This document shows positions 1 to 64,000 of a stretch of DNA of 64,000 nucleotides, one piece after another; within the stretch, counting starts at the first letter, position 1; each line of letters begins with the position of its first letter. The notes under the pieces were generated by a model that saw nothing but the letters and a program-made list of their open reading frames with translations, did not search any database and was not told the DNA's origin. Source of the stretch: Phycisphaerales bacterium (GTDB lineage Bacteria > Planctomycetota > Phycisphaerae > Phycisphaerales > UBA1924); NCBI GenBank assembly GCA_050730655.1, contig JBOHNL010000004.1, forward strand, positions 109,703-173,702, in the 5' to 3' direction. Both the position numbers and the translations under genes were made by a program.

Positions 1-515
1 CCGCGGAAGGCGTGCCAGCGTTCGCGTTGAGCTTCGCCGTGTGGGTCAAGGCTGGAGAGCCCTTCGCCTTCCGGAGCGTTCAGGGCCCGACGCAGCGCCT
101 GACCAATGTACTTGCCTCCGTTGGTCGATCCCTCGGCAACATACGTGAATCCGATCAGTCCGAGGGCATCGGACGACTCAATTTCACCCACGATTCGCTG
201 CGTGGATGCCAAGGGACGCACGCCGCTCGGCTCGATCCCGAAATGCTTGAGATCGGCCTCGAACAGCTGCGGATAAACGTGGTAGGGACGAAGCAACGAC
301 GCAACCCGCGGATCGGTTCCAGCTTTCAAAAGCGCTCCGGTGAGGGCCTTGTGAGCGAGGTAGTACTGGCCCATCTGTGCGGCGTAGCCGCCCGTTCCAA
401 GCATGCCGCGAAGCACGCGGCCTTGGAACTCGTGGCGCTCAGCCGCAGTGTGCGCGGCCTGAGTCTGCGTCTTGAGGGTGTCGGCCAGGCTGAGAGTCGG
501 GGCGGTGGTCGTCAT
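1..515 (-). CDS. heme oxygenase-like protein, N-terminal ~171 aa (gene runs off the left edge)
   Basis: Own translation from ATG 515-513 gives MTTTAPTLSLADTLKTQTQAAHTAAERHEFQGRVLRGMLGTGGYAAQMGQYYLAHKAL..., open to position 1. The proximal-His helix pattern (T..AH..AE) and the Y..L.Q.Y pattern fit the HO-1/HmuO/BphO family. It is absent from the ORF track because there is no in-window stop. Confidence 0.5.
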   Translation of the reverse strand, partial: MTTTAPTLSLADTLKTQTQAAHTAAERHEFQGRVLRGMLGTGGYAAQMGQYYLAHKALTGALLKAGTDPRVASLLRPYHVYPQLFEADLKHFGIEPSGVRPLASTQRIVGEIESSDALGLIGFTYVAEGSTNGGKYIGQALRRALNAPEGEGLSSLDPHGEAQRERWHAFR

Positions 516-598
516 GGCAGTTCCATTTGAGAATTAGTCTCAACCACAATAGCCCGGGCGATGCCCGAGTCGAGCTGAGGCTGCCTGGCCCCGCAAGC

Positions 599-1978
599 TC
601 AATTCGCGGGGAGGCGCGTCCGGGCTTGCTGGATTGCCGTAGCAACCGACTTCGGGCCGGTGCCACCGGCGATTTCGCGGCGGGCGAGGCCGGTTTCGAG
701 CTCGAGCGATTTGAACACACCAGCGTCGATGCGTTTGTCGATTGACTGAAGTTCGGCGAGAGGAAGATCCTCGAGCCGCCTGGATTTCTCGATTGCGTGC
801 CGAACCAATTTGCCCACGATGTCGTGTGCATCGCGGAACGGAATGCCTTTGGCAACGAGGTAGTCGGCGAGTTCGGTCGCGTTCGCGTAGCCATCGAGTG
901 CCGAGTTGCGGGCGCGGTCTTCGCGGACATTGAGCGTGTCGAGCACGCGGACGAGGACGCGCAGACACATCGAGAGCTGCTGCATGGAGTCGATCAGCGG
1001 CTCCTTGTCTTCCTGCAGATCTTTGTTATACGCGAGGGGAAGTCCCTTGACGGTCATCGCGAGTGTTGTGAACGCGCCGAAGATGCGGCCCGCTTTGCCG
1101 CGGATGAGTTCGCAGGCGTCAGGGTTTTTCTTCTGCGGCATGAGCGACGAGCCGCTGGAAACCGAGTCGTGCATCTCGACGATGGCGAACTCCTGCGACG
1201 CGAAAAGGATGAGGTCTTCCGCGAGACGCGACAGGTGAATCGCGGCGATGGAGCTTGCGGAGAGGGTTTCAAGCACGAAATCGCGGTCGCTTGTTGCGTC
1301 GAGACTGTTGCGCGTTGGGCTTTCGAAACCGAGGTCTTTCGCGATCTGCTCGCGATCGACCTGATACGTCGTGCCGGCAAGTGCGCCGGATCCAAGCGGC
1401 GAGACGTTCACGCGCTTGCGCGCATCGCTCAATCGCGCGGCATCGCGCTCGAGCATTTCCTGATACGCGAGCGCCCAGTGCGCGAACAGGATCGGCTGGG
1501 CCCGCTGCATGTGCGTGTAACCCGAGGTCACGATCGTCTTCGTTCGCTCCGCGAGGTCGATGAGGGCACGCCGCGCTTCTTTGAGCTCAGACAAACGTGC
1601 ATCGATCTGCGCGCGGACGTAGAGGCGAAAGTCGGTGGCGACCTGATCGTTCCGGCTGCGTCCGGTGTGGAGTTTTTTGCCCAGATCCCCCACCGCCTCG
1701 ATCAGGCGGCGCTCAACCCAAGAGTGGATGTCTTCGTCGTTGTCCGCGAGCGGCCGGGTCGGTGAATCTGAAATTTCAGATTTGAGATTTGAGAGGGCCG
1801 TCGTAAGCCGGGCGAGTTCGTCAGCGTTCAAGACCCCAGCGCGATGAATCGCTTTTGCCCATGCGATCGACCCCTCGATGTCCTGCAATCCGAGCGCGGC
1901 ATCCACCGGCAGCGAGTCATTGAACTGCTTGAAGAGTTCGTCGGGTTTGGTTTCGAACCGTCCGCCCCAGAGAGCCAT
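599..1978 (-). CDS. argH: argininosuccinate lyase
   Basis: ORF 599..1999. The conserved N-terminus MALWGGRF favours the ATG at 1978. Fumarate-lyase signature GSSLMPQKKNPD is present. Confidence 0.95.
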   Translation of the reverse strand: MALWGGRFETKPDELFKQFNDSLPVDAALGLQDIEGSIAWAKAIHRAGVLNADELARLTTALSNLKSEISDSPTRPLADNDEDIHSWVERRLIEAVGDLGKKLHTGRSRNDQVATDFRLYVRAQIDARLSELKEARRALIDLAERTKTIVTSGYTHMQRAQPILFAHWALAYQEMLERDAARLSDARKRVNVSPLGSGALAGTTYQVDREQIAKDLGFESPTRNSLDATSDRDFVLETLSASSIAAIHLSRLAEDLILFASQEFAIVEMHDSVSSGSSLMPQKKNPDACELIRGKAGRIFGAFTTLAMTVKGLPLAYNKDLQEDKEPLIDSMQQLSMCLRVLVRVLDTLNVREDRARNSALDGYANATELADYLVAKGIPFRDAHDIVGKLVRHAIEKSRRLEDLPLAELQSIDKRIDAGVFKSLELETGLARREIAGGTGPKSVATAIQQARTRLPAN

Positions 1979-2106
1979 GCAAATCCCTTTGAAAGACATT
2001 TACCACGGAGACACAGAGGCACAGAGAAGAGGAAGTCGAAAACAGAGAGCAAGGCTAGGAATGGATTGCCGGAGCCGAACGCCCCGAGACGAATGCAACC
2101 GACAAA

Positions 2107-2610
2107 ACGACGACACCCCGGAGACTTTGGCTTGAGCCAACGCGTCCGGGGTGTCGTTTGGAGGAGAGAGAGGTTCGTTTGGAATCGGCGTCAGACCTGT
2201 TTGAGGCGTGCCGCCTGGTGGAGAGGAGAGAGAATTCGGTTTTCAATTCGGCGTCAGGCCAGTTGTGGCAGGGCGCCAAGGAGGAGAGGAGAGAGTTCGG
2301 AGTAATCGGCGTCAGACCCGTGCGAGGCGTGGCGCCTGGAGGAGAGAGGAGAGAGAATTCGGCGTCAGGCTCTGTGAAGCTCGGCGCCAAAGTGTTGGAG
2401 AGGAGAGAGTTTCGTGATTCGGTTTTCAGCGGCGGTCGTTCGTGTCCCGCCAAGAGAGTTGTCGGCGCAGCCGCGAACCTTGCAGCTCTGAATGAGATTT
2501 TGAAATGAATCGCGCCCCTGGCGGAATGCACTGCCCCAAAAACCACGACACCTCGGAGACTTTGGCTTGGGCCAACGCGTCCGGGGTGTCGTTTGGAGAG
2601 GAGAGAGGTC
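2107..2610. repeat. array of five ~59-nt units (polypurine GGAGAGGAGAGAG tract plus GC hairpin) bracketed by two copies of a 53-nt hairpin element; candidate ncRNA
   Basis: GA blocks lie at 2160-2173, 2219-2234, 2280-2295, 2338-2357 and 2397-2409, with a sixth at 2595-2608. GGCGTCA...GGCGCC hairpins lie at 2187-2215, 2250-2277, 2308-2336 and 2361-2388. The hairpin element at 2110-2162 matches 2545-2597 at 51/53 positions. The period of 58-61 nt is not a multiple of 3. Confidence 0.85.
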
Positions 2611-2663
2611 TGAGACGAACTGATCTAGGAGTCTTTCCGCTGACACCATTCCATACGAGCGAT

Positions 2664-2689
2664 GCCGCGGAGAGGTTCGCGGTTTTTTG
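2664..2689 (+). terminator. intrinsic terminator candidate on the plus strand, facing the lipoprotein gene
   Basis: GCCGCG-gagaggtt-CGCGGT stem followed by a run of six T. Confidence 0.5.
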
Positions 2690-2751
2690 TGCCATTCCCA
2701 CTGCCGCAGGGGCCCTTTCCTCGGCGGTTCGCACTTTGGCAGTACGGCGAT

Positions 2752-3492
2752 TCAGGGCGACTTGGAAACGATTTCCATCCTGCCATCCTTCACCAGCCCG
2801 ATGCCCGGAGCGTAAATCTTGCTCCCGCTTCCTTGCTCAAGAGGAGTCGTTTCGAACAATTTCACAGCGTTGTTGAACTTACCGACCGGTGTCAGGATCT
2901 GTTGCGAGACGCCGACCACTTCGCATCGGTCCATCGCGATGCCGGGAGCACGTTCCTGATAGAACCGGTCGCCCAGGCTCAGGACACCCGGCATCATCAG
3001 CCCGAAGCGCGCGCCGTTTTCTCCCGACTTCCACGCGCCGACATGGCCGACCCCTTGGCCGTTTCGATACAGGTCGACTTCCTCTCCGAAATAGTAAACA
3101 TCGCCCGACTCAGGATCGCAGGCAAAGAAGTTGCGAGAAACCTCCTTCACACCCCCTGAGTTCTCCTCCCTTTCTTCAACAACTCGTGTGACGACTCCGT
3201 CGACGGTTCGCGTCTCTTCCAGGACGGTGATGGTGAGTGATTCATCCCCGTCGCGAAAGGTGCTGACCGTACCGGGTTGTAACGGAAAGAACAGATTGGA
3301 GCCTGTCGACTGCAGCTTGGACTTATCGATCATGAACGCCGACCGGTATGGATCCAAGTCGGGCTTGAACAAACCAGGCTCGTCCGCGTCATACGGCTTG
3401 TACCCGCGATTGCAGGCCACAAGGACGGCAAGGCAGACGATCAGACTGACGAATCGGCGCGTGGAATCCACTCGCATGCGAGCCCCCTTCAA
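2752..3492 (-). CDS. hypothetical lipoprotein
   Basis: 246-aa ORF with signal peptide and lipobox (FVSLIVCLAVLVAC-N). No family recognised. Confidence 0.6.
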   Translation of the reverse strand: MKGARMRVDSTRRFVSLIVCLAVLVACNRGYKPYDADEPGLFKPDLDPYRSAFMIDKSKLQSTGSNLFFPLQPGTVSTFRDGDESLTITVLEETRTVDGVVTRVVEEREENSGGVKEVSRNFFACDPESGDVYYFGEEVDLYRNGQGVGHVGAWKSGENGARFGLMMPGVLSLGDRFYQERAPGIAMDRCEVVGVSQQILTPVGKFNNAVKLFETTPLEQGSGSKIYAPGIGLVKDGRMEIVSKSP

Positions 3493-3511
3493 TCCTGAAT
3501 GTTGCCGTCGC

Positions 3512-4726
3512 TTACTGCACCTTGCCGGTTTCTTTCAAAGCGCGGATCCGTTCCGGCAGGCTCAGCAGCTTGATGAAGCCGCCGGCATCCTTGTGTTCGT
3601 AGATCTCGCCCTTTTCAAAGGTCACAACCTTCTCGGAATAGAGCGAGTTCGGGCTCTTGCGGCGGATGGCCGTCGCGACGCCTTTATACAGCCGCACCAC
3701 GATGTCGCCAGTCAGACGCTCGCTCGATTTCTGGATGCCCGCCCACAGCGTCTCGCGGTACGGGGTGAACCAACGGCCGTTGTAGACAGCTTCTGAGAAC
3801 CAGAGAGCGAGGTGTTCTTTGAAGTGGCGGGTTTCGCGATCCTGCACGAGTTCTTCTAGGCCCTTGATGGCTTCGACGAGGATCGTGCCACCCGGTGTCT
3901 CGTAGATGCCGCGGGACTTCATGCCGACGAGGCGATTTTCGACGAGGTCAACGCGGCCGACGCCGTGGACGCCGCCGATTCCGTTGAGCTTCTCGACGAT
4001 CTGCCACGCCAACATCTTCTGACCGTTCAGCGCGACTGGGCGCCCAGCCTCGAATGAGATGGTGACTTCCTCGGCCTTGTCGGGGGCGTTCTCCGGTGAC
4101 GCCGTCAGCATGTAGCAATCTTCGGGCGGGGCATTCCACGGATCTTCGATGCTGCCGCCCTCGTGGGAGATGTGCCAGAGGTTGCGGTCCCGCGAGTAGA
4201 TCTTGGTGGCGCTCGCGGTGGTCGGAATGTTGCGGGCCTTCAGGTAATCGAGCATGGCGAGACGACCGGTGAGGTTCCAGTTGTCCATGCGCCACGGGGC
4301 GATGATCTCCATCTCCGGCGCGAGCGCGGCATACGCCGACTCAAACCGAACCTGATCGTTGCCCTTGCCGGTGCAACCGTGCGCAAGCGCCGTGCAACCG
4401 AACTTGCGAGCGGCCTCGACCTGCGCCTTGGCGAGGATCGGACGCGCCATCGCGGTGCCGAGCAGATAGCGGCCTTCGTAGAGCGAACCCGCCATCACGC
4501 AGGGCATGACGAAGTCGTCGATGAACTCTTTCTTGAGATCGACAACGACGCAGTCTTTCGCGCCGGAGTCTTTGGCTTTTTTCTCGACACCGACGAGCTC
4601 GTCGGAGCCTTGACCGACGTCGCCGACGACGCCGTAGACCTCGCAGTCCATGTTTTCTTTGAGCCAGGGGATGATGACGGACGTATCGAGGCCGCCGGAG
4701 TAGGCGATAGCAATCTTCTTGGGCAT
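3512..4726 (-). CDS. argG: argininosuccinate synthase
   Basis: ORF 3512..4762. MPKKIAIAYSGGLDTSV (ATP-PPase motif) sets the start at 4726. Confidence 0.95.
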   Translation of the reverse strand: MPKKIAIAYSGGLDTSVIIPWLKENMDCEVYGVVGDVGQGSDELVGVEKKAKDSGAKDCVVVDLKKEFIDDFVMPCVMAGSLYEGRYLLGTAMARPILAKAQVEAARKFGCTALAHGCTGKGNDQVRFESAYAALAPEMEIIAPWRMDNWNLTGRLAMLDYLKARNIPTTASATKIYSRDRNLWHISHEGGSIEDPWNAPPEDCYMLTASPENAPDKAEEVTISFEAGRPVALNGQKMLAWQIVEKLNGIGGVHGVGRVDLVENRLVGMKSRGIYETPGGTILVEAIKGLEELVQDRETRHFKEHLALWFSEAVYNGRWFTPYRETLWAGIQKSSERLTGDIVVRLYKGVATAIRRKSPNSLYSEKVVTFEKGEIYEHKDAGGFIKLLSLPERIRALKETGKVQ

Positions 4727-4797
4727 GGACAATCTCTCGTGTGCTCGCGACCGGAATTTCACGGTGCGGCGGGTGCGAACCTGGAAACCGATAAAGA

Positions 4798-5766
4798 TTA
4801 GTCGCGGAGCATGTGGAAAAGCAGTGCCATCTGCGCGTGCATGCGGTTTTCTGCCTGGTCGAAGACGATCGAGGCGGGCGAATCGATGACCTCATCCGTC
4901 ACTTCGCTGCCGCGATGGGCGGGGAGGCAGTGCATAAAGAGCGACGGGGTTTTTGCACCCGCTCCGGCCTTTTGCATCAGGGAGGCATTCACCTGAAATG
5001 GCTTAAAGAGCTTGCGGATGCGATCGGTCTCGCTTCCCTGACCCATCGAAACCCAGACGTCGGTGTAAACAGCGTCGTGACCGGCGATGTCGGCGAGATC
5101 GTGCGAGACTTTGAGCTGCGCGCCCGACTTGGCGGCCAGCGCCTTGCACTCTTCCAAAACCGAAGCGCTCGGATCGCGTCCGGCCGGAGTGAGCGCCGTG
5201 ACGTGCGTACCGAGAATCGCGCCGAGCTCCATGAGCGAGTGGCAGACGTTGTTTCCGTCCCCTACGTACGCGAGGCGCAGACCCTTGAGCTCGGTGCGTT
5301 TTTCCTGAAGAGTCATGAAGTCGGCCAACGCCTGACACGGATGGAAAATGTCGCTGAGCGCGTTCACAACGGGAACCTTGCTCGCGTCCGACATCTGCTC
5401 GAGCACGGTCTGTTTGTAGACGCGCGCGACGATCGCGTGAACCCAGCGTTCCAGGTTGTGCCCGTAGTCGGCCACGGTTTCGCGTTCACCAAGCCGCGTT
5501 TCGGAATGGTCGAGATACACGGCCTGCGCGCCGAGACGATGAATACCGACTTCAAAGCTCACGCGGGTACGGAGCGAGGGTTTCTCGAAGAGCATCGCGA
5601 TCGAGCGGCCCTTGAGCGACTCGGAAAACTCGGACGGATTCTTTTTCATCGCCCGAGCGGTCTTGAAGAGCGCGAGGACGTCTTCGCGTGTCAGGTGCGA
5701 GAGGCGAAGAACATCGTGCTGGCGAAGATTGGGAATCGAGACGCCAGTAGAAGCGTTTCCGGCCAT
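4798..5766 (-). CDS. argF: ornithine carbamoyltransferase
   Basis: ORF 4798..5802. Motifs SLRTRVSFE (carbamoyl-phosphate binding) and HCLPAHRG are present. Start at 5766 (MAGNAS) or 5802. Confidence 0.92.
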   Translation of the reverse strand: MAGNASTGVSIPNLRQHDVLRLSHLTREDVLALFKTARAMKKNPSEFSESLKGRSIAMLFEKPSLRTRVSFEVGIHRLGAQAVYLDHSETRLGERETVADYGHNLERWVHAIVARVYKQTVLEQMSDASKVPVVNALSDIFHPCQALADFMTLQEKRTELKGLRLAYVGDGNNVCHSLMELGAILGTHVTALTPAGRDPSASVLEECKALAAKSGAQLKVSHDLADIAGHDAVYTDVWVSMGQGSETDRIRKLFKPFQVNASLMQKAGAGAKTPSLFMHCLPAHRGSEVTDEVIDSPASIVFDQAENRMHAQMALLFHMLRD

Positions 5767-5818
5767 TTTCTGTGTGAATCTCCAAAGGGCGAATTGGGAC
5801 AATATGCAGGATTCGAGA

Positions 5819-5963
5819 GAACGCGGAGTGCGCGGAGGTTGCGGCGTGGCGCAGAGAAAATCGGGAACGGAGCGAGACCCAATTCAGCTCACGACGAACG
5901 GCAGCGTTTACCTGTTTTCCTGCCTCTCCGCGAACCTCCGCAACCTCCGCGCACTCCGCGTTC
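5819..5963. repeat. perfect 26-bp inverted repeat with 93-nt spacer in the argB-argF junction
   Basis: GAACGCGGAGTGCGCGGAGGTTGCGG at 5819-5844 is exactly reverse-complemented at 5938-5963. Positions were verified against the frame of ORF 5612..6067. Confidence 0.9.
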
Positions 5964-6009
5964 GCTCCATTTCACTCGCCAACTGCGAAGGAGGGTGTGT
6001 CGCACAGTG

Positions 6010-6852
6010 TCAGGCCGCAGAAATTCGCGTGCCTACTTGCTCGCCTTTCGTCCAGCGGAGCAGGTGATCCGGGCGATCGCCGGAAAGGATGACAACCGGC
6101 GAACCGGTTTCTGTGGCGACCTTTGCCGCGGCACGCGTCTTGGGGATCATCCCGCCGTAGATGTCGCCCGAAGCGATCAGCCGTTCAATCTCCGACGGCG
6201 TCGCGTGCGCAATAAACGTGCCCGACTTGTCCTTGATGCCCTCGACATCCGTAAGCAGCACGAGCGCCGAAGCCTTCAGTCCCCTAGCGAGTCCCGCAGC
6301 GGCATCGTCGGCATTGAGGTTCAGAGGCTGTCCACCTTCATCGAGCCCGATCGAGCAGAGAACCGGGATGTATCCGCTGGCGATCAGAGTGCGAGCGAGT
6401 TCGGCTTGTCCGCAGACAACTTCACCCACGCGACCCAGATCCGCCGGACCGGCATCGGTTGCGATCGGAGCGACCTTACGACATGCGAGCATCCCGCCGT
6501 CGCCTAAACACAGGCCAACGCCCTTGCCCCCAGCGCGCTGAATGCACCCGACGAGCGACTTGTTCACGCTGCCCGCAAGCACCCCGACAATCTCCGGAAT
6601 CTGATCTTCCGGCGTGACGCGAAGCCCCTGCATCCGCGCCGGCTTAATACCGAGCCGATCCAACAGCCGATCGACGGCCTTGCCCCCACCGTGAACGAGA
6701 ATCAGCCCGCCGGCGTGAGACTTCGAGAGCGCCACCAGCGAACGCCAAAGGTCGTCTTGCGTTGATTGGTGTTCGAGTGTCGTGCCGCCGACTTTGACGA
6801 TGAGCGGACCTTGGCCGCCCCCAGTTCCATGACCGTCGCCCGCCGCGTTCAC
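6010..6852 (-). CDS. argB: acetylglutamate kinase
   Basis: Motifs LIVKVGGTT and LILVHGGG of the amino-acid kinase family. The start overlaps the argC stop. Confidence 0.92.
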   Translation of the reverse strand: MNAAGDGHGTGGGQGPLIVKVGGTTLEHQSTQDDLWRSLVALSKSHAGGLILVHGGGKAVDRLLDRLGIKPARMQGLRVTPEDQIPEIVGVLAGSVNKSLVGCIQRAGGKGVGLCLGDGGMLACRKVAPIATDAGPADLGRVGEVVCGQAELARTLIASGYIPVLCSIGLDEGGQPLNLNADDAAAGLARGLKASALVLLTDVEGIKDKSGTFIAHATPSEIERLIASGDIYGGMIPKTRAAAKVATETGSPVVILSGDRPDHLLRWTKGEQVGTRISAA

Positions 6853-7910
6853 GAACGAACTCCCGCGCCGTGCTTTGGGTGCAGCCCCGTCGTCTCGCTA
6901 AGCCCAAGCCGAATATTCATGCACTGCACAGCTTGGCCCGACGCGCCCTTCACAAGATTGTCGATCGCGCTCACAACGATCAGATGATCGTGCTCGGCAT
7001 CAAGCGCCCATCCGATATCGCAGAAATTCGTCTGACGCACATCCGCGACCGCCGGATACGCCTTCGGAGGCAGCAACCTCACAAACGGTTCGTTCGCGTA
7101 TGCATCCGCAAACACCCGACCAATCTTCTCGCTCGTCGTTCCGGGCACAAGATCCACATGAATCGTCGAAAGAATCCCACGATCAAACGCCACCAGATGC
7201 GGCGTGAAAAGCGTGGGCGTTCCCACGTACGCATCGATCTCCGGCTGATGCCGATGCGAGAGCACGCCGTAGGGCTGAAGACTCAACTCCGGCAACAGGT
7301 ACTTCGCATTCGCGCCGCGGCCCGCGCCGGTCACGCCCGAAGTCGAGTCCACGATCGGCCTCGTGCCAGCCTTGATCAGCCCCGCACGCTTCAGCGGCGC
7401 AAGTGCGAGAATCGCCGACGTCGGATAGCACCCCGGCACAGCAATCAGATTCGCCTTCGCGATCTGATCGCGATGCAGCTCCGGCAATCCATACACCGCC
7501 GACGCCAGCAGCGCCGCGTTCGAGTGCTCAAACCCGTAGTGCTTTGGATACAGCGCGGCACTCTTCAGCCGAAACGCCGCCGACAGGTCCAACACCACCG
7601 CGCCGGTCTTCAAAAACTCCGAGGCGAGTTCAAGACTCGCCTCGTGCGGCGTCGCCAGAAAAATCGCGCCCGGCTTCAGTGCCGCGACCGCGCCAAGATC
7701 GACCGGCAACACCGGCAGCTCGCACACCCCGCGAAACCGAGTAAACAGCTCGTCAAACTTGCCGGCCTGATCGCCTTTCTCCCGGCGCGCAGAAGCAAAC
7801 AGCCCCACCACTTCCGCGCTCGGATGCTCGGAGAGGATTGAAACAAGTTCCGCGCCCGAGTAACCCCCGGCGCCGACGATCACGACGCGCTTTCGCGCCG
7901 CAGTAGCCAT
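6849..7910 (-). CDS. argC: N-acetyl-gamma-glutamyl-phosphate reductase
   Basis: VVIVGAGGYSGAELV Rossmann motif and catalytic PGCYPTS. Confidence 0.93.
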   Translation of the reverse strand: MATAARKRVVIVGAGGYSGAELVSILSEHPSAEVVGLFASARREKGDQAGKFDELFTRFRGVCELPVLPVDLGAVAALKPGAIFLATPHEASLELASEFLKTGAVVLDLSAAFRLKSAALYPKHYGFEHSNAALLASAVYGLPELHRDQIAKANLIAVPGCYPTSAILALAPLKRAGLIKAGTRPIVDSTSGVTGAGRGANAKYLLPELSLQPYGVLSHRHQPEIDAYVGTPTLFTPHLVAFDRGILSTIHVDLVPGTTSEKIGRVFADAYANEPFVRLLPPKAYPAVADVRQTNFCDIGWALDAEHDHLIVVSAIDNLVKGASGQAVQCMNIRLGLSETTGLHPKHGAGVRS

Positions 7911-7924
7911 CTTTCTTTTCCTTA

Positions 7925-8233
7925 CTACTGAATACGCGGGACCGAACTCTGTGCTTCCGCAACGGCCTGGTCATACCGACGAGTCAGTTCCGCGAGCGTC
8001 GCCGCCAGCCGCTTCGCACCGTTCCAGTTCATCACCACGCGGCTGCCGATCGCAAAGTGAATCGCCTGCTGACCGTCGGGTCCCTGCTGCGGCACATTCA
8101 GCCCGAAGTCGAGCACGACCTCGTCCTGCGTGTTGGTCGTGCGGATCGTGTTGGCGTAGGTCGTGACCATCTTGGTCTCGTCGATACGGATGGCGACCTG
8201 CTGCTGTTGATTCTGATTCGGCGTGCTGGACAT
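7925..8233 (-). CDS. DUF3467 family protein
   Basis: 102 aa. The YANTIRTTNTQDEVVLDFG core is typical of DUF3467. Confidence 0.7.
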   Translation of the reverse strand: MSSTPNQNQQQQVAIRIDETKMVTTYANTIRTTNTQDEVVLDFGLNVPQQGPDGQQAIHFAIGSRVVMNWNGAKRLAATLAELTRRYDQAVAEAQSSVPRIQ

Positions 8234-8289
8234 GGGAGGCTCCTGGCCTGGCGATCGTGCCGCGAGGCTGCTGCTTTTGACTGCTCACC

Positions 8290-8315
8290 GGTTGTGGTAC
8301 AACCATCAATTGATG
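8290..8315. promoter_or_regulatory. two abutting palindromes in a divergent promoter region (possible operator)
   Basis: GGTTGTggtACAACC at 8290-8304 is directly followed by the perfect 12-mer CATCAATTGATG at 8304-8315. The site lies between the DUF3467 gene (-) and ppx (+). Confidence 0.3.
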
Positions 8316-8382
8316 AGGGAACGAGTTTAGTCCGCCCCTCCCAACCGCGCCGGCTAATCACCCGCGCTTTCGAGGTCGCCCG

Positions 8383-9990
8383 ATGGCATTGGCCGAACCG
8401 CAACGAACAAGAAGGGTCGCCCGCGCCACTTCGACGCTGCTCGCAGCAATCGACATCGGCAGTAATGCTGTCCGCTTCGCCCTCGCAAGGGCCGACGCAC
8501 GAGGCGGTCTCACGATTCTCGATGAACGCCGGCGTCCCACCCGCCTCGGCGCGAATCTCGCGAGCGGCAAGGGGCTTCCAAAGGCCGCAGTCAAGGCCAC
8601 CATCGCCGCAGTCAAGGAATTCTGCTTCGACGCGCTCCGTCACGATGTCAAATTCACGCGCGTCGTCGCGACCGCTGCTGTGCGCGAGGCGCCCGACGGT
8701 GCAAACTTCGTCCGCCGGCTCGAGTCCCAGACCGGGCTTCCGGTCGAGATCATCGGCGCGGACGAAGAGGCACGCCTTGCGTTCTCAAGCTGCCGCGCCG
8801 CGTTCGATCTGCAGAAACAAACTGTCGCGATCGTCGATATCGGTGGCGGCAGCGTGCAGGTCAGTCTTGCCTGGCGGGGCGTGCTCTTCGATTCGATCTC
8901 TATGCCGCTCGGCGCTGTGCGCCTGACGTCTATGTTTCAGCCCGCGAAGCGAAAGGACGCCGGTGATCCGCTCGCTCGCATGCGCAAATACGTGGCGCAA
9001 ACCATCGAAAAGAGTCTGCCGGCGTTGGAGCTTTCACCTTCCACGCTCATCGGCTGCGGCGGGACCTTCGCCACCATCGGTGCACTCGTGGGTGATTTCG
9101 CCGGGCGGCGCGTTTTGGGCCCGATGCTCGCGCAAAAGGTTCGGCCGCTTGTGAGCGCCGGTCACACCGCAGCCGAACTCGCGCAGCTGGTGGATTCGAT
9201 CGAAAAACTCGACAGCCCCAAACGCGCGGAGCTGCTTCGGAAAGCCGGCGTCCCTCCCGATCGCGCCGAGATTCTTCCCGCCGGGCTATTGGTCGCCCGC
9301 GAACTCGTCAAGCGGCTGGGGGTGAAGCGAATTGTGCCCCATGTTGGGGGCGTACGCGACGGCTTGCTCCGCGAGATGGCTGTCCCCGGAACAGCCGCGG
9401 GGCTGACCGACCGCGCCCGCGAACTTGCCCGAGCCGCCCGATACGAAGTCGCCCATAGCGAACAAGTCGCGCATCTCGCGGTGGCACTTCTTCACGATCT
9501 GGCCGATGTCGATCGAATCCGCGAAGCGCTCGACGATCGCCCCGATGCCACGGAACTCCTTGAGAGCGCGGGCCTGCTCCACGATCTGGGCGTGCCCATT
9601 GATTACGACCGCCACCACAAAGTTTCGCGCCGCATTGTCGAGCTCGCAAACTGGCGCGGCATCGCCCCGCTCGATCGCGCCATCATCGCCAACATCGCGC
9701 GGTATCACCGAAAGTCGCTCCCGCTTCCAAAGCACGCCCCGTTCATGACGCTTCCGCCCCGCGCGCGCCAGATCGTCCGCGTCCTTGCCGGAATTCTGCG
9801 AATCGCCGATGGCCTCGATCGCTCGCACGCCCAATTGACGACAGGCGTCCGGGTTCGGATCACGCCGTCGACGCTCCACATCGTCGCCGAAGGTGTCGGA
9901 GCCGACCAACCCGACATCCGGGCTGGGGCCAAGAAATCGGACCTGCTTTCCGCCGCGATTCGCCGAAGAATCACGGTCAGCGCGGGATGA
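8383..9990 (+). CDS. ppx: Ppx/GppA-family exopolyphosphatase with C-terminal HD domain
   Basis: LLAAIDIGSNAVRFALAR ASKHA N-terminus. C-terminal LLHDLG...HHK HD-type motifs. Confidence 0.85.
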   Translation: MALAEPQRTRRVARATSTLLAAIDIGSNAVRFALARADARGGLTILDERRRPTRLGANLASGKGLPKAAVKATIAAVKEFCFDALRHDVKFTRVVATAAVREAPDGANFVRRLESQTGLPVEIIGADEEARLAFSSCRAAFDLQKQTVAIVDIGGGSVQVSLAWRGVLFDSISMPLGAVRLTSMFQPAKRKDAGDPLARMRKYVAQTIEKSLPALELSPSTLIGCGGTFATIGALVGDFAGRRVLGPMLAQKVRPLVSAGHTAAELAQLVDSIEKLDSPKRAELLRKAGVPPDRAEILPAGLLVARELVKRLGVKRIVPHVGGVRDGLLREMAVPGTAAGLTDRARELARAARYEVAHSEQVAHLAVALLHDLADVDRIREALDDRPDATELLESAGLLHDLGVPIDYDRHHKVSRRIVELANWRGIAPLDRAIIANIARYHRKSLPLPKHAPFMTLPPRARQIVRVLAGILRIADGLDRSHAQLTTGVRVRITPSTLHIVAEGVGADQPDIRAGAKKSDLLSAAIRRRITVSAG

Positions 9991-10046
9991 AACCAAAACC
10001 GCTCGGCTGACCGAGCCGGAATGACGATAATTCGCCAGTCTAGAAA

Positions 10047-11006
10047 ATGCTCGGGCAAATCGGACGTGAAACGGGAGTGTGCATGCGGGAAGTGTTGCGA
10101 TCAGTCGTCAGCGGAATCAGGAAGAGCCCGGCGCTCAATTCAGTTGCACGCGCCTGCGTGAAGGCGATCCCCGATAAGCGCCACATCACCAACATGCGCG
10201 ACATCGGCCCCGTCGCGATCCGACTGCGGCGTCACCGCTACCTGCTGTGGGAGCATCCGCTCATCCACGATGCGTTCATGGTCTCGCTCTTCGCGCGCCT
10301 TATCAAGCCCAACGACGTTGTGTATGACATCGGCGCAAACATCGGACTCTACACCCGCCTGATGCACCAGTGGTTCGGGGCAAGCTATCTGTACGCGTTT
10401 GAGCCGATGCTCGAGAATCGCGAACTGCTTGAAGAAAACGTGCGCCTCGGCAACATGCAGAAGATCACCGAGGTCTCCGCGCTTGCGCTCTCCGATGCCG
10501 CGGGAAAAGAAGAACTCCAGATCGACGACATGAACTCCGGCTCAGCCGTCCTCAACAGCATTTCCGGTGGCGAGGCGTCCAGCGGCCGCGCCCACTTCGG
10601 ACTTCCGCCGAAGACCGAAACCGTCGAACTCGAAACGCTTGATGCGTTCGTCCGGCGCTCCGGCGTCCGCCCACCGACGATGATGAAGATTGATACCGAA
10701 GGCGCGGAGGTGAAAATCCTCATCGGCGGGCGTGAAACCATCCGTACGCACAAGCCCAGAATGGCCATAGCCCTGCACGGCGAGGACAAAGCCAAGGGCA
10801 CGCTCGAACAACTCGAGATCCTCCAGTGCCCCGCGTACGGCTACGTGAAGGAGGGCGGTAAAGTGATCTACCGCCGCCTTGCTGTCGCGGATTTCGACCG
10901 CCTGGGAAACAACAACATCCTCGCGGCATACGACGAAGAGCTGCTCCGCCAGGAACCAAAGCCGCTGGAGAGCGCACCCAAACCGGGGGCCCACTCAGGG
11001 AAGTAA
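10047..11006 (+). CDS. FkbM-family methyltransferase
   Basis: VVYDIGANIGLYT (SAM motif) and MKIDTEGAE. The start could instead be the internal MREVL. Confidence 0.8.
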   Translation: MLGQIGRETGVCMREVLRSVVSGIRKSPALNSVARACVKAIPDKRHITNMRDIGPVAIRLRRHRYLLWEHPLIHDAFMVSLFARLIKPNDVVYDIGANIGLYTRLMHQWFGASYLYAFEPMLENRELLEENVRLGNMQKITEVSALALSDAAGKEELQIDDMNSGSAVLNSISGGEASSGRAHFGLPPKTETVELETLDAFVRRSGVRPPTMMKIDTEGAEVKILIGGRETIRTHKPRMAIALHGEDKAKGTLEQLEILQCPAYGYVKEGGKVIYRRLAVADFDRLGNNNILAAYDEELLRQEPKPLESAPKPGAHSGK

Positions 11007-11133
11007 CCCGTTTTCGGACGCCGAAGCGAATCCAGCGAATCTTTCTCGCATTGGCCTTGCGTTGGCCTGTACGATGTTGTCGCCGATCGTCGCAGCCATG
11101 CGACGTGGCGTCAATCACCGGAGAGACAGAGAG

Positions 11134-12558
11134 ATGCGGAAATCCCATTCGGTCGTCCTGCTGGCGGGCTTGCTTTCCTGCGGCGCACTGGCGGACGACG
11201 CGCAAACCGTCGGCGTTCCTGAACGCTTTGACAATCAGAAAGTTGTCCGCATCGCGCCGCGTGGAATCGCGGATGTGAATCTGCTTGAGCAAATTTCCAA
11301 CGATCGCTGGACGTGCGGCCCGGGCGGCCCAAACGGCGAAGCCGATTACCGTGTAAAGGCTGCGGACTTGCCGCTGCTCAATCAGGCCGGAGTTCCCTAC
11401 CACGTCATCATCGATGATGTCCAGGCGCTGGTCGATGCGGAACAGGCCGAGATCAACGACCCGTTCCGGGATCGTGCGTTCTTTGATGCGTATCAGAACT
11501 ACACGGGCGTAAGCGACTACGTCAACACGCTCGTCTCGGCCTACCCCGGCTTTGTGACGCGCATCTCGCTGGGCAATTCGCTCCAGGGCCGCGAGATCTT
11601 CGGCTGCCGCGTCACCAGCCCGGTTCCGCCGATCGGCGGCTCGCCCCGCAAGCCCGTCGTCTTCTTCAACAGCGAGCAGCACGCGCGCGAGTGGATCGGT
11701 GTCATGGTCGACATGTACGTCGCCACGCAGTTCCTTTCGCAGTATCCGAGCAACACCGTCATCAAGAACCTGCTTGATACCTACGAATTCGTGTTTGTCC
11801 CGCTGAGCAATCCCGACGGCTACAACATCACATGGACCACCAGCCGCCTCTGGCGCAAAAACGCACGGACAGTCAGCGGCACAGTGCGGGGCGTCGACCT
11901 CAATCGCAACTGGAGTACCGGCTGGGGCCTCAATTCCGGTTCGAGCGGCAGCGTGTCGAACGACACCTACCGAGGCACCGCGCCGTTCTCCGAACCCGAG
12001 ACCCAGGTCCTCAGCAACTACGCCCTGTCGATTCCCAAACTCGTCGCGAGCATCGACTTCCACAGCTATTCGCAGCTGGTGCTGCGCCCGTGGACGTATC
12101 AGTACACGTTGCCTCCCGGAATCGCGTCGTTTGATCGCATCGGCAACTCGATGGTGAGCGCGATTGCTGCCAGCACTGGCGCCAGCTACGAGTACGGCGG
12201 TCCGGACATTCTGTATTTGGCCTCGGGAACGGCCCCGGACTGGTTCTTCGCAACCACCGGCGCCGTCGCGCTGACGATCGAGCTTCGCGACACCGGCCAG
12301 AACGGCTTTGTGCTGCCGGTTTCACAGATCGTTCCGACGGGCAACGACGGTTTGGCCGGCGCGCTCGCGCTCGTCACCGGACTCTGCCGCGCCGATTTGA
12401 ACCGCGACAACGTCGTCGACGACAGCGACTTCGTCCTGTTCGCGACCGCGTACGACACGTTTCTGACGAACAGCGCCGATTTCACCGGAGACGCGCGAAC
12501 CGACGACTCGGACTTTGTGTACTTCGCCGAGGCGTACGACCATCTGTCGTGCCCCTGA
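11134..12558 (+). CDS. secreted M14 zinc carboxypeptidase with C-terminal tandem dockerin-like module
   Basis: ORF 10879..12558. The ATG at 11134 gives the signal peptide MRKSHSVVLLAGLLSCGALA. Zn motif QHAREW is present. The C-terminus carries DLNRDNVVDDSDF and ARTDDSDF repeats and ends in CP. Confidence 0.85.
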   Translation: MRKSHSVVLLAGLLSCGALADDAQTVGVPERFDNQKVVRIAPRGIADVNLLEQISNDRWTCGPGGPNGEADYRVKAADLPLLNQAGVPYHVIIDDVQALVDAEQAEINDPFRDRAFFDAYQNYTGVSDYVNTLVSAYPGFVTRISLGNSLQGREIFGCRVTSPVPPIGGSPRKPVVFFNSEQHAREWIGVMVDMYVATQFLSQYPSNTVIKNLLDTYEFVFVPLSNPDGYNITWTTSRLWRKNARTVSGTVRGVDLNRNWSTGWGLNSGSSGSVSNDTYRGTAPFSEPETQVLSNYALSIPKLVASIDFHSYSQLVLRPWTYQYTLPPGIASFDRIGNSMVSAIAASTGASYEYGGPDILYLASGTAPDWFFATTGAVALTIELRDTGQNGFVLPVSQIVPTGNDGLAGALALVTGLCRADLNRDNVVDDSDFVLFATAYDTFLTNSADFTGDARTDDSDFVYFAEAYDHLSCP

Positions 12559-12746
12559 TTGCGGGCATTGCAGTCCGATAAAGCAAATAAATCCGCAACA
12601 ATTCCGATCAAGTTCCGCAGGGTTCCAGTCGCGTTTCTTGCGAAAGTGTCGTATTCTCGAGTTGTGGCCGCAATGGCGGGCACGCGAGAAGGTTTTTGTA
12701 TACGCCGAGCCTGGGCGCTCATGCCCCGCGCTCGCGGGAGAGACTC

Positions 12747-15032
12747 ATGCAGAATACGAAGAACGGCCGCTCCAAGTTGGCAACCATCGGCGCACTTGTC
12801 GCATTGAGCGGCGCCGCCGCCTCGGCGCTCGCGCAGCTCGGTTCGTTCCCCGTGTCGGACTTGGCGGGACAAGGCATGTTGCCGTTCCAGTTGGAACTCG
12901 CAATCAGCGAGAAAGCGCCGTCCACGATGAGCGCGAGCCTGATGCGCTCCGCGGTTGTGCGTGCGATGCACAGCACCAAGATGTGCTATGCATCGAACCT
13001 GACGAACGAACAGTGGCAGAACTTGCTCACCACCTTCCAGTTCCTGCCGCCATCTCAGACGCCCGCCGATCCCAATGATCCGTTCGGCGATCGTTTCAAT
13101 GTCGACACCTACCGGTGGGGCCCCGCGGGAACCGCGAGCAGCTCATTCCCGAGCGGCGTCGCGATCGCGACGAACCTCACGGTGAGTTTCCCGAATGACG
13201 GCCCGACCTGGGGAAATGCAGGCTCTGGTTTCGCTGTCGCTGCGAACGGCCTTGGCGCGTCGCTCACCAGCCAGTTCGGAAACCTCGAAAAGGGACGCGA
13301 GTATCTCCGTCAATGTTTGGGCTCGTGGCGTCGTTATGGCGGCATCACGTATACCGAAGTCGCCGACGACAACACGACGATGACCAACTCGGCCGCTCAC
13401 AATGCCGCTCGGGGCGATATCCGCCTCGGTGGCATTTCGCTGAACGGACAGAGCGGCGTTCTCGCGTACAACTGCTTCCCCTCCCCGGGTGGTCTCGGCG
13501 GCTCGCTCACCGGCGGCGACATGACGATCAACACCGCCTACTTCGGCGACGCAAGCACCTTTAACGGAACTGCGAACAACTACCGGTATTTCCGCAACGT
13601 CTGCACGCACGAGCACGGCCACGGCCTTGGCTTTATTCACCAGATACCGTGCACCAGCACGAAGCTGATGGAGCCGTTCATTCAGACGGTCACCGAGGGC
13701 CTGCCGGTCGACGACCGTCGCGCCGTCAACCGAAACTATGGCGATCGTTTCAGCGGCAACCAGTCGCTCGCCACCGCGAAGGATTTCGGCGAGCTTGGCA
13801 GCCCCGCCCGTTCCATTTCGAGCCAATCGCTTTCGTTGAACGGCTACTGGAACAACGGTGCGAATGCGTCAGGCGCGGACTATTTCAAGTTCACGTTGAG
13901 CACGACACAGAACGTTGTCATCAAAGTAACGCCGATGGGCAACACGTATTCCACGGGACCGCAGGCAAGCGGATGCACCGGGACCGCAACCGCGTACGCG
14001 ACCAACAACAACGCCGATCTGGCATATGTGCTGACGAACTCAGACGGCTCGGTGACCATCGGCGCCGTGAATGCAACTGCGCCGGGTGCGGCTGAAACTT
14101 TCACGTTCTCGAATCTGGCCGCCGGTTCCTATGCCCTTCAGGTTTACGACAACAACGCCGCAAACCCGACCAACGGCGCAGACGCAAACACGATTCTTCA
14201 GCTCTACAACCTTGAAATCCAGGTCGGCACGAACGTCTACGCCGATCCCTATGCCAACGCGGGCATCAACAAGCGAATTCAGGCTGGCCTTGCCGCTCAG
14301 TTCATCGGCGATATCAACTCGGGTATCACCGAGACCCGCATCGCCGAGACGATTTCGCGTTACGAGTGGGATCTTGACGGCGACGGTGTGTTCGAAACCG
14401 GGGTCGCACCCGCTGCGTCCGTTCCCAAGCCCACGATGACATACGTTTCGAACGGCACCTACCCGGTGACGCTCCGCGTTCGTGACAGCCAAGGCAAGAC
14501 CGGCACCGACACGATCAATGTGGTTGTTTTCGGCGGAGTTACGACCTTCACCAACACACCGGTCAACGGCGTGCAGGGGACGATAGTTCCGTTCACCATC
14601 GTCGGCACGAATCTGAAGAATGTGACCAGCGCCTCGCAGGTGACTCTGACCTCGGGTACCGGCGTGACCGTCACCGGAACCCCCGTACCCAACTCAATGG
14701 GCACGCAGGTCACCGGCCTTTCGTTCGTAATCGATATCGCGGCCTCAGTCGGTGGACACAACACCCGCGTCGGAAACATCGACGGCAACGCGACGTATAC
14801 CGACTTCCTGACCGTGACGGCCGCCGCGGCACCCTGCCCCGGCGATCTCAACGGCGACGGCTTTGTGGACGATTCGGACTTCGTCCTCTTCGCCGCGGCG
14901 TACGACCTGCTCGATTGCGCCGATCCGTCCATGCCGGCGGGCTGCCCGGCCGACCTGAACGACGACGGCATTGTCGACGACACGGACTTCGTGATGTTCT
15001 CGTCCGCGTACGACGCGTTCCTCTGCCCGTAA
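12747..15032 (+). CDS. secreted metzincin-type metalloprotease with PKD domain and C-terminal tandem dockerin-like module
   Basis: The ATG at 12747 gives the signal peptide MQNTKNGRSKLATIGALVALSGAAASALAQ. Contains HEHGHGLGFIH (HExxHxxGxxH) and a PKD-like WDLDGDG...YPVTLRVRDSQG segment. The C-terminus carries DLNGDGFVDDSDF and DLNDDGIVDDTDF and ends in CP. Confidence 0.8.
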   Translation: MQNTKNGRSKLATIGALVALSGAAASALAQLGSFPVSDLAGQGMLPFQLELAISEKAPSTMSASLMRSAVVRAMHSTKMCYASNLTNEQWQNLLTTFQFLPPSQTPADPNDPFGDRFNVDTYRWGPAGTASSSFPSGVAIATNLTVSFPNDGPTWGNAGSGFAVAANGLGASLTSQFGNLEKGREYLRQCLGSWRRYGGITYTEVADDNTTMTNSAAHNAARGDIRLGGISLNGQSGVLAYNCFPSPGGLGGSLTGGDMTINTAYFGDASTFNGTANNYRYFRNVCTHEHGHGLGFIHQIPCTSTKLMEPFIQTVTEGLPVDDRRAVNRNYGDRFSGNQSLATAKDFGELGSPARSISSQSLSLNGYWNNGANASGADYFKFTLSTTQNVVIKVTPMGNTYSTGPQASGCTGTATAYATNNNADLAYVLTNSDGSVTIGAVNATAPGAAETFTFSNLAAGSYALQVYDNNAANPTNGADANTILQLYNLEIQVGTNVYADPYANAGINKRIQAGLAAQFIGDINSGITETRIAETISRYEWDLDGDGVFETGVAPAASVPKPTMTYVSNGTYPVTLRVRDSQGKTGTDTINVVVFGGVTTFTNTPVNGVQGTIVPFTIVGTNLKNVTSASQVTLTSGTGVTVTGTPVPNSMGTQVTGLSFVIDIAASVGGHNTRVGNIDGNATYTDFLTVTAAAAPCPGDLNGDGFVDDSDFVLFAAAYDLLDCADPSMPAGCPADLNDDGIVDDTDFVMFSSAYDAFLCP

Positions 15033-15081
15033 TGGCAGGGTCGCCCGACGCTGGCGAATGAGATACTTCGCAAAATAGAAA

Positions 15082-15114
15082 ACGCCGCCGGGAGACCGGC
15101 GGCGTTTTTCTTTT
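15082..15114 (+). terminator. intrinsic terminator after the metalloprotease gene
   Basis: ACGCCGCCGG-gaga-CCGGCGGCGT 10-bp GC stem followed by TTTTTCTTTT. Confidence 0.7.
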
Positions 15115-15117
15115 CAA

Positions 15118-15189
15118 AGCGGGCGAAGGGATTTGAACCCTCGACCTTCTCGTTGGCAACGAGACGCTCTACCACTGAGCTACGCCCGC
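15118..15189 (-). tRNA. tRNA-Gly (anticodon GCC)
   Basis: The reverse complement GCGGGCGTAGCTCAGTGGTAGAGCGTCTCGTTGCCAACGAGAAGGTCGAGGGTTCAAATCCCTTCGCCCGC folds as a cloverleaf. It has a 7-bp acceptor stem, a TTGCCAA anticodon loop and a GGTTCAAAT T-loop. No CCA is encoded. Confidence 0.92.
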
Positions 15190-15264
15190 AAGACCAGACA
15201 GGACTCTTCAATTGTCGCCCTTCCAGCCGGGTCGAACGTGCCGAATCGACCGGAAGCGGGTAGA

Positions 15265-15293
15265 AAGTTAGCCGGAGCAACCCGCAAGGTCAA
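15265..15293 (-). promoter_or_regulatory. sigma70-like promoter candidate for tRNA-Gly
   Basis: On the minus strand, TTGACC (15293-15288), a 17-nt spacer, then TAACTT (15270-15265), about 75 nt upstream of the tRNA. Confidence 0.35.
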
Positions 15294-15328
15294 CTCGGAC
15301 GGATTGGTCGTCAAGGTCGGAAGCCACT

Positions 15329-17215
15329 TTACGCGGGAGGAAGCGGCCCGCGAACCGCCGCTTCAAGGTCCGACGGCTTAAAGAAACTGTTGAAATAGAT
15401 CGGCCGCTCTCGTCCCGGGCGATAGATCGCGACCAAAGGGATGCCTCCGCCCCCGGAGATTTCACGAACCAGCCCCCAGCCCTGGCTCTCGCCGGCGCTG
15501 GTGAGATCGATCTTGACCGGCACGACATTGGAGTCGTTCAGAATCCCGACCCCAGTTTCGCTCAGCAGCACGTTCCGCTCGATGACGTGGCAATTGGTGC
15601 ACCACTTGGCAGTGAAGTCCACCACCACCGTTTTTCCCGATTTGAGTGCGGCATCAATTTTCGCTCGCACATCACCCTCGGGGGCGTTTACAAATCTCGT
15701 CCACGTGACCGGCCCCTCAGAGGTCAGCGCACGCGTTGTCCAAACTGTGATTCCAATCCACATGAGTGCGAGGACGGTCACGGTGGCTTTCGCGCCGGTC
15801 GTCCGCAGCATGCGCCATCCGCCGACGATCGCCCAGACTCCGCCAAAGACCGCAACCGCGCCGACGGCAAACCAAGGCCACTTTTCGCTTGTCAAGTTGG
15901 AGAGCAGGAACGCGGCGACGGCGAGCATCAGGATGCCCAGCACCTGCTTGAGCAACTCGCCTCCGGGTCCGGCTTTCGGTAGCCGGTCGATCAAACGCGG
16001 GAATGCGATGAGCACCGCATACGGGAATGCCATGCCCGCGCCCATGACGACAAACGTGACCAGCCCCATCCACGGTGGTTGCGTCGCGGCCCACGCGATC
16101 GTCGCGCCAAGCAGCGGGCCTGTGCAGGGTGTCGAGAGCACGGCGGTCAGCCCGCCGAGCAGGAAATTCCCGAACACAGTGTCGTGGCTCGGATTGAGCA
16201 TGTACACCGATTGGGGCAGATTGACCGTGAACAGCCCGATCATTCCCAGCCCCATCACACCGACGATTGCCGCCATGATGATCGTGAACCACTGGCTTGT
16301 GAAAACCTGGCCCCAATCCTGCTTCTGGCCGCCGGTCACAATGCCGAAGATCAAGAGGCCCAAAACAAGAAACGTCGCGACGATTCCGACGCAGTAAACC
16401 GCGCCGAAAAGAGCCAGTTTTCCCGGATGTCCGGCCTGCTGCTGGAGCGAGAGGATCTTGATCGGAATCACCGGCAGCACGCACGGAGTCAAGTTGAGCA
16501 AAAACCCCGCGACAAACGCGATGAGCAGAATGACCAGCGACTGATCGCGACCGAGCGAGAATTCGTAACCGAAGAAATCGAACCGGCTGCGCGCCGTGGA
16601 GGGTGCCGCCGCGGTCGCGCCAGCGTTCATGCGCGAATAGACGCTCGGATCAAACTCCGTGAACAGGCCCGCCTCGCCAGCCGGTGCGGTTGCGATTTGC
16701 CCCAGCGGCTTCACTTCGAGCGAAACTTCCAGTTCGATCGTCTCGGGCATGAGACAGACCGATTCATCGCAGGCCTGAATCGCGACCGAGATCGGCAACT
16801 TCAGCGCGCCAACCGGAAAATCCGCGCTGAGCTGCACCGGAACAAAGGCCACCGCCTTGCCGACGAAGAATTCCATCTCGACCGGCTTGCCCACGAAGCC
16901 CACTTTCACGCGCGTCGGCTTGGGCCACTGAATCGGGCCGATCTTCATTTCCTTCGGTGCGACCAGTTGAATCACCGTCGGCTCGAGATTCAGATCTTTG
17001 AGTTCGGCCGGTGGAACCGGTTCGTTGGTCTGGGTGTGCCATCCCTTGGCGTGATCCAGAATGACCGCGATCGCGAATTGCTCGCCGGGTGCGACCTGGG
17101 TCCGCTGCGCCGACGCCGTCACCGTCACCTTCGTGGATGACCCAAACTGGGCGATCGCCGGGGTCGAAAATGCCGTTGTGAGCAGCGCCGCAAGCAGGAT
17201 TCCAAGTAGTCTCAT
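15329..17215 (-). CDS. dsbD: thiol:disulfide interchange protein, DsbD-like (membrane CcdA core plus C-terminal thioredoxin)
   Basis: ORF 15329..17329. The ATG at 17215 gives the signal peptide MRLLGILLAALLTTAFSTPAIAQ. Contains TPCVLPVIP and TPCTGPLLG membrane Cys motifs and a C-terminal WCTNCHV. Confidence 0.85.
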   Translation of the reverse strand: MRLLGILLAALLTTAFSTPAIAQFGSSTKVTVTASAQRTQVAPGEQFAIAVILDHAKGWHTQTNEPVPPAELKDLNLEPTVIQLVAPKEMKIGPIQWPKPTRVKVGFVGKPVEMEFFVGKAVAFVPVQLSADFPVGALKLPISVAIQACDESVCLMPETIELEVSLEVKPLGQIATAPAGEAGLFTEFDPSVYSRMNAGATAAAPSTARSRFDFFGYEFSLGRDQSLVILLIAFVAGFLLNLTPCVLPVIPIKILSLQQQAGHPGKLALFGAVYCVGIVATFLVLGLLIFGIVTGGQKQDWGQVFTSQWFTIIMAAIVGVMGLGMIGLFTVNLPQSVYMLNPSHDTVFGNFLLGGLTAVLSTPCTGPLLGATIAWAATQPPWMGLVTFVVMGAGMAFPYAVLIAFPRLIDRLPKAGPGGELLKQVLGILMLAVAAFLLSNLTSEKWPWFAVGAVAVFGGVWAIVGGWRMLRTTGAKATVTVLALMWIGITVWTTRALTSEGPVTWTRFVNAPEGDVRAKIDAALKSGKTVVVDFTAKWCTNCHVIERNVLLSETGVGILNDSNVVPVKIDLTSAGESQGWGLVREISGGGGIPLVAIYRPGRERPIYFNSFFKPSDLEAAVRGPLPPA

Positions 17216-17388
17216 TCGATCCAATTCCTTCCGGCAAGCCGGGGGAGCACAAAGGGGTGCATATCTCGTCCTGATCGGCCCTTCAACGTTCAAGGCTGCA
17301 CGAGAGGCCGGTCGATGATTGGATGCCACCGTTCGCGACCCGTTCCTCCCCAGCCTCCCTTGCCGCCTGACGGCCCTACGGAACCAAA

Positions 17389-18405
17389 ATGGCCGATGTT
17401 CTGAATCAGAGCGAAGTGGATGCCCTGCTTGCCGCGGTCGATACCGGCACGGTCGAGCAGGAGCAGCGCTCGGTCACGATCTTCAGCCGCCATCGCGACA
17501 CGACCGACGGCCTCGAGGTCAAGGCGTACGACTTCAAGCGCCCCGAGCGCGTCAGTAAAGATCAGATGCGTTCGCTCCAGACGCTTCACGAGAGTTTCGC
17601 CCGAAACTTCGGTGCGTCGCTCTCGGGCTTCCTTCGCACCATCGTCGAGGTCAAAGTCGCAACCTGCGAGCAGATGACCTATTCAGAGTTCATCGCCGGC
17701 CTTCCGAATCCGACCAGCTTCAACCTCATCAAGGCCGACGCGCTCGAAGGTCAGATCTGCCTCGAGATCTCTCCCCTCATCATCTATCCAATCATCGATC
17801 GCTTGCTGGGCGGCACCAGCCACGATCTCTTCATCCCGCAGCGACCGCTGACGCTGATCGAAACCCGCCTGATCGGCAACGTCACCACGCGCGGCCTCGC
17901 CACGCTTTCTGAAGCATGGAGCTCGGTCAAGAAGATGACGTTCAGTATCGCCGCCACCGAGAGCAACCCGCAGCTCGTACAGATTGTCCCGCCGAACGAA
18001 GTCGTGGTCGTGATCGGTTTCGAGCTCAAGATGAGCAACCGAGCCGGCACGATGAATCTGTGCATCCCCTACAACGTCATCGAGCCGGTGATGGAAGAAC
18101 TGAGCGCCCAAAGCTGGTTTACCTCCTCGAAGAATCAGAAATCGACTGAGATCGAACAGACGGTGGCCACCACGCTTGGCCGAGCAAGTCTGCAGGTCAC
18201 GGGGGTACTTGCCGAGACGACGATCAGCCTCCGAGATCTCCTGCTGATGGCCCCGGGCGACCTGCTGGTGACCGAAAAGCGGGCCGATCAGCCGGTGGTC
18301 GTCTGTGTTGAAGATGAGAAGAAGTTTCTGGCACGGGTGGGTCGCTGCCGGGGTAATAAAGCCCTTCGAATCGACCGAGCGATCGGCGTCGGGGACCGGG
18401 TTTAA
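17389..18405 (+). CDS. fliM: flagellar motor switch protein FliM
   Basis: LNQSEVDALL N-terminus, YDFKRPERVSKDQMRSLQTLHESFARNF motif and a SpoA-like C-terminus. Confidence 0.85.
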   Translation: MADVLNQSEVDALLAAVDTGTVEQEQRSVTIFSRHRDTTDGLEVKAYDFKRPERVSKDQMRSLQTLHESFARNFGASLSGFLRTIVEVKVATCEQMTYSEFIAGLPNPTSFNLIKADALEGQICLEISPLIIYPIIDRLLGGTSHDLFIPQRPLTLIETRLIGNVTTRGLATLSEAWSSVKKMTFSIAATESNPQLVQIVPPNEVVVVIGFELKMSNRAGTMNLCIPYNVIEPVMEELSAQSWFTSSKNQKSTEIEQTVATTLGRASLQVTGVLAETTISLRDLLLMAPGDLLVTEKRADQPVVVCVEDEKKFLARVGRCRGNKALRIDRAIGVGDRV

Positions 18406-18438
18406 TCCCCCAGACGCCCCTCCCGCGCTGTTCTTCAT

Positions 18439-18467
18439 TTGAAGGCTGCACTGCTTGTCGCTATACT
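18439..18467 (+). promoter_or_regulatory. near-consensus sigma70 promoter
   Basis: TTGAAG (18439-18444), exactly 17 nt, then TATACT (18462-18467). It lies 34 nt after the fliM stop and about 360 nt before the nusA ATG. Confidence 0.45.
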
Positions 18468-18695
18468 GGCGGGCCTTTGTTCGGCTTTCTCCGTCCGGCA
18501 TGTTGCCGTCCGGGGAAAGTCCGGGGATGAAGCGTCATGCAGACGGCTGGCAATCATGCTCGGTAATCGCTCCAATCCCGTCGCCGCGGGTTCACCCTCG
18601 CGGCTTCAGGTTCGGACGGACCGTTCGCCGGTCGGCTCGTGCGGAGGAATCTTCCGCATGAGATGAAGCCGCCACTTGCGGTGACGCTTTTTCCC

Positions 18696-18740
18696 GGGCC
18701 ACGGGTGGCACAGTTTGCCGCCGGTGGCCCGCGGTGTTTT
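18696..18740 (+). terminator. terminator/attenuator-like hairpin in the nusA upstream region
   Basis: GGGCCACGGGTGGC-acagttt-GCCGCCGGTGGCCC gives 14 stem positions with one mismatch and one G-U. It is followed by GCGGTGTTTT. Confidence 0.4.
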
Positions 18741-18830
18741 CCGGGCCCGGCTCGGAACTCGATTGAAATGTTTGACATCCCGATAACTCGACATCCCGTG
18801 AAGAGTTCAGCGCAGAGATAGGAAAACCAA

Positions 18831-20183
18831 ATGAACACGACCGAAATGCTCCGCATCCTCGACTCCATCGCCCGCGATCGCAACATCGATCGCTCGGTTC
18901 TCATTCGCGATCTCGAACTCGCGATGGTCTCCGCCGCCAAGAAGCACTTCAACACGCTCGACGCCGAAGAGTTCACCTGCACGCTCGACCCGATGTCCGG
19001 CAATCTCACGATGACGCGCCACGGCGCGCCGCTCGAGATGACGCCCGCCGCGTTCGGTCGCATCGCCGCGCAGACCTTCAAGCAGGTGATGATCCAGAAG
19101 TTCCGCGACGACGAGCGGACCAGCATCTTCGAAGAGTTCTCCAAGCGCGTCGGCGAGATCGCGGTCGGCACCGCGCAGCGTTACGAAGGCGGCGCCCTTG
19201 TCGTCACGATCGACCGCGCCGAGGCGTTCATGCCCCGCAGCGAGCAGATCCCCGGCGAGCAGTTCAACGCGGGCGACCGCGTCCGCTGCCTGATTCTCGA
19301 CGTCCGCGATGTCGGCAATCAAATCAAGATCGTCCTCAGCCGCAGCCACCCGGATTTCATCAAGCGTCTTTTCGAAGTCGAAGTGCCCGAAGTCGCCGAG
19401 CGCATCATCGAGATCAAGGCGATGGCCCGCGAAGCCGGCTACCGCACCAAGCTCGCCGTCTCGAGCATGGACAACAAGGTCGATGCCGTCGGCGCGTGCG
19501 TGGGCGTCAAAGGCTCGCGCATCAAGAACATCGTTGATGAACTCAACGGTGAAAAGATCGACATCGTCCGCTGGAACGAGTCGAGCCAGGTGCTCATCCA
19601 GAACTCGCTCAAGCCGGCCGAAGTCGCGGAAATCAGCCTCTGCTTCGAACTCGGCCGTGCCACCGTTGTCGTCCGCGACGATCAGCTTTCGCTCGCTATC
19701 GGCAAACGCGGACAGAACGTCCGCCTCGCCGCCCGCCTCACCGGCTGGGACATCGACATCCTCACGCCCGAGGAATTCACCAAGGGCGTCGAGACCATGT
19801 ACCAGACGGTCCAGAGCGTCGAAGGTATCGACGAGAAGATGGCCGACAAGCTCGCGGCACTCGGCATGGTCAGCGTCTTCGACATCGAAGAAGTCGGCAC
19901 CGAAGTGCTCATGAGCGAACTCGAGATCGACGAAGCCAAAGCAGCCGAGGTCGTCAGCACCTGCTCGACCAAGGCCAAGGTCGTCGCCGAACAGCAGCAG
20001 AAGGACAAGGAAGAGAAAGAACGCAAGGCCCGCGAAGACGCGGCAACCGCCGCGAAGTTGCTGGCCGAAGGCGGCACAACAGGTGGCGAGGCGGGCGATG
20101 CCGCGGCAGACGCCATCCTCGGCGCATCGACCGAAGTTTCGGGCGATGCGCGGGCCGCGGACATTTTGGGGCAGGGATCGTGA
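18831..20183 (+). CDS. nusA: transcription termination/antitermination factor NusA
   Basis: N-terminus MNTTEMLRILDSIARDRNIDRSVLIRDLELAM and KH motif GACVGVKGSRIKNIVDEL. Confidence 0.95.
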   Translation: MNTTEMLRILDSIARDRNIDRSVLIRDLELAMVSAAKKHFNTLDAEEFTCTLDPMSGNLTMTRHGAPLEMTPAAFGRIAAQTFKQVMIQKFRDDERTSIFEEFSKRVGEIAVGTAQRYEGGALVVTIDRAEAFMPRSEQIPGEQFNAGDRVRCLILDVRDVGNQIKIVLSRSHPDFIKRLFEVEVPEVAERIIEIKAMAREAGYRTKLAVSSMDNKVDAVGACVGVKGSRIKNIVDELNGEKIDIVRWNESSQVLIQNSLKPAEVAEISLCFELGRATVVVRDDQLSLAIGKRGQNVRLAARLTGWDIDILTPEEFTKGVETMYQTVQSVEGIDEKMADKLAALGMVSVFDIEEVGTEVLMSELEIDEAKAAEVVSTCSTKAKVVAEQQQKDKEEKERKAREDAATAAKLLAEGGTTGGEAGDAAADAILGASTEVSGDARAADILGQGS

Positions 20184-20287
20184 AAAGTGTGATCAGTCGC
20201 TTTCCGGCGCAAGCCGGATCAACGTTCAGAACGCCGGGTTTGGAATGTCGGAAGGTTTCAGGTTGGATTTGAATCTCGGAGCATCGT

Positions 20288-23194
20288 TTGGCCAAGCAGA
20301 AGCGCGTATTTGAGATCGCAAAAGAGATCGGCGTCGATTCCAAAGTCATCGTGGCCAAGTGCCACGCGGAAGGAATCCCTGAGACGACGATCAAGAACTA
20401 TCAGTCCGCCGTGAGCGCGGGCCTCGAGGCCACCATCCGCGAGTGGTTCAGCGATCATGCCGCCGCATCAACCGCGATCGAGACCGCCGAGAAGATCGAT
20501 ATCTCGACAGCCAAGAAGGCCTCACCCAAGCGCCGCAAAAAGGCCGACGGCGAGCCCGACGAGGTTGGTGGCGGCATCGCCGTCGCAGCCCCGCCCGCAA
20601 CCCTCCGCCCGACGCACACGCCATCCGCTCCCGTCGAACCCGAAATCCAGGCCCGCCCGGCTGCACCGACATATATCAAGCCCGCGGCGACCGAGCCCGA
20701 AATTCACGCGTACACGCAACCTGCGACGCCGCTCGCGCCTGCAGCGAAGGCTCCGACTCCTTCAGTCGCCGCCAAGCCAGCCGCGCCGGAAGCGCCACGT
20801 CAAGATGGCAATGCGGTAACTCCGGGCGTTGCACACTCGCCGCAGCCTCCGCACCACCCTCCTCATCAACCGCCGCATCACGCCCCGATTCCGCCGCGCG
20901 TGCTGGGTCCCACCCGCGTCCAGCCGGCACCAATGAACGTGCCGACGCGGCCGACGAACGTGGGCCCTGCAGGTCCCAAGCTCGAAATCAAGACTGCCGT
21001 CAAGCTTTCCGGCCCCAAGGTCGTCCGCATCGAAGCGGCCGAAGTAATGGACGCCCCGCGTCCGCGCCGGTTCACACCTGGCGGCGGCACAGGCACAGGT
21101 ACTCGTTCTCCTGGCAGCCAAGGCGAAGATGACAGCAGTCGCAGCCCGCGGCGTAAGTCGGGTGGCGGCGGCAGCAGTGGTGGCAACAGCAGCAGCGGTG
21201 CCGCGGGCGCCAAGCGGTCGAGCGGCACGGGCGTCCCGCAGCGTCGGCGTGCCAGTTCCGGCCAGGAATGGGTCGGCGGCACGACGGGCGTGTTCTCTGA
21301 ACAGGATCTGATCGAGCGCGAGGCGCGGCTGGCCCGATCGGGCGGCTTCCTCAAGAAGCGCCGTCAGGATCTGAAGCGCACCGAGCATCACGCTGACTCC
21401 GACATGCAGCAGGACGGCAAGATCCGCATTGCGGCGCCGTTCACCATCAAGGATTTGTCGGAGGCGACGGGCGTCAAGGGCGCCGAGATCGTGAAGAAGC
21501 TGTTCCTTGAAGGCATCATGGCCACGATCAACTCGGGCATTGATCCTGCGAAGGCGCAGGAGATCATGATCGACTTTGATGTCGATCTCGAAGTGACCGA
21601 AGCCAAGTCGGCCGAAGAAGTAGTCAGTTCGCAGTTCGCGGATCGCGTCGCGATGGACCTGCGTCCGCGCGGACCGATCGTCACGATCCTCGGACACGTC
21701 GACCATGGCAAGACGAGCCTGCTCGACAAGATTCGCAATGCTAATGTTGCCGCGGGTGAGGCCGGCGGCATCACGCAGCGCACCAGCGCGTTCCGCGTTG
21801 GGCTCGAAGTTGCGGGCGAACAGAAGGAAATCGTCTTCCTGGATACGCCGGGCCACGAAGCGTTCACGAGCATGCGTTCACGCGGCGCGAACATGACCGA
21901 CGTGGTCGTGCTTGTCGTCTCGGCGCCGGAAGGCGTCATGCCGCAGACGATCGAGAGCATCAACCACGCGAAGGCCGCGAAGGTGCCGATCGTGGTCGCG
22001 CTGAACAAGATCGATCGTCCGGATGCGACCGATGCGCAGGTGCAGAAGGTGCTCGGACGGCTTGCAGAAAACGATCTGAACCCGGTGGAATGGGGCGGAA
22101 CGGTCGAAGTCATCAAGACATCGGCGACCACGGGCGTCGGAATCCCCGAGCTGCTCGAAACGCTCGATTACCAGGCGCAGCTGCTGGAACTCAAGGCCGA
22201 CTTTGATGGCCCGGCACGCGGCACCGTGATCGAAGCTCGCACGGAAGAGGGCCGCGGCGCGGTCGCGAACATCCTTGTTCAACAGGGCAAGCTCAAGGTC
22301 GGTGATTATCTCGTCGCCGGCCGCGCGTTTGGTCGTATTCGCGACATCACGGACGATCGTGGCCGAAAGATCAAGGACGTCACGCCCCCGACGCCGGTGC
22401 AGATCTCGGGCATCGACGAAGTGCCGACGGCGGGCGACAAGTTCTACGTGGTCGATTCGCTGAAGAAGGCTCAGGAAGCTGCCGAGCAGCGTCGCCATCG
22501 CGAACGCGAGACTGAACTCGCTCAGCCCAAGCTCACGCTCGACAACATGTTCGCGCAGATGGCGGATACGGAGCTCAAGGAAATCCGTGTTGTCATCAAG
22601 GCGGCCGAACAGGGCACGCTCGACGTGCTCAAGAGCCAGGCCGAAAAGGTCAGCACTCCGGAGGTCAAGGTTCGTGTGCTCGAGGCCGCGATCGGCGGCA
22701 TCACCGAGAGCAACGTGCTGCTGGCGCAAGCGTCGCACGCGGTCATCATCGGCTTCAACGTCATCCCCTCGGGCAAGGCACGCAGCCTGGCCGAGCAGAA
22801 GGGCGTCGAGATCCGCACGTATCAGGTCATCTACGACATCGTGGACGACCTGAAGAAAGCGGCCGAGGGCATGCTCGCTCCGGAACTCCGCCAGGAGATC
22901 CTGGGCCACGCCGAAGTCCGCAAGGTCTTCAAGGTCACCAAGGTCGGCTCGATCGCGGGCTGCTACATCACCGACGGCATCGTGCAGCGCGACGCGCTCA
23001 TCCGCGTCACACGCAACGGCGTTGTGGTCGAGAACGATCGCAAGCTCGAGCAGCTCAAGCGTGTCAAGGACGATGCCAAGGAAGTTCGCGCCGGCATGGA
23101 ATGCGGCATGAAGATCTTCGGCTACGACGACATCAAGGAAGGCGACGTGCTCGAGTGCTACAAGCAGGTCGAGGTCAAGCGAACGCTTGGCTAA
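20288..23194 (+). CDS. infB: translation initiation factor IF-2
   Basis: TTG start with GGAG 6 nt upstream. IF2-N region [12 protein letters not shown] and G-domain motifs [20 protein letters not shown] and NKID. Confidence 0.95.
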
Positions 23195-23238
23195 GTGGCG
23201 GCTGGTGATTGCATGACACGTGTTTGGACGGAAATCTG

Positions 23239-23739
23239 ATGGTGCTCGGAGTCCTCCAATTCCAGGTACTGGTCCACGGGTCCGAGTCGCTCAAGGACAA
23301 GCGGCGGGTCGTGCAATCGCTGAAGGACAAGCTCCACCGCGAGCATCTGTGCTCGATCGCAGAGGTGGGCGACCCGGACCTGCTCAACGCGGCCACAATC
23401 GCTCTGGCGATCGTGACGCGCGACGGGCAGCGGGCGGGCGAGATTCTCGATGCGATCACGATCAAGCTGCGCGAGCTTCGCGACGGCGAGGTCGGCGAGA
23501 TCGACCGGCAGGTGCTGCACGCGAGCGCGGGTTGGATCGGCGCGGTGCAGCCCGAAGAAATCGAGGCGCTTCCATCGCCCCGTACCGAGGTGCGCATCAG
23601 CGATCCGAAGTCCGGCGACGGAAGCGATCCGGAAACCGACGCGATGATGAGCGAGCGCGGGCTCGAGGCGGAAATTCTGGAACAGATCGAACAGGCGGAA
23701 CGCGAAGAGCGCGCCCAAAAAGGTGGAGACGCAGCTTGA
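23239..23739 (+). CDS. DUF503 (YlxP-like) protein with long acidic C-terminal extension
   Basis: MVLGVLQFQVLVHGSESLKDKRRVVQSLKDKL is the typical DUF503 start. It occupies the usual position between infB and rbfA. Confidence 0.7.
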   Translation: MVLGVLQFQVLVHGSESLKDKRRVVQSLKDKLHREHLCSIAEVGDPDLLNAATIALAIVTRDGQRAGEILDAITIKLRELRDGEVGEIDRQVLHASAGWIGAVQPEEIEALPSPRTEVRISDPKSGDGSDPETDAMMSERGLEAEILEQIEQAEREERAQKGGDAA

Positions 23740-24182
23740 GCAGACGCCAGGAACAATTTACGTCGGTGCTACGCGGCGCCGTGCAAGCGGTGATCGATCG
23801 CGGGATTCAAGACCCGCGGATCTCGGGCATGATTACCGTGACCGAGGTGCGCGTCTCGGAAGACTTTGCCGACGCGACCATTTTGATCTCGGTTCTGCCG
23901 GCGGAACGCCAGGAACTCACGCTTCACGGCATTCGAAGCGCGACGATGCACATCCGGCGCGAGGCGGGTAAGAACGTCGACTCCCGCAAGCTCCCCCGCT
24001 TCCACTTTGATCTGGATTCGCGCCAGAAGAAGCAGGCGGCGGTGATCGATGCACTCTTGAAGGTGCAGGAGGATCGCGAAGCTCGTGGCCTGCCCGCCGA
24101 AGAGCCCGCCAAACCGAATTCGAGCGAGCCCGGCTCGACAACTCCTCCGCCCCCACTTTCCCCGGAAAGACGAAACGCATGA
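23736..24182 (+). CDS. rbfA: ribosome-binding factor A
   Basis: TTG at 23736 overlaps the upstream TGA (TTGA), with GGTGGAG 8 nt upstream. RbfA core ITVTEVRVSEDFADATILISV. Confidence 0.85.
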   Translation: MSRRQEQFTSVLRGAVQAVIDRGIQDPRISGMITVTEVRVSEDFADATILISVLPAERQELTLHGIRSATMHIRREAGKNVDSRKLPRFHFDLDSRQKKQAAVIDALLKVQEDREARGLPAEEPAKPNSSEPGSTTPPPPLSPERRNA

Positions 24183-24970
24183 GTGCGCAGGACCCGGCCA
24201 AGCTTCTCCAGGCTCTGCTGAAGAAGCTCTCGAATCGCTATGGCGAGCAGCAGCCCGACCCGCTCACTGCGGGCGTCGATGAGGGCGTTGATCCGCTGCT
24301 TCACCTCTTTGTCTATTCGTTCTTGCTCTGGGACGCCTCGACCGGCCAGGCCCGCGCGGCGCTCAAACGCATTCGCGAGACCTTTGTCGACTACAACGAA
24401 CTTCGGATCGCGTTCGCAGACGAGATTGCCGCGGCATTCGGCGAGCGCTATCCGCGCGGGTACGAACGCGCACTCCGCCTTCGATCGAGCCTCCACGACA
24501 TCTTCAAGCGCGAGCACTCGCTCTCGCTCCAGAGCCTGACCGAACTTTCCAAGCGCGAGGCCCGCAGCTATCTCGATTCGATCGACGGCACCCCTGCGTA
24601 CGTCTCCGCCCGCGTCCTTTCGCTTGGTCTCGGCGGCCATGCCATCCCGGTCGATCAGCGGATCGCCGACTTGCTCGCATCCGAAGCGGTATTGGGCGAT
24701 GACGTGACCGATGCCGACAGCGCAGCTTCCTGGCTTGAGCGCCAGATTCGCGCGGGCGAGGCGACCAATGTGGCGCTGGTGCTGCAGGCATGGTCGGACG
24801 ATCAGGGTGCCGCACCCCGTCGCGAGCGCCGCGCCGATCTGCCCGATTTCTCGCCACCCGAACTGCCGCCACCTGTTCTGGAGGAGCAAGGCGTCGCGGC
24901 GGCGGCAAAGAAGCAGGCCAAAGCAAAGAAAACGTCCAAGCGGTCTTCCAAATCTTCGGCCAAGGGCTGA
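24179..24970 (+). CDS. hypothetical protein with EndoIII-like helix-hairpin-helix pattern and Lys-rich tail
   Basis: The ATG overlaps the rbfA stop (ATGA). REARSYLDSIDGTPAYVSARVLSLGLGGHAIPVDQRIADLL resembles the HhH-GPD motif. C-terminus KKQAKAKKTSKRSSKSSAKG. Confidence 0.4.
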   Translation: MSAQDPAKLLQALLKKLSNRYGEQQPDPLTAGVDEGVDPLLHLFVYSFLLWDASTGQARAALKRIRETFVDYNELRIAFADEIAAAFGERYPRGYERALRLRSSLHDIFKREHSLSLQSLTELSKREARSYLDSIDGTPAYVSARVLSLGLGGHAIPVDQRIADLLASEAVLGDDVTDADSAASWLERQIRAGEATNVALVLQAWSDDQGAAPRRERRADLPDFSPPELPPPVLEEQGVAAAAKKQAKAKKTSKRSSKSSAKG

Positions 24971-25066
24971 AGAAAATGGCGTTCCCACCGGGCCGAAGAA
25001 CAAAGTTTCCTCCGATCGCGAACATCCTCCATGCCGCCACGCTCAAAAGCACTCTTCCCACGTTCG

Positions 25067-28000
25067 ATGTCGAAGCGAGCCGTCAGCGTCCATCCGGGCT
25101 TGATTGCTTCGGTGCTCATCGCGTGTTGTGGCCTTTCTTGCTCGAGCAGTCCGAATTCTCCGAAAGCAGCGGACTCATCGCAGCTCGCCCCGGTCGATCC
25201 GGCGGACGCGAATCTGCCTCGGTCGATTCAAGAATTGCGGCGCGTTTCACGCGGTGCAAAGCCTGAAGCGGCGCGTGCCCGCGACCTTCCCCCGCCTCCG
25301 GGGATCGACGCCTCGCGCCTGGCAGCGTTGACTCCTGCAGAGATTGCATCCAACCCGAATCTCAATCGCCCGCTCGCGGAAGTCGCGCCGGAGTTTGCAG
25401 CAAAGGTTTCATTTCCCAAGACGAGCGATCCGGCAGTGGACGAAGAGGCGAAGGCAGAGGCCGTGCGTCTCTATGTCGCTGGGCGTTCGGCGCTGCTGGG
25501 CGGAGATGCAACGCAGGCACAGGCCCTGCTGACCGATGCGGCGGGAAAAGATCCGGCGGAGGCCGCGGTCTGGCGCGAACTCGCGGAAGCCCAGTACAAG
25601 CTGGGCCGTCGCACGCTCGCGATCTCGTCCTACACGCAGGCGGCGCGCCGTGGGCTCGATGAATCACGCGTCTGGTGGATGTTGGGCAAGGACGCGGCGC
25701 AGAAGTCTGACCTCAATCGTGCCGCCGCGTATCTCGCACGTGCGAACGCAGCGCCCGATGTGGCCTCTGATGCGGCGATGCCGTTCGTCGTCGCGGCAGA
25801 TTTCGGCGAAACGCTCGCACGCCTCGGCTATTCGGCTGCCGCGTCCGAAGCGCTCAATGCGTCCGCGGCGCTCCCCGAGACTTTCACCGAGAACACGAAC
25901 TATCGCACCGAACTCGGCGAGGTCTATCGGCGCCGCGGCGAATTGCTCGAACAGGCCGGTGATATCGCGATGCGCATGGGGCGTTCTGACGTTGCGCTCG
26001 CGAGCTACGCGAAGGCGCTCGAGTATCCGTCGGTTGATTCTGGGGCGACGCTTGTTCGTTTCATTTACGCGTCGGCGCTGCAGGGTGAGCCGTCGAAGGC
26101 TGCGCAGCTGCTGATTGAAATGATTCTGGACGCCAACGGGTGGATCGAAGATCGCCAGTTGCTGCTGATTCGGTATCTGTCGGAAAACACCAGTGCGGGG
26201 CCCGCGCTCTCGCGAGCGCTCGCGGTGATGCCCGAGGATCTGAAGAAGCCGCTCTCGCCGACGATCCAGTCGCGCCTCGTGCGTGCGCGGGCCGCGGCGG
26301 ACCCGCAGGGGGCGAAACTGCTCCGCGAACATCTCGCGGCACATCCGCTTGATTCTGAAGTCGCGGCCGACCTGATCGAGCTGTCAACGCGAAACGGCGC
26401 CAGCGCGGGCAAAGAAGCACTCCAGATGGCGACGGCATCGCCGGGTTCCGCCGTGCGGATCGGCGATGCGGTCATGCGCGACGGGCGCGCGCTTGATTCA
26501 TCATTTACCGTGATCGAACGCGGCGCAAAGTCGCCCGGTCAGCGTGCAATGTCGGCGTGGATGGAATCCCGCCTGGGTTTCGCGACTCGAGCCCTCGAAA
26601 CCGCCAAGGTCATCGACCTTGCAAAGATTTCCGATGCCGAGGCCCGGGCCGTGCTGCTGGGCGTGAAGCTGCACGCGGCACTCGACGCCGGGGACTTCAA
26701 GAGCGCACAGCTGCTGGTTGACCAGCTCAAGGCGGACGAGGATCTTCCCTTCGCCGTGCGCTGCGGATCACTGCTCGACGCCGGTGAAGACGCATTTGTG
26801 ATCGACCTCGCCAAGTCGCTGGATGTCTCAACGCTCACAAATGATCCCGGTGAGCGGATCGCAGCCGCGGATATTCTTTCGCGCACCGGGCGCGCGAAGG
26901 ACGCCGAAGCAATCCTCGAAGACGTTCTCGCCCAGGATCGCTTCGACGAGCGGGCCCATCAGGCGCTGATTGCGCTTTATCTGCCGAGCGGCCCGCTGAA
27001 GGACGAGGCAAGGCTCGGAGCGGCATCAAGGCGCCTTCGCGATTCGATTCCGTCGAGCCGCGTGATCCGCTGGCTGGTCGCCGGCGAACTGGCACAGCGC
27101 CAGCTCTGGTCGCAGGCGGAAATGTCGCTGATCTCGATCGCAGAAGAGAGCGAACCGGAGCCGACGCTCATCGAGCAATTGGTGGTCGCATGGGAGCGCC
27201 AGACGACCGGAGACGCCGAGACCAAAGCGGCCCTGCTCAATCGCGCCGATACTTGGCTTCGCGCCAAGCTCGCGCAATATTCCGGGAATGTCGGCCTGAT
27301 CGCGGCTCGCGCCCGCGTACTTGAGCTCCAGGGCAAGGCATCTGAGGCGGAAAAATCGCTCGCCGATCTCGTGGCACGCTACCCGATCGATTCCATTGCG
27401 CGCCAGCGCGAGCAGCTTGTGCGAACGTCGCTCAAGGATCCGGAACGTGCGCAGAAGCTCGCGCTCGAGCGGCTCGATCACACGCCGCGATCCGCGGATG
27501 ACTCTCTCGAACTCGCCGAACTCTTCGCGACCAAAGGCGATTCGCGTGGAGCGACCGATGCGATCATCCGTGGTGTACCGGCGGGCGCACTGCTCAACTC
27601 GCCTCAGCGCCAGCGCCTCATCGCACTCATCAACCAGCAGGTGGGCGCCGCAGTGAAGGATGAATCGGGCGCGTCAGCCAAGTCGGTTCTCGATCTGCTC
27701 GCGCACACGGGAAGTCTCGGCATCGACCTTCCTCGGCCTCTGCACGAATCACGCCTTGCACTGCTCGCGACGTACTCACCCGCCGACACCAACTCGCTCG
27801 TCGAGGCGGCACGTCAGACCGTGCGTCAATATCCGGATGGTTCGACGCTCCTGCTCGCGCGAACCGCCGATCGGATCAGCAGGTCGCCGTCTCCGGAGGC
27901 CGCACCGCGTTTCCTGCGAGAAGCGATCAAATTTGTCCCCGAACCCACGACCGAGCTCTACCGATATCTCGTCTACTACCTGATTGCACGCTACGGCGAC

Positions 28001-28768
28001 ATCAACGACGTTCGAGCGCTCGTGCCGCTGCTCGATGATCCGTCCAAGGCCGTCATCATTTCAGAGCTGGCGTCGGACAGCGGGCAGGATATTCCCGCGG
28101 CACAGGCCGATCGCATCACGCTGGTGCTGCACAACGTCGCATCTTCAGCGACACTTCGCGATCGCTCCCCCTTCGCGATGGAGATCTATCGCGTTGTATT
28201 GGAGCGCGATCCGCGCCACGCGATGTCGTGCAACAACCTTGCGTATTACCTGCTCGACCACGGGGGCGACCTTGCGGAGTCAGAGCGACTGCTGCTGATC
28301 GCCTACGCGGACAAGCCCGATACGGCGAGCGTGCTCGACTCGCTCGGCTGGCTGAGGTTCAAGCAGGGAAAGCTGCGCGACACCAAGGACGCCGCTGGTA
28401 ACGTCGTCGAGTCGGGCGCGATTTCGCTCCTCACCCGTGCGCTCGAAGCGCGGGACGGAACCGACAATGCCGTCATCACCGACCACCTCGCCGACGCGCT
28501 CTGGGCGGCGGGCGAATCGCAAAAGGCCAAAGAAAACTGGGAGCTCGCACGCGTCACCGCCAAGCGGTCGGCCGATCAGATTATGGCGGTGCGGTCGCAG
28601 CGCAATCTCGGGGATGACGACGAAACGGGCAAAGTTGAACTGGCTGAGCTGCGTGGAGTTCTCGCGCAGACCGAATTGAAATTGAAAGCGGTCGCCGAAG
28701 GCAAAGAGCCGAAGGTCGCCGAGCACGCACCACCCGCCACCACTCCGGCGGTGACCACCTCGCGCTAG
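25067..28768 (+). CDS. large TPR-repeat lipoprotein
   Basis: ORF 25031..28768. The lipobox LIACCGLSC-SSS lies after the ATG at 25067. TPR-like helices run throughout, for example AMSCNNLAYYLLDHGGDLAESERLL and SVLDSLGWLRFKQGKL. Confidence 0.7.
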   Translation: MSKRAVSVHPGLIASVLIACCGLSCSSSPNSPKAADSSQLAPVDPADANLPRSIQELRRVSRGAKPEAARARDLPPPPGIDASRLAALTPAEIASNPNLNRPLAEVAPEFAAKVSFPKTSDPAVDEEAKAEAVRLYVAGRSALLGGDATQAQALLTDAAGKDPAEAAVWRELAEAQYKLGRRTLAISSYTQAARRGLDESRVWWMLGKDAAQKSDLNRAAAYLARANAAPDVASDAAMPFVVAADFGETLARLGYSAAASEALNASAALPETFTENTNYRTELGEVYRRRGELLEQAGDIAMRMGRSDVALASYAKALEYPSVDSGATLVRFIYASALQGEPSKAAQLLIEMILDANGWIEDRQLLLIRYLSENTSAGPALSRALAVMPEDLKKPLSPTIQSRLVRARAAADPQGAKLLREHLAAHPLDSEVAADLIELSTRNGASAGKEALQMATASPGSAVRIGDAVMRDGRALDSSFTVIERGAKSPGQRAMSAWMESRLGFATRALETAKVIDLAKISDAEARAVLLGVKLHAALDAGDFKSAQLLVDQLKADEDLPFAVRCGSLLDAGEDAFVIDLAKSLDVSTLTNDPGERIAAADILSRTGRAKDAEAILEDVLAQDRFDERAHQALIALYLPSGPLKDEARLGAASRRLRDSIPSSRVIRWLVAGELAQRQLWSQAEMSLISIAEESEPEPTLIEQLVVAWERQTTGDAETKAALLNRADTWLRAKLAQYSGNVGLIAARARVLELQGKASEAEKSLADLVARYPIDSIARQREQLVRTSLKDPERAQKLALERLDHTPRSADDSLELAELFATKGDSRGATDAIIRGVPAGALLNSPQRQRLIALINQQVGAAVKDESGASAKSVLDLLAHTGSLGIDLPRPLHESRLALLATYSPADTNSLVEAARQTVRQYPDGSTLLLARTADRISRSPSPEAAPRFLREAIKFVPEPTTELYRYLVYYLIARYGDINDVRALVPLLDDPSKAVIISELASDSGQDIPAAQADRITLVLHNVASSATLRDRSPFAMEIYRVVLERDPRHAMSCNNLAYYLLDHGGDLAESERLLLIAYADKPDTASVLDSLGWLRFKQGKLRDTKDAAGNVVESGAISLLTRALEARDGTDNAVITDHLADALWAAGESQKAKENWELARVTAKRSADQIMAVRSQRNLGDDDETGKVELAELRGVLAQTELKLKAVAEGKEPKVAEHAPPATTPAVTTSR

Positions 28769-28783
28769 TAACGAGCACTCCCA

Positions 28784-29533
28784 ATGGCCGGCCACAATAA
28801 ATGGAGCAAGATCAAGCACCGCAAGGCGGTTGTCGACAAACGCCGGGGTAAGGTCTGGACCAAAGTCGCGAAGGCGATCATTGTCGCCGCAAAGAATGGC
28901 GGCCCGGATCCCGATTCGAATCTCTCGCTCCGATACGCGATGGATGAGGCCCGCTACGCGAATATGCCGCGGGACACGATCGAGCGCGCCATCCAGAAGG
29001 GTGCGGGCGGCGCGGGGGGCGAAAACTACGACCACGTTCGATACGAGGGCTACGGCCCGGGCGGCGTTGCGATCATCATCGACACGCTGACCGACAACCG
29101 CGCCCGAACCGTTGGTGACCTGCGGCTCGCGTTCGACCGCAATGGCGGCAATCTCGGCAACAGCGGATGCGTTGCCTACATGTTCACGCCGAAGGGACAG
29201 ATCGTGTTCAATGCGCCGGGTCTGAGCGAGGACCGCGTGATAGAGCTCGCGCTCGAGGCGGGCGCGGACGACGTGATTTCACCCGATGATCCGTCCGATC
29301 CCGCTGAACCGTGGACCATTCTGACGAGTGTTCCCACGTTTCAGAAGGTGAAGGAATCGCTCGAAAAGTCCGGCATCACGATCGCGGAAGCGGGGATCGC
29401 CATGGTCCCGGCGGAGAATGTCACGGTCACGGGCGACGCTGCGGCAACAGTGATTGAGCTCATCGACGCGATCGAAGATCTGGACGATATCCAGAAGGTC
29501 TATACGAACGCAGACGTGCGCGACGCGGAGTGA
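28784..29533 (+). CDS. yebC: YebC/PmpR family DNA-binding regulator
   Basis: MAGHNKWSKIKHRKAVVDKRRGKVWTK is the family N-terminus. Confidence 0.93.
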   Translation: MAGHNKWSKIKHRKAVVDKRRGKVWTKVAKAIIVAAKNGGPDPDSNLSLRYAMDEARYANMPRDTIERAIQKGAGGAGGENYDHVRYEGYGPGGVAIIIDTLTDNRARTVGDLRLAFDRNGGNLGNSGCVAYMFTPKGQIVFNAPGLSEDRVIELALEAGADDVISPDDPSDPAEPWTILTSVPTFQKVKESLEKSGITIAEAGIAMVPAENVTVTGDAAATVIELIDAIEDLDDIQKVYTNADVRDAE

Positions 29534-29554
29534 TCCCGCGTCGTCACTGTGATA

Positions 29555-30316
29555 CTAGCTCTTCTTGCCGACATTGCGGACGTTGCCCCGCTTGAGTTTG
29601 TTGTGCAGCGCCGGCGTCACGTGGAACGTCGCCTGGCACTGCCCCACTTTGCGTGACTTCGCTGCCATGCGGGCGACGAGCGATCGCTTGTCTTTCGTTC
29701 GTCCGCCAATCGCTGCGGGAATCACGGCCTGCTGGACGATTTCGAGTTCGAGTGTGACATTGAATTCGCGCCCCGAGGCGACCAGCGCTTTGAGGTCTTC
29801 GCGCGGCAGAACGTGATAAAGCGCTGGACCATAACACGGCCTCAGGAACCGGTAGGTCAGTTCCTTGCAGACGATGGTGAACTCGCCACCGGTGACGCCG
29901 AAGATGTACATGCCTCCGGCGATTTCGCTGTTGGCAAGTAGCGCGGCCCCCGCCATCGCGTTGTACCAGTTCTTGTTGAAACGCCGGAAGGGGAGCTCGG
30001 CCGTAAACGTCTCGGCATCGACTCGCTTCATCCGGATGCCGCTCTTGAACGCGTACGGCAGCCAGATCAGCGAGCAGACACGATGCCAGAAGTTGTTGCG
30101 TGTCGAAAGCCGCCCGATGAAATCCTCGACTCGATCACGAAAGCTGAGCTTTGCTCCCGCTGCCCCCGCGGCCGGGCCTGATTCATTTTCGTCACCCAAC
30201 TCTTCGCCGCCCTCGACATCGGTTTCGGCGATCTGCGATGGCGCAATATCGCCTTCCGCGCACCCTTTGGGCTCACGAATCTCGGGCTGATTTTGAGCTG
30301 ATGGGGCGGCAGACAT
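29555..30316 (-). CDS. hypothetical protein, possibly hot-dog fold (DUF4442-like)
   Basis: Acidic N-terminus, then FNKNWYNAMAGAALLANSEIAGGMYIFG, which resembles the thioesterase-like hot-dog core. This is a weak call. Confidence 0.35.
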   Translation of the reverse strand: MSAAPSAQNQPEIREPKGCAEGDIAPSQIAETDVEGGEELGDENESGPAAGAAGAKLSFRDRVEDFIGRLSTRNNFWHRVCSLIWLPYAFKSGIRMKRVDAETFTAELPFRRFNKNWYNAMAGAALLANSEIAGGMYIFGVTGGEFTIVCKELTYRFLRPCYGPALYHVLPREDLKALVASGREFNVTLELEIVQQAVIPAAIGGRTKDKRSLVARMAAKSRKVGQCQATFHVTPALHNKLKRGNVRNVGKKS

Positions 30317-30379
30317 GCGATGACTCGATTGTAGACGAACGGCCCGGCACTCTTCCCAATTCGAGATATTGGCCCGAAC

Positions 30380-31351
30380 TCACGGGGCATCGGGCGTCAA
30401 TTCGTACCAGAGGTCTTTGCGGCGGACCCGCTGCACCGGGTTTCCCGGTTCGTGATCGAGCACAAGGAGCCATTGGTTCTCAGCCGCGGCCTCGAGAAAC
30501 CAGTGCCGGGCGATCATGCTTGTGTAAGGCTCAACGTCGTAGGCGAGGCTGTATGCGGCGCCGACGTGATTGACCGTGGGCATGACGTCGGGCGTGAAGA
30601 CGACAGTTCGGCCTTTGTCGTCGTGGAAAACGATCGCCTGCTGGCCCCAAGTGTGTCCGGGGACGAGCAGGACACCGACGCCGGGGACGCCGGTAGCGCC
30701 ATTGAGCCCATGCAGCGAGGTGATGCGCTGCATCGCGGGCGCGCGAGGCACTTCGTCGCGCGTGGGCGTATAGCCGGTGGCGAACGGGCGGGCCGAATCG
30801 ATCAGGTGCATCTGATTTTCGACGGGGAGTAGGTGATCGCGGAAATAGGTCCGCGTCATCACGCTGGTGTTGGCCATGGCGTCGTTCCACTCGCGGAGCT
30901 GGGCGTAGATCTCGGCGTTGGGAAACGTGGGTACGGCGTTCATCTCGGCGGAGACTCGCTCACCGGCGCGGGGCAATCGGGTCAATCCACCGGCATGATC
31001 GAAGTGGAGATGGGTGACGAGGACGGCGTTCACATCCTCGGGGCGGCAGTTTTCTTCCTGCAGGGCGTCGAGGATGGAACGATCTTCGAGGGCGAAGATG
31101 TCCTTGCTCTTCGCATCGAGCTTGTTGCCGCTGCCGACCTCGATGACGACAAGTTTGGGTCCGGGCGGATCGCCCGGATCAGATGAAGCCCGTTCGAGCA
31201 ACAGGCAATTGTGCTGGACGTCGATGCGACCACGGTCATCGGTCGGGACCGACTTGCCCCAGACCACGCGGGGAACCAATCCGAACATCGAGCCGCCATC
31301 GAGCTTGAACTTCGCGGCACGCATCAGCTTCCATCGATACTTCACCGTCAT
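30380..31351 (-). CDS. MBL-fold metallo-hydrolase
   Basis: ORF 30380..31582. Contains the VLVTHLHFDHAGG motif. The start at 31351 (MTVKYRW) or 31324 avoids overlap with the divergent gene. Confidence 0.8.
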   Translation of the reverse strand: MTVKYRWKLMRAAKFKLDGGSMFGLVPRVVWGKSVPTDDRGRIDVQHNCLLLERASSDPGDPPGPKLVVIEVGSGNKLDAKSKDIFALEDRSILDALQEENCRPEDVNAVLVTHLHFDHAGGLTRLPRAGERVSAEMNAVPTFPNAEIYAQLREWNDAMANTSVMTRTYFRDHLLPVENQMHLIDSARPFATGYTPTRDEVPRAPAMQRITSLHGLNGATGVPGVGVLLVPGHTWGQQAIVFHDDKGRTVVFTPDVMPTVNHVGAAYSLAYDVEPYTSMIARHWFLEAAAENQWLLVLDHEPGNPVQRVRRKDLWYELTPDAP

Positions 31352-31460
31352 GGCGTGAGGGTAAGCCGAGTTCCTGGTGGCACGGCTCTCCACAGCCGTG
31401 ATTCGTCGAGCTTGGTGCAACCCACTTCGGAGAAGCGGGCCACCAAAAGCACGTTGCCCC

Positions 31461-32780
31461 ATGGCCAGATTCACTACACTCGCGCAGATGCCCGTCGAGC
31501 CGCCCCGCGCCAACACCAGAGGCACATCCAACTCACCGTTTGTGTGGGCGGTGTTTCTTGCCGTCTCGTGGACGTGGTGCATCGGGATGTTTCTGCCCGT
31601 CCTACTGGTTCGGGACTACGGGATATGGGGATTCGTCGCGTTTGCGATCCCCAACGTGGTTGGCGCCGCGGCAATGGGCTGGGTGATTCGCAGTCAAGAT
31701 GCGAGCCGCTGGTGCGTAATCCAGCACGAGACGATGGTGCGGGTTTTCTCTGCGGTGACGGTGGCATTTCACCTTTGGTTTGTGTGGTACCTGTCGCACG
31801 CGGGATGGGTGAGCGGCGAATGGTGGCCGTGGATTTGCGTGGGCGTGTTTGGGATTGCGCTCTTCTCGGGACTGAGAGCCGACAAGCCGTCGGAAGCGCT
31901 GACGCCGTTTTTCATCAGCGTTGTTGTGATTGCGTTCTCATTCTGGGTTGGGCTCGAGGTCAAGATTCCAGAGCCAAGCGATCGCGGCTTTTGGGGCATC
32001 CCTGCGGTCGTTTGGGTCGCGCCCGTTTGCATCTTCGGGTTTTTGCTTTGTCCGTATCTTGATGCCACCTTTCATCGGGCGCGGCAGAATCTGGGGCTTC
32101 GCGCGTCGCGCATCGCATTCACGATCGGGTTCGGGTTCTTCTTCTTCGCGATGATCCTGTTCACGGTGGCGTATTCGGGGCTGCTGCTCGGGACGAGTTT
32201 GGCCGGGCCGCGGGTGCTGACGGCGATCGTGATGCACATGCTGATTCAGTCCGGATTCACGTGCGGGCTGCATATCCGGGAGATGGTGAGTTCGGTCGGG
32301 ACGGCGCACCGGGTTCGCATGAGCGGGACGATTATGAGTGCGGGAGTGATTGCGATTTTGGGCGGCGCCGCGGCGTTGTTCAGGTTTCAAGTTTCGGAGA
32401 ACATCTCGCCGGGGTTCGAGCTTGGCTATCGCATCATCCTCTCCGCGTACGGGCTGCTCTTTCCGGCGTATGTGTGGCTGGTGATGATTCCGCTGCGCGC
32501 TTCGGATCGCTTGCCTTCGGCGCGGCACGTGATCGTGTGGCTCGGTGCGTGCGCGATCGCGACGCCCGCCTTCTGGATGGGATTCATTCAGAAGCAAGAA
32601 TGGTGGCTGGTGCCGGGAGTCGTGGTCTTGCTCGCTGCGCGACTGCTTATTGCGCGTTCAGACGATGCAGAGTCCGGGCGGCAAGGCTCGCCAGTCCCGA
32701 CGATTCCGCGTGATTCGACGCCAGTTCTTTCAGCCGCTGCAGAAGCGCCGAGCGGTGAGGTTCCGGACAGCCGTTCCTGA
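31461..32780 (+). CDS. polytopic membrane protein, function unknown
   Basis: ORF 31377..32780 with roughly 10-12 hydrophobic segments. Start preferred at 31461 (MARFTT). Confidence 0.55.
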   Translation: MARFTTLAQMPVEPPRANTRGTSNSPFVWAVFLAVSWTWCIGMFLPVLLVRDYGIWGFVAFAIPNVVGAAAMGWVIRSQDASRWCVIQHETMVRVFSAVTVAFHLWFVWYLSHAGWVSGEWWPWICVGVFGIALFSGLRADKPSEALTPFFISVVVIAFSFWVGLEVKIPEPSDRGFWGIPAVVWVAPVCIFGFLLCPYLDATFHRARQNLGLRASRIAFTIGFGFFFFAMILFTVAYSGLLLGTSLAGPRVLTAIVMHMLIQSGFTCGLHIREMVSSVGTAHRVRMSGTIMSAGVIAILGGAAALFRFQVSENISPGFELGYRIILSAYGLLFPAYVWLVMIPLRASDRLPSARHVIVWLGACAIATPAFWMGFIQKQEWWLVPGVVVLLAARLLIARSDDAESGRQGSPVPTIPRDSTPVLSAAAEAPSGEVPDSRS

Positions 32781-33729
32781 TCGCGTTCGCCGCGACGATG
32801 ACGGCGTTGCGTTTCATCATCTCGAGTGTGGCGCGGGTCATGGCGGTGCCTGAGAGTGCACTCAGGCGGTCTTCGCTGGTCCAATTCAGAACATCCTCAA
32901 GCGGCAGCGAATCGCGAAGCGGCGTGTAATCGGCGTTGATCTGCGCCACTCCCGTTTCGGGCGGGCGTGGCGAATTGTGCGGGCAGACTTCTTGGCAGAT
33001 GTCGCAGCCGTAAAGCCAGTTGCCGATGCTTTCGTGAAATTGGTCGTCAATCGGGGCGCGGTTCTCGATCGTGAGGTAGCTGATGCAGCGTGAGGCATCG
33101 ACGCTGTAGGGCGTAATGGCCTGCGTCGGGCAGGCCTCGATGCAGCGGGTGCAAGTGCCGCAGTGATCGGTGACCGGCTTGCTCGACTTTGTGAGTTCGA
33201 GCGTGGTGAGAATGCCGCCGAGGAGGATGTAGCTGCCGACGCGCGGGTGGATAAGGAGCGTGTGCTTGCCGATCCAGCCGAGCCCGGCGAGCTGCGCGAC
33301 TTCGCGTTCCATGAGCGGCGTGGTATCCACAAAGGCGCGAAACTGCGCGGAGGGATGCTTGCTGCGAAGGTCGTCGCAGAGTGCATGCAGACGTTTCTTC
33401 ATTACCTTGTGGTAGTCGCGGCCCCGCGCGTAGCGGGCGATTTTCCCGAATGGAGAATCGAGCCGAGCTGGCGACGCGGCATGGTCGTGGCCCCGCGAGT
33501 GATAGAGATCCGCGACCATGATCGCGCTGGCCGCGCCGGGCAGAAGCAATTCGGGATCGGCGCGAAGCTCGGTATTTCGCGCGAGATACTCCATCGTGCC
33601 GTGCTTGCCGGCGAGAAGCCAGGCGCGAAAGTGCTCTGCCCACGCGCTCGGACGCACATCGCAAACACCCGACAACTCAAAGCCGAGTTGTCGGCAGGCG
33701 GCGGTGATGTCGGTTTCGTGAAGCGTCAT
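32647..33729 (-). CDS. queG: tRNA epoxyqueuosine(34) reductase
   Basis: Two 4Fe-4S motifs, CGTCTRCIEACP and CDICQEVCPHN, and a HEAT-like C-terminus. Confidence 0.9.
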   Translation of the reverse strand: MTLHETDITAACRQLGFELSGVCDVRPSAWAEHFRAWLLAGKHGTMEYLARNTELRADPELLLPGAASAIMVADLYHSRGHDHAASPARLDSPFGKIARYARGRDYHKVMKKRLHALCDDLRSKHPSAQFRAFVDTTPLMEREVAQLAGLGWIGKHTLLIHPRVGSYILLGGILTTLELTKSSKPVTDHCGTCTRCIEACPTQAITPYSVDASRCISYLTIENRAPIDDQFHESIGNWLYGCDICQEVCPHNSPRPPETGVAQINADYTPLRDSLPLEDVLNWTSEDRLSALSGTAMTRATLEMMKRNAVIVAANAIRNGCPEPHRSALLQRLKELASNHAESSGLASLAARTLHRLNAQ

Positions 33730-33834
33730 GCTCGCGGAGAAAGGCTAGCGGGGCGCGAATGCGATCTTTTTCGGTGCGGCTGGCGCCGGGCCGATGAACC
33801 GGAGTTCTCTCACACTTGCAGGGGTTCCATCGGC

Positions 33835-34425
33835 ATGGGTATCGGCAAGGGCAGACTCGAAGCATTCAGCGACGGCGTGATCGCGATCATCATCACGATC
33901 ATGGTGCTGGAGATGAAGGTTCCGGCGCATGCGGAGCATTTCGGCGATTTGCAGCCGCTGATTCCGGTGTTTCTGAGTTACGTGCTCAGCTTCGTGTACG
34001 TCGGGATCTATTGGAACAACCACCACCACATGCTGCACGCGACGCGGCACATTACTGGGCGGGTGCTCTGGTCGAACTTGCTGCTGCTTTTCTGGCTGTC
34101 GCTGATTCCGTTCGTGACCGGATGGATGGGCGAGAATCACTTTGCACCGGCGCCGACGGCCCTGTACGGGATCGTGCTGCTGTGCGCTTCAATCGCCTAC
34201 TTCGTGCTGCAGCGATCGATCTTGGCCTGCCATCCTTCGGATTCGGAGTTGGCGCGTGCGGTCGGGCACGATTGGAAGGGCCGCGTGTCGATCGCGCTTT
34301 ATGTCGTCGCGATCGTGACGGCGTTTTGGAATCACTGGATTTCGTGGGCGATCTATGTGATCGTCGCGCTTGTGTGGTTCATTCCCGACCGGCGGATCGA
34401 GCGGACGCTTCGGACTGCGACCTGA
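33835..34425 (+). CDS. TMEM175/DUF1211 family potassium channel
   Basis: The ATG at 33835 gives MGIGKGRLEAFSDGVIAIIITIMVLE, containing the RxxxFSD motif. The upstream part of ORF 33163..34425 is antisense to queG. Confidence 0.8.
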   Translation: MGIGKGRLEAFSDGVIAIIITIMVLEMKVPAHAEHFGDLQPLIPVFLSYVLSFVYVGIYWNNHHHMLHATRHITGRVLWSNLLLLFWLSLIPFVTGWMGENHFAPAPTALYGIVLLCASIAYFVLQRSILACHPSDSELARAVGHDWKGRVSIALYVVAIVTAFWNHWISWAIYVIVALVWFIPDRRIERTLRTAT

Positions 34426-34429
34426 ACTG

Positions 34430-35299
34430 CTATCGCACTTTGAGCACGCCACGGGCGGTGCCGTTGGGTTCGGCGGTTTTGCCGGCCCATTGGAAGAAAG
34501 TCCTGGCGCTGCGCGTGAGCACATCGGCGGCGTCGCCCGGCGTGTTGACCCAGGCGCGGTCGTATTCGTACACCACCCAGCCGGTGAAGCCGCGATCGCC
34601 GAGAGCCGCCACGGTGGCCGCGGCGTTTGACTCGCCCTGCCCGAGTTCGCAAGGCTTGCCGTGCGAATATTCCTTGAGCTTGACCGAGAAAAGGCGATCG
34701 CTCAGGACGTTGATCCCGTTTGCGGCATCTTCGCCCGCAAGCTTTGCAACTAACGGCGAATAGGCGGCGCCGAGCAACGGGTTGTTTACGCGATCAAGGA
34801 GCTCGCTGAGCGAAGCGGCCGTCGGGAAGGAGCCGCCGTTTTCAATTGCAAGGCGAACGCCGGTGTTGCGTGCGGTTGCAACCGCGAGTTCGAGACGGGC
34901 GACGATGCGGGCCATGCCACTCGAGCGGGTCTCGCTCGTGGGAATCTGGTACGCAAAGACGCGAACGAGCGGGGCTTCGAGGCGTGCCGCCAGCTCGACT
35001 GCCCAGCCGGTATCGACGACGCCCTTGGGCGTGCCATCGAGGATGTGACCGATCAACGGAGGCGTGACGGCGTCGTCGTAGCGGGCGGATGTGGCGATGC
35101 ACGCGACATCGCAGCCAGTCGGTGCAAAGAGGCGGCGGACCTTTTCAGGATCGGTGAGCGCGGGGTCGCACGCGAACTGCGTTGAACCGCTGCCAAAGGT
35201 GCGGAGCTCGACACCCTGGTAGCCGGCTTCTTCCGCGAAGCTGGCGACGCGATCGAGGGTCCATTCCGGGCAGGCGACCGTGCTGAATGCGAGTTTCAT
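34430..35299 (-). CDS. sugar phosphate isomerase/epimerase (xylose isomerase-like TIM barrel)
   Basis: MKLAFSTVACPEWTLDRVASFAEEAGYQGVELR is typical for the family. Confidence 0.75.
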   Translation of the reverse strand: MKLAFSTVACPEWTLDRVASFAEEAGYQGVELRTFGSGSTQFACDPALTDPEKVRRLFAPTGCDVACIATSARYDDAVTPPLIGHILDGTPKGVVDTGWAVELAARLEAPLVRVFAYQIPTSETRSSGMARIVARLELAVATARNTGVRLAIENGGSFPTAASLSELLDRVNNPLLGAAYSPLVAKLAGEDAANGINVLSDRLFSVKLKEYSHGKPCELGQGESNAAATVAALGDRGFTGWVVYEYDRAWVNTPGDAADVLTRSARTFFQWAGKTAEPNGTARGVLKVR

Positions 35300-35680
35300 C
35301 GAAGTCCTTTTCGGGCCAGTATGCCAACCTCGCACAGGGATGACGTTCTGGCCTCACCGCCTGTGTCGCGCAAGTACCGGACATTATGCGATCAGAGGGG
35401 CTAGTAGCCGGTAACTTAGCCGATTTGTGCGACCTGAGCCAGCCTGGACGCCGATTTCAAGCGAACGGAACGCTGCTCGTGGGCGCTCCGTGGCGGGCCA
35501 ATGAACGGCTTGTGGGGGTTTCGGAGCTGCCGCTGCATGATGAACGCATTGCTCGGTGTGACCGCTGGAAAGGCGGTTCACACAACGTCCGAGAACTTCC
35601 TTGGCGATTTGGCTGGCAGCCGCCAACTTTCGGCTGTACGATGCCCCCACTTGGTGCCCAACAGACCCTCAGTTTCTGCA

Positions 35681-35932
35681 ATGGAGCGCCGCATTCGTTT
35701 CGCGTGCTTCGGCTTGATGACGGGAGTGACAGCTCTTGTCGGGTTGGGCTGCGCGAACTCGCCTCGGGCCGAGTACCTGCAGACGCGAGCGATTGAAGTC
35801 AAGCCGACCAACGACGGTGACGGGACAACCCTGGCCCAGCGCGACGATCTGATGCGGGGCAACCTGGCTGGTGCGACGGCGATCGTGCCGCTGGCGGCAG
35901 TGAAGACCGACGTTGGCGATGCACGTCAATAA
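35681..35932 (+). CDS. small hypothetical lipoprotein (83 aa)
   Basis: MERRIRFACFGLMTGVTALVGLGC-ANS carries a lipobox. No family recognised. Confidence 0.3.
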   Translation: MERRIRFACFGLMTGVTALVGLGCANSPRAEYLQTRAIEVKPTNDGDGTTLAQRDDLMRGNLAGATAIVPLAAVKTDVGDARQ

Positions 35933-36013
35933 CAGCCGACCGATTTTCGACAAGTTGGGCTGAGCGATCGATTCCGGCTTGCTGAAGCCCGGTCGCGTTG
36001 CCACACTTGCGGC

Positions 36014-36898
36014 GTGAATCCAAACCAACCGTCGCGACCATCTGACCAGGCAGCCGGGACTTCGGGGCTGGTGACCGATTTGCATGGAAAGCTCGACTAC
36101 GCGACCTATCTGAGTTTGCCTCAGCTTCTCGTGGCCCAGCGCCCACTCAGTTCGCCCGAGCATCACGACGAGATGCTCTTCATCATTCAGCACCAGACGA
36201 CGGAGCTCTGGTTCAAGCTCGTCATCCACGAACTGCGTGCGGCGATGGCAATGGTCGCAGCAGACCAACTTGAGCCGAGCTTCAAGATCCTGGCGCGGGT
36301 CAAGCACATTCAGCAGCAGTTGCTCGGACAATGGAGCGTGCTCGCGACGCTCACGCCGACCGAGTACGTGCAATTTCGGCACGTGCTCGGACCGGCGAGC
36401 GGTATTCAGTCGCATCAGAACCGGATGATCGAGTACATGCTCGGCAATCGCGAGTCGCGGTTTCTGGAAGTCTTCCGGCACGAGCCGGCGATCTACAAGA
36501 GCCTCGATGCCGCGCTCCATGCACCCAGCCTGTACGACGAATTTCTGAGGCACCTGGCTCGTCGTGGAATGGCGATTCCGCGCGAGGTGCTCGAGCGCGA
36601 TCTCACGAAACAGCACGAACCAAACGACGGCGTGCTGGCGGTCTTCAAGAAGATCTACGACGACCCGCACAAATGCTGGGATGCGTACGAGATGTGCGAG
36701 AAACTTGTCGACGTCGATGAGGCCGCGATGCTCTGGCGGTATCGGCACCTCAAGGTCGTGCAGCGCGTGATCGGCATGAAACGCGGAACCGGCGGCACGG
36801 CGGGCGCGGGCTACCTCCGCAACATCTTCGATCATCCGTTCTTCCCGGAATTGTGGGATGTGCGCACCGTGGTCGGGCCGGAGGTACCGCCTTCATGA
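36014..36898 (+). CDS. kynA: tryptophan 2,3-dioxygenase
   Basis: [18 protein letters not shown]...[24 protein letters not shown] is the TDO signature region. GTG start. Confidence 0.9.
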
Positions 36899-38160
36899 GC
36901 ACGAACACGCTGCTCGCGCCGATAATCGGCGACACAATTGCTCGCGCCGTCGCTCCGCTTGGTGCTGCAGCGCTGACGGAAGAGTCGTTGCAGAAGCACA
37001 TCGCGCCGCTCTTTGCGCGCGTGCGCCAGCGATCGGAGATTTACCTCTCGAACCACAGTCTCGGCAGGCCGCTCGACTTGCTGGCCCACGATGTGCACGA
37101 AGCACTCGACGCGTGGTACACCGACATGGACGGCGCGTGGGATGTGTGGATGAAGGAAATGACCGCCTTCCGCACAAACATTGCGTGCCTGATCGGGTTG
37201 AGCCGCGCCGATCTTGTCGTGCCGAAGATCAGCGCCGGGCAGGGGCTTCGCGCCGTGCTCAACGCGCTGCGGATCGACAAGCCACGCGTCATCGCGACTC
37301 GAGGCGAGTTCGATTCGATCGACTTCATACTGAAAACCTACCGTGTTCGCAATCGCGCATCGGTGCGCTGGGTCGAACAGCGGACCGCGCCGAATCGCCC
37401 GCCCCAGATCGATGCGGATGCCATCCTCGATGCAATTCGCGCCGATGCGCCCGATCTGGTCGTCATTTCGCACATCTACTACGCAACGGGGCAGCGACTT
37501 GATCGTGTGGAGGACATCGTCGCCGCGGCACACGCGAAGGGCTCGCTTGTTGTGCTCGACGCCTTTCACAGCGCGGGCGTGATACCTGTCGAGTTCGAGC
37601 GGCTCGGCGCCGATTTTGCGATTGGCGGGTCATACAAGTACACCCGGGGAGGCCCTGGCGCCGCGTGGCTCGCGATCCATCCGCGCCATCTCGAAAGCAC
37701 GACAATCCGAACGCTCGATACGGGCTGGTTCGCCAAGCGTGACACGTTTGGATTTGAGCGGCCGGACCAACCGCTGCTCGCCGACGGCGGCGACGCGTGG
37801 CTGGAAGCAACACCCGCCCCGCTGCCGCTCTTTCAGGCACGATCGGGTCTTCAGCTTGTGCTCGCGCTTGGAGTGGAACGGCTGCGGCGGTATTCGCTTG
37901 AGCAACTCGATGCGCTCGGTTCGGTTCTCTCGGCGCAGGGTGTGACTTCGTTCCGTGGCGGCGCGACGCCCGAACAATCGGGCGCTTTCCTGCTCATCCC
38001 GCGTGCGGATGCTCACCCGGCGTGCGACGCGCTCAAGCAGGCCGGCGTGAATGTCGACGCCCGGCTTGGACATTTACGGCTCTGTCCCGACGTGGTCACG
38101 ACGCGCGAAGACATGGAACGCGCCGCCACGATCATCGCGCGGGTGCTTGCGAGCCGTTGA
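36895..38160 (+). CDS. kynU: kynureninase-like PLP-dependent enzyme (aminotransferase class V fold)
   Basis: The ATG overlaps the kynA TGA (ATGA). Contains HSLGRPLD and [20 protein letters not shown], compared with the kynureninase YKYLNGGPG motif. Confidence 0.65.
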
Positions 38161-38995
38161 TTGGGAGCGTCAGGAAGAAATCCGTGCCGCGGCCGGGCTC
38201 GCTGTGAACCTCGAGGCGACCTTCGTGTGCTTCGATGATTCGGCGGGCGGTCGGCAACCCGAGGCCCGTCCCGCCCGATTTGGTTGTGAAGTAGGGCCGG
38301 AAGATCTTCGCGATTGTCTCGGCCGACATTCCCGGGCCGGTATCGATCACGTGAATCTGCGCAACCGGCCGCTTTTCGGCATCGATTGCGCGATTCGTCC
38401 GGACCATCAGCTCACGCGGACGCCCCGTTTCGGTCGGCTCCGCCGCCATTGCCTGGGTCGCGTTCAAGAGCAGATTCAGCACCGCCTGCTTGATGTGTGC
38501 GACATCGACCTCGGCGCGAACGGGTTCGGAAGAAAGGTCGCAGCGAAGGCGCACGCCGCTCTTTTCCGCCTGAGGCAGGAAGAAATCAACGAGTTCCTCA
38601 ACCGCGATATTGAGATCCGCCGGCTTGCGATCAAGCCGGAGTTCACCCGCAAACTGAAGGAAATCAGTCAAGATGCCGCGAAGCCGTTCAACCTCGCGTC
38701 GGAGTGACTGCACGCGCCGAACAAGCCGGCCCTTCTCATCTTCCGAGATCGCGAGTTCCTCGATGCCTTCACTCAAGAGTTGGGCATTGAGCCCCACGGT
38801 CGAAAGTGGATTCTTGATCTCGTGCGCCAAACCCCCGGTCATCGCGCCAAGTTCCGCCAGGCGCTCGGCGGCCCGTGCGCGCCGTTCCGCCGATCGGATC
38901 CGCGCAGACTGCGTCTTAAAAGCCAAAAGCGACATCACGCCGGCGCCCAGCGCCCCGACAACGAGCCCGATCAGGAGGTAGAGCATCCCGGACAC
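38132..38995 (-). CDS. minimal membrane-anchored sensor histidine kinase
   Basis: One N-terminal TM segment, the H-box GGLAHEIKNPL and the G2 box GGTGLGLPTARRI. There is no sensor domain and no adjacent response regulator. Confidence 0.85.
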   Translation of the reverse strand: MSGMLYLLIGLVVGALGAGVMSLLAFKTQSARIRSAERRARAAERLAELGAMTGGLAHEIKNPLSTVGLNAQLLSEGIEELAISEDEKGRLVRRVQSLRREVERLRGILTDFLQFAGELRLDRKPADLNIAVEELVDFFLPQAEKSGVRLRCDLSSEPVRAEVDVAHIKQAVLNLLLNATQAMAAEPTETGRPRELMVRTNRAIDAEKRPVAQIHVIDTGPGMSAETIAKIFRPYFTTKSGGTGLGLPTARRIIEAHEGRLEVHSEPGRGTDFFLTLPINGSQAPAR

Positions 38996-39016
38996 GCTTC
39001 GAGTTTAGTGAAGGCG

Positions 39017-39316
39017 TTAGCGACGAGGAGATCGCGTATATCCGCGACGCGGCACTACAACCTCGACGCTGTCGGGCGCACGCATCACCTTCGTCGCTTT
39101 CCAGCCTTTGTCGGTCTTCGTCGCGTCGTAAATGACTTGCGAACCGTCTTTCAGAACGCGGAACCCGTCGCCTTGGATCACGCTGTAGTGCGCGAAGATG
39201 TCCTGACCTTCGGGTCCGACGATAAAGCCGAACCCCTTGCGTGGGTCAAACCACTTCACCAAGCCCTCGACATTGGTCAGTTGGGTTGCGCCTGTGCCAC
39301 CCGTGCCCTCTGTCAT
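39017..39316 (-). CDS. cold-shock domain protein
   Basis: ORF 39017..39526. RNP1 is KGFGFI and the RNP2-like motif is DIFAHYS. The start at 39316 (MTEGTG) is preferred, but an N-terminally extended form cannot be excluded. Confidence 0.75.
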   Translation of the reverse strand: MTEGTGGTGATQLTNVEGLVKWFDPRKGFGFIVGPEGQDIFAHYSVIQGDGFRVLKDGSQVIYDATKTDKGWKATKVMRAPDSVEVVVPRRGYTRSPRR

Positions 39317-39592
39317 CGCCGGCCCCTTTCCTTCTGCGCCCGGACCGAATGGCCGGTTCGCTTCGGATGGCATCGGGGTCAAGTCCCGAAATCCCGATCG
39401 CTCCAACCCTGCAGCACGGCAAGCCGCCGCGTCCTGCGCAGGCAAGAGCGGAGTGAGTGACCCGTCCGCCAAGGCCAGCTTATCAGACGGTGCGGGCCTG
39501 TCAACCGACGACGAGCGCTTCGCCAATTTGGAAGCGCTCGGAGGCTGGCCTTCGATTTAACTTCCACAAACTTGTGGATTGCCGTTGCGCAA

Positions 39593-39623
39593 GGAAAACG
39601 CCCCCTTTTGAAGAGGGGGCGTT
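39593..39623 (-). terminator. intrinsic terminator after pnp
   Basis: On the minus strand, AACGCCCCCT-cttcaaa-AGGGGGCGTT followed by TTCC, so the T run overlaps the stem end. Confidence 0.6.
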
Positions 39624-39661
39624 CGAGTCACGAATGCAGAATGGGGCGGCCCGGCGCCAGA

Positions 39662-41893
39662 TCAGACCGGCTGGGGTGCCGGAGCATCGGCGGCAGGAGC
39701 AGCCGGGGCGTTCTTCTTGGCTTCGTCCATCAGCACGGCCTTGCGGCTGAGCTTGATGCGGCCCTGGTCGTCGACCAGGATGACCTTCACCTTGACCATG
39801 TCGCCGATCTTGACAACGTCGGTCACGCTCTTGACGTAACCCTCGGCCAATTCGGAGATATGGCACATGCCGTCGGTGCCCGGGGCGAGTTCGACGAAAG
39901 CGCCGAAGTCCTTCACGCTGACGATCTTGCCTGTGTAGATCGCGCCAACCTTGACCTCTTCGCAGAGGGCTTCGATCTCGGTGCGGGCGCCTTCGATCGA
40001 CGGGCCATCGTTGCCGGCGAGCTGGACCGTGCCGTCGTCATCGACGTCGATGGTGACGCCGTAGCGATCCTGCAGGCCACGGATCATCTTGCCGCCCGGG
40101 CCGATGAGCTTGCCGATCTTTTCCGGATCGATGTGGAGGGTGATGATGCGCGGCGCGAGCGGGGAAATTTCCGCCCTGGGCTTGGCGATGATGCGTTCCA
40201 TGATGTCGATGATCTCGAGCCGGCCCTGCTTGGCCTGCTGGAGGATCTTCTCGATCTGCGAGATCACGAGGCCACGGGCCTTGAGATCGAGCTGGATGCC
40301 GGTGATGCCTTCGCGGGTGCCGCTGACCTTGAAATCCATGTCGCCGAAGAAGTCTTCTTCGCCGATGATGTCGGTGACGAAGAGTTCGTTCTGGTCGTTG
40401 TCATCGCTGAAACGACCGACGCTGATGCCGGCGACGGTGGCCTTGAGGGGCACGCCGGCGTCCATCAGAGCGAGACAGCCGCCACAGACGGAGGCCATCG
40501 ATGACGAGCCGTTCGACTCGGTGATGTCGCTGACGACGCGGATCGTGTATGGGAACTCATCGGGGCCCGGGATGACGCCCATGAGCGAGCGTTCGGCGAG
40601 CGCGCCGTGGCCGATTTCACGCCGACCGGGGGCGCTCAGACGCTTCACTTCGCCCGTCGAGAACGGGGGGAAGTTGTAGTGCAGCATGAACTTCTTGCTG
40701 TACTCGGGGATGAGGCCGTCGACGATCTGTTCGTCCTTGCCGGTGCCGAGCGTGACGCTGATGATGCTCTGCGTTTCGCCACGCTGGAAGAGGGCCGAAC
40801 CGTGCGTGCGCTGGAGAATGCCCACAGCGCCCGTGATCTGGCGCAACTGCGTCGCCTTGCGGCCGTCGGCGCGAATCTGCTCTTCGACGATCAGGCGACG
40901 CGTGACCTTTTCCTCGAGGCGCTTGAAGGCTTCCTTCGCCATGACCTTGTTTTTGAGGCTTGTCGCGTATTCACCGTAGTTGCCATCAACCTTGAGGGCG
41001 AAGTTCTTGTCGAGCGTGTTCTTGCGGAGTTCATCGACCTTTGCGTTGCGCTCGGCCTTGGAGTTGATCTTGCGAGCAGCGGTCATTTCCTTCTCGGCGA
41101 TCGATCGCACCTTGTCGGTGATCTCGGGGGTCGGGAGGATCGACTCGCCCGCGCGCTTCGGCTTGCCGACCTTTGCGGCCAGGTCGTTGATCAGACCGAG
41201 CAGCTCATTGATCTGGCCCTGACCGAATCGGATCGACTCGATCATGCTCGACTCATCGACTTCGGCGGCGCCGACTTCGATCATGTTCAGGCCGTCCTTG
41301 TGGCCCGAGAGGACCAGATCAAGATCGGAGTAATCGAGCTGGCTGACGGTGGGGTTGATGACGAACTGCGGGCCGTTGTCGGTGTGGATGCGTCCGACGC
41401 GAACGGTCGCGATCGGGCCTTCGAACGGGATGTCGCTGATCGCGAGCGCGGCGCTCGAAGCGATACCGGCCACCACGTCGGCGTCGTTCTCGGTGTCGTG
41501 GCTGAGCACCATGCACTGGATGAGCACTTCGTCGACGAAGCCGTCCGGGAAGAGCGGGCGGATCGGGCGATCGATCATGCGCATCGTGAGAATTTCCTTC
41601 TCAGAGGGCGGACCTTCGCGCTTCTTGAAGCCGCCCGGGAACTTGCCGGCGGCAGGGGTCTTCTCGCGGTAGTCAACGGTGAGCGGGAAGAAGTCGATAC
41701 CCTCGCGCGGGTTGGCGCGAACGACTGCGGCGAGCACTGTTGTGCCGCCGAAGGTCGCGATGACCGTACCGCCGGCGAGCTTGCCGACGACGCCGGTTTC
41801 GAGTGTGAAGACGCGGCCGCCGATTTCCTTGCGGACGACAACAGCGCCCGGCAGATCAGCAAGACCTGTAGAAGCGTGAGAGACCTGAGACAT
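39662..41893 (-). CDS. pnp: polyribonucleotide nucleotidyltransferase (PNPase)
   Basis: ORF 39662..41947 with start MSQVSH at 41893. Two RNase PH domains are followed by a KH domain and an S1 domain (GKIVSVKDFGAFVEL). Confidence 0.95.
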   Translation of the reverse strand: MSQVSHASTGLADLPGAVVVRKEIGGRVFTLETGVVGKLAGGTVIATFGGTTVLAAVVRANPREGIDFFPLTVDYREKTPAAGKFPGGFKKREGPPSEKEILTMRMIDRPIRPLFPDGFVDEVLIQCMVLSHDTENDADVVAGIASSAALAISDIPFEGPIATVRVGRIHTDNGPQFVINPTVSQLDYSDLDLVLSGHKDGLNMIEVGAAEVDESSMIESIRFGQGQINELLGLINDLAAKVGKPKRAGESILPTPEITDKVRSIAEKEMTAARKINSKAERNAKVDELRKNTLDKNFALKVDGNYGEYATSLKNKVMAKEAFKRLEEKVTRRLIVEEQIRADGRKATQLRQITGAVGILQRTHGSALFQRGETQSIISVTLGTGKDEQIVDGLIPEYSKKFMLHYNFPPFSTGEVKRLSAPGRREIGHGALAERSLMGVIPGPDEFPYTIRVVSDITESNGSSSMASVCGGCLALMDAGVPLKATVAGISVGRFSDDNDQNELFVTDIIGEEDFFGDMDFKVSGTREGITGIQLDLKARGLVISQIEKILQQAKQGRLEIIDIMERIIAKPRAEISPLAPRIITLHIDPEKIGKLIGPGGKMIRGLQDRYGVTIDVDDDGTVQLAGNDGPSIEGARTEIEALCEEVKVGAIYTGKIVSVKDFGAFVELAPGTDGMCHISELAEGYVKSVTDVVKIGDMVKVKVILVDDQGRIKLSRKAVLMDEAKKNAPAAPAADAPAPQPV

Positions 41894-42102
41894 GATTTTC
41901 TTTCCTTCTTCTGCGGACCGACAACGCTCACACTTCCGACCATGCATTTGCCATGCATTGGCGAGAAGCCGAGTGAACGCACGACCCTGGGCTGATATGC
42001 CCCCCGGTCTCTTCGTTGAGAGGCAGAAGGCAAAGGGCAGACTGGGAAAACCCGAGCTGCCGATTGCCCACTGCCGCGTCCGAGAGAGGCCGAAGGGGCT
42101 TG

Positions 42103-42141
42103 AAAACGAAAACGGCCCGGTGTTTTTCCAAACACCGGGCC
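42103..42141 (-). terminator. rpsO terminator/attenuator hairpin preceding the pnp leader
   Basis: On the minus strand, GGCCCGGTGTTT-ggaa-AAACACCGGGCC followed by GTTTTCGTTTT. Confidence 0.7.
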
Positions 42142-42148
42142 GAGTGAA

Positions 42149-42418
42149 TTACTTTCGGAGGCCCAATCGCGCAATCAGCTTCTGATATTCCTCAGGCTGA
42201 GTCGAGGCGAGGTAGCGCAGGAGCCGGTTACGCCGGCCGACCATGAGCACCAGGCCGCGGCGGCTGTGATGATCCTTGTCGTGCCCCTTGAGGTGGTCCG
42301 ACACTTCCTTGATCTTCTCAGTCAGCATCGCGATCTGGACTTGGGGCGAGCCCGTGTCCTTCTCGTGCGTCTTGTAGTCAGAAACGATTTTCTTGCGGCG
42401 TTCAGCGACCAGTGCCAT
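42149..42418 (-). CDS. rpsO: 30S ribosomal protein S15
   Basis: 89 aa with [16 protein letters not shown]...[21 protein letters not shown]. Confidence 0.95.
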
Positions 42419-42633
42419 GAGTTCTTTTCTTTCCTTCGTTCACAGTTCTTTCGGGTGCCAATCCTAGGCCGGAAGGGGGAATGGATCAAAGGCCTGGAAG
42501 GGGTAAAAACGGGTTCCGAACAGAGACCCGAAGCAGTTTACAAGATTTGTACCGGAGCATTCGGGGCCGCGGGAGAGCCAATCTTTACAGGCGACAGCCG
42601 CAAGGTGGCTTCCGCGGCGGGTACATTTCGGAC

Positions 42634-43965
42634 ATGACTACTGCCTCCGCCAATCCGGTTTCCCCCGCTTCCGGTTCCGCGTCCACCCCCAAGGCTGCAG
42701 GCCTTTCGATTTCCAGGCGTGTCGCGGAGATGAAACCCTCGGTCACGGTTGCGTTTATGAACCGGGCCAAGAACATGAAGGCTCAGGGCCTCGACGTTCT
42801 CGGCTTCGCGGCGGGCGAGCCGGATTTCGATACGCCCAAGGTGGTGAAAGACGCGGCGATCGAGGCGCTCAATGCGGGCATGACCAAATACATGCCGACT
42901 TTGGGCGACCCCGAGACGCGGAAAGTGCTCGCGGAGAAGTTGGTCAGAGAAAACGGAATCCCGACGACGGCCGATCACATCGCGATCAGCGCGGGTGGCA
43001 AGCACTCGCTGTATGTCGCGTGTCAGTGCCTGTTTGATTTTCCTGCGCATGGCGAAGCGCCGCAGGAAGGCATTTTGCCCGTCCCGGCTTGGGTGAGCTA
43101 CGCGCCGATCATCGAGATCGCCGGCGGCAAGGTCGTTGAGATTCAGACCGACGCTGCGAGCGACTTCAAGATCACACCGGAGCAACTCAAGAACGCGATC
43201 ACGCCTCGCACGCGTGCGTTCTTTATTAACTCGCCCAGCAATCCGTGCGGCACGATGTACACGCCTGCGGAGTTGAAGGCGCTTGCGCAAGTGATCGCAG
43301 AAGCTGCGAAGACAACCGCGCCGAATCTGGTTGTTGTTTCGGACGAGCTTTACGAGAAGATCGTGTACGGCGGCATCGAGCACTTCTCGATCGGCAGCGT
43401 GCCGGAGATCGCGGAGCGCACGCTCACGATTAATGGATTGTCGAAGGCGTACGCGATGACGGGTTGGCGCATCGGCTACTCGGCCGGCAGCGGCGCATTC
43501 GGTAAGAAGCTGATCGATGCGATGGGCGTGCTGCAGGGTCAGATGACGACGAACATCACGAGCTTTACGTATCCGGCGATTCGCACGGCAATCACCAAGA
43601 CGGCGGCGGATGTGGAGAAGATGCGTCAGGCATTTGCGGAGCGTGCGAGCGCGATTCATGCCCGTCTTGCGAAAGTTCCGGGTATCGAGTGCCCGAAGCC
43701 GACGGGCGCCTTCTACGCATTCCCGGATGTGTCGGCGCACTTTGGAAAGACAACTCCTGGCGGCAACGGGACCGCGGGCCGCAAGATCAACAACGCGATG
43801 GATTTCTGCGAGGCGCTGCTTGCCGAGCAGTATGTCGCATTCGTGCCGGGCGAAGATTTCGGAGGCTGCGGCAAGAACTGCGCGCGCATCTCGTTCGCGT
43901 GCTCGGTCGATCAGATCAACAAAGGCATCGATCGGCTCGAGAAGTTCATCGCGGGTTTGAAATAA
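42634..43965 (+). CDS. class-I pyridoxal-phosphate aminotransferase (aspartate aminotransferase-like)
   Basis: ORF 42481..43965 with start MTTASAN at 42634. PLP-Lys motif LSKAYAMTGWRIGY. Confidence 0.85.
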   Translation: MTTASANPVSPASGSASTPKAAGLSISRRVAEMKPSVTVAFMNRAKNMKAQGLDVLGFAAGEPDFDTPKVVKDAAIEALNAGMTKYMPTLGDPETRKVLAEKLVRENGIPTTADHIAISAGGKHSLYVACQCLFDFPAHGEAPQEGILPVPAWVSYAPIIEIAGGKVVEIQTDAASDFKITPEQLKNAITPRTRAFFINSPSNPCGTMYTPAELKALAQVIAEAAKTTAPNLVVVSDELYEKIVYGGIEHFSIGSVPEIAERTLTINGLSKAYAMTGWRIGYSAGSGAFGKKLIDAMGVLQGQMTTNITSFTYPAIRTAITKTAADVEKMRQAFAERASAIHARLAKVPGIECPKPTGAFYAFPDVSAHFGKTTPGGNGTAGRKINNAMDFCEALLAEQYVAFVPGEDFGGCGKNCARISFACSVDQINKGIDRLEKFIAGLK

Positions 43966-44347
43966 CGCGAGACGGTTGTGTCAGCGGCACAGCAGTTGAG
44001 ATTCCGAAATCATCGCGGCATTTCGAATCGCGCGTGTTCGTATTGACCGGGGCGAGTGCTGTTACCGAACCGCGCGCATTGGCATCGAGTCGCGTGCGTG
44101 CCCGTACGCAGGTCTTCACGCCGGTTCAGCGAACTCAAGAAAAGCGTGGAACATGCCTTTGCGCAATCTTCATAATTTCTTGAATGGTTGAAACCGCTTT
44201 CACCTTGCCGCGAATCGAGATTTGACCGTCTCGCTGGGGTGCGTTGGGCGATCTTTCAACTTGGTGCTTTCAAAAATGCCCGTTCCGGGGCAGCGCATTT
44301 GCGTTTCGGTCTTTTTATTTTTGGAGGTTCGGCTCAGGAGGTGTCCA

Positions 44348-44515
44348 GTGTCTCGTTGCCTCACGTCTCAATCGGCACATTGGCAGTCGGCGCGCTTCGG
44401 CGGCACGACGGTCCGGACGGCTCTCGTGATCGAGAACTCTTTTTCTCTCACGACGACGGTCTGTACGCCGGTTACGACGTCGGACATCGTCGCAGGGGGC
44501 ATTGTTCTTCGCTGA
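44348..44515 (+). CDS. candidate 55-aa small protein (speculative)
   Basis: AGGAGG at 44336-44341, then 6 nt, then GTG at 44348. Product is MSRCLTSQSAHWQSARFGGTTVRTALVIENSFSLTTTVCTPVTTSDIVAGGIVLR. No homology recognised. Confidence 0.2.
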   Translation: MSRCLTSQSAHWQSARFGGTTVRTALVIENSFSLTTTVCTPVTTSDIVAGGIVLR

Positions 44516-44713
44516 TGCCGGGTCGATGATCGCCGACGACTGAATTCTCGCGACCGATCGCGTTCCAACACAATTTTCTACAGCTTGTACTTCACCGCGC
44601 CGCGGGCGCGCTGCGTTGTCGCGCGTTCACACTTTCAACCGGCGGCATCGTTTTCATTCGAAACGAGGTTTCTCCGCGCGATCGCGTCTTCAACAAGTTC
44701 TCGTTCTTCAGCG

Positions 44714-44748
44714 CCGCCCTTTCCTCGTTGGATTGGGCGGTGTTTTTA
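44714..44748 (+). terminator. plus-strand intrinsic terminator abutting the scpA stop
   Basis: CCGCCCtttCC-tcgtt-GGattGGGCGG gives 9 bp with a 2-nt internal mismatch. It is followed by TGTTTTTA. Confidence 0.4.
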
Positions 44749-44755
44749 TCTGAAC

Positions 44756-45607
44756 TTACTGAGCAGTGGCCGCGGCCGGATCCGTCGGTGCCTCATCGGG
44801 ATCGCGCAGCACCAGCGTGATCTCCGACGACTGCTTGTCCTGCTCCACCCCCACCACCCGCCTGCGCACGAGATCGAGCACGGCGAGGAAGAGGCCGATC
44901 ATTTCGCTTCGCGTGCGGTTGGTGAGAAGCGTGCGGAATGTGAGCTTTGGACGAGCGTCGCCCAGTGCGCCGAGCGACTCGCCTTTGATGCGATCGACAA
45001 TGTCCGCAGCGTGCAATTCGATCGGCGTGTCGTCGTACACGACCTGGTGATCGCCGAGGCGATCAAAGTTCACGGTTGCGACGATTCGTTTGAACGCTTC
45101 GAGCAGGTCGGTGAGTTCGAGATCCTCGACATCGAGTGCTGCAACTTCTTCGCGGACGGCGTCCGCATCGACCGTTGGCGTCAACTCGTCGGCGCCTCCA
45201 ACCGGAAACCGCGCCTGCCACTGCTTGCCACGAAGCTCGAGCGCATCCGCCGCATCGCGATATTGCTTGTACGCGAGCAACTGGCGCACGAGATCGGCTC
45301 GCGGATCGGTTGCATCGGTACCAGAGTCATCCGAAGCGACGACCGCGTTCGGATCATTGCTGCGAGCGAGCCAGCGGCTCTTGATTTCCATGAGCGATGC
45401 GGCCATCACTAGGAACTCGCCGGCGACTTCGATATCAACAGGCGTGCCGTCTTTATCGAGATCGCGAAGGAACGCGATGTACTGATCCGCGATCGGCGCG
45501 ATCGGGATGTCGGTGACATCGACCTCGTTCTTGCGGATCAGAAAGAGCAGAAGGTCGAGGGGGCCTTCAAACGATTCCAGGCGTACTCGATAGTCTTCGG
45601 TGAGCAT
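44756..45607 (-). CDS. scpA: segregation and condensation protein A
   Basis: ORF 44756..45700. The start at 45607 gives MLTEDYRVRLESFEGPLDLLLFLIRKNEVDVTDIPIAPIADQY. Confidence 0.9.
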   Translation of the reverse strand: MLTEDYRVRLESFEGPLDLLLFLIRKNEVDVTDIPIAPIADQYIAFLRDLDKDGTPVDIEVAGEFLVMAASLMEIKSRWLARSNDPNAVVASDDSGTDATDPRADLVRQLLAYKQYRDAADALELRGKQWQARFPVGGADELTPTVDADAVREEVAALDVEDLELTDLLEAFKRIVATVNFDRLGDHQVVYDDTPIELHAADIVDRIKGESLGALGDARPKLTFRTLLTNRTRSEMIGLFLAVLDLVRRRVVGVEQDKQSSEITLVLRDPDEAPTDPAAATAQ

Positions 45608-45760
45608 CCGTGCCTCCGGCCATGCAGAAATCGCGAAAATCAGCGGCTCCGCCGCGGAAAGCGATTGGCTTCTACCAACAGTGTACGCACTTTCGGCCAA
45701 ACCCCGAACTACCCTTCAGGGATGCCATCAAAGGCCGCGCCCGGAACCAGGACGGAACGA

Positions 45761-46849
45761 ATGACCGAGCCCAAAGCACCGGCGACGGAGGTGTCTGTAC
45801 GTCCTGCCGCGCGGGGTACGAAAGTCACTCCGGAAGCGCTCCAAGCCGGGAAGCGTCTGCTTCGAGCGGAGGCGACGGCGGTTGCCCGGCTCGCGGATTC
45901 GCTGGGTGATCCGTTCGAGCGAGCGGTGGAGCTGATCGTCTCCTGTGCCGACGCGGGAGGCACAGTTCTTATTACAGGCCTCGGCAAGTCCGGATTGATC
46001 GGCGCGAAGATTTCGGCGACGCTTTCGTCGCTTGGTATTCCCTCCCACTGCGTGCATCCGTCTGAGGCAGCACACGGCGACCTTGGGCGATTCCGAAAGT
46101 GCGACACCGTCATCTGCATTTCATTCAGCGGTGAGACTGACGAGGTTGTAAATCTCGCATCGATTCTCAGGCAGGATGGGCTTCCGATCATCAGCATCAC
46201 GGGAACGGCGGGAGCGACCGGAAGTCCCAGCGCGAAGGCATCGAGCCTTGAGCGCCTCGCGACCGTGACGCTCGGACTTGGGCTTGAGCAAGAAGCGGGC
46301 GAACCGGATTTTGCGGCCCCCACTTCATCCACCACGGCGACGTTGGCGCTGGGCGATGCGCTCGCGGTTGTCAGCGCAAAAGTGCGGAACTTCACCGACG
46401 AAGATTTCAAACGCCGACATCCGGGTGGAACACTCGGCGATTTGCTAAGGCCCGTGACCGAGGTGCTGCGGTTTGTCGCGGGGAAAAATCTCCCTCGCGT
46501 GACGGACGATCGCACGGTCGCCTCGGCGCTCGAAGAGGCTGCAAAGGGTGGCCGTCGCCCGGGCGCGATCCTGCTGAGCGATCCGAAGACCAGCCGCCTG
46601 AGCGGCATCTTTACCGACGGCGATCTTCGCCGCCTGATTCTGCGCGATCCATCAGAGCTTCATCGCCCGATCCGCGACGTCATGACGAAGGACCCGCGTT
46701 GTCTGCCGGAGACGGCTCTGGTTCGCGATGCGGTGCGCATGGTGCGTGAGTTCCGCGCTGACGAAATCCCGGTTGTGAATTCGCTCGGCGAACCGGTCGG
46801 CCTTCTCGACGTGCAGGATCTCGTCGCGATGAGGCTGGTGCAGGATTGA
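45761..46849 (+). CDS. kdsD: arabinose-5-phosphate isomerase (KpsF/GutQ/KdsD family: SIS plus CBS pair)
   Basis: VLITGLGKSGLIGAKISATLSSLGIPSHCVHPSEAAHGDLG and C-terminal CBS repeats. Confidence 0.88.
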   Translation: MTEPKAPATEVSVRPAARGTKVTPEALQAGKRLLRAEATAVARLADSLGDPFERAVELIVSCADAGGTVLITGLGKSGLIGAKISATLSSLGIPSHCVHPSEAAHGDLGRFRKCDTVICISFSGETDEVVNLASILRQDGLPIISITGTAGATGSPSAKASSLERLATVTLGLGLEQEAGEPDFAAPTSSTTATLALGDALAVVSAKVRNFTDEDFKRRHPGGTLGDLLRPVTEVLRFVAGKNLPRVTDDRTVASALEEAAKGGRRPGAILLSDPKTSRLSGIFTDGDLRRLILRDPSELHRPIRDVMTKDPRCLPETALVRDAVRMVREFRADEIPVVNSLGEPVGLLDVQDLVAMRLVQD

Positions 46850-49800
46850 GTACGCCAGGAACCAAACGGGGTCGAGTCGCGCGCGGCGCGAATCGTGCTG
46901 ACTCGGGCAGCGCTCGGACCAACGGCCTTGTCGTTGCCGTTCTCGTTGCGCTTGTGTCGGCGGGCGGGCTTTTCTGGATTGCACGCTCTCCGGCGAAATC
47001 GAAACTCGAGATCGTGAAGCCGGCGGATCTTGGCAACGCGCCAACCGCGGACAACGAGCTGAACGGTTCGGACATCACGCTGCAGTTGGTCGATCGGAAC
47101 GATCCGGGGCGACTCGCGGCGGAATTGAAATTGCCGGCGATTCAGCCGCTCGAAGCCAAGCGATATTCCGTGCAGACGCCGTCGGGCTGGCTTTTTCCGC
47201 GCGACGGACGCGTGATTTGGATCCGCGCTGACAAGGCCGACTTGTTTTTGCCGAATCGTCAACAGCTTCCGGAGCGCGGCGACTTCAAGGGCAATGTGAT
47301 CGTGCGTTTGTTCGAAGGTCCGGCGGGACGCAAGATCGATCCGGAAAAGGAAACGCCTCTGATCGAAGCCAAGAGCGAACACATGGCGTTCGACGGCGCG
47401 ATCGGCGAATTGCAGATCCCTGAACGCATTGTCATCACTGGCAGCGGGATTTCGTACGCCGGGAAGAACATTCGCGCGTTGTTCAACGATCCTGAGCAGC
47501 GACTTGAACTGCTCACGGCGGATGCGAGCGAGTATCTGCGCTACGACCCGAAGCGGGCGAGGCAAGCGCCGAGCCTTTGGCAGAGTTCGTCTGCTGCGGG
47601 CGCCCCGACGAGCAACTCGCAAAGCTCGCTCCAGGCACGCCAGGCACAGTCGCCAAATTCGAACGCAACGGGCAACAAGCCGCCGGTTGCTTCGGCAGGC
47701 GTGACGCCGCCCGGACGCGAGTCGCTCTATCGCGTGACGGCGGAGCACGAGGTTCGCGCAACGCAGGGTCAACGCGAGATCAAGAGCGATCTGCTCGAAG
47801 TCTTCGCAAGGCTGATCGACAACCAGGCACCGAAAAAGCCGGGGCCGATTGCCCAAGCTGCGAGCAGGCAAACGAGTGATACGGGTTCGTTCGCGATCCG
47901 ACGCGTTTCGATGCAGCAGCCTGAAGGAACTCCTCTGCTTCGGCGCGAAGAGATTCCGGCGGCAGATCGCGCATCGAATGACGATCCGGTGGAAATCCTC
48001 TGGCAGGGACGGCTCGAGATTCGTCCGCTGCCGGCCGCGAACGAGTTGCTCACATCAAACGACCTTGCGGTTCGATTCGCGGGAACCTCGAAACGTGTGA
48101 CGATCGCCGATCGCGGCGCGGATATTTCGGGCGTTGGCGATGCTGTCACCTATCTCGACACAATCCGCGAGGCCCGAATCTCGAGCGTGAAACCCGAGGG
48201 AGTCCTGCTCCGGGGCGAAAAGTCCGGGCGGGTGATCGCGTCGGATGCGCGGATGAACCTGGCCTCCGGACTTGCGGACTTCCGCGGCGCGGGACGATTC
48301 GAAAACCTTGACTCGGACGATCTCGCGCATGAAGCGCAACGCTCGATCGCGTGGGCTGAATCGGCGCAATTGACGTTCGGCCTCGATGCCAAGGGCGATC
48401 CGAAGACATTGAAGAACGCCGCTTTCCATGGCGGAGTGCAGGCAAAGGGCGGCCAATCGATCGCGAAGGCAGACGCCATGACCGCGGAGTTCGATCCGGC
48501 GTTTGCGGATCGCCCGGTCCTTCAGCACGTCAATCTTTCAGGCAATGCCACGGCAACCGACGCGCAGGGAGGCGGATTGCACGCCAAGTCTGTGGATATT
48601 CGATTTGCGGCGCCGAGCGCGCTCGAGAAGGAGCCCGCGGCACAACTGCTGCTCGCGCGTGGCGATGTCGAAGCGACGGCCAAGAGTTCGACGCTTCGCG
48701 CGCAGCAGCTTGATGTTCAACTTGGCAACGACCCAGAAGGCAAGATCAGCGCTCTCTTTGTGAACGCTCGCGAGCAGGTGCAGATTGAAGGCAAGGACGG
48801 CCTTCGCGCGGGCTGCGATGAACTTGCCGCGGACATTCAGACGCAGAACGCCGAACTCGCGGGCGAAATCGTCGTGCTCGCAAAGGGCGATTCGAGCGTC
48901 AGCGGCCGGCGCATGAAACTCGAGGGCGAAACGTCGAGGCTTGAAGTCGTCGGTGAAGGTTCGTTCCACCACGAGGGCGTGAGCAAGACCGGCGCGCGTC
49001 AGGTTGCGTCGGCAAAGTGGTCGGAAGGAATGACGTACGAAGATTCGACCGGCATACTTGAAGCCCGGGGCGGCGCGGTCGCTGAAGCCATGCCCGATGA
49101 TCGCACACGCGACACGCTGCAGGCTAATGAAGTGCGTGTGAAACTGACCGCTACGGGAGAACGCCACGCAACGATCGATGCGCTCGGGACCAACGACAAG
49201 AACAGCGACCAGAACATCAAACGCGACATCGTGAGCGTTATCGCAATCGGCCAGAGCGACGCGGCCCCCGCGAAGATCGAGTCGCGCCGATACGACGCGC
49301 CAGTTCCGCAAGACGGCGACGGCCCGATGCCGAAGCTCGAGCGTCTGCTCTATCTCGAATCGCGTGAAGTGCAGGCCGACAACAGCTCGGGCACGCTTGC
49401 AACGCCCGGCGCGGGACGAATCCTGATCGTGGATCGCCGCGATGCAAGCGCGGAGAAGCCGAAGACTCCTGCCGCGGCATCACCCGTGGACATGGGTTCG
49501 ACCGGCAAAGGTCAGACCCTCTTCACCTGGCGCGATTCGATGTCGATGAATCGCCCGACACAGACGATTCGTCTCAACGGCGAGGTGCGGCTGACGAACG
49601 AGCGCCCGGTCGATCGCCTTATCACGCAGCTTGATTGTGAACGCCTCACGGCAACTTTGCTCGAAGAAGCGCGCCCGACCGGCGGCGATCCCCTCAATGA
49701 AAGTCGCGGCCAGTTGTCGCGTGCGATCGCAGAAGGCAACGCCCGCCTCAAGAGCGGCACGAAAGAACTGCTCGGCCAGATCATCGATTACGACGCGATT

Positions 49801-49956
49801 GCCGGCACGGCGATGGCGGGATCGGACAACAACACCATGGTCACGCTGATCGATTCGCAGTCGGCGTCGCCGGTTTCTGCGAAGTCGATTCTGTGGGATA
49901 TTGGCAGAGGCCGCGTTGAAGTGCGTGCGGTGTCAACGGTCGTTGCGCCCAAATAG
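46846..49956 (+). CDS. 1036-aa membrane-anchored protein with LptC/LptA (OstA)-like repeated beta-strand pattern
   Basis: TTG start overlaps the kdsD TGA. N-terminal TM segment LVVAVLVALVSAGGLFWI. The protein carries many segments of the type A..L..D.......L.G.V.I..G...L.A..., as in Lpt beta-jellyroll proteins. No known family was confirmed. Confidence 0.6.
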   Translation: MSTPGTKRGRVARGANRADSGSARTNGLVVAVLVALVSAGGLFWIARSPAKSKLEIVKPADLGNAPTADNELNGSDITLQLVDRNDPGRLAAELKLPAIQPLEAKRYSVQTPSGWLFPRDGRVIWIRADKADLFLPNRQQLPERGDFKGNVIVRLFEGPAGRKIDPEKETPLIEAKSEHMAFDGAIGELQIPERIVITGSGISYAGKNIRALFNDPEQRLELLTADASEYLRYDPKRARQAPSLWQSSSAAGAPTSNSQSSLQARQAQSPNSNATGNKPPVASAGVTPPGRESLYRVTAEHEVRATQGQREIKSDLLEVFARLIDNQAPKKPGPIAQAASRQTSDTGSFAIRRVSMQQPEGTPLLRREEIPAADRASNDDPVEILWQGRLEIRPLPAANELLTSNDLAVRFAGTSKRVTIADRGADISGVGDAVTYLDTIREARISSVKPEGVLLRGEKSGRVIASDARMNLASGLADFRGAGRFENLDSDDLAHEAQRSIAWAESAQLTFGLDAKGDPKTLKNAAFHGGVQAKGGQSIAKADAMTAEFDPAFADRPVLQHVNLSGNATATDAQGGGLHAKSVDIRFAAPSALEKEPAAQLLLARGDVEATAKSSTLRAQQLDVQLGNDPEGKISALFVNAREQVQIEGKDGLRAGCDELAADIQTQNAELAGEIVVLAKGDSSVSGRRMKLEGETSRLEVVGEGSFHHEGVSKTGARQVASAKWSEGMTYEDSTGILEARGGAVAEAMPDDRTRDTLQANEVRVKLTATGERHATIDALGTNDKNSDQNIKRDIVSVIAIGQSDAAPAKIESRRYDAPVPQDGDGPMPKLERLLYLESREVQADNSSGTLATPGAGRILIVDRRDASAEKPKTPAAASPVDMGSTGKGQTLFTWRDSMSMNRPTQTIRLNGEVRLTNERPVDRLITQLDCERLTATLLEEARPTGGDPLNESRGQLSRAIAEGNARLKSGTKELLGQIIDYDAIAGTAMAGSDNNTMVTLIDSQSASPVSAKSILWDIGRGRVEVRAVSTVVAPK

Positions 49957-50577
49957 TGCGCTGGGCGAAGGCTCAGCGACCGGTTTGCGGATGGCCTGTG
50001 CGTTTTTCCCGAGCAGGACAAATTCATGCAAAGCGGGTGAATAAACCGCCATGACGTCGATCTGATTGGGCCAAATATTTCCGCCCGACTGGCCTTCCTC
50101 TGAAGCGCCGCCCCAAACCTGAAGCGCAGCGATCCGACGTTCGCTATCGCATATGGGGATAACTGAAAGCACAACGGGGCGCAAAGCCCTGCCTTCCGCA
50201 TCTTTCCCCGCAACGCGAAACCGCGTTTTGGCGATCTCCAGCACGCAGTTTCCTTCGGAATCTGCGTGGAGGGTTGCTTTATGAACGACTCCATCGGATG
50301 TTTCGAACGTTCCAAGGGCTTCGCGGTGGTCTACAGAACGGGTCGCTCTCAACATCAAGCGATGAAACGAGTTTCGATCCGGAGTGCAAGGACCGAGATG
50401 CCGCTGGACTCTCGATGAACCTAGCCGCGATGCGTAAGTCGCCTTCACAACGTTCGAACGGTACATCGCCAAGTTCCGCAGTTTCACCCGGGGCCTGGCA
50501 ATCAGTCCACCCACCAGAACCGTCGTCGGCAACGAACCAGGCGCGTAGTCCGAAGTGAATCGTGTCCGGAATCTCAA
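49933..50577 (-). pseudogene. ORF overlapping the lipoprotein ORF in another frame; either the C-terminal half of a frameshifted gene or an independent ~140-aa gene starting near 50355
   Basis: The distal 135 aa (SVDHREALGTFETSDGVVHKATLHADSEGNCVLEIAK...) look protein-like. The proximal part overlaps 50279..50788 by 300 nt. Confidence 0.35.
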
Positions 50578-50788
50578 CTTGCGCTCTTCCCCGATCGTCC
50601 GTCATCATGATCGCTGATCGAATACCGGCTCGCATCACATAGGTGCGCGGCTCGATGTTGATGACGGCATTCGAACACGGACGTCCCGAGGAATCATGAA
50701 TCTCCAGCGTCAGCGGCTTGTACGAAATACAGCCGGGGATGAGCAATAGCGCGATCCATGTCAACACGCTACGAGCATACCTGCGCAT
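50279..50788 (-). CDS. hypothetical lipoprotein (N-terminal part convincing, C-terminal ~40 aa look non-coding)
   Basis: MRRYARSVLTWIALLLIPGC-ISY carries a lipobox, followed by a carboxypeptidase-regulatory-like beta segment. The local GC is only about 53-60%. Confidence 0.5.
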   Translation of the reverse strand: MRRYARSVLTWIALLLIPGCISYKPLTLEIHDSSGRPCSNAVINIEPRTYVMRAGIRSAIMMTDDRGRAQVEIPDTIHFGLRAWFVADDGSGGWTDCQAPGETAELGDVPFERCEGDLRIAARFIESPAASRSLHSGSKLVSSLDVESDPFCRPPRSPWNVRNIRWSRS

Positions 50789-50829
50789 ATCGGTTTCCAG
50801 TATTGCCCGACCTGCGATCCGCTACGTAT

Positions 50830-51399
50830 TCACGCCGACGTGCGATCGACAATGTTGTACGACTCGCGCTCGCCTCTCCCGCGCACCGGATAATCCTTGC
50901 GGAGCGGGTGCGCCGGGTAGTCTTCCCACGTCAGGATGCGACGCAGGTCGGGATGGTTCTTGAAGCGAATCCCGAACATGTCGAAGACTTCGCGTTCGGT
51001 CCATTCCGCGCCCGGCCAGAGATCGCAGACGCTGTCGACAACCAGGCCGGGATCGTTCACGATGCCGTCGGTCGGGAGCGTCGGATCCACATAGATCTTG
51101 ACAAAGAAGCGGTCATCGCGAGAGTGGCTCAGCAGGTTGTACACAACCGCGAAACGTCCGGGCTGCGCCGATGGATAGTTCAGATAATCGATCCCAATCA
51201 CGTCGGACAGGAAGTTGTAGTCGCAGGCTGGATCGCTCTTGAGGAAGGCCATGACTTCGTGCGCATCGGCCGCGCTGACGATCAGCGTTGACTGGCCCCG
51301 GAACTCAGTCGCGCGGAACGACTTCGACGGGAACTTGCCCTTAAGGACCTTAAACGTTGGATGATCGAGCGTCGGGCCATTTGTCGAGGGGGTGGACAT
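50830..51399 (-). CDS. nuoC: NADH-quinone oxidoreductase subunit C
   Basis: DYNFLSDVIGIDYL...RFAVVYNLLS...LWPGAEWTEREVFDMFGIRFKNHPDLRRIL is the NuoC/Nqo5 signature. Confidence 0.85.
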   Translation of the reverse strand: MSTPSTNGPTLDHPTFKVLKGKFPSKSFRATEFRGQSTLIVSAADAHEVMAFLKSDPACDYNFLSDVIGIDYLNYPSAQPGRFAVVYNLLSHSRDDRFFVKIYVDPTLPTDGIVNDPGLVVDSVCDLWPGAEWTEREVFDMFGIRFKNHPDLRRILTWEDYPAHPLRKDYPVRGRGERESYNIVDRTSA

Positions 51400-51429
51400 G
51401 TTGCTTTCCTTGGCCGGAGGGTAGCCGAT

Positions 51430-52200
51430 TCAGCGAAGCTCGAGGATTGCCAGAACGGGCGCGGGCGAATCGCCTCGAATCACAACGGGTTTTCCCAACT
51501 CCGCCGCCAATTGTGCGAGCAGCGCGTAGGGCGCGAGATCGCTCTGCTGTGATTCGCCGCCGACCGCTGCCCCGAAGCAGACTGCCCGCACGGCCGACAT
51601 GGGCACGACTTCCCGCAGTCGCTCGACAAAGTCCGTCAATCGAAACTGCTCGTCCTTCGGAAAAATCGCGGGTGGCTCGAGGAAGATCCCGACGCTCTCG
51701 TGCTTGCGCGAAACTGAGAGCAACCCGGGAATATCCGAAACCAGCGAGCCGAGCCGTGGCCAGACCAGCAACTCCGCGTCGCGCGCGAGACAGACTTCTA
51801 CCAGGGCCCTCATTCCATCGTCGAGCGACTCCTTGCCACGGCCGGACCACGCATGAAAGCCATGTTCGATGTCGTCCTCAGTTCGATCGACCGGCAACTC
51901 GCCGGCGCGAACGACCACACGAACCACATGACCACTCCCGGTACCGGCCAACATTTTTTCGGCCGCCTCGCGCACACCGACATCCGCGATCGCGAAGGGC
52001 GCAATCTCTGCCCATACCTCACCCGTTCGGGCGTTTCGAACGTGTAACTCGGGGGGCGTCAGGGTGAGGTAGTCCACGCAGGTAGCGTAGTTCAAAGTCG
52101 CGAAGCCGCGTCCGCCGATGCTTGAAACGTCAGCGATTTCGATCGACTGGCAAGCGCTTTGCGGAGCAGGCGTATCACCAACGAAGATGACGATTGCCAC
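51430..52200 (-). CDS. hypothetical protein (256 aa)
   Basis: Long ORF co-directional with nuoC, ending 30 nt upstream of it. No motif recognised. Confidence 0.5.
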   Translation of the reverse strand: MAIVIFVGDTPAPQSACQSIEIADVSSIGGRGFATLNYATCVDYLTLTPPELHVRNARTGEVWAEIAPFAIADVGVREAAEKMLAGTGSGHVVRVVVRAGELPVDRTEDDIEHGFHAWSGRGKESLDDGMRALVEVCLARDAELLVWPRLGSLVSDIPGLLSVSRKHESVGIFLEPPAIFPKDEQFRLTDFVERLREVVPMSAVRAVCFGAAVGGESQQSDLAPYALLAQLAAELGKPVVIRGDSPAPVLAILELR

Positions 52201-52232
52201 GGAGTGTGGCCTCGGCGTCCGGGAGATATGTC

Positions 52233-52490
52233 ATGGTCGCCCAAAGCCCCACCGCTACCCAATCTGCCACACGCGAAGATCTCGGCGATTTCACGACCCC
52301 GCAGCTCGTTGAACAGATCATCGAGATCAACCCGACCGCGAGCACGGCCTATCTCCATCAGTTCGGCCGGGGCGAACTCCGCGAATATCTCGAGCATCTT
52401 TTGTTTGCCCAGCGCCCGCGTGGACGCGACGCGGTCTGGACGCGCCCGGCAGAGGCACACGGCATTCTCTTCGCCGAAGCGAACGACTGA
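52233..52490 (+). CDS. small hypothetical protein (85 aa)
   Basis: GGGAGA lies 6 nt before the ATG at 52233. Product begins MVAQSPTATQSATREDLGDFTTPQLVEQIIEINPTASTAYLHQF.... Confidence 0.35.
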   Translation: MVAQSPTATQSATREDLGDFTTPQLVEQIIEINPTASTAYLHQFGRGELREYLEHLLFAQRPRGRDAVWTRPAEAHGILFAEAND

Positions 52491-52644
52491 TCCGGCAATT
52501 GTCGCCGATCGCCGTCCGTCGCCTGCGCTGAACGTGCGCCAAAATGCGCGCGTTGTTTATTCGGACTCAATTCGATTCCTGGTCAGGTCGATCTGCGGGA
52601 AGACCGGCGGCAGGCTGCCGACGCGGTCGCACAGGAGATCGATC

Positions 52645-54003
52645 ATGCGTCTTTCCGCCACTCTCGCGCGCCTCGTCCTTGCCGGTACCGCTGCTGGAAT
52701 CGCGTCCTGCGGCACGTCCATGGTCTCCAAAGGCGAACGCTCCAGTGACGGCCATGCTGCCGTCTACGCCACCGAAGCGGAAATGACTGCCGCTCACAAA
52801 TCCGGTGATGCCGAAGTTTTCCCGCCCCAGAACGCATCCGCCCAGCCGATTTCAGCGCAACCAGCAGCGCTCGGGGGCGAACCGATAGCCATGTTCGCGC
52901 AGCGGCCCGAAACCGATCGCGCACTGGTTCCCGACTCGGCTCCGGCTCGCCGCGAACGATTCGCCGAGACCGGCCCGGTCAGCACCGACGGCTTGACCCA
53001 GATCTCCTTCGCGCAGGAAGGCGAAGACTTTGACCCGACGCTCACGCCCGATGGCAAGCAGGTTGTTTTCGCCAGCACACAGCATCGCGCGACGAGCGAT
53101 ATTTTCGTCAAGCCTGTGAATGGCAGCGTCATCACGCAGCTTACGAACGATCCTTCTGACGATTCGATGCCGGCCGTCAGCCCCGATGCGAAGCGCATCG
53201 CGTTTACCAGCAACCGTGCCGGCCCTTGGAACATCTACGTCATGCCGATGTCGGGTGGCAAACCTGTGCAGATCACGGCGACTGCCGCTCATGACCTGCA
53301 TCCGTCGTGGTCGCCCGATGGAACCAAGCTTGTTTTCTGCCGCCTCGGTGAAGTTTCGCGCCGCTGGGAACTCTGGATGGTTGAAGCCGCGAATCCGAGC
53401 TCGGGCAGCTTCCTCGGCTATGGCATGCTCCCGCAGTGGTGCCCGAAGGCCGGAACCGGCGCTTCGGGTGGCGATCGAATTCTCTTCCAACTTCCGCGCG
53501 AGCGCGGCGCTCGCACGTTTGGCGTGTGGGCCATGGATTTCAAGGACGGCGCCACCAGCAACCCGATGGCGATCGTGACGAGCAACAACTCGGCGCTGAT
53601 CAACCCGGCCTGGTCGCCCGACGGCCGTTTCATCGTCTACGCCGAAGTGCCCGCTCCTGCCGGCCGCGTTGAGATCAACCAGACTCGACCGACTCAGTCG
53701 GATCTCTGGATGATCGCGGCGGATGGCTCAGCGAAGGTTCGCCTGACCGACGGCAATGCCGTCGCACTGATGCCGAGCTGGGGCGTCGACAATCGCCTGG
53801 TGTTCTTCAGCGACCGTGGTGGGCGCGGCAACGTTTGGACCATGGATACCAGGTCCGCGGCCTTGGCGTGCAGCAGCTTTGTTCCGGCCGCGACGGCAGC
53901 GGTCCCGCAAACGCAGCCGGTCGTCGAGACCGCCGCGGCGACGCAGCATGCGGCGCCCCAGGTGGTTGAGCATGTCGCCGCCGTCGAAGAAGAAAAACAC
54001 TGA
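52645..54003 (+). CDS. TolB-like beta-propeller lipoprotein (PD40/WD40-like repeats)
   Basis: AGGAG lies 7 nt before the ATG at 52645. Lipobox LAGTAAGIASC. Repeated (S/T)PDG(K/T)..(V/F) motifs are present (TPDGKQVVF, SPDAKRIAF, SPDGTKLVF, SPDGRFIVY). Confidence 0.8.
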   Translation: MRLSATLARLVLAGTAAGIASCGTSMVSKGERSSDGHAAVYATEAEMTAAHKSGDAEVFPPQNASAQPISAQPAALGGEPIAMFAQRPETDRALVPDSAPARRERFAETGPVSTDGLTQISFAQEGEDFDPTLTPDGKQVVFASTQHRATSDIFVKPVNGSVITQLTNDPSDDSMPAVSPDAKRIAFTSNRAGPWNIYVMPMSGGKPVQITATAAHDLHPSWSPDGTKLVFCRLGEVSRRWELWMVEAANPSSGSFLGYGMLPQWCPKAGTGASGGDRILFQLPRERGARTFGVWAMDFKDGATSNPMAIVTSNNSALINPAWSPDGRFIVYAEVPAPAGRVEINQTRPTQSDLWMIAADGSAKVRLTDGNAVALMPSWGVDNRLVFFSDRGGRGNVWTMDTRSAALACSSFVPAATAAVPQTQPVVETAAATQHAAPQVVEHVAAVEEEKH

Positions 54004-54043
54004 CACCAGCAATTCGCCCGAAGGCGATTCACAGACCGATAAG

Positions 54044-54082
54044 GACGAGTGTCCGGATCACCCGGGCACTCGTCTTTTTTCG
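54044..54082 (+). terminator. strong intrinsic terminator
   Basis: GACGAGTGTCCGG-atcac-CCGGGCACTCGTC forms a 13-bp stem followed by TTTTTTCGTATTT. Confidence 0.8.
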
Positions 54083-54110
54083 TATTTGAACGCGCTACCC
54101 GGAGGGTGAC

Positions 54111-54935
54111 GTGCAGCAGCGGATCGGATCGTTAAGTCGTGTTTTTGCGGTCGCTTGTATCGCGATGTGGGCTGCTTCGCTGATTGGCTGTCAGGCCAAG
54201 CCCGAACTCGACGCCCCGCGATTTACCATCAGCCCGTACGACCAGTCGCATGGTGAGTTGCTGTGGGCAGTTGCGCCCTTGCGGAATGAATCCGCCACCA
54301 CCACCGTCGATCCGCTTGCCATGAGCGACAAGATTGTCGAGGCACTCGAACAGGTGCACGGCATTCGGGCTCTCCCGATGAATCGCACGCTCGAAACCAT
54401 GCGTGCGATCAGGATGCCGATGCTCCGAACTCCGGCCGACGCCAACAAGCTTGCAGAGGCTCTTGGCGTCGATGCCCTCGTTGTCGGGGCAATCACGGCG
54501 TACGACCCCTACGACCCGCGGCTGGGCCTTGCGTTGACCGTCGTCCCCAGGACGTCGGCGATGAACGGGCTAGCCCAGGTCGATACCGGCAAGCTTGATG
54601 CTCGAGCGGTGCAAACCAGCACAACAGAAATCACGCAGCAATTTGCTGTCCTCGGCGAGCCGACCTCGTCGGCTTCTCTGCTCTTTGACGGCAAGAACCA
54701 AGCAGTCCAGATGGACGTCCGCACCTATGCCGAAGGGCGGGCAGAGCGGGTGTCTGCCGCGGGATGGCGCCGGTACCTCCGCAGCGTCGACCTTTTCGCT
54801 GAATTCGCCGCGTATCGCACGGTGGATCAGCTGGTTCAGGCCGAGACGCTGCGGCTGGCGAAGCTCCATCCAAAGCCCAAACAAATTGAAACAGCAAAGT
54901 CCGAGAAATCGACCGCAAGCGCGGCTGGGCATTGA
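54111..54935 (+). CDS. hypothetical lipoprotein, CsgG/LpoB/TolB-N-like pattern
   Basis: GTG start. Lipobox AASLIGC-QAK. LWAVAPLRNESATTTVDPLAMSDKIVEALEQVHGIRALPMNR...ALVVGAITAYDP resembles the small alpha/beta lipoprotein fold of CsgG/LpoB-type proteins. This is a weak call. Confidence 0.55.
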   Translation: MQQRIGSLSRVFAVACIAMWAASLIGCQAKPELDAPRFTISPYDQSHGELLWAVAPLRNESATTTVDPLAMSDKIVEALEQVHGIRALPMNRTLETMRAIRMPMLRTPADANKLAEALGVDALVVGAITAYDPYDPRLGLALTVVPRTSAMNGLAQVDTGKLDARAVQTSTTEITQQFAVLGEPTSSASLLFDGKNQAVQMDVRTYAEGRAERVSAAGWRRYLRSVDLFAEFAAYRTVDQLVQAETLRLAKLHPKPKQIETAKSEKSTASAAGH

Positions 54936-55213
54936 GGTTGCAAACGCAAGTCCTTGCTCAACAAAGCGTTAAGTTACCAAAATCTGACGGGTCCGAGAAA
55001 CCTTTGAGGGCGTCTCGTCCGTATAAGCTTTCGGGAAATATGTTGGTCCGACAAGACTTACGTCCTTCCGGTACGACGGTGTTCAGCCAGAGGGGGCGAG
55101 AACCGATTGAGAGACTGCCATTGAGGTTCTGCCGTCGACTCGTGACGTGCGTTATCCGCCGAGCAAAGTCCGCTAGCAGGGGTTGAACCCTGCCGCGGCC
55201 CGGAGAGTTTCCG

Positions 55214-56248
55214 ATGTCCACACTTCCGATTATCCAGATGTTCACCAGCTACCTTGGCGACGAGCGCCATTTCAGCCCGTACACCGCGCGCTGCTATGGG
55301 GCCGACTTGCGTCAGTACGTCGAGTACCTGACGAAGGAATTCGCGATCAAGGCGGGCGAAGAGCAGGAAAAGAACGCGACGAACAAGGTGACGGAGCAGG
55401 CCCGCACGGGTCAGCGTCCGACCGTTTCCGGCGCAGATTTCCACCCGGCCAATCTCACTGACGCGATTTGCCAGGCTTCGGCGGATGTCATCCGCGGATT
55501 CCTCGCTCACCTTGGTGAAAACCAGTACTCTGCCGCAACGATGGCGCGCAAGATTGCGACGCTTCGTTCGTTCTACAAGTGGGCCGATCGGCGGGGCGTT
55601 GCTTCGGGCAACCCGATGACACTGATCCGCACGCCCCGCCAGGGCAAGCGCCTTCCGAAGGCGATCTCGATCGAACAGGTTGAGAAGCTTCTCGCGGCAC
55701 CGGACGACAACGATGTACTCGGTCGTCGCGATCGCGCGATGCTCGAGACGCTCTATTCGACCGGCCTGCGCGTCAGCGAACTCATCGGCCTCGAAGTCGA
55801 AGACCTCGACATCGCGGGCGAAGCGCTGCATGTGCGGGGCAAGGGCAAGAAGGAACGCATCGTTCCGCTCGGCAGCCATGCCATCGGCGCGATCAATCGC
55901 TACGCCGAACTGGTGCGCAATGACCCACGGTTCACGAACTGCTGGAACCAGGATCGCAAGACCCGTCCGCTCTTTGTGAACAAGCATGGCGGCCGGCTCA
56001 GCAGCCGTTCGGTTCGCCGCAAGCTCGACAAGTATCTCAAGCAGGTCGGCCTGGATCCGACCATCAGCCCGCACACGCTTCGCCACAGCTTTGCGACGCA
56101 CCTTCTGGACAACGGCGCGGATCTGCGCAGCGTTCAGGAGTTGCTTGGCCACCAGTCGCTCAGCACGACGCAGGTGTACACGCATCTCACGGCCCAGCGC
56201 ATGCAGGACGCGTATAACCGCGCCCACCCGCGTGCGCAGGCAAGCTGA
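55214..56248 (+). CDS. tyrosine recombinase, XerC/XerD family
   Basis: HTLRHSFATHLLDNGADLRSVQELLGHQSLSTTQVYTH with the catalytic R..HxxR..Y pattern. The N-terminal SAM-like domain carries an ~40-aa insertion. Confidence 0.9.
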   Translation: MSTLPIIQMFTSYLGDERHFSPYTARCYGADLRQYVEYLTKEFAIKAGEEQEKNATNKVTEQARTGQRPTVSGADFHPANLTDAICQASADVIRGFLAHLGENQYSAATMARKIATLRSFYKWADRRGVASGNPMTLIRTPRQGKRLPKAISIEQVEKLLAAPDDNDVLGRRDRAMLETLYSTGLRVSELIGLEVEDLDIAGEALHVRGKGKKERIVPLGSHAIGAINRYAELVRNDPRFTNCWNQDRKTRPLFVNKHGGRLSSRSVRRKLDKYLKQVGLDPTISPHTLRHSFATHLLDNGADLRSVQELLGHQSLSTTQVYTHLTAQRMQDAYNRAHPRAQAS

Positions 56249-56256
56249 AGCGGCGT

Positions 56257-57513
56257 CTACTTCAGCGTTTCAAGAACGTCGCGGATCTTCTTTTCGGTCG
56301 ATTCCAGATCGCCCAAAGTGATGATCGCGCGCACGATGCGGGACTTATCGAGAATAACGACGCCGCCCGGACCGCCGCCGAGGATTGGGTCGTAGTCGAA
56401 CGTCTGCGACACAGCCACCAGCGGCATGTTGTCGGGCTCACTCAAAACCGAGCTTTCGGTCGGGTCAAAAGCGGTGAGCAGAATGGACGTGATCTCGAGT
56501 TTGAGCCCTTCGGGCGGGATAATTGCGATGCTCCTCGCGATCCATCGATCCTTTGAGCCGCCTTCGAGCCGTCGCACGAGTTGTCGCGCGACACGAGTGT
56601 CACGCGACAACTCGTGCGACGCCTGATCGCGAATTTCAGGCGTGGAGTCGTCAAGCTTGCTGGTGTCAACCTGCGAAAAGACGAGAACCGAAGCGAGATC
56701 GTCTCGAACTTCTTTCCACTGCGAGAGCCCTGTAGTTAGCAGGGTCATCGTCGGAGGGAACTGTGCTCCCACGCGAACCTGATCGACTTCCGTCGTTAGA
56801 TCGGAGAGAGCGTCGACCCGCTGGCGCCCCGCGATATCGAGCATCCAAGACTCGGACTCACCCGGACTGATCGAGCGCGCGGTCATGTCGATGTTTCGGA
56901 TCGGGCCGGAAGCCGAGGCGACCTGCAGCGACGCGAGGCGTCCGGAGTTGCGATCGACCAGCATCTTCATTGTCGAGTCGCCCGATGCGCCGTTAAACAG
57001 AAGTCGGCCGGTGGGTCGATCGACAACTCCGGGCTCCCAGTGCACCTGAGCGCCGGCGGGCAGCAGTCCGAGATCGTCAAGCCGGTTGGTGCCACGATCG
57101 GCAAGCACGAGTTGGGGAAGCATGAGCGCGGGCATGACGGACTCAAGGGACGCCAAAAGAGGTCCCTTCGCCAGCGTGAACTCGGCGAAGCGATTTTTTT
57201 CCAGCCGGTGCATCGCGACCATTTTGTCGCCCTCGATGCTGATTGAAAGTTCGCCCAAATCGAATCGGGCGCGCAGCGGACCTTGATCCCCGCCCGCGTC
57301 CACTTTCACGACGATCTCAGACCGGCGCTCATGCCCGTGATCGTCTTTGACGCGAATCTGAAGGCCTTCCGCGACCGGCCCCGACCTGTACGCGCGAATT
57401 GTCTTGTCGAAAGGAACCTGCTCGACGGTCGCCTGCTGGGGAACCGGCGGCTGGGCCGGCGCCAAACTCGGAACAGAAACCAGCACAAGTCCTGCGAGCA
57501 GACACCGCACCAT
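56257..57513 (-). CDS. secreted hypothetical protein (418 aa)
   Basis: ORF 56257..57600. The ATG at 57513 gives the signal peptide MVRCLLAGLVLVSVPSLAPAQ. No family recognised. Confidence 0.6.
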   Translation of the reverse strand: MVRCLLAGLVLVSVPSLAPAQPPVPQQATVEQVPFDKTIRAYRSGPVAEGLQIRVKDDHGHERRSEIVVKVDAGGDQGPLRARFDLGELSISIEGDKMVAMHRLEKNRFAEFTLAKGPLLASLESVMPALMLPQLVLADRGTNRLDDLGLLPAGAQVHWEPGVVDRPTGRLLFNGASGDSTMKMLVDRNSGRLASLQVASASGPIRNIDMTARSISPGESESWMLDIAGRQRVDALSDLTTEVDQVRVGAQFPPTMTLLTTGLSQWKEVRDDLASVLVFSQVDTSKLDDSTPEIRDQASHELSRDTRVARQLVRRLEGGSKDRWIARSIAIIPPEGLKLEITSILLTAFDPTESSVLSEPDNMPLVAVSQTFDYDPILGGGPGGVVILDKSRIVRAIITLGDLESTEKKIRDVLETLK

Positions 57514-57518
57514 AAAGG

Positions 57519-58493
57519 TCAATCCTCGTCTGACTCGTCGTCGTTCTCCGCGCTGCCCGCCGGGGGTTCTCCAAAGAACGCCGATCCGATGCGAACGCAA
57601 TTCGCGCCTTCTTCGATCGCAACCTCGAAGTCGCCCGTCATGCCCATCGAGAGAATGTTGACCGGCCCTTCAACGACGCCGCTGGTGCGCAGTTCCTCGA
57701 AGAGTTCGCGGCAACGACCGAACGTGGCGCGGGAATCTTCGGGTTTTGCCGAGTGCGCCGCCATCGTCATCAGCCCGCGCACCTTTACGTTGATCATGGT
57801 GCCGATTTGTTCGGCGAGCGGGATCGCCGCGGGAATCGGGCAACCGAATTTCTGCTCTTCGCCCGAGCAGTTCACCTGAATCAGCACCTCAATCACGCGA
57901 TCTTTTCTGAGCGCGATGTTCTGCAGTTCTTCCGCGATGCGGAGCGAATCAACCGAGTGCGTCAGCCTCACCATATCGATCACCTTCTTCGCCTTGTTGC
58001 GCTGCAGGTGGCCGATCATGTGCCAGCGAACGGACGTATCCGAGGGCCCGGACGCGGCGCGTGACTTGCCGCCGTCCAGAAATGTCCCGGTCGGGACGGC
58101 GCGGCGCATGCTCGGGAGCGTGCGGAGCCTGGATTGAAACTCGTCCACCATGGCGGCCTGCTGGATCAGGTGCTGCACGCGATTCTCACCCAGATCGCGA
58201 TGCCCGAGCGAGAGGATCTCCCGAACCTGTTCCGGAAGCGCGTGTTTGGTGACGGCGACAACCAGAATGTCATTAAGTGTTCGGCCCGAACGTTTCGCAG
58301 CGGCCTCCACCCGAGATTTCACAAGGTCGTAGCGCTCGGCAAGAGTTGTGGGAAGTGGTTTCACGGCGGCAACGACCGGAACGACGACGGGGCGAACTTT
58401 GTTCACCTTTGGAGCAATCTTCGATACTTGTTTCGTCGCAACGGCAACGAGGGGCGCACTCTTGGTCCGGGTATCTGACTTGGTCTTGGTCAT
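57519..58493 (-). CDS. yggS: YggS-family PLP homeostasis protein with Lys/Val-rich N-terminal extension and acidic tail
   Basis: The ATG at 58493 is in frame with ORF 57519..59063. Contains LVVAVTK (PLP Lys), WHMIGHLQRNK and LSMGMTGDFEVAIEEGANCVRIGSAFFG. Confidence 0.85.
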   Translation of the reverse strand: MTKTKSDTRTKSAPLVAVATKQVSKIAPKVNKVRPVVVPVVAAVKPLPTTLAERYDLVKSRVEAAAKRSGRTLNDILVVAVTKHALPEQVREILSLGHRDLGENRVQHLIQQAAMVDEFQSRLRTLPSMRRAVPTGTFLDGGKSRAASGPSDTSVRWHMIGHLQRNKAKKVIDMVRLTHSVDSLRIAEELQNIALRKDRVIEVLIQVNCSGEEQKFGCPIPAAIPLAEQIGTMINVKVRGLMTMAAHSAKPEDSRATFGRCRELFEELRTSGVVEGPVNILSMGMTGDFEVAIEEGANCVRIGSAFFGEPPAGSAENDDESDED

Positions 58494-58637
58494 CTCGGCC
58501 TCCTGCCTTCGGTCCGGGTACGGTTTCCTTAAGAAACCGGCGGCTCCGCCGCTCTTGTGTAGCATATCGCGCCCGGATCGAGCGCAGGGCGGCGAAGAAT
58601 GGTTCACCCGCGCGACCGGCGTAGAGGAGCATTGGAA

Positions 58638-59123
58638 ATGAGCGATCAGACTGTTCGAGAGAAGATTATCGGGGAAGGCGAAATCGCCCCTGATTTCACG
58701 CTGAAGGACCAGGCCCGTCAGGATTGGAACCTGGCCGAGCACCTCAAAAAGGGCGACGTGGTGCTCTGTTTTTATCCTCTGGCGTTTACCAGCGTCTGCT
58801 CCACGGAGATGAAGTGCGTCAGCGACGAGATGGCCAAATGGTCGGCTCAGGGGGCCCAGGTCGTCGGGGTTTCCTGCGACAGCTTCGCCGTCCTCGCCGA
58901 ATGGGCCAAGCAGCTCGGGCTCAAGCAGATCCTGCTGGCCGACATGCATCGCGAGGTCTGCAAGCTTTACGGGCTCTACTGGAAGGACCTGAACGTTTCC
59001 CAGCGGGGCACGGTGGTCATCAGCCGCTCGAACGACGGCAAGGGCAAAGTGAAGTGGACGCAAAATCGTGAACCCGGGAAGGCCATGAACTTCGAAGAAG
59101 TTCTCGCCTGGTTGAGCCGTTAG
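58638..59123 (+). CDS. peroxiredoxin (AhpC/TSA family)
   Basis: APDFTL...VVLCFYPLAFTSVCSTE peroxidatic Cys motif. Confidence 0.85.
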   Translation: MSDQTVREKIIGEGEIAPDFTLKDQARQDWNLAEHLKKGDVVLCFYPLAFTSVCSTEMKCVSDEMAKWSAQGAQVVGVSCDSFAVLAEWAKQLGLKQILLADMHREVCKLYGLYWKDLNVSQRGTVVISRSNDGKGKVKWTQNREPGKAMNFEEVLAWLSR

Positions 59124-59162
59124 CGCTTTTCTCTGCCGAGGTCATTTAGAAAGGAATTCCGC

Positions 59163-60005
59163 TTGAGCCAGTGGATGACGATGGAATTGCCCGAGGTGCA
59201 GCAGCTGCGGCGCGACGTGGAAATGGCGAATCTCCAAATTCGCAAGCTGCATTCGCTCCTGATGAACACGCGCCGGCATGCGTTTACAGCGAGCGCTATG
59301 GCGAAGTGCGCGGCTTCGGGTCGTCCGGCGCGAGGCTTGGTCGAGTTCCACGCTCAGTTCGGAGAAGACTGCGTCCTTTACGAACTGTTCGAGGGAAAAC
59401 GCGAAGGCTTCTTCATTGAAGCCGGAGCGTTCAACGGAGTCGATTTCTCCGTCTCGTACGCGTTTGAGCAGCTCGGCTGGAATGGACTGCTGGTTGAGGC
59501 GATTCCCGAGCGCGCCGAAGAGTGCCGCAGGAACCGCCCACACGCGCAGGTGGCGCACGCAGCGATCGGCGCGCGAGGAGGGCCCGATTCGATCACGTTT
59601 GCATACACCGCCGACATGTACGGCGGCATGCTCTCGCATCGGGCGGACACGACCGATGCAACGTTTCCAGAGATCAGCCCGACCATTGCCCGCACCAACG
59701 TGACGGTTCCGATGACCACACTTGATGCCCTGTTGGAAAAGCACCAGGGACCGATCGACTTTGTGCTGCTCGATCTCGAAGGCGGAGAGGCGGCTGCACT
59801 TCAAGGCTTTGACCTGGCAAAGTACAAGCCGCGCGTTCTCATGATCGAAGATGGCAAGCTCGGCCAGAATTCCCCAATGTGCGAGTACATGAAGACGCAG
59901 CCGTACAAACATGTCGGATGGCTTGAAATCAACGCGATCTACATCCGGAACGAAGAAATCGGACTCATGAAGCGAAGTGAAAAGATGGCCGTTTTCGGCT
60001 GGTAG
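59163..60005 (+). CDS. FkbM-family methyltransferase with N-terminal coiled-coil
   Basis: FFIEAGAFNGVDFSVSYAFEQLGWNGLLVEA and LLDLEGGE motifs. Confidence 0.7.
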   Translation: MSQWMTMELPEVQQLRRDVEMANLQIRKLHSLLMNTRRHAFTASAMAKCAASGRPARGLVEFHAQFGEDCVLYELFEGKREGFFIEAGAFNGVDFSVSYAFEQLGWNGLLVEAIPERAEECRRNRPHAQVAHAAIGARGGPDSITFAYTADMYGGMLSHRADTTDATFPEISPTIARTNVTVPMTTLDALLEKHQGPIDFVLLDLEGGEAAALQGFDLAKYKPRVLMIEDGKLGQNSPMCEYMKTQPYKHVGWLEINAIYIRNEEIGLMKRSEKMAVFGW

Positions 60006-60055
60006 TCACGCAGCGCGATCACACACCTAGGTCTCTGACGCCCGTATCCTCGCGT

Positions 60056-61741
60056 ATGCCTTCGAATGTACCGTTGGTTCTGATCATCCGTGACGGCTGG
60101 GGAACCAACCCCAATCCCGAGCATGACGCCTTCAATGCGGTTCACCTCGCAAAGACGCCTGTCGCCGACCGTCTGATGAGCGAGTACCCGTGGACGCTCA
60201 TCAAGACCAGTGGTGAAGATGTCGGCCTCCCACCGGGCACGATGGGAAACAGCGAAGTCGGCCACCAGAACATCGGAGCAGGGCGCGTCGTGCCGCAGGA
60301 ATCGCTGGTCATGACCAAGGCCTGCGAGACGGGGCTGCACATCAATCCGGCAATCAAAGCCGCGATCGAGCATGCAGAATCCAAGGGCACGTCGCTTCAC
60401 CTGCTCGGGATCAATTCAGACGCCGGCGTGCACGGCTTGCTCGAGCATCTGTACGCAATTCTCGCTGCGTGCAAGAAAATCGGCCTTCCCGGCGCTCGCG
60501 TTTTCCTTCATATGTTCACAGACGGCCGCGATACCGGTCCGTTCACGGGTCTTGAATTCACGCGGCGGGTCGAGGCGAAGTGCCGCGAGCTCGGCGTCGG
60601 AAGGGTCGCCAGCGTCATGGGGCGCTACTACGCGATGGATCGCGACCATCGATGGGAACGCGTGAAACTCGCGTTTGATTGTCTGATCGGGCGCGGCTCG
60701 AGCAGCGCGGCGCCGAATGCGACCGCCGCGATTCAGCACTATTACGACAATCCCTCGGGCGAAACGCTCAAGGGCGACGAGTTTGTCACCCCCACCGCAA
60801 TCGGCGATACGTCGCAGATTTTCGCATCACGCATCAAGACCGGTGATGCCGTTCTCTTCTTCAACTACCGAGGCGATCGACCCCGCGAACTTTCCGCGGC
60901 GTTTGTATTTCCGAACGATCAATGGGCGAAGGTCAAGCCCTCTCCCGATACGGGCACGGTCGGTTTCGATCGCGGCACCAAGCTCGACTTGTTCTATGTC
61001 ACGATGACCGACTACTGGAGTGCGCTCACACCCCACGTTTCTGCGGTGGCATTCCCGAAGCCTCCCCGCATGACCAACATCGCGGGCGAGTGGATCGGCA
61101 AGCAGCTCGGCCGCGCCGGTCCCGAACGCCAGTTCCGCTGTGCCGAGACCGAAAAGTACCCGCACGTGACGTTCTTCTTCAACGACTATCGCGAGGAGCC
61201 ATTTCCCGGCGAGACCCGCGAGAATCCGCCGAGTCCGAAAGTGAAGACGTACGACATGAAGCCGGAAATGTCGGCGCGCGAGATCTGCGACGCAGTCCTC
61301 CGCCGCCTCGCGTCCAAGGACTGCGAAGAGTTCATCGTTGTTAACTTTGCGAACGCAGACATGGTCGGCCATACGGGCAGTCTGCCCGCGGCGATCAAAG
61401 CCTGCGAAACGGTGGATGCGTGCGTCGGTGAACTCGTGAACGCGACGCTGGCGCGAAACGGCTCGCTCATTGTCACTGCCGACCACGGCAACAGCGAACA
61501 AATGTTCGACCCCACGACAAACGCGCCGCACACGGCCCACACGACCTACGACGTCCCGCTGATCGTCGTCGGCAAGGGCTTGGAAGGCCAAACCTTGCGC
61601 GGCGACCAGAACGCCTCAGGCTGGTTTAAGCCCGAAATTCGTGCCGCTCGAGGCCGCCTGGCCGACATCCTTCCAACTGCGCTGAAAATGATGGATTTGC
61701 CCCAGCCGGCGGAGATGACCGGGCGTTCGCTGCTGAAGTGA
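60056..61741 (+). CDS. gpmI: 2,3-bisphosphoglycerate-independent phosphoglycerate mutase
   Basis: GNSEVGHQNIGAGRVV, FTDGRDT and ADHGN motifs. Confidence 0.93.
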   Translation: MPSNVPLVLIIRDGWGTNPNPEHDAFNAVHLAKTPVADRLMSEYPWTLIKTSGEDVGLPPGTMGNSEVGHQNIGAGRVVPQESLVMTKACETGLHINPAIKAAIEHAESKGTSLHLLGINSDAGVHGLLEHLYAILAACKKIGLPGARVFLHMFTDGRDTGPFTGLEFTRRVEAKCRELGVGRVASVMGRYYAMDRDHRWERVKLAFDCLIGRGSSSAAPNATAAIQHYYDNPSGETLKGDEFVTPTAIGDTSQIFASRIKTGDAVLFFNYRGDRPRELSAAFVFPNDQWAKVKPSPDTGTVGFDRGTKLDLFYVTMTDYWSALTPHVSAVAFPKPPRMTNIAGEWIGKQLGRAGPERQFRCAETEKYPHVTFFFNDYREEPFPGETRENPPSPKVKTYDMKPEMSAREICDAVLRRLASKDCEEFIVVNFANADMVGHTGSLPAAIKACETVDACVGELVNATLARNGSLIVTADHGNSEQMFDPTTNAPHTAHTTYDVPLIVVGKGLEGQTLRGDQNASGWFKPEIRAARGRLADILPTALKMMDLPQPAEMTGRSLLK

Positions 61742-61780
61742 GGTCGCCACCGACTCGACGCTCGCCGGTACGCTTGCTCC

Positions 61781-62920
61781 ATGAGCGACCCGCGACTGCA
61801 CAAACTCGCCGATGTCCTGGTGAACTATTCAGCGCGCGTGAAAAGGGGCGACCTCGTTGCCATCCGCGCCGATCCGATAGCCTGGCCGGCTGTCGAGGCC
61901 GCCTACATCGCCGTGCTGAAAGCCGGGGGCAATCCGTTTTACATTCCGCAGTCCGAGCGCGCCGGAGAGTTGCTGCTCGAGCATGGCTCGGACGAGCAAA
62001 TCCGATTTCTCAGCCCGCTTGATATGCATCGCATCGAGAACATCAACGTCGAGATCGCATTCTGGGCTGAGAGCAATACCAAATCGCTCTCACGTTTCCC
62101 GCCGGAGAGACTCGCGGCGAAGCAGGCGGCACGCAAGCCCTTCGTCAAACGTTTCCTCGAACGCGCCGCCGAGAAGAAAATACGCTGGGTCGGCACGCTG
62201 TTTCCGACAAATGCCTTCGCCCAAGACGCCGAGATGAGCCTCGCGCAGTACGAAGACTTCGTTTTCCGGGCAGGCCTGCTCCACCTCGCCGATCCCGCGG
62301 CCGAGTGGACCAGGATCAGCGAGCGCCAGCAGCGCGTTCGCGACTACCTGCAAAATAAGAAACAGGTCCACTTCCGCGTGCCGCCCAAAGACAATGATCA
62401 CGACGGCACCGACCTCCGAGTCGACGTCGCGAAATCAACCTGGATCAACTGCGACGGGCATGAGAACTTCCCCGATGGAGAAGTTTTCGCCGGCCCACAA
62501 GGCGTGGACGGGCACGTGAACTACACCTTTCCGGCGGTTTACTACGGGAAGGAAGTCGAAGGTGTCCGGCTCGAGTTCAAGGGCGGCAAGGTCGTCAACG
62601 CCAGCGCCAAGAAGGGCGAGGACTATCTCATCAAGATGCTCGATCAGGACGCCGGCGCTCGCGTGATGGGAGAGATCGCAATCGGCACAAACTATTCGAT
62701 CAAAGAGTTCTCCAAGAACACGCTCTTCGATGAGAAGATTGGGGGCACGTTCCACGCCGCGGTAGGCGCCGGGTATCCCGAGAGCGGCAGTTCCAACGAA
62801 AGCGGACTGCACTGGGACATGGTCTGCGACCTTCGTAGCGGCGGGACGATCGCGGCGGACGGTGAGATCTTCCACCGGAACGGGCGGTTTAGTCAGGCGG
62901 GTTGGCCGGGGCCCGACTGA
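61781..62920 (+). CDS. aminopeptidase, M29 (AmpS/PepS) family
   Basis: MSDPRLHKLADVLVNYSARVKRGDLVAI and GEIAIGTNY...HWDMV motifs. Confidence 0.85.
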   Translation: MSDPRLHKLADVLVNYSARVKRGDLVAIRADPIAWPAVEAAYIAVLKAGGNPFYIPQSERAGELLLEHGSDEQIRFLSPLDMHRIENINVEIAFWAESNTKSLSRFPPERLAAKQAARKPFVKRFLERAAEKKIRWVGTLFPTNAFAQDAEMSLAQYEDFVFRAGLLHLADPAAEWTRISERQQRVRDYLQNKKQVHFRVPPKDNDHDGTDLRVDVAKSTWINCDGHENFPDGEVFAGPQGVDGHVNYTFPAVYYGKEVEGVRLEFKGGKVVNASAKKGEDYLIKMLDQDAGARVMGEIAIGTNYSIKEFSKNTLFDEKIGGTFHAAVGAGYPESGSSNESGLHWDMVCDLRSGGTIAADGEIFHRNGRFSQAGWPGPD

Positions 62921-63129
62921 TCGTCCTTTGCCAATTCGCGCACGCTGTTTCTGATCTGCTCCGTCCCGGCTTCGAGAACGGAGAGACGCTTCTGCGCCTG
63001 CTGGAGCCGCGCGGATAGATCCTCGGCGACGGAGACGTACTCGTCCAGCCGGCGCTCCAGGAACGCGATTGACTCCTGGAGCTTCTGGATCTCATCCGCA
63101 CCTGACCCCGGTCTCGTAGGTTCGTTCAT
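62893..63129 (-). CDS. small coiled-coil protein, SlyX-like
   Basis: IQKLQESIAFLERRLDEYVSVAEDLSARLQQAQKRLSVLE resembles SlyX. The start could be 63198 or 63129. Confidence 0.4.
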   Translation of the reverse strand: MNEPTRPGSGADEIQKLQESIAFLERRLDEYVSVAEDLSARLQQAQKRLSVLEAGTEQIRNSVRELAKDDQSGPGQPA

Positions 63130-63181
63130 TCCGACATTCTTGCGTGACGAAGTGGTTCCGGCGTTGGTACGCTTGGCCATC

Positions 63182-63823
63182 ATGCGGATTCCTGCCATCG
63201 TCTCACTTTGCGTGCTCGCCTCTGCTTCTCGCGCCCAGGACTACTCGCTCGATGTGGCTCCCATTCCGTTCAACATGACGAACGCGACGGCTCGCGCCAT
63301 CGAGCCGGAAGAGCCCGCGAAGTCGGCTCCGATGCCGTTCGGGACGGCAGGCAACTCGTTGTTCTCGTTCGGTGCCGGCTTGGCGTACGCATCGAACGAT
63401 GAAGGGAGTTCGACAAACTCCAACGGCTACGTCGCCTGGAATTACTTCCTAATCAACGATCTCGAGTTTTCGCTCGAAGCAGGCCTGTGGTACTTCAATC
63501 AGCCGGGCCCGGATCAATGGGGTGGAAACGGCACAATGGCCTTTCGCTGGCATTTCGTGAACAAGAGGTCGTGGTCGCTCTTTCTCGAGGCGGGAATCGG
63601 ACTGCTTGGCGCGAGCGGCGAGGTTCCAACCGGCGGCACGAGCTTTGACTTCATGCCCCGCGCGGGCGGCGGATTCACGTACGAGTTCACGCCTGGCGGC
63701 CCGCGACTTCAAGCCGGCGTGCGCTGGTTTCACGTCTCGAATGCGCGAATCAACGGCGACTCAAACAATCCGGCGCGCGACGGCGTGATGGGCTTTGTCG
63801 GCCTGATGTTCCCATTGAATTGA
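63182..63823 (+). CDS. outer-membrane acyloxyacyl hydrolase / lipid A 3-O-deacylase (PagL)-like beta-barrel
   Basis: Signal peptide MRIPAIVSLCVLASASRAQ, alternating beta-strand pattern, a WFHVSNA His-Ser motif and a C-terminal aromatic MFPLN. Confidence 0.6.
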   Translation: MRIPAIVSLCVLASASRAQDYSLDVAPIPFNMTNATARAIEPEEPAKSAPMPFGTAGNSLFSFGAGLAYASNDEGSSTNSNGYVAWNYFLINDLEFSLEAGLWYFNQPGPDQWGGNGTMAFRWHFVNKRSWSLFLEAGIGLLGASGEVPTGGTSFDFMPRAGGGFTYEFTPGGPRLQAGVRWFHVSNARINGDSNNPARDGVMGFVGLMFPLN

Positions 63824-63841
63824 TAGGCGAAACGTCGCAGC

Positions 63842-64000
63842 TCAGCCCGCTTTGCGGAGCGACTCGGCGGGCGACACGGCGGGCCCACCACTGGCAAGCA
63901 GATCGGTGAGCACAACCTTGTTGCGCCCGGTCTTTTTCGCCGTGTAGAGGGCTTTGTCGGCGGCTTCAACCCAAACGGCTGCGCTCACGCCGATCGGCGT
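63842..64000 (-). CDS. C-terminal 52 aa of a GGDEF-domain diguanylate cyclase (gene continues past the right edge)
   Basis: Own translation gives ...TPIGVSAAVWVEAADKALYTAKKTGRNKVVLTDLL...RKAG*. AD.ALY.AK..GRN.V is the GGDEF C-terminal signature. Confidence 0.7.
   Translation of the reverse strand, partial: TPIGVSAAVWVEAADKALYTAKKTGRNKVVLTDLLASGGPAVSPAESLRKAG

Follow-up and report, generated by a model that had tools for sequence, protein, structure and literature searches.

Organization of the Gap between argH and the Lipoprotein Gene

The window, i.e., the whole 64,000-nt stretch of Phycisphaerales DNA that was analyzed, contains an intergenic gap between argH and a lipoprotein gene. Six GA/CU blocks (GA-rich on the plus strand, CU-rich on the minus strand), four hairpin units of about 60 nt, and a duplicated hairpin of 48–53 nt are found together only in this gap within the 64 kb. 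The individual parts are listed in Table 1, read on the minus strand.

Table 1. Parts of the locus and of the adjacent argH upstream region, in minus-strand order (window positions)
Feature	Position	Strand	Description
P1	2653–2680	-	Promoter-like bipartite motif GCGAAC-N17-CGTAT (ECF-sigma type); A-tract just upstream
Module 1	2537–2646	-	Candidate short sRNA, ~110 nt; 5′ end guessed
GUCAGCGGAAAGACU	2630–2644	-	Module 1, followed by a variable segment
CU block of module 1	2595–2608	-	
T1	2545–2592	-	Paralogue of T2; 13-bp outer stem and inner stem in both; tail GGUUUUUGG
U5	2538–2542	-	Module 1, after T1
T1–P2 spacer	2485–2536	-	Unconserved; A/T-rich tract upstream of P2
P2	2456–2484	-	Promoter-like bipartite motif TGCAAGGTT-N14-CAACTC(TCT)
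Module 2	2102–2452	-	Candidate long sRNA, ~350 nt
5′ hairpin	2431–2451	-	Start of module 2
UGAAAACCGAA	2418–2428	-	Invariant; follows the 5′ hairpin
CU blocks of module 2 (five)	2397–2409, 2338–2357, 2278–2295, 2220–2234, 2160–2173	-	
Unit hairpins (four)	2361–2388, 2308–2336, 2250–2277, 2187–2215	-	Alternate with CU blocks
Unit region	2187–2388	-	Hairpins GGCGNC...UGACGCC; A-rich linkers (GAUUGAAAACCGAAC-like)
T2	2110–2157	-	Predicted terminator hairpin; U-run 2102–2109 downstream; tail CGUUUUG
argH upstream region	1979–2101	-	argH's own; outside the candidate sRNA locus
-10-like TAGCCT	within 2052–2062	-	argH upstream region
CTCYGTG repeats (three)	2004–2027	-	argH upstream region
RBS AAAGGG		-	argH upstream region
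argH start codon	1978	-	ATG

On the plus strand, the GA motif GGAGAGGAGAGAG (at most two mismatches) occurs at 2160, 2220, 2283, 2341/2343, 2397, and 2595. The window holds eight matches to this motif where 1.9 are expected, none of 100 shuffles reached eight, and the single further match outside the array is weak. The periodic GA-rich blocks of the original prediction, including a sixth block behind the second large hairpin, were thus recovered at or near the predicted positions. Tandem Repeats Finder (TRF) reported 3.3 copies with a period of 62–63 nt over 2160–2362. The unit motif (A)ATTCGGCGTCAG had been expected behind each of five GA blocks. It is present behind four of them (at 2183, 2246, 2304, and 2357); behind the block at 2397 stands a hairpin of another kind, at 2431–2451. 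The units at 2183 and 2304 are 86% identical and those at 2245 and 2356 are 77% identical, compared with 71% for 2183 and 2246, which bears out the proposed likeness of units 1/3 and 2/4. The duplicated flanking hairpin is equally real: its two copies differ at 2 of 48 positions, the similar stretch around them spans 71 nt (93% alike), and no copies beyond these two were found in the 64-kb window.

Three assemblies made independently for this strain have an identical gap sequence, so the array is not an assembly artefact. A protein-coding reading was dropped. A Pfam search of the open reading frames of the gap gave no match, and similarity among relatives extends over every frame of both strands, so that no reading frame is kept, as had been proposed. 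In public assemblies, gene callers have placed spurious antisense open reading frames of 68–136 aa on the array. A CRISPR array was also rejected: whole units of about 60 nt, would-be spacers included, are 71–86% alike, and no CRISPR repeat model scored above threshold in scans of the gap and of the window.

Conservation and Distribution among Relatives

Eleven further Phycisphaerales lineages carry the same architecture at the corresponding position (12 with the window), with one to five units in each. Fourfold-degenerate sites of argH are saturated between the window and these relatives (44–49% identity), and the T1–P2 spacer lies at this neutral level (37–50%). In contrast, the conserved modules retain 75–93% identity overall, with 77–87% for module 1, 75–90% for the segment from P2 to AACCGAA, and 79–93% for T2. 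The view that the gap is highly organized and under selection is therefore upheld, and the array is a clade-specific element with strong conservation across a small group of Phycisphaerales. Within this clade, module 1 is absent from three lineages (L009, L219, and L066), and the unit types A and B alternate, their order being kept among close relatives. In L218, one CU tract is expanded to (CU)~25. The array is absent at the L226 locus (lipoprotein homologue, 59% identical) and at the L222 and L220 loci (ArgH 69% and 87% identical, respectively).

A dispersed repeat of the REP, BIME, or MITE type was considered and rejected, in agreement with the original prediction. A degenerate pattern for the large hairpin, which strongly diverged copies could escape, was scanned over 185,579 GTDB species genomes and gave one locus per genome in five related Phycisphaerales/Planctomycetota genomes, with the two local copies in the window. 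The remaining 83 matched stretches are single matches in unrelated taxa and were read as chance. A metagenome scan with the unit pattern returned, among the matches listed, almost only chance matches in GC-rich DNA; among these listed matches, only L109 (the contig of L007) and L186 bear the locus, and the L186 gap looks the same by eye as that of L007.

Predicted Hairpins, Accessibility, and Covariation

The large hairpins T1 and T2 have a 13-bp outer stem and minimum free energies (MFE) of -29 to -40 kcal/mol. Across 16 hairpins of this type, 95.2% of cells are paired, compared with 35–50% in slid controls. Five pairs are changed on both sides, a number that none of 500 shuffles reached, and the fold of the terminator hairpins is consequently supported by covariation. 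On the minus strand they are followed by a U-run (mean 4.7 T) that is kept in 19 of 19 hairpins. T1 and T2 are thus predicted Rho-independent terminators of that strand, consisting of a GC-rich stem-loop and then a U-run. They were missed by a simple terminator scanner because of an internal mismatch and a long inner stem.

The unit hairpins, with loops such as CGCAC and CAAAC, are paired in 86.7% of cells (31 distinct units), with no pair changed on both sides, so their fold rests on conservation and energy only. The CU tracts form the linkers between hairpins and have a predicted unpaired probability of 0.82–0.93, compared with 0.34–0.44 elsewhere. At the start of module 2, the helix of the 5′ hairpin is kept with lineage-specific stems (GGCGG/CCGCC, GGGUG/CACCC, GGUGC/GCACC, and CGGG/CCCG). 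In module 1, a helix between the 5′ GCGGAAAGA and the CU block is predicted by RNAalifold. Every pair of this helix is invariant, and the pairing therefore has no covariation support. Pairing of the P2 GGUU with the AACC in UGAAAACCGAA was discarded, as it comprises just four invariant base pairs.

Assignment of the Strand

Several asymmetries favor the minus strand of the window, i.e., the direction of argF, argG, the lipoprotein gene, and argH, as the probable orientation of the locus. The U-runs after T1 and T2 average 5.2 T in 8 positions on the minus strand compared with 1.9 on the plus strand and are conserved only on the minus strand, in line with the T runs noted earlier behind both large hairpins. 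The plus-strand flanks (TTTGG, CTTCG, CATGG, and CACTG) contain no conserved T-run. Both conserved promoter-like motifs face the minus-strand direction. Among cells that discriminate between strands, 66 are G·U pairs in the sense orientation only (12 pair positions) and 26 in the antisense orientation only (3 positions), counts in which the cells are not phylogenetically independent. Paired cells also decrease from 95.2% to 89.0% for the terminators and from 86.7% to 80.8% for the units when the antisense strand is read. Folding energies point less clearly. The large hairpins have a similar MFE on either strand, while the summed MFE of the unit hairpins is lower on the plus strand (-445 versus -376 kcal/mol) because the C·A mismatch at pair 5–25 becomes U·G. 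Consequently, the strand call rests on the G·U/A·C substitution pattern and the flanking signals.

It is quite unlikely, in view of these asymmetries, that the functional product is a GA-rich plus-strand RNA presenting GGA motifs between hairpins, ending at 2664–2689, and either sponging CsrA or binding Hfq through (AG)n. About 12 GGA motifs do lie on that strand, and the unit hairpins are more stable there. A hairpin with T6 is indeed present at 2664–2689, as originally predicted for a plus-strand terminator, but such patterns number two where 1.4 are expected, this one is not kept in relatives, and it overlaps the -35 box and spacer of P1. Small antisense hairpins with a T-run occur at this edge of P1 in the window, L007, and L004, with differing sequences, and a plus-strand transcript could end at them. 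Against such a transcript, no conserved promoter-like motif is oriented accordingly (the sole conserved box beyond T2 stays with argH even where the array is missing), the plus flanks of the large hairpins have no conserved T-run, and the G·U versus A·C cells favor the other strand. The covariance models of CsrB, RsmY, and RsmZ gave no match at E ≤ 10 in the gap, L007, and L066, and none at the gathering score in the window. The earlier proposal of a CsrB/RsmZ-like plus-strand RNA is thus disfavored: the GGA motifs lie on the plus strand, the U-runs, promoter-like motifs, and G·U excess indicate the minus strand, and the antisense hairpin with T-run is unconserved across the three lineages that have one.

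The same evidence bears on explanations at the DNA level, namely slippage or duplication debris, polypurine·polypyrimidine tracts forming H-DNA, or an array of sites for a DNA-binding protein. The variable number of units, the (CT)~25 expansion in L218, which shows replication slippage, the unit hairpins without covariation, and the lack of the array in L220 would fit such an origin. Nevertheless, it is most improbable, given modules that keep 75–93% identity beside saturated neutral sites and a diverged neighboring spacer, compensatory changes that keep the large hairpins paired, and U-runs and a G·U excess that are strand-asymmetric, which is not expected for a double-stranded DNA site.

Promoter-like Motifs

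In all nine lineages bearing module 1, both boxes of P1 are invariant while the sequence of the 17-nt spacer varies. The exact motif GCGAAC-N17-CGTAT occurs once in the 64-kb window and, among the first 222 loci collected, is confined to those bearing module 1. Promoters of the ECF class are defined by a -35 element ending in AAC, a -10 element CGTA or CGTC, and a spacer of 14–17 nt (PMC5758882). P1 matches this definition in sequence and is a putative promoter.

P2 is present in 12 of 12 lineages, with TGCAAGGTT invariant, a variable 14-nt spacer, and the downstream box [GC]AA[CT]TC; among the first 222 loci collected, it occurs at this locus only. We know of no sigma factor consensus that fits it. 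A search of both strands of the locus found no sigma-70-like promoter. A sigma-54 assignment was rejected, since the spacing at GGCAC-A5, upstream of P1, is GG-N11-GC and departs from the consensus by one. A FliA-like assignment was rejected because the spacing of GCCGATTG in the units is wrong. In five lineages (L004, L009, L072, L218, and L219), sense-strand terminators lie directly after argG, just before P1 or P2. In L009 and L219, P2 sits 10–17 nt past the argG terminator, so those arrays need a start of their own.

Relation to argH

In 11 of the 12 lineages, the array immediately precedes argH and runs in the direction of the arg genes, an arrangement that could also be read as a minus-strand leader or attenuator acting in cis: transcripts begun at argG, P1, or P2 would continue into argH, and a factor binding the CU tracts would modulate T1 and T2. 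Two predicted terminators in series ahead of argH would suit this arrangement. The attenuator reading, however, is very unlikely, because an attenuator is obligately upstream of the gene it regulates and the two elements are separable here. In L066 (GCA_044221315.1), argG and the lipoprotein gene are followed by an array of five units with T2, beyond which lies a convergent gene; argH is located on a different contig of that assembly and has a conserved upstream region of its own there. In L220, argG and argH are only 40 nt apart, with no array. In L221, argH without an upstream array keeps the CCATTSCTAGYCTT box (TAGYCT), the CTCCGTG repeats, and TTGAAAGG with its RBS, all conserved upstream of argH. 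The array is thus no obligate argH leader. Moreover, a strong predicted terminator and the conserved -10-like box TAGYCT separate the array from argH, and except for GCGGAAAGA in module 1, the sense strand has no purine-rich antiterminator partner for the CU tracts. The long argH leader considered in the original prediction is disfavored by these observations. Of the two argH starts proposed there, the conserved one is ATG 1978 (MALWGG) and not 1999.

Possible Function of the Candidate RNAs

Most likely, the gap encodes one or two uncatalogued minus-strand sRNAs that would display CU-rich, anti-Shine-Dalgarno (anti-SD)-like tracts between hairpins, as judged from sequence and its comparison among relatives. 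The best specific model, which has about an even chance of being correct, is that of two tandem minus-strand sRNA genes with paralogous terminators, the CU tracts of which pair with mRNAs. The two genes would have the same type of 3′ end, a CU block and then, as a Rho-independent terminator, the GC-rich hairpin of 13 bp with its U-run. Module 1 (~110 nt) would start downstream of the ECF-sigma-like P1 and carry one CU block. Module 2 (~350 nt here) would start downstream of P2, open with the 5′ hairpin, and continue with a repeat of about 60 nt made up of a small hairpin, an A-rich linker, and an 11–20-nt CUCUCCUCUCC tract, present four times here and one to five times elsewhere. The predicted 5′ ends on the minus strand are ~2645–2650 (6–10 nt past CGTAT) and ~2450 (past CAACTCTCT).

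The CU tracts resemble the anti-SD sequence of 16S rRNA (CCUCC) and are predicted to be single-stranded (~90% unpaired). The most likely mechanism would be pairing with purine-rich GGAG/GAGG sequences, e.g., in the ribosome-binding sites of target mRNAs. This pairing could involve one multivalent RNA or, by analogy with CcsR1–4, units of about 60 nt released by cleavage in the A-rich linkers. Some genes of these genomes have GGAG or AGGAGG ribosome-binding sites, which makes targets possible. Beyond the array, complementarity between the GA stretches of the window and a CU block is limited to ~8–10 nt. In relatives, one GA-rich 5′ UTR is at most a candidate target.

In the same minus-strand orientation, the CU tracts could instead titrate a pyrimidine-tract-binding protein (a KH, S1, or cold-shock-domain protein, Hfq, or Rho), which would follow the principle of CsrB with CU in place of GGA as the motif. 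Each RNA would offer two to seven evenly spaced, accessible, and near-identical single-stranded tracts, and a titration platform would tolerate the free valency seen in one to five units and in the (CU)~25 tract of L218; in addition, no extended mRNA target was found in the sequence examined. A protein sponge is nevertheless unlikely, since pairing is a simpler explanation for a tract so close to the anti-SD sequence, and we know of no bacterial global regulator titrated by CU-tract RNAs, nor was one found in the literature searched.

A more speculative and doubtful extension of both mechanisms is that module 2 acts as an abundant, valency-tunable decoy, its two to seven anti-SD-like tracts sequestering SD-led mRNAs or titrating a pyrimidine-tract regulator. 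Bulk sequestration of SD-led mRNAs would compete with the 3′ end of 16S rRNA, the gain or loss of units and the expansion of CU microsatellites would set the capacity, and transcription of the short paralogue would depend on an envelope- or stress-responsive ECF sigma factor. If true, this would represent a CsrB-like design with opposite motif polarity in Planctomycetota, a phylum for which we know of no characterized sRNA regulator.

Comparison with Known RNA Families

Rfam scans were performed for the whole window at the gathering score and for the gap, L007, and L066 at E ≤ 10. They returned only chance-level miRNA and frameshift matches and a sub-threshold ar14 match, which agrees with the earlier description of a multi-site structured RNA outside known families. 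The literature searched contained no report of such an sRNA in Planctomycetes. The locus is a good candidate for a previously undescribed RNA family, being conserved well above the neutral level and having defined promoter-like and predicted terminator elements. The natural series of one to five units, together with one microsatellite expansion, constitutes a ready-made valency experiment on sRNA function.

With sponges of the CsrB/RsmY/RsmZ and CrcZ type, the locus shares short single-stranded motifs that alternate with hairpins and vary in number between relatives; it differs in that the motif on the favored strand is CU-rich and not GGA or CA-rich. Another comparison is offered by sRNAs with C-rich seeds that occlude ribosome-binding sites, such as RsaE/RoxS, the S. 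aureus UCCC-motif sRNAs, and H. pylori RepG. Like the locus, they combine a terminator hairpin with an adjacent accessible pyrimidine-rich tract complementary to G-rich SD regions. However, the motifs of these sRNAs are short, number one to three, and mostly lie in loops; these sRNAs are not tandem arrays of ~60-nt repeats and show no sequence or covariance-model similarity to the locus.

The closest analogue is provided by the cuckoo/CcsR1–4 (ar14) sRNAs of Alphaproteobacteria (Rfam RF02344; PMC4615179, PMC8034643), in which CCUCCUCCC is displayed in the loop of each of two to four adjacent hairpins (PMC4615179). Both systems are modular, with adjacent hairpins, a variable number of modules, and a repeated anti-SD-like CU motif, CCUCCUCCC in cuckoo/CcsR and CUCUCCUCUCC(UCC) here. 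In both, tandem copies would stand behind one stress-type promoter and before one Rho-independent terminator. Units of a hairpin plus an anti-SD-like motif lie between P2 and T2 in all 12 lineages, a resemblance of design only. Membership in the family was rejected. The sense strand of L007 matches ar14 with 25.9 bits (E ~0.01), the sole Rfam match at E < 1 in the L007 and L066 loci, which falls well short of the gathering threshold (58.8 bits); no match to RF02344 at E ≤ 10 was obtained for the window gap. In the L007 alignment the first model stem is not formed, its pairs being non-standard throughout. Furthermore, the CU tracts lie between hairpins rather than in their loops, the locus belongs to another phylum, it has no DUF1127 gene neighbor, and its tandem units of ~60 nt are still recognizably alike in DNA. 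The modular anti-SD-like design of the locus thus parallels that of cuckoo/CcsR without detectable homology, which suggests convergent evolution.

The locus and its relatives

The non-coding gap upstream of argH follows a 246-aa lipoprotein-like ORF in a co-directional minus-strand series (argF, argG, lipoprotein, gap, argH), and its sequence is identical in three independent assemblies of the same strain. The conserved argH start is the ATG at 1978 (MALWGG), shared by all relatives and by the 459-aa NCBI protein of the same MAG; it differs from the start of the longest ORF (MSFKGICMALWGG). The lipoprotein-like ORF has no Pfam match of its own. Its family gives 1,858 matches at E <= 1e-10 across Phycisphaerales and other phyla, some with PF21347, and the gene lies between argG and the array only in some lineages (window, L006, L007, L066, L223).

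The repeats of the original prediction (GA blocks, a period near 60 nt, hairpin units, a duplicated hairpin) were all found in the sequence. The GA-block pattern matches eight times against 1.9 expected, with a single weak match outside the gap in the 64-kb window. The tandem period is 62-63 nt across 2160-2362, four hairpin units (A)ATTCGGCGTCAG lie in the gap, and the two copies of the 48-nt hairpin differ at 2 positions, with no further copy in the window.

By its ArgH homologues the organism belongs to Phycisphaerales, within a tight clade at 85-94% identity, the next homologues standing at 70% or less. Orthologous loci were obtained by exact-protein look-ups and by scanning across GTDB for a degenerate hairpin pattern. 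One architecture (elements 1-9 in the table) is common to 12 lineages: the window, L004, L006, L007, L009, L049, L059, L066, L072, L218, L219 and L223. The unit number N is 1 in L006, 2 in L219 and L223, 3 in L004, L009, L049 and L218, 4 in the window, L007, L059 and L072, and 5 in L066. In L218 one CU block has grown to a ~(CT)25 microsatellite, which shows that replication slips at CU tracts and that large changes of length are tolerated.

Features of the locus and its surroundings (window positions unless a fetched locus of a relative, L, is named; sense, the arg-gene direction, is the minus strand)
Feature	Position	Strand	Remark
argH, longest ORF	599-1999	minus	start at 1999
Non-coding gap	1979-2751		
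CTCYGTG repeats	2004-2027	minus	also at matching region of L004, L006, L007, L218, L221
Module 2 (candidate long sRNA, ~350 nt)	2102-2452	minus	elements 5-9
GA blocks	2160, 2220, 2283, 2341, 2397, 2595	plus	pattern match
Element 1, P1 (promoter-like)	2653-2680	minus	GCGAAC-N17-CGTAT
Element 2, module 1 (candidate short sRNA, ~110 nt)	2537-2646	minus	GUCAGCGGAAAGACU, CU block, 13-bp hairpin (T1, 2545-2592), U5; absent from L009, L219, L066
Element 3			unconserved spacer
Element 4, P2 (promoter-like)	2456-2484	minus	TGCAAGGTT-N14-CAACTC
Element 5			5' hairpin of module 2
Element 6			UGAAAACCGAA, 3' of that hairpin
Element 7			N copies of (CU block + GGCGNC...UGACGCC hairpin + A-rich linker)
Element 8			last CU block
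Element 9	2110-2157 (T2)		paralogous large hairpin, then CGUUUUUG
Blocks CCAAAGTGCGAA, GGAAAGGGC, GGCACAAAAA	2686-2751; L007 5182-5250		just 3' of lipoprotein stop codon, upstream of P1
Lipoprotein-like ORF	2752-3492	minus	
tRNA gene	15118-15189	minus	76 bits; sole Rfam match at gathering score in window
16-nt repeat CACGAGTTGTCACGCGA	56575-56609		2.1 copies
CT microsatellite	L218 3577-3635		
ORF calls antisense to array	L006 5722-5928; L007 5513-5872; L218 3513-3923		68-136 aa
argG-argH spacing	L220 3961-4000		
GA-rich 5' UTR	L001 6321-6350; L004 9941-9970; L006 8429-8458, 9706-9735		229-239-aa gene

Selection and dispersal

At the saturated four-fold-degenerate sites of argH, identity between the window and six relatives is 44-49%, and in the T1-P2 spacer it is 37-50% against relatives. 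Module 1 (77-87%), the P2-to-AACCGAA segment (75-90%) and T2 (79-93%) stand well above both. The modules are thus under purifying selection, and the array is not the duplication debris weighed in the original prediction.

The degenerate hairpin pattern matches both hairpin copies in every relative. When one genome each of 185,579 species was scanned, 88 stretches matched and 5 were real, with a single locus in each of these genomes; the other 83, single matches in unrelated taxa, mostly Actinobacteria, are read as chance. The count of one locus per genome with this pattern, which could miss strongly diverged copies, does not fit a REP/MITE-like element, defined by dispersed copies. The defining features of a CRISPR array were likewise not found. 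Within the first 222 loci that were fetched, both promoter-like motifs are confined to the array locus. The locus is real and non-coding, is under selection and is restricted to the clade.

Strand and RNA structure

The locus is probably transcribed from the window minus strand. All 19 large hairpins are followed in sense by T-rich sequence, on average 5.2 T in 8 nt (run 4.7), compared with 1.9 T and variable sequence on the antisense flank. Paired cells are more frequent in sense than in antisense, both in large hairpins (95.2% vs 89.0%, n=16) and in unit hairpins (86.7% vs 80.8%, n=31), and G.U cells exclusive to sense total 66 over 12 pair positions, against 26 antisense-only cells at 3. 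P1 and P2 both lie, in the sense direction, upstream of conserved RNA-like parts. Each combines invariant boxes with a spacer of fixed length and variable sequence, the hallmark of a site that a protein contacts at two points, for instance a promoter. By sequence, P1 matches the published ECF-class definition (-35 ..AAC, -10 CGTA/CGTC, spacer 14-17; PMC5758882). Three observations count against the minus strand. A single C.A/U.G position makes the unit hairpins fold more stably as antisense (-445 vs -376 kcal/mol). Small antisense hairpins followed by T-runs stand at the P1 edge in three lineages (window, L007, L004); their sequences are non-homologous, and the scanner reaches the same frequency in shuffles. 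A sigma-70-like promoter was found on neither strand.

To the eye, the three blocks upstream of P1 look conserved in the window and L007 even though neutral sites are saturated; they might serve P1 as an upstream promoter element or an activator site. The antisense ORFs in public gene calls have no Pfam match and no preserved frame, and are therefore probably annotation artefacts of the GA-rich periodicity.

Large hairpins carry compensatory changes at five pairs, a number reached in 0 of 500 shuffles, and slid controls pair in 35-50% of cells. Module 2 opens with a 5' hairpin whose helix stays at a constant place and whose stem sequence differs among lineages. No compensatory pairs were found in the 31 unit hairpins. 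When the predicted module-2 RNAs of six lineages were folded by partition function, CU blocks came out 82-93% unpaired, compared with 34-44% for the rest. Pairing of the CU block of module 1 with the invariant 5' GCGGAAAGA would be possible; no position varies. The locus most likely encodes two sRNAs on the minus strand, one short and one long, in which accessible CU-rich tracts recur.

Relation to argH

A minus-strand array might also be a leader of argH, the alternative in the original prediction, or an attenuator; these readings fail on the separability of array and argH. In GCA_044221315.1 (L066), argG, the lipoprotein gene and the array (5 units and T2) are followed by a convergent 334-aa ORF, and argH lies on a different contig (L221), behind a tricorn-protease gene. 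There it retains the CCATTCCTAATCTT box (TAnnCT, -10-like), CTCCGTG repeats and TTGAAAGG ribosome-binding site that lie between T2 and argH in all other lineages. In L220 (87% ArgH identity), argG and argH are only 40 nt apart with no array between, so at this site the candidate sRNA locus as a whole is polymorphic in the clade by insertion or deletion; the array is also absent from the locus of L222 (69%). A canonical sense terminator lies 3' of argG, with P1 or P2 just beyond, in L004, L009, L072, L218 and L219.

The argH 5' region itself holds 3-4 short CTCYGTG repeats with a period of 8-12, flanked on one side by a conserved CCATTSCTAGYCTT box and on the other by the TTGAAAGG site. This block accompanies argH where argH is apart from the array (L221), and could act on argH as an operator or as a control element at the RNA level.

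Possible mode of action

The CU tracts (CUCUCCUCUCC, often with a CCUCC end) resemble the anti-Shine-Dalgarno sequence, and SD-led genes (AGGAGG, GGAGA upstream of the start codon) are present in the fetched loci. The most economical model would be pairing of these tracts with purine-rich ribosome-binding regions of mRNAs, the RNA acting whole as a multivalent molecule or being cut in the A-rich linkers first. The main mechanistic rival is that this minus-strand RNA would serve as a protein sponge. A search of the available sequence allowed no target mRNA to be named. A hypothetical gene (229-239 aa) two genes beyond argH, outside the window, has a conserved GA-rich 5' UTR (GAGGAGAGTTnGnAATAGGAGGTTTGAGA-ATG); L006 holds further paralogues of the gene. 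In this UTR, GAGGAGAG complements CUCUCCUC perfectly over 8 nt, with no extended pairing between UTR and CU tract; the gene is a possible sRNA target.

Comparison with known RNA families

An Rfam scan of the gap gave no match, in agreement with the original call of no known family. The proposed CsrB-like RNA was not supported: CsrB-type families gave no covariance-model match at E <= 10 in the gap, L007 or L066, and on present evidence U-runs, motifs and G.U cells point to the minus strand. The closest known design is the cuckoo/CcsR/ar14 family, with 2-4 adjacent hairpins and CCUCCUCCC in each loop; the tandem CcsR1-4 share an RpoHI/HII promoter and one terminator and are processed by RNase E (PMC4615179, PMC8034643). 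Of the Rfam models, ar14 alone matched at E below 1 in the two relatives scanned at that threshold (L007, L066). On the sense strand of L007 it scores 25.9 bits against a threshold of 58.8, its first stem unformed, and it does not match the window. Membership fails on score, motif placement and taxon, which leaves the likeness as one of design; the candidate sRNA locus is most likely a new family of known regulatory design.
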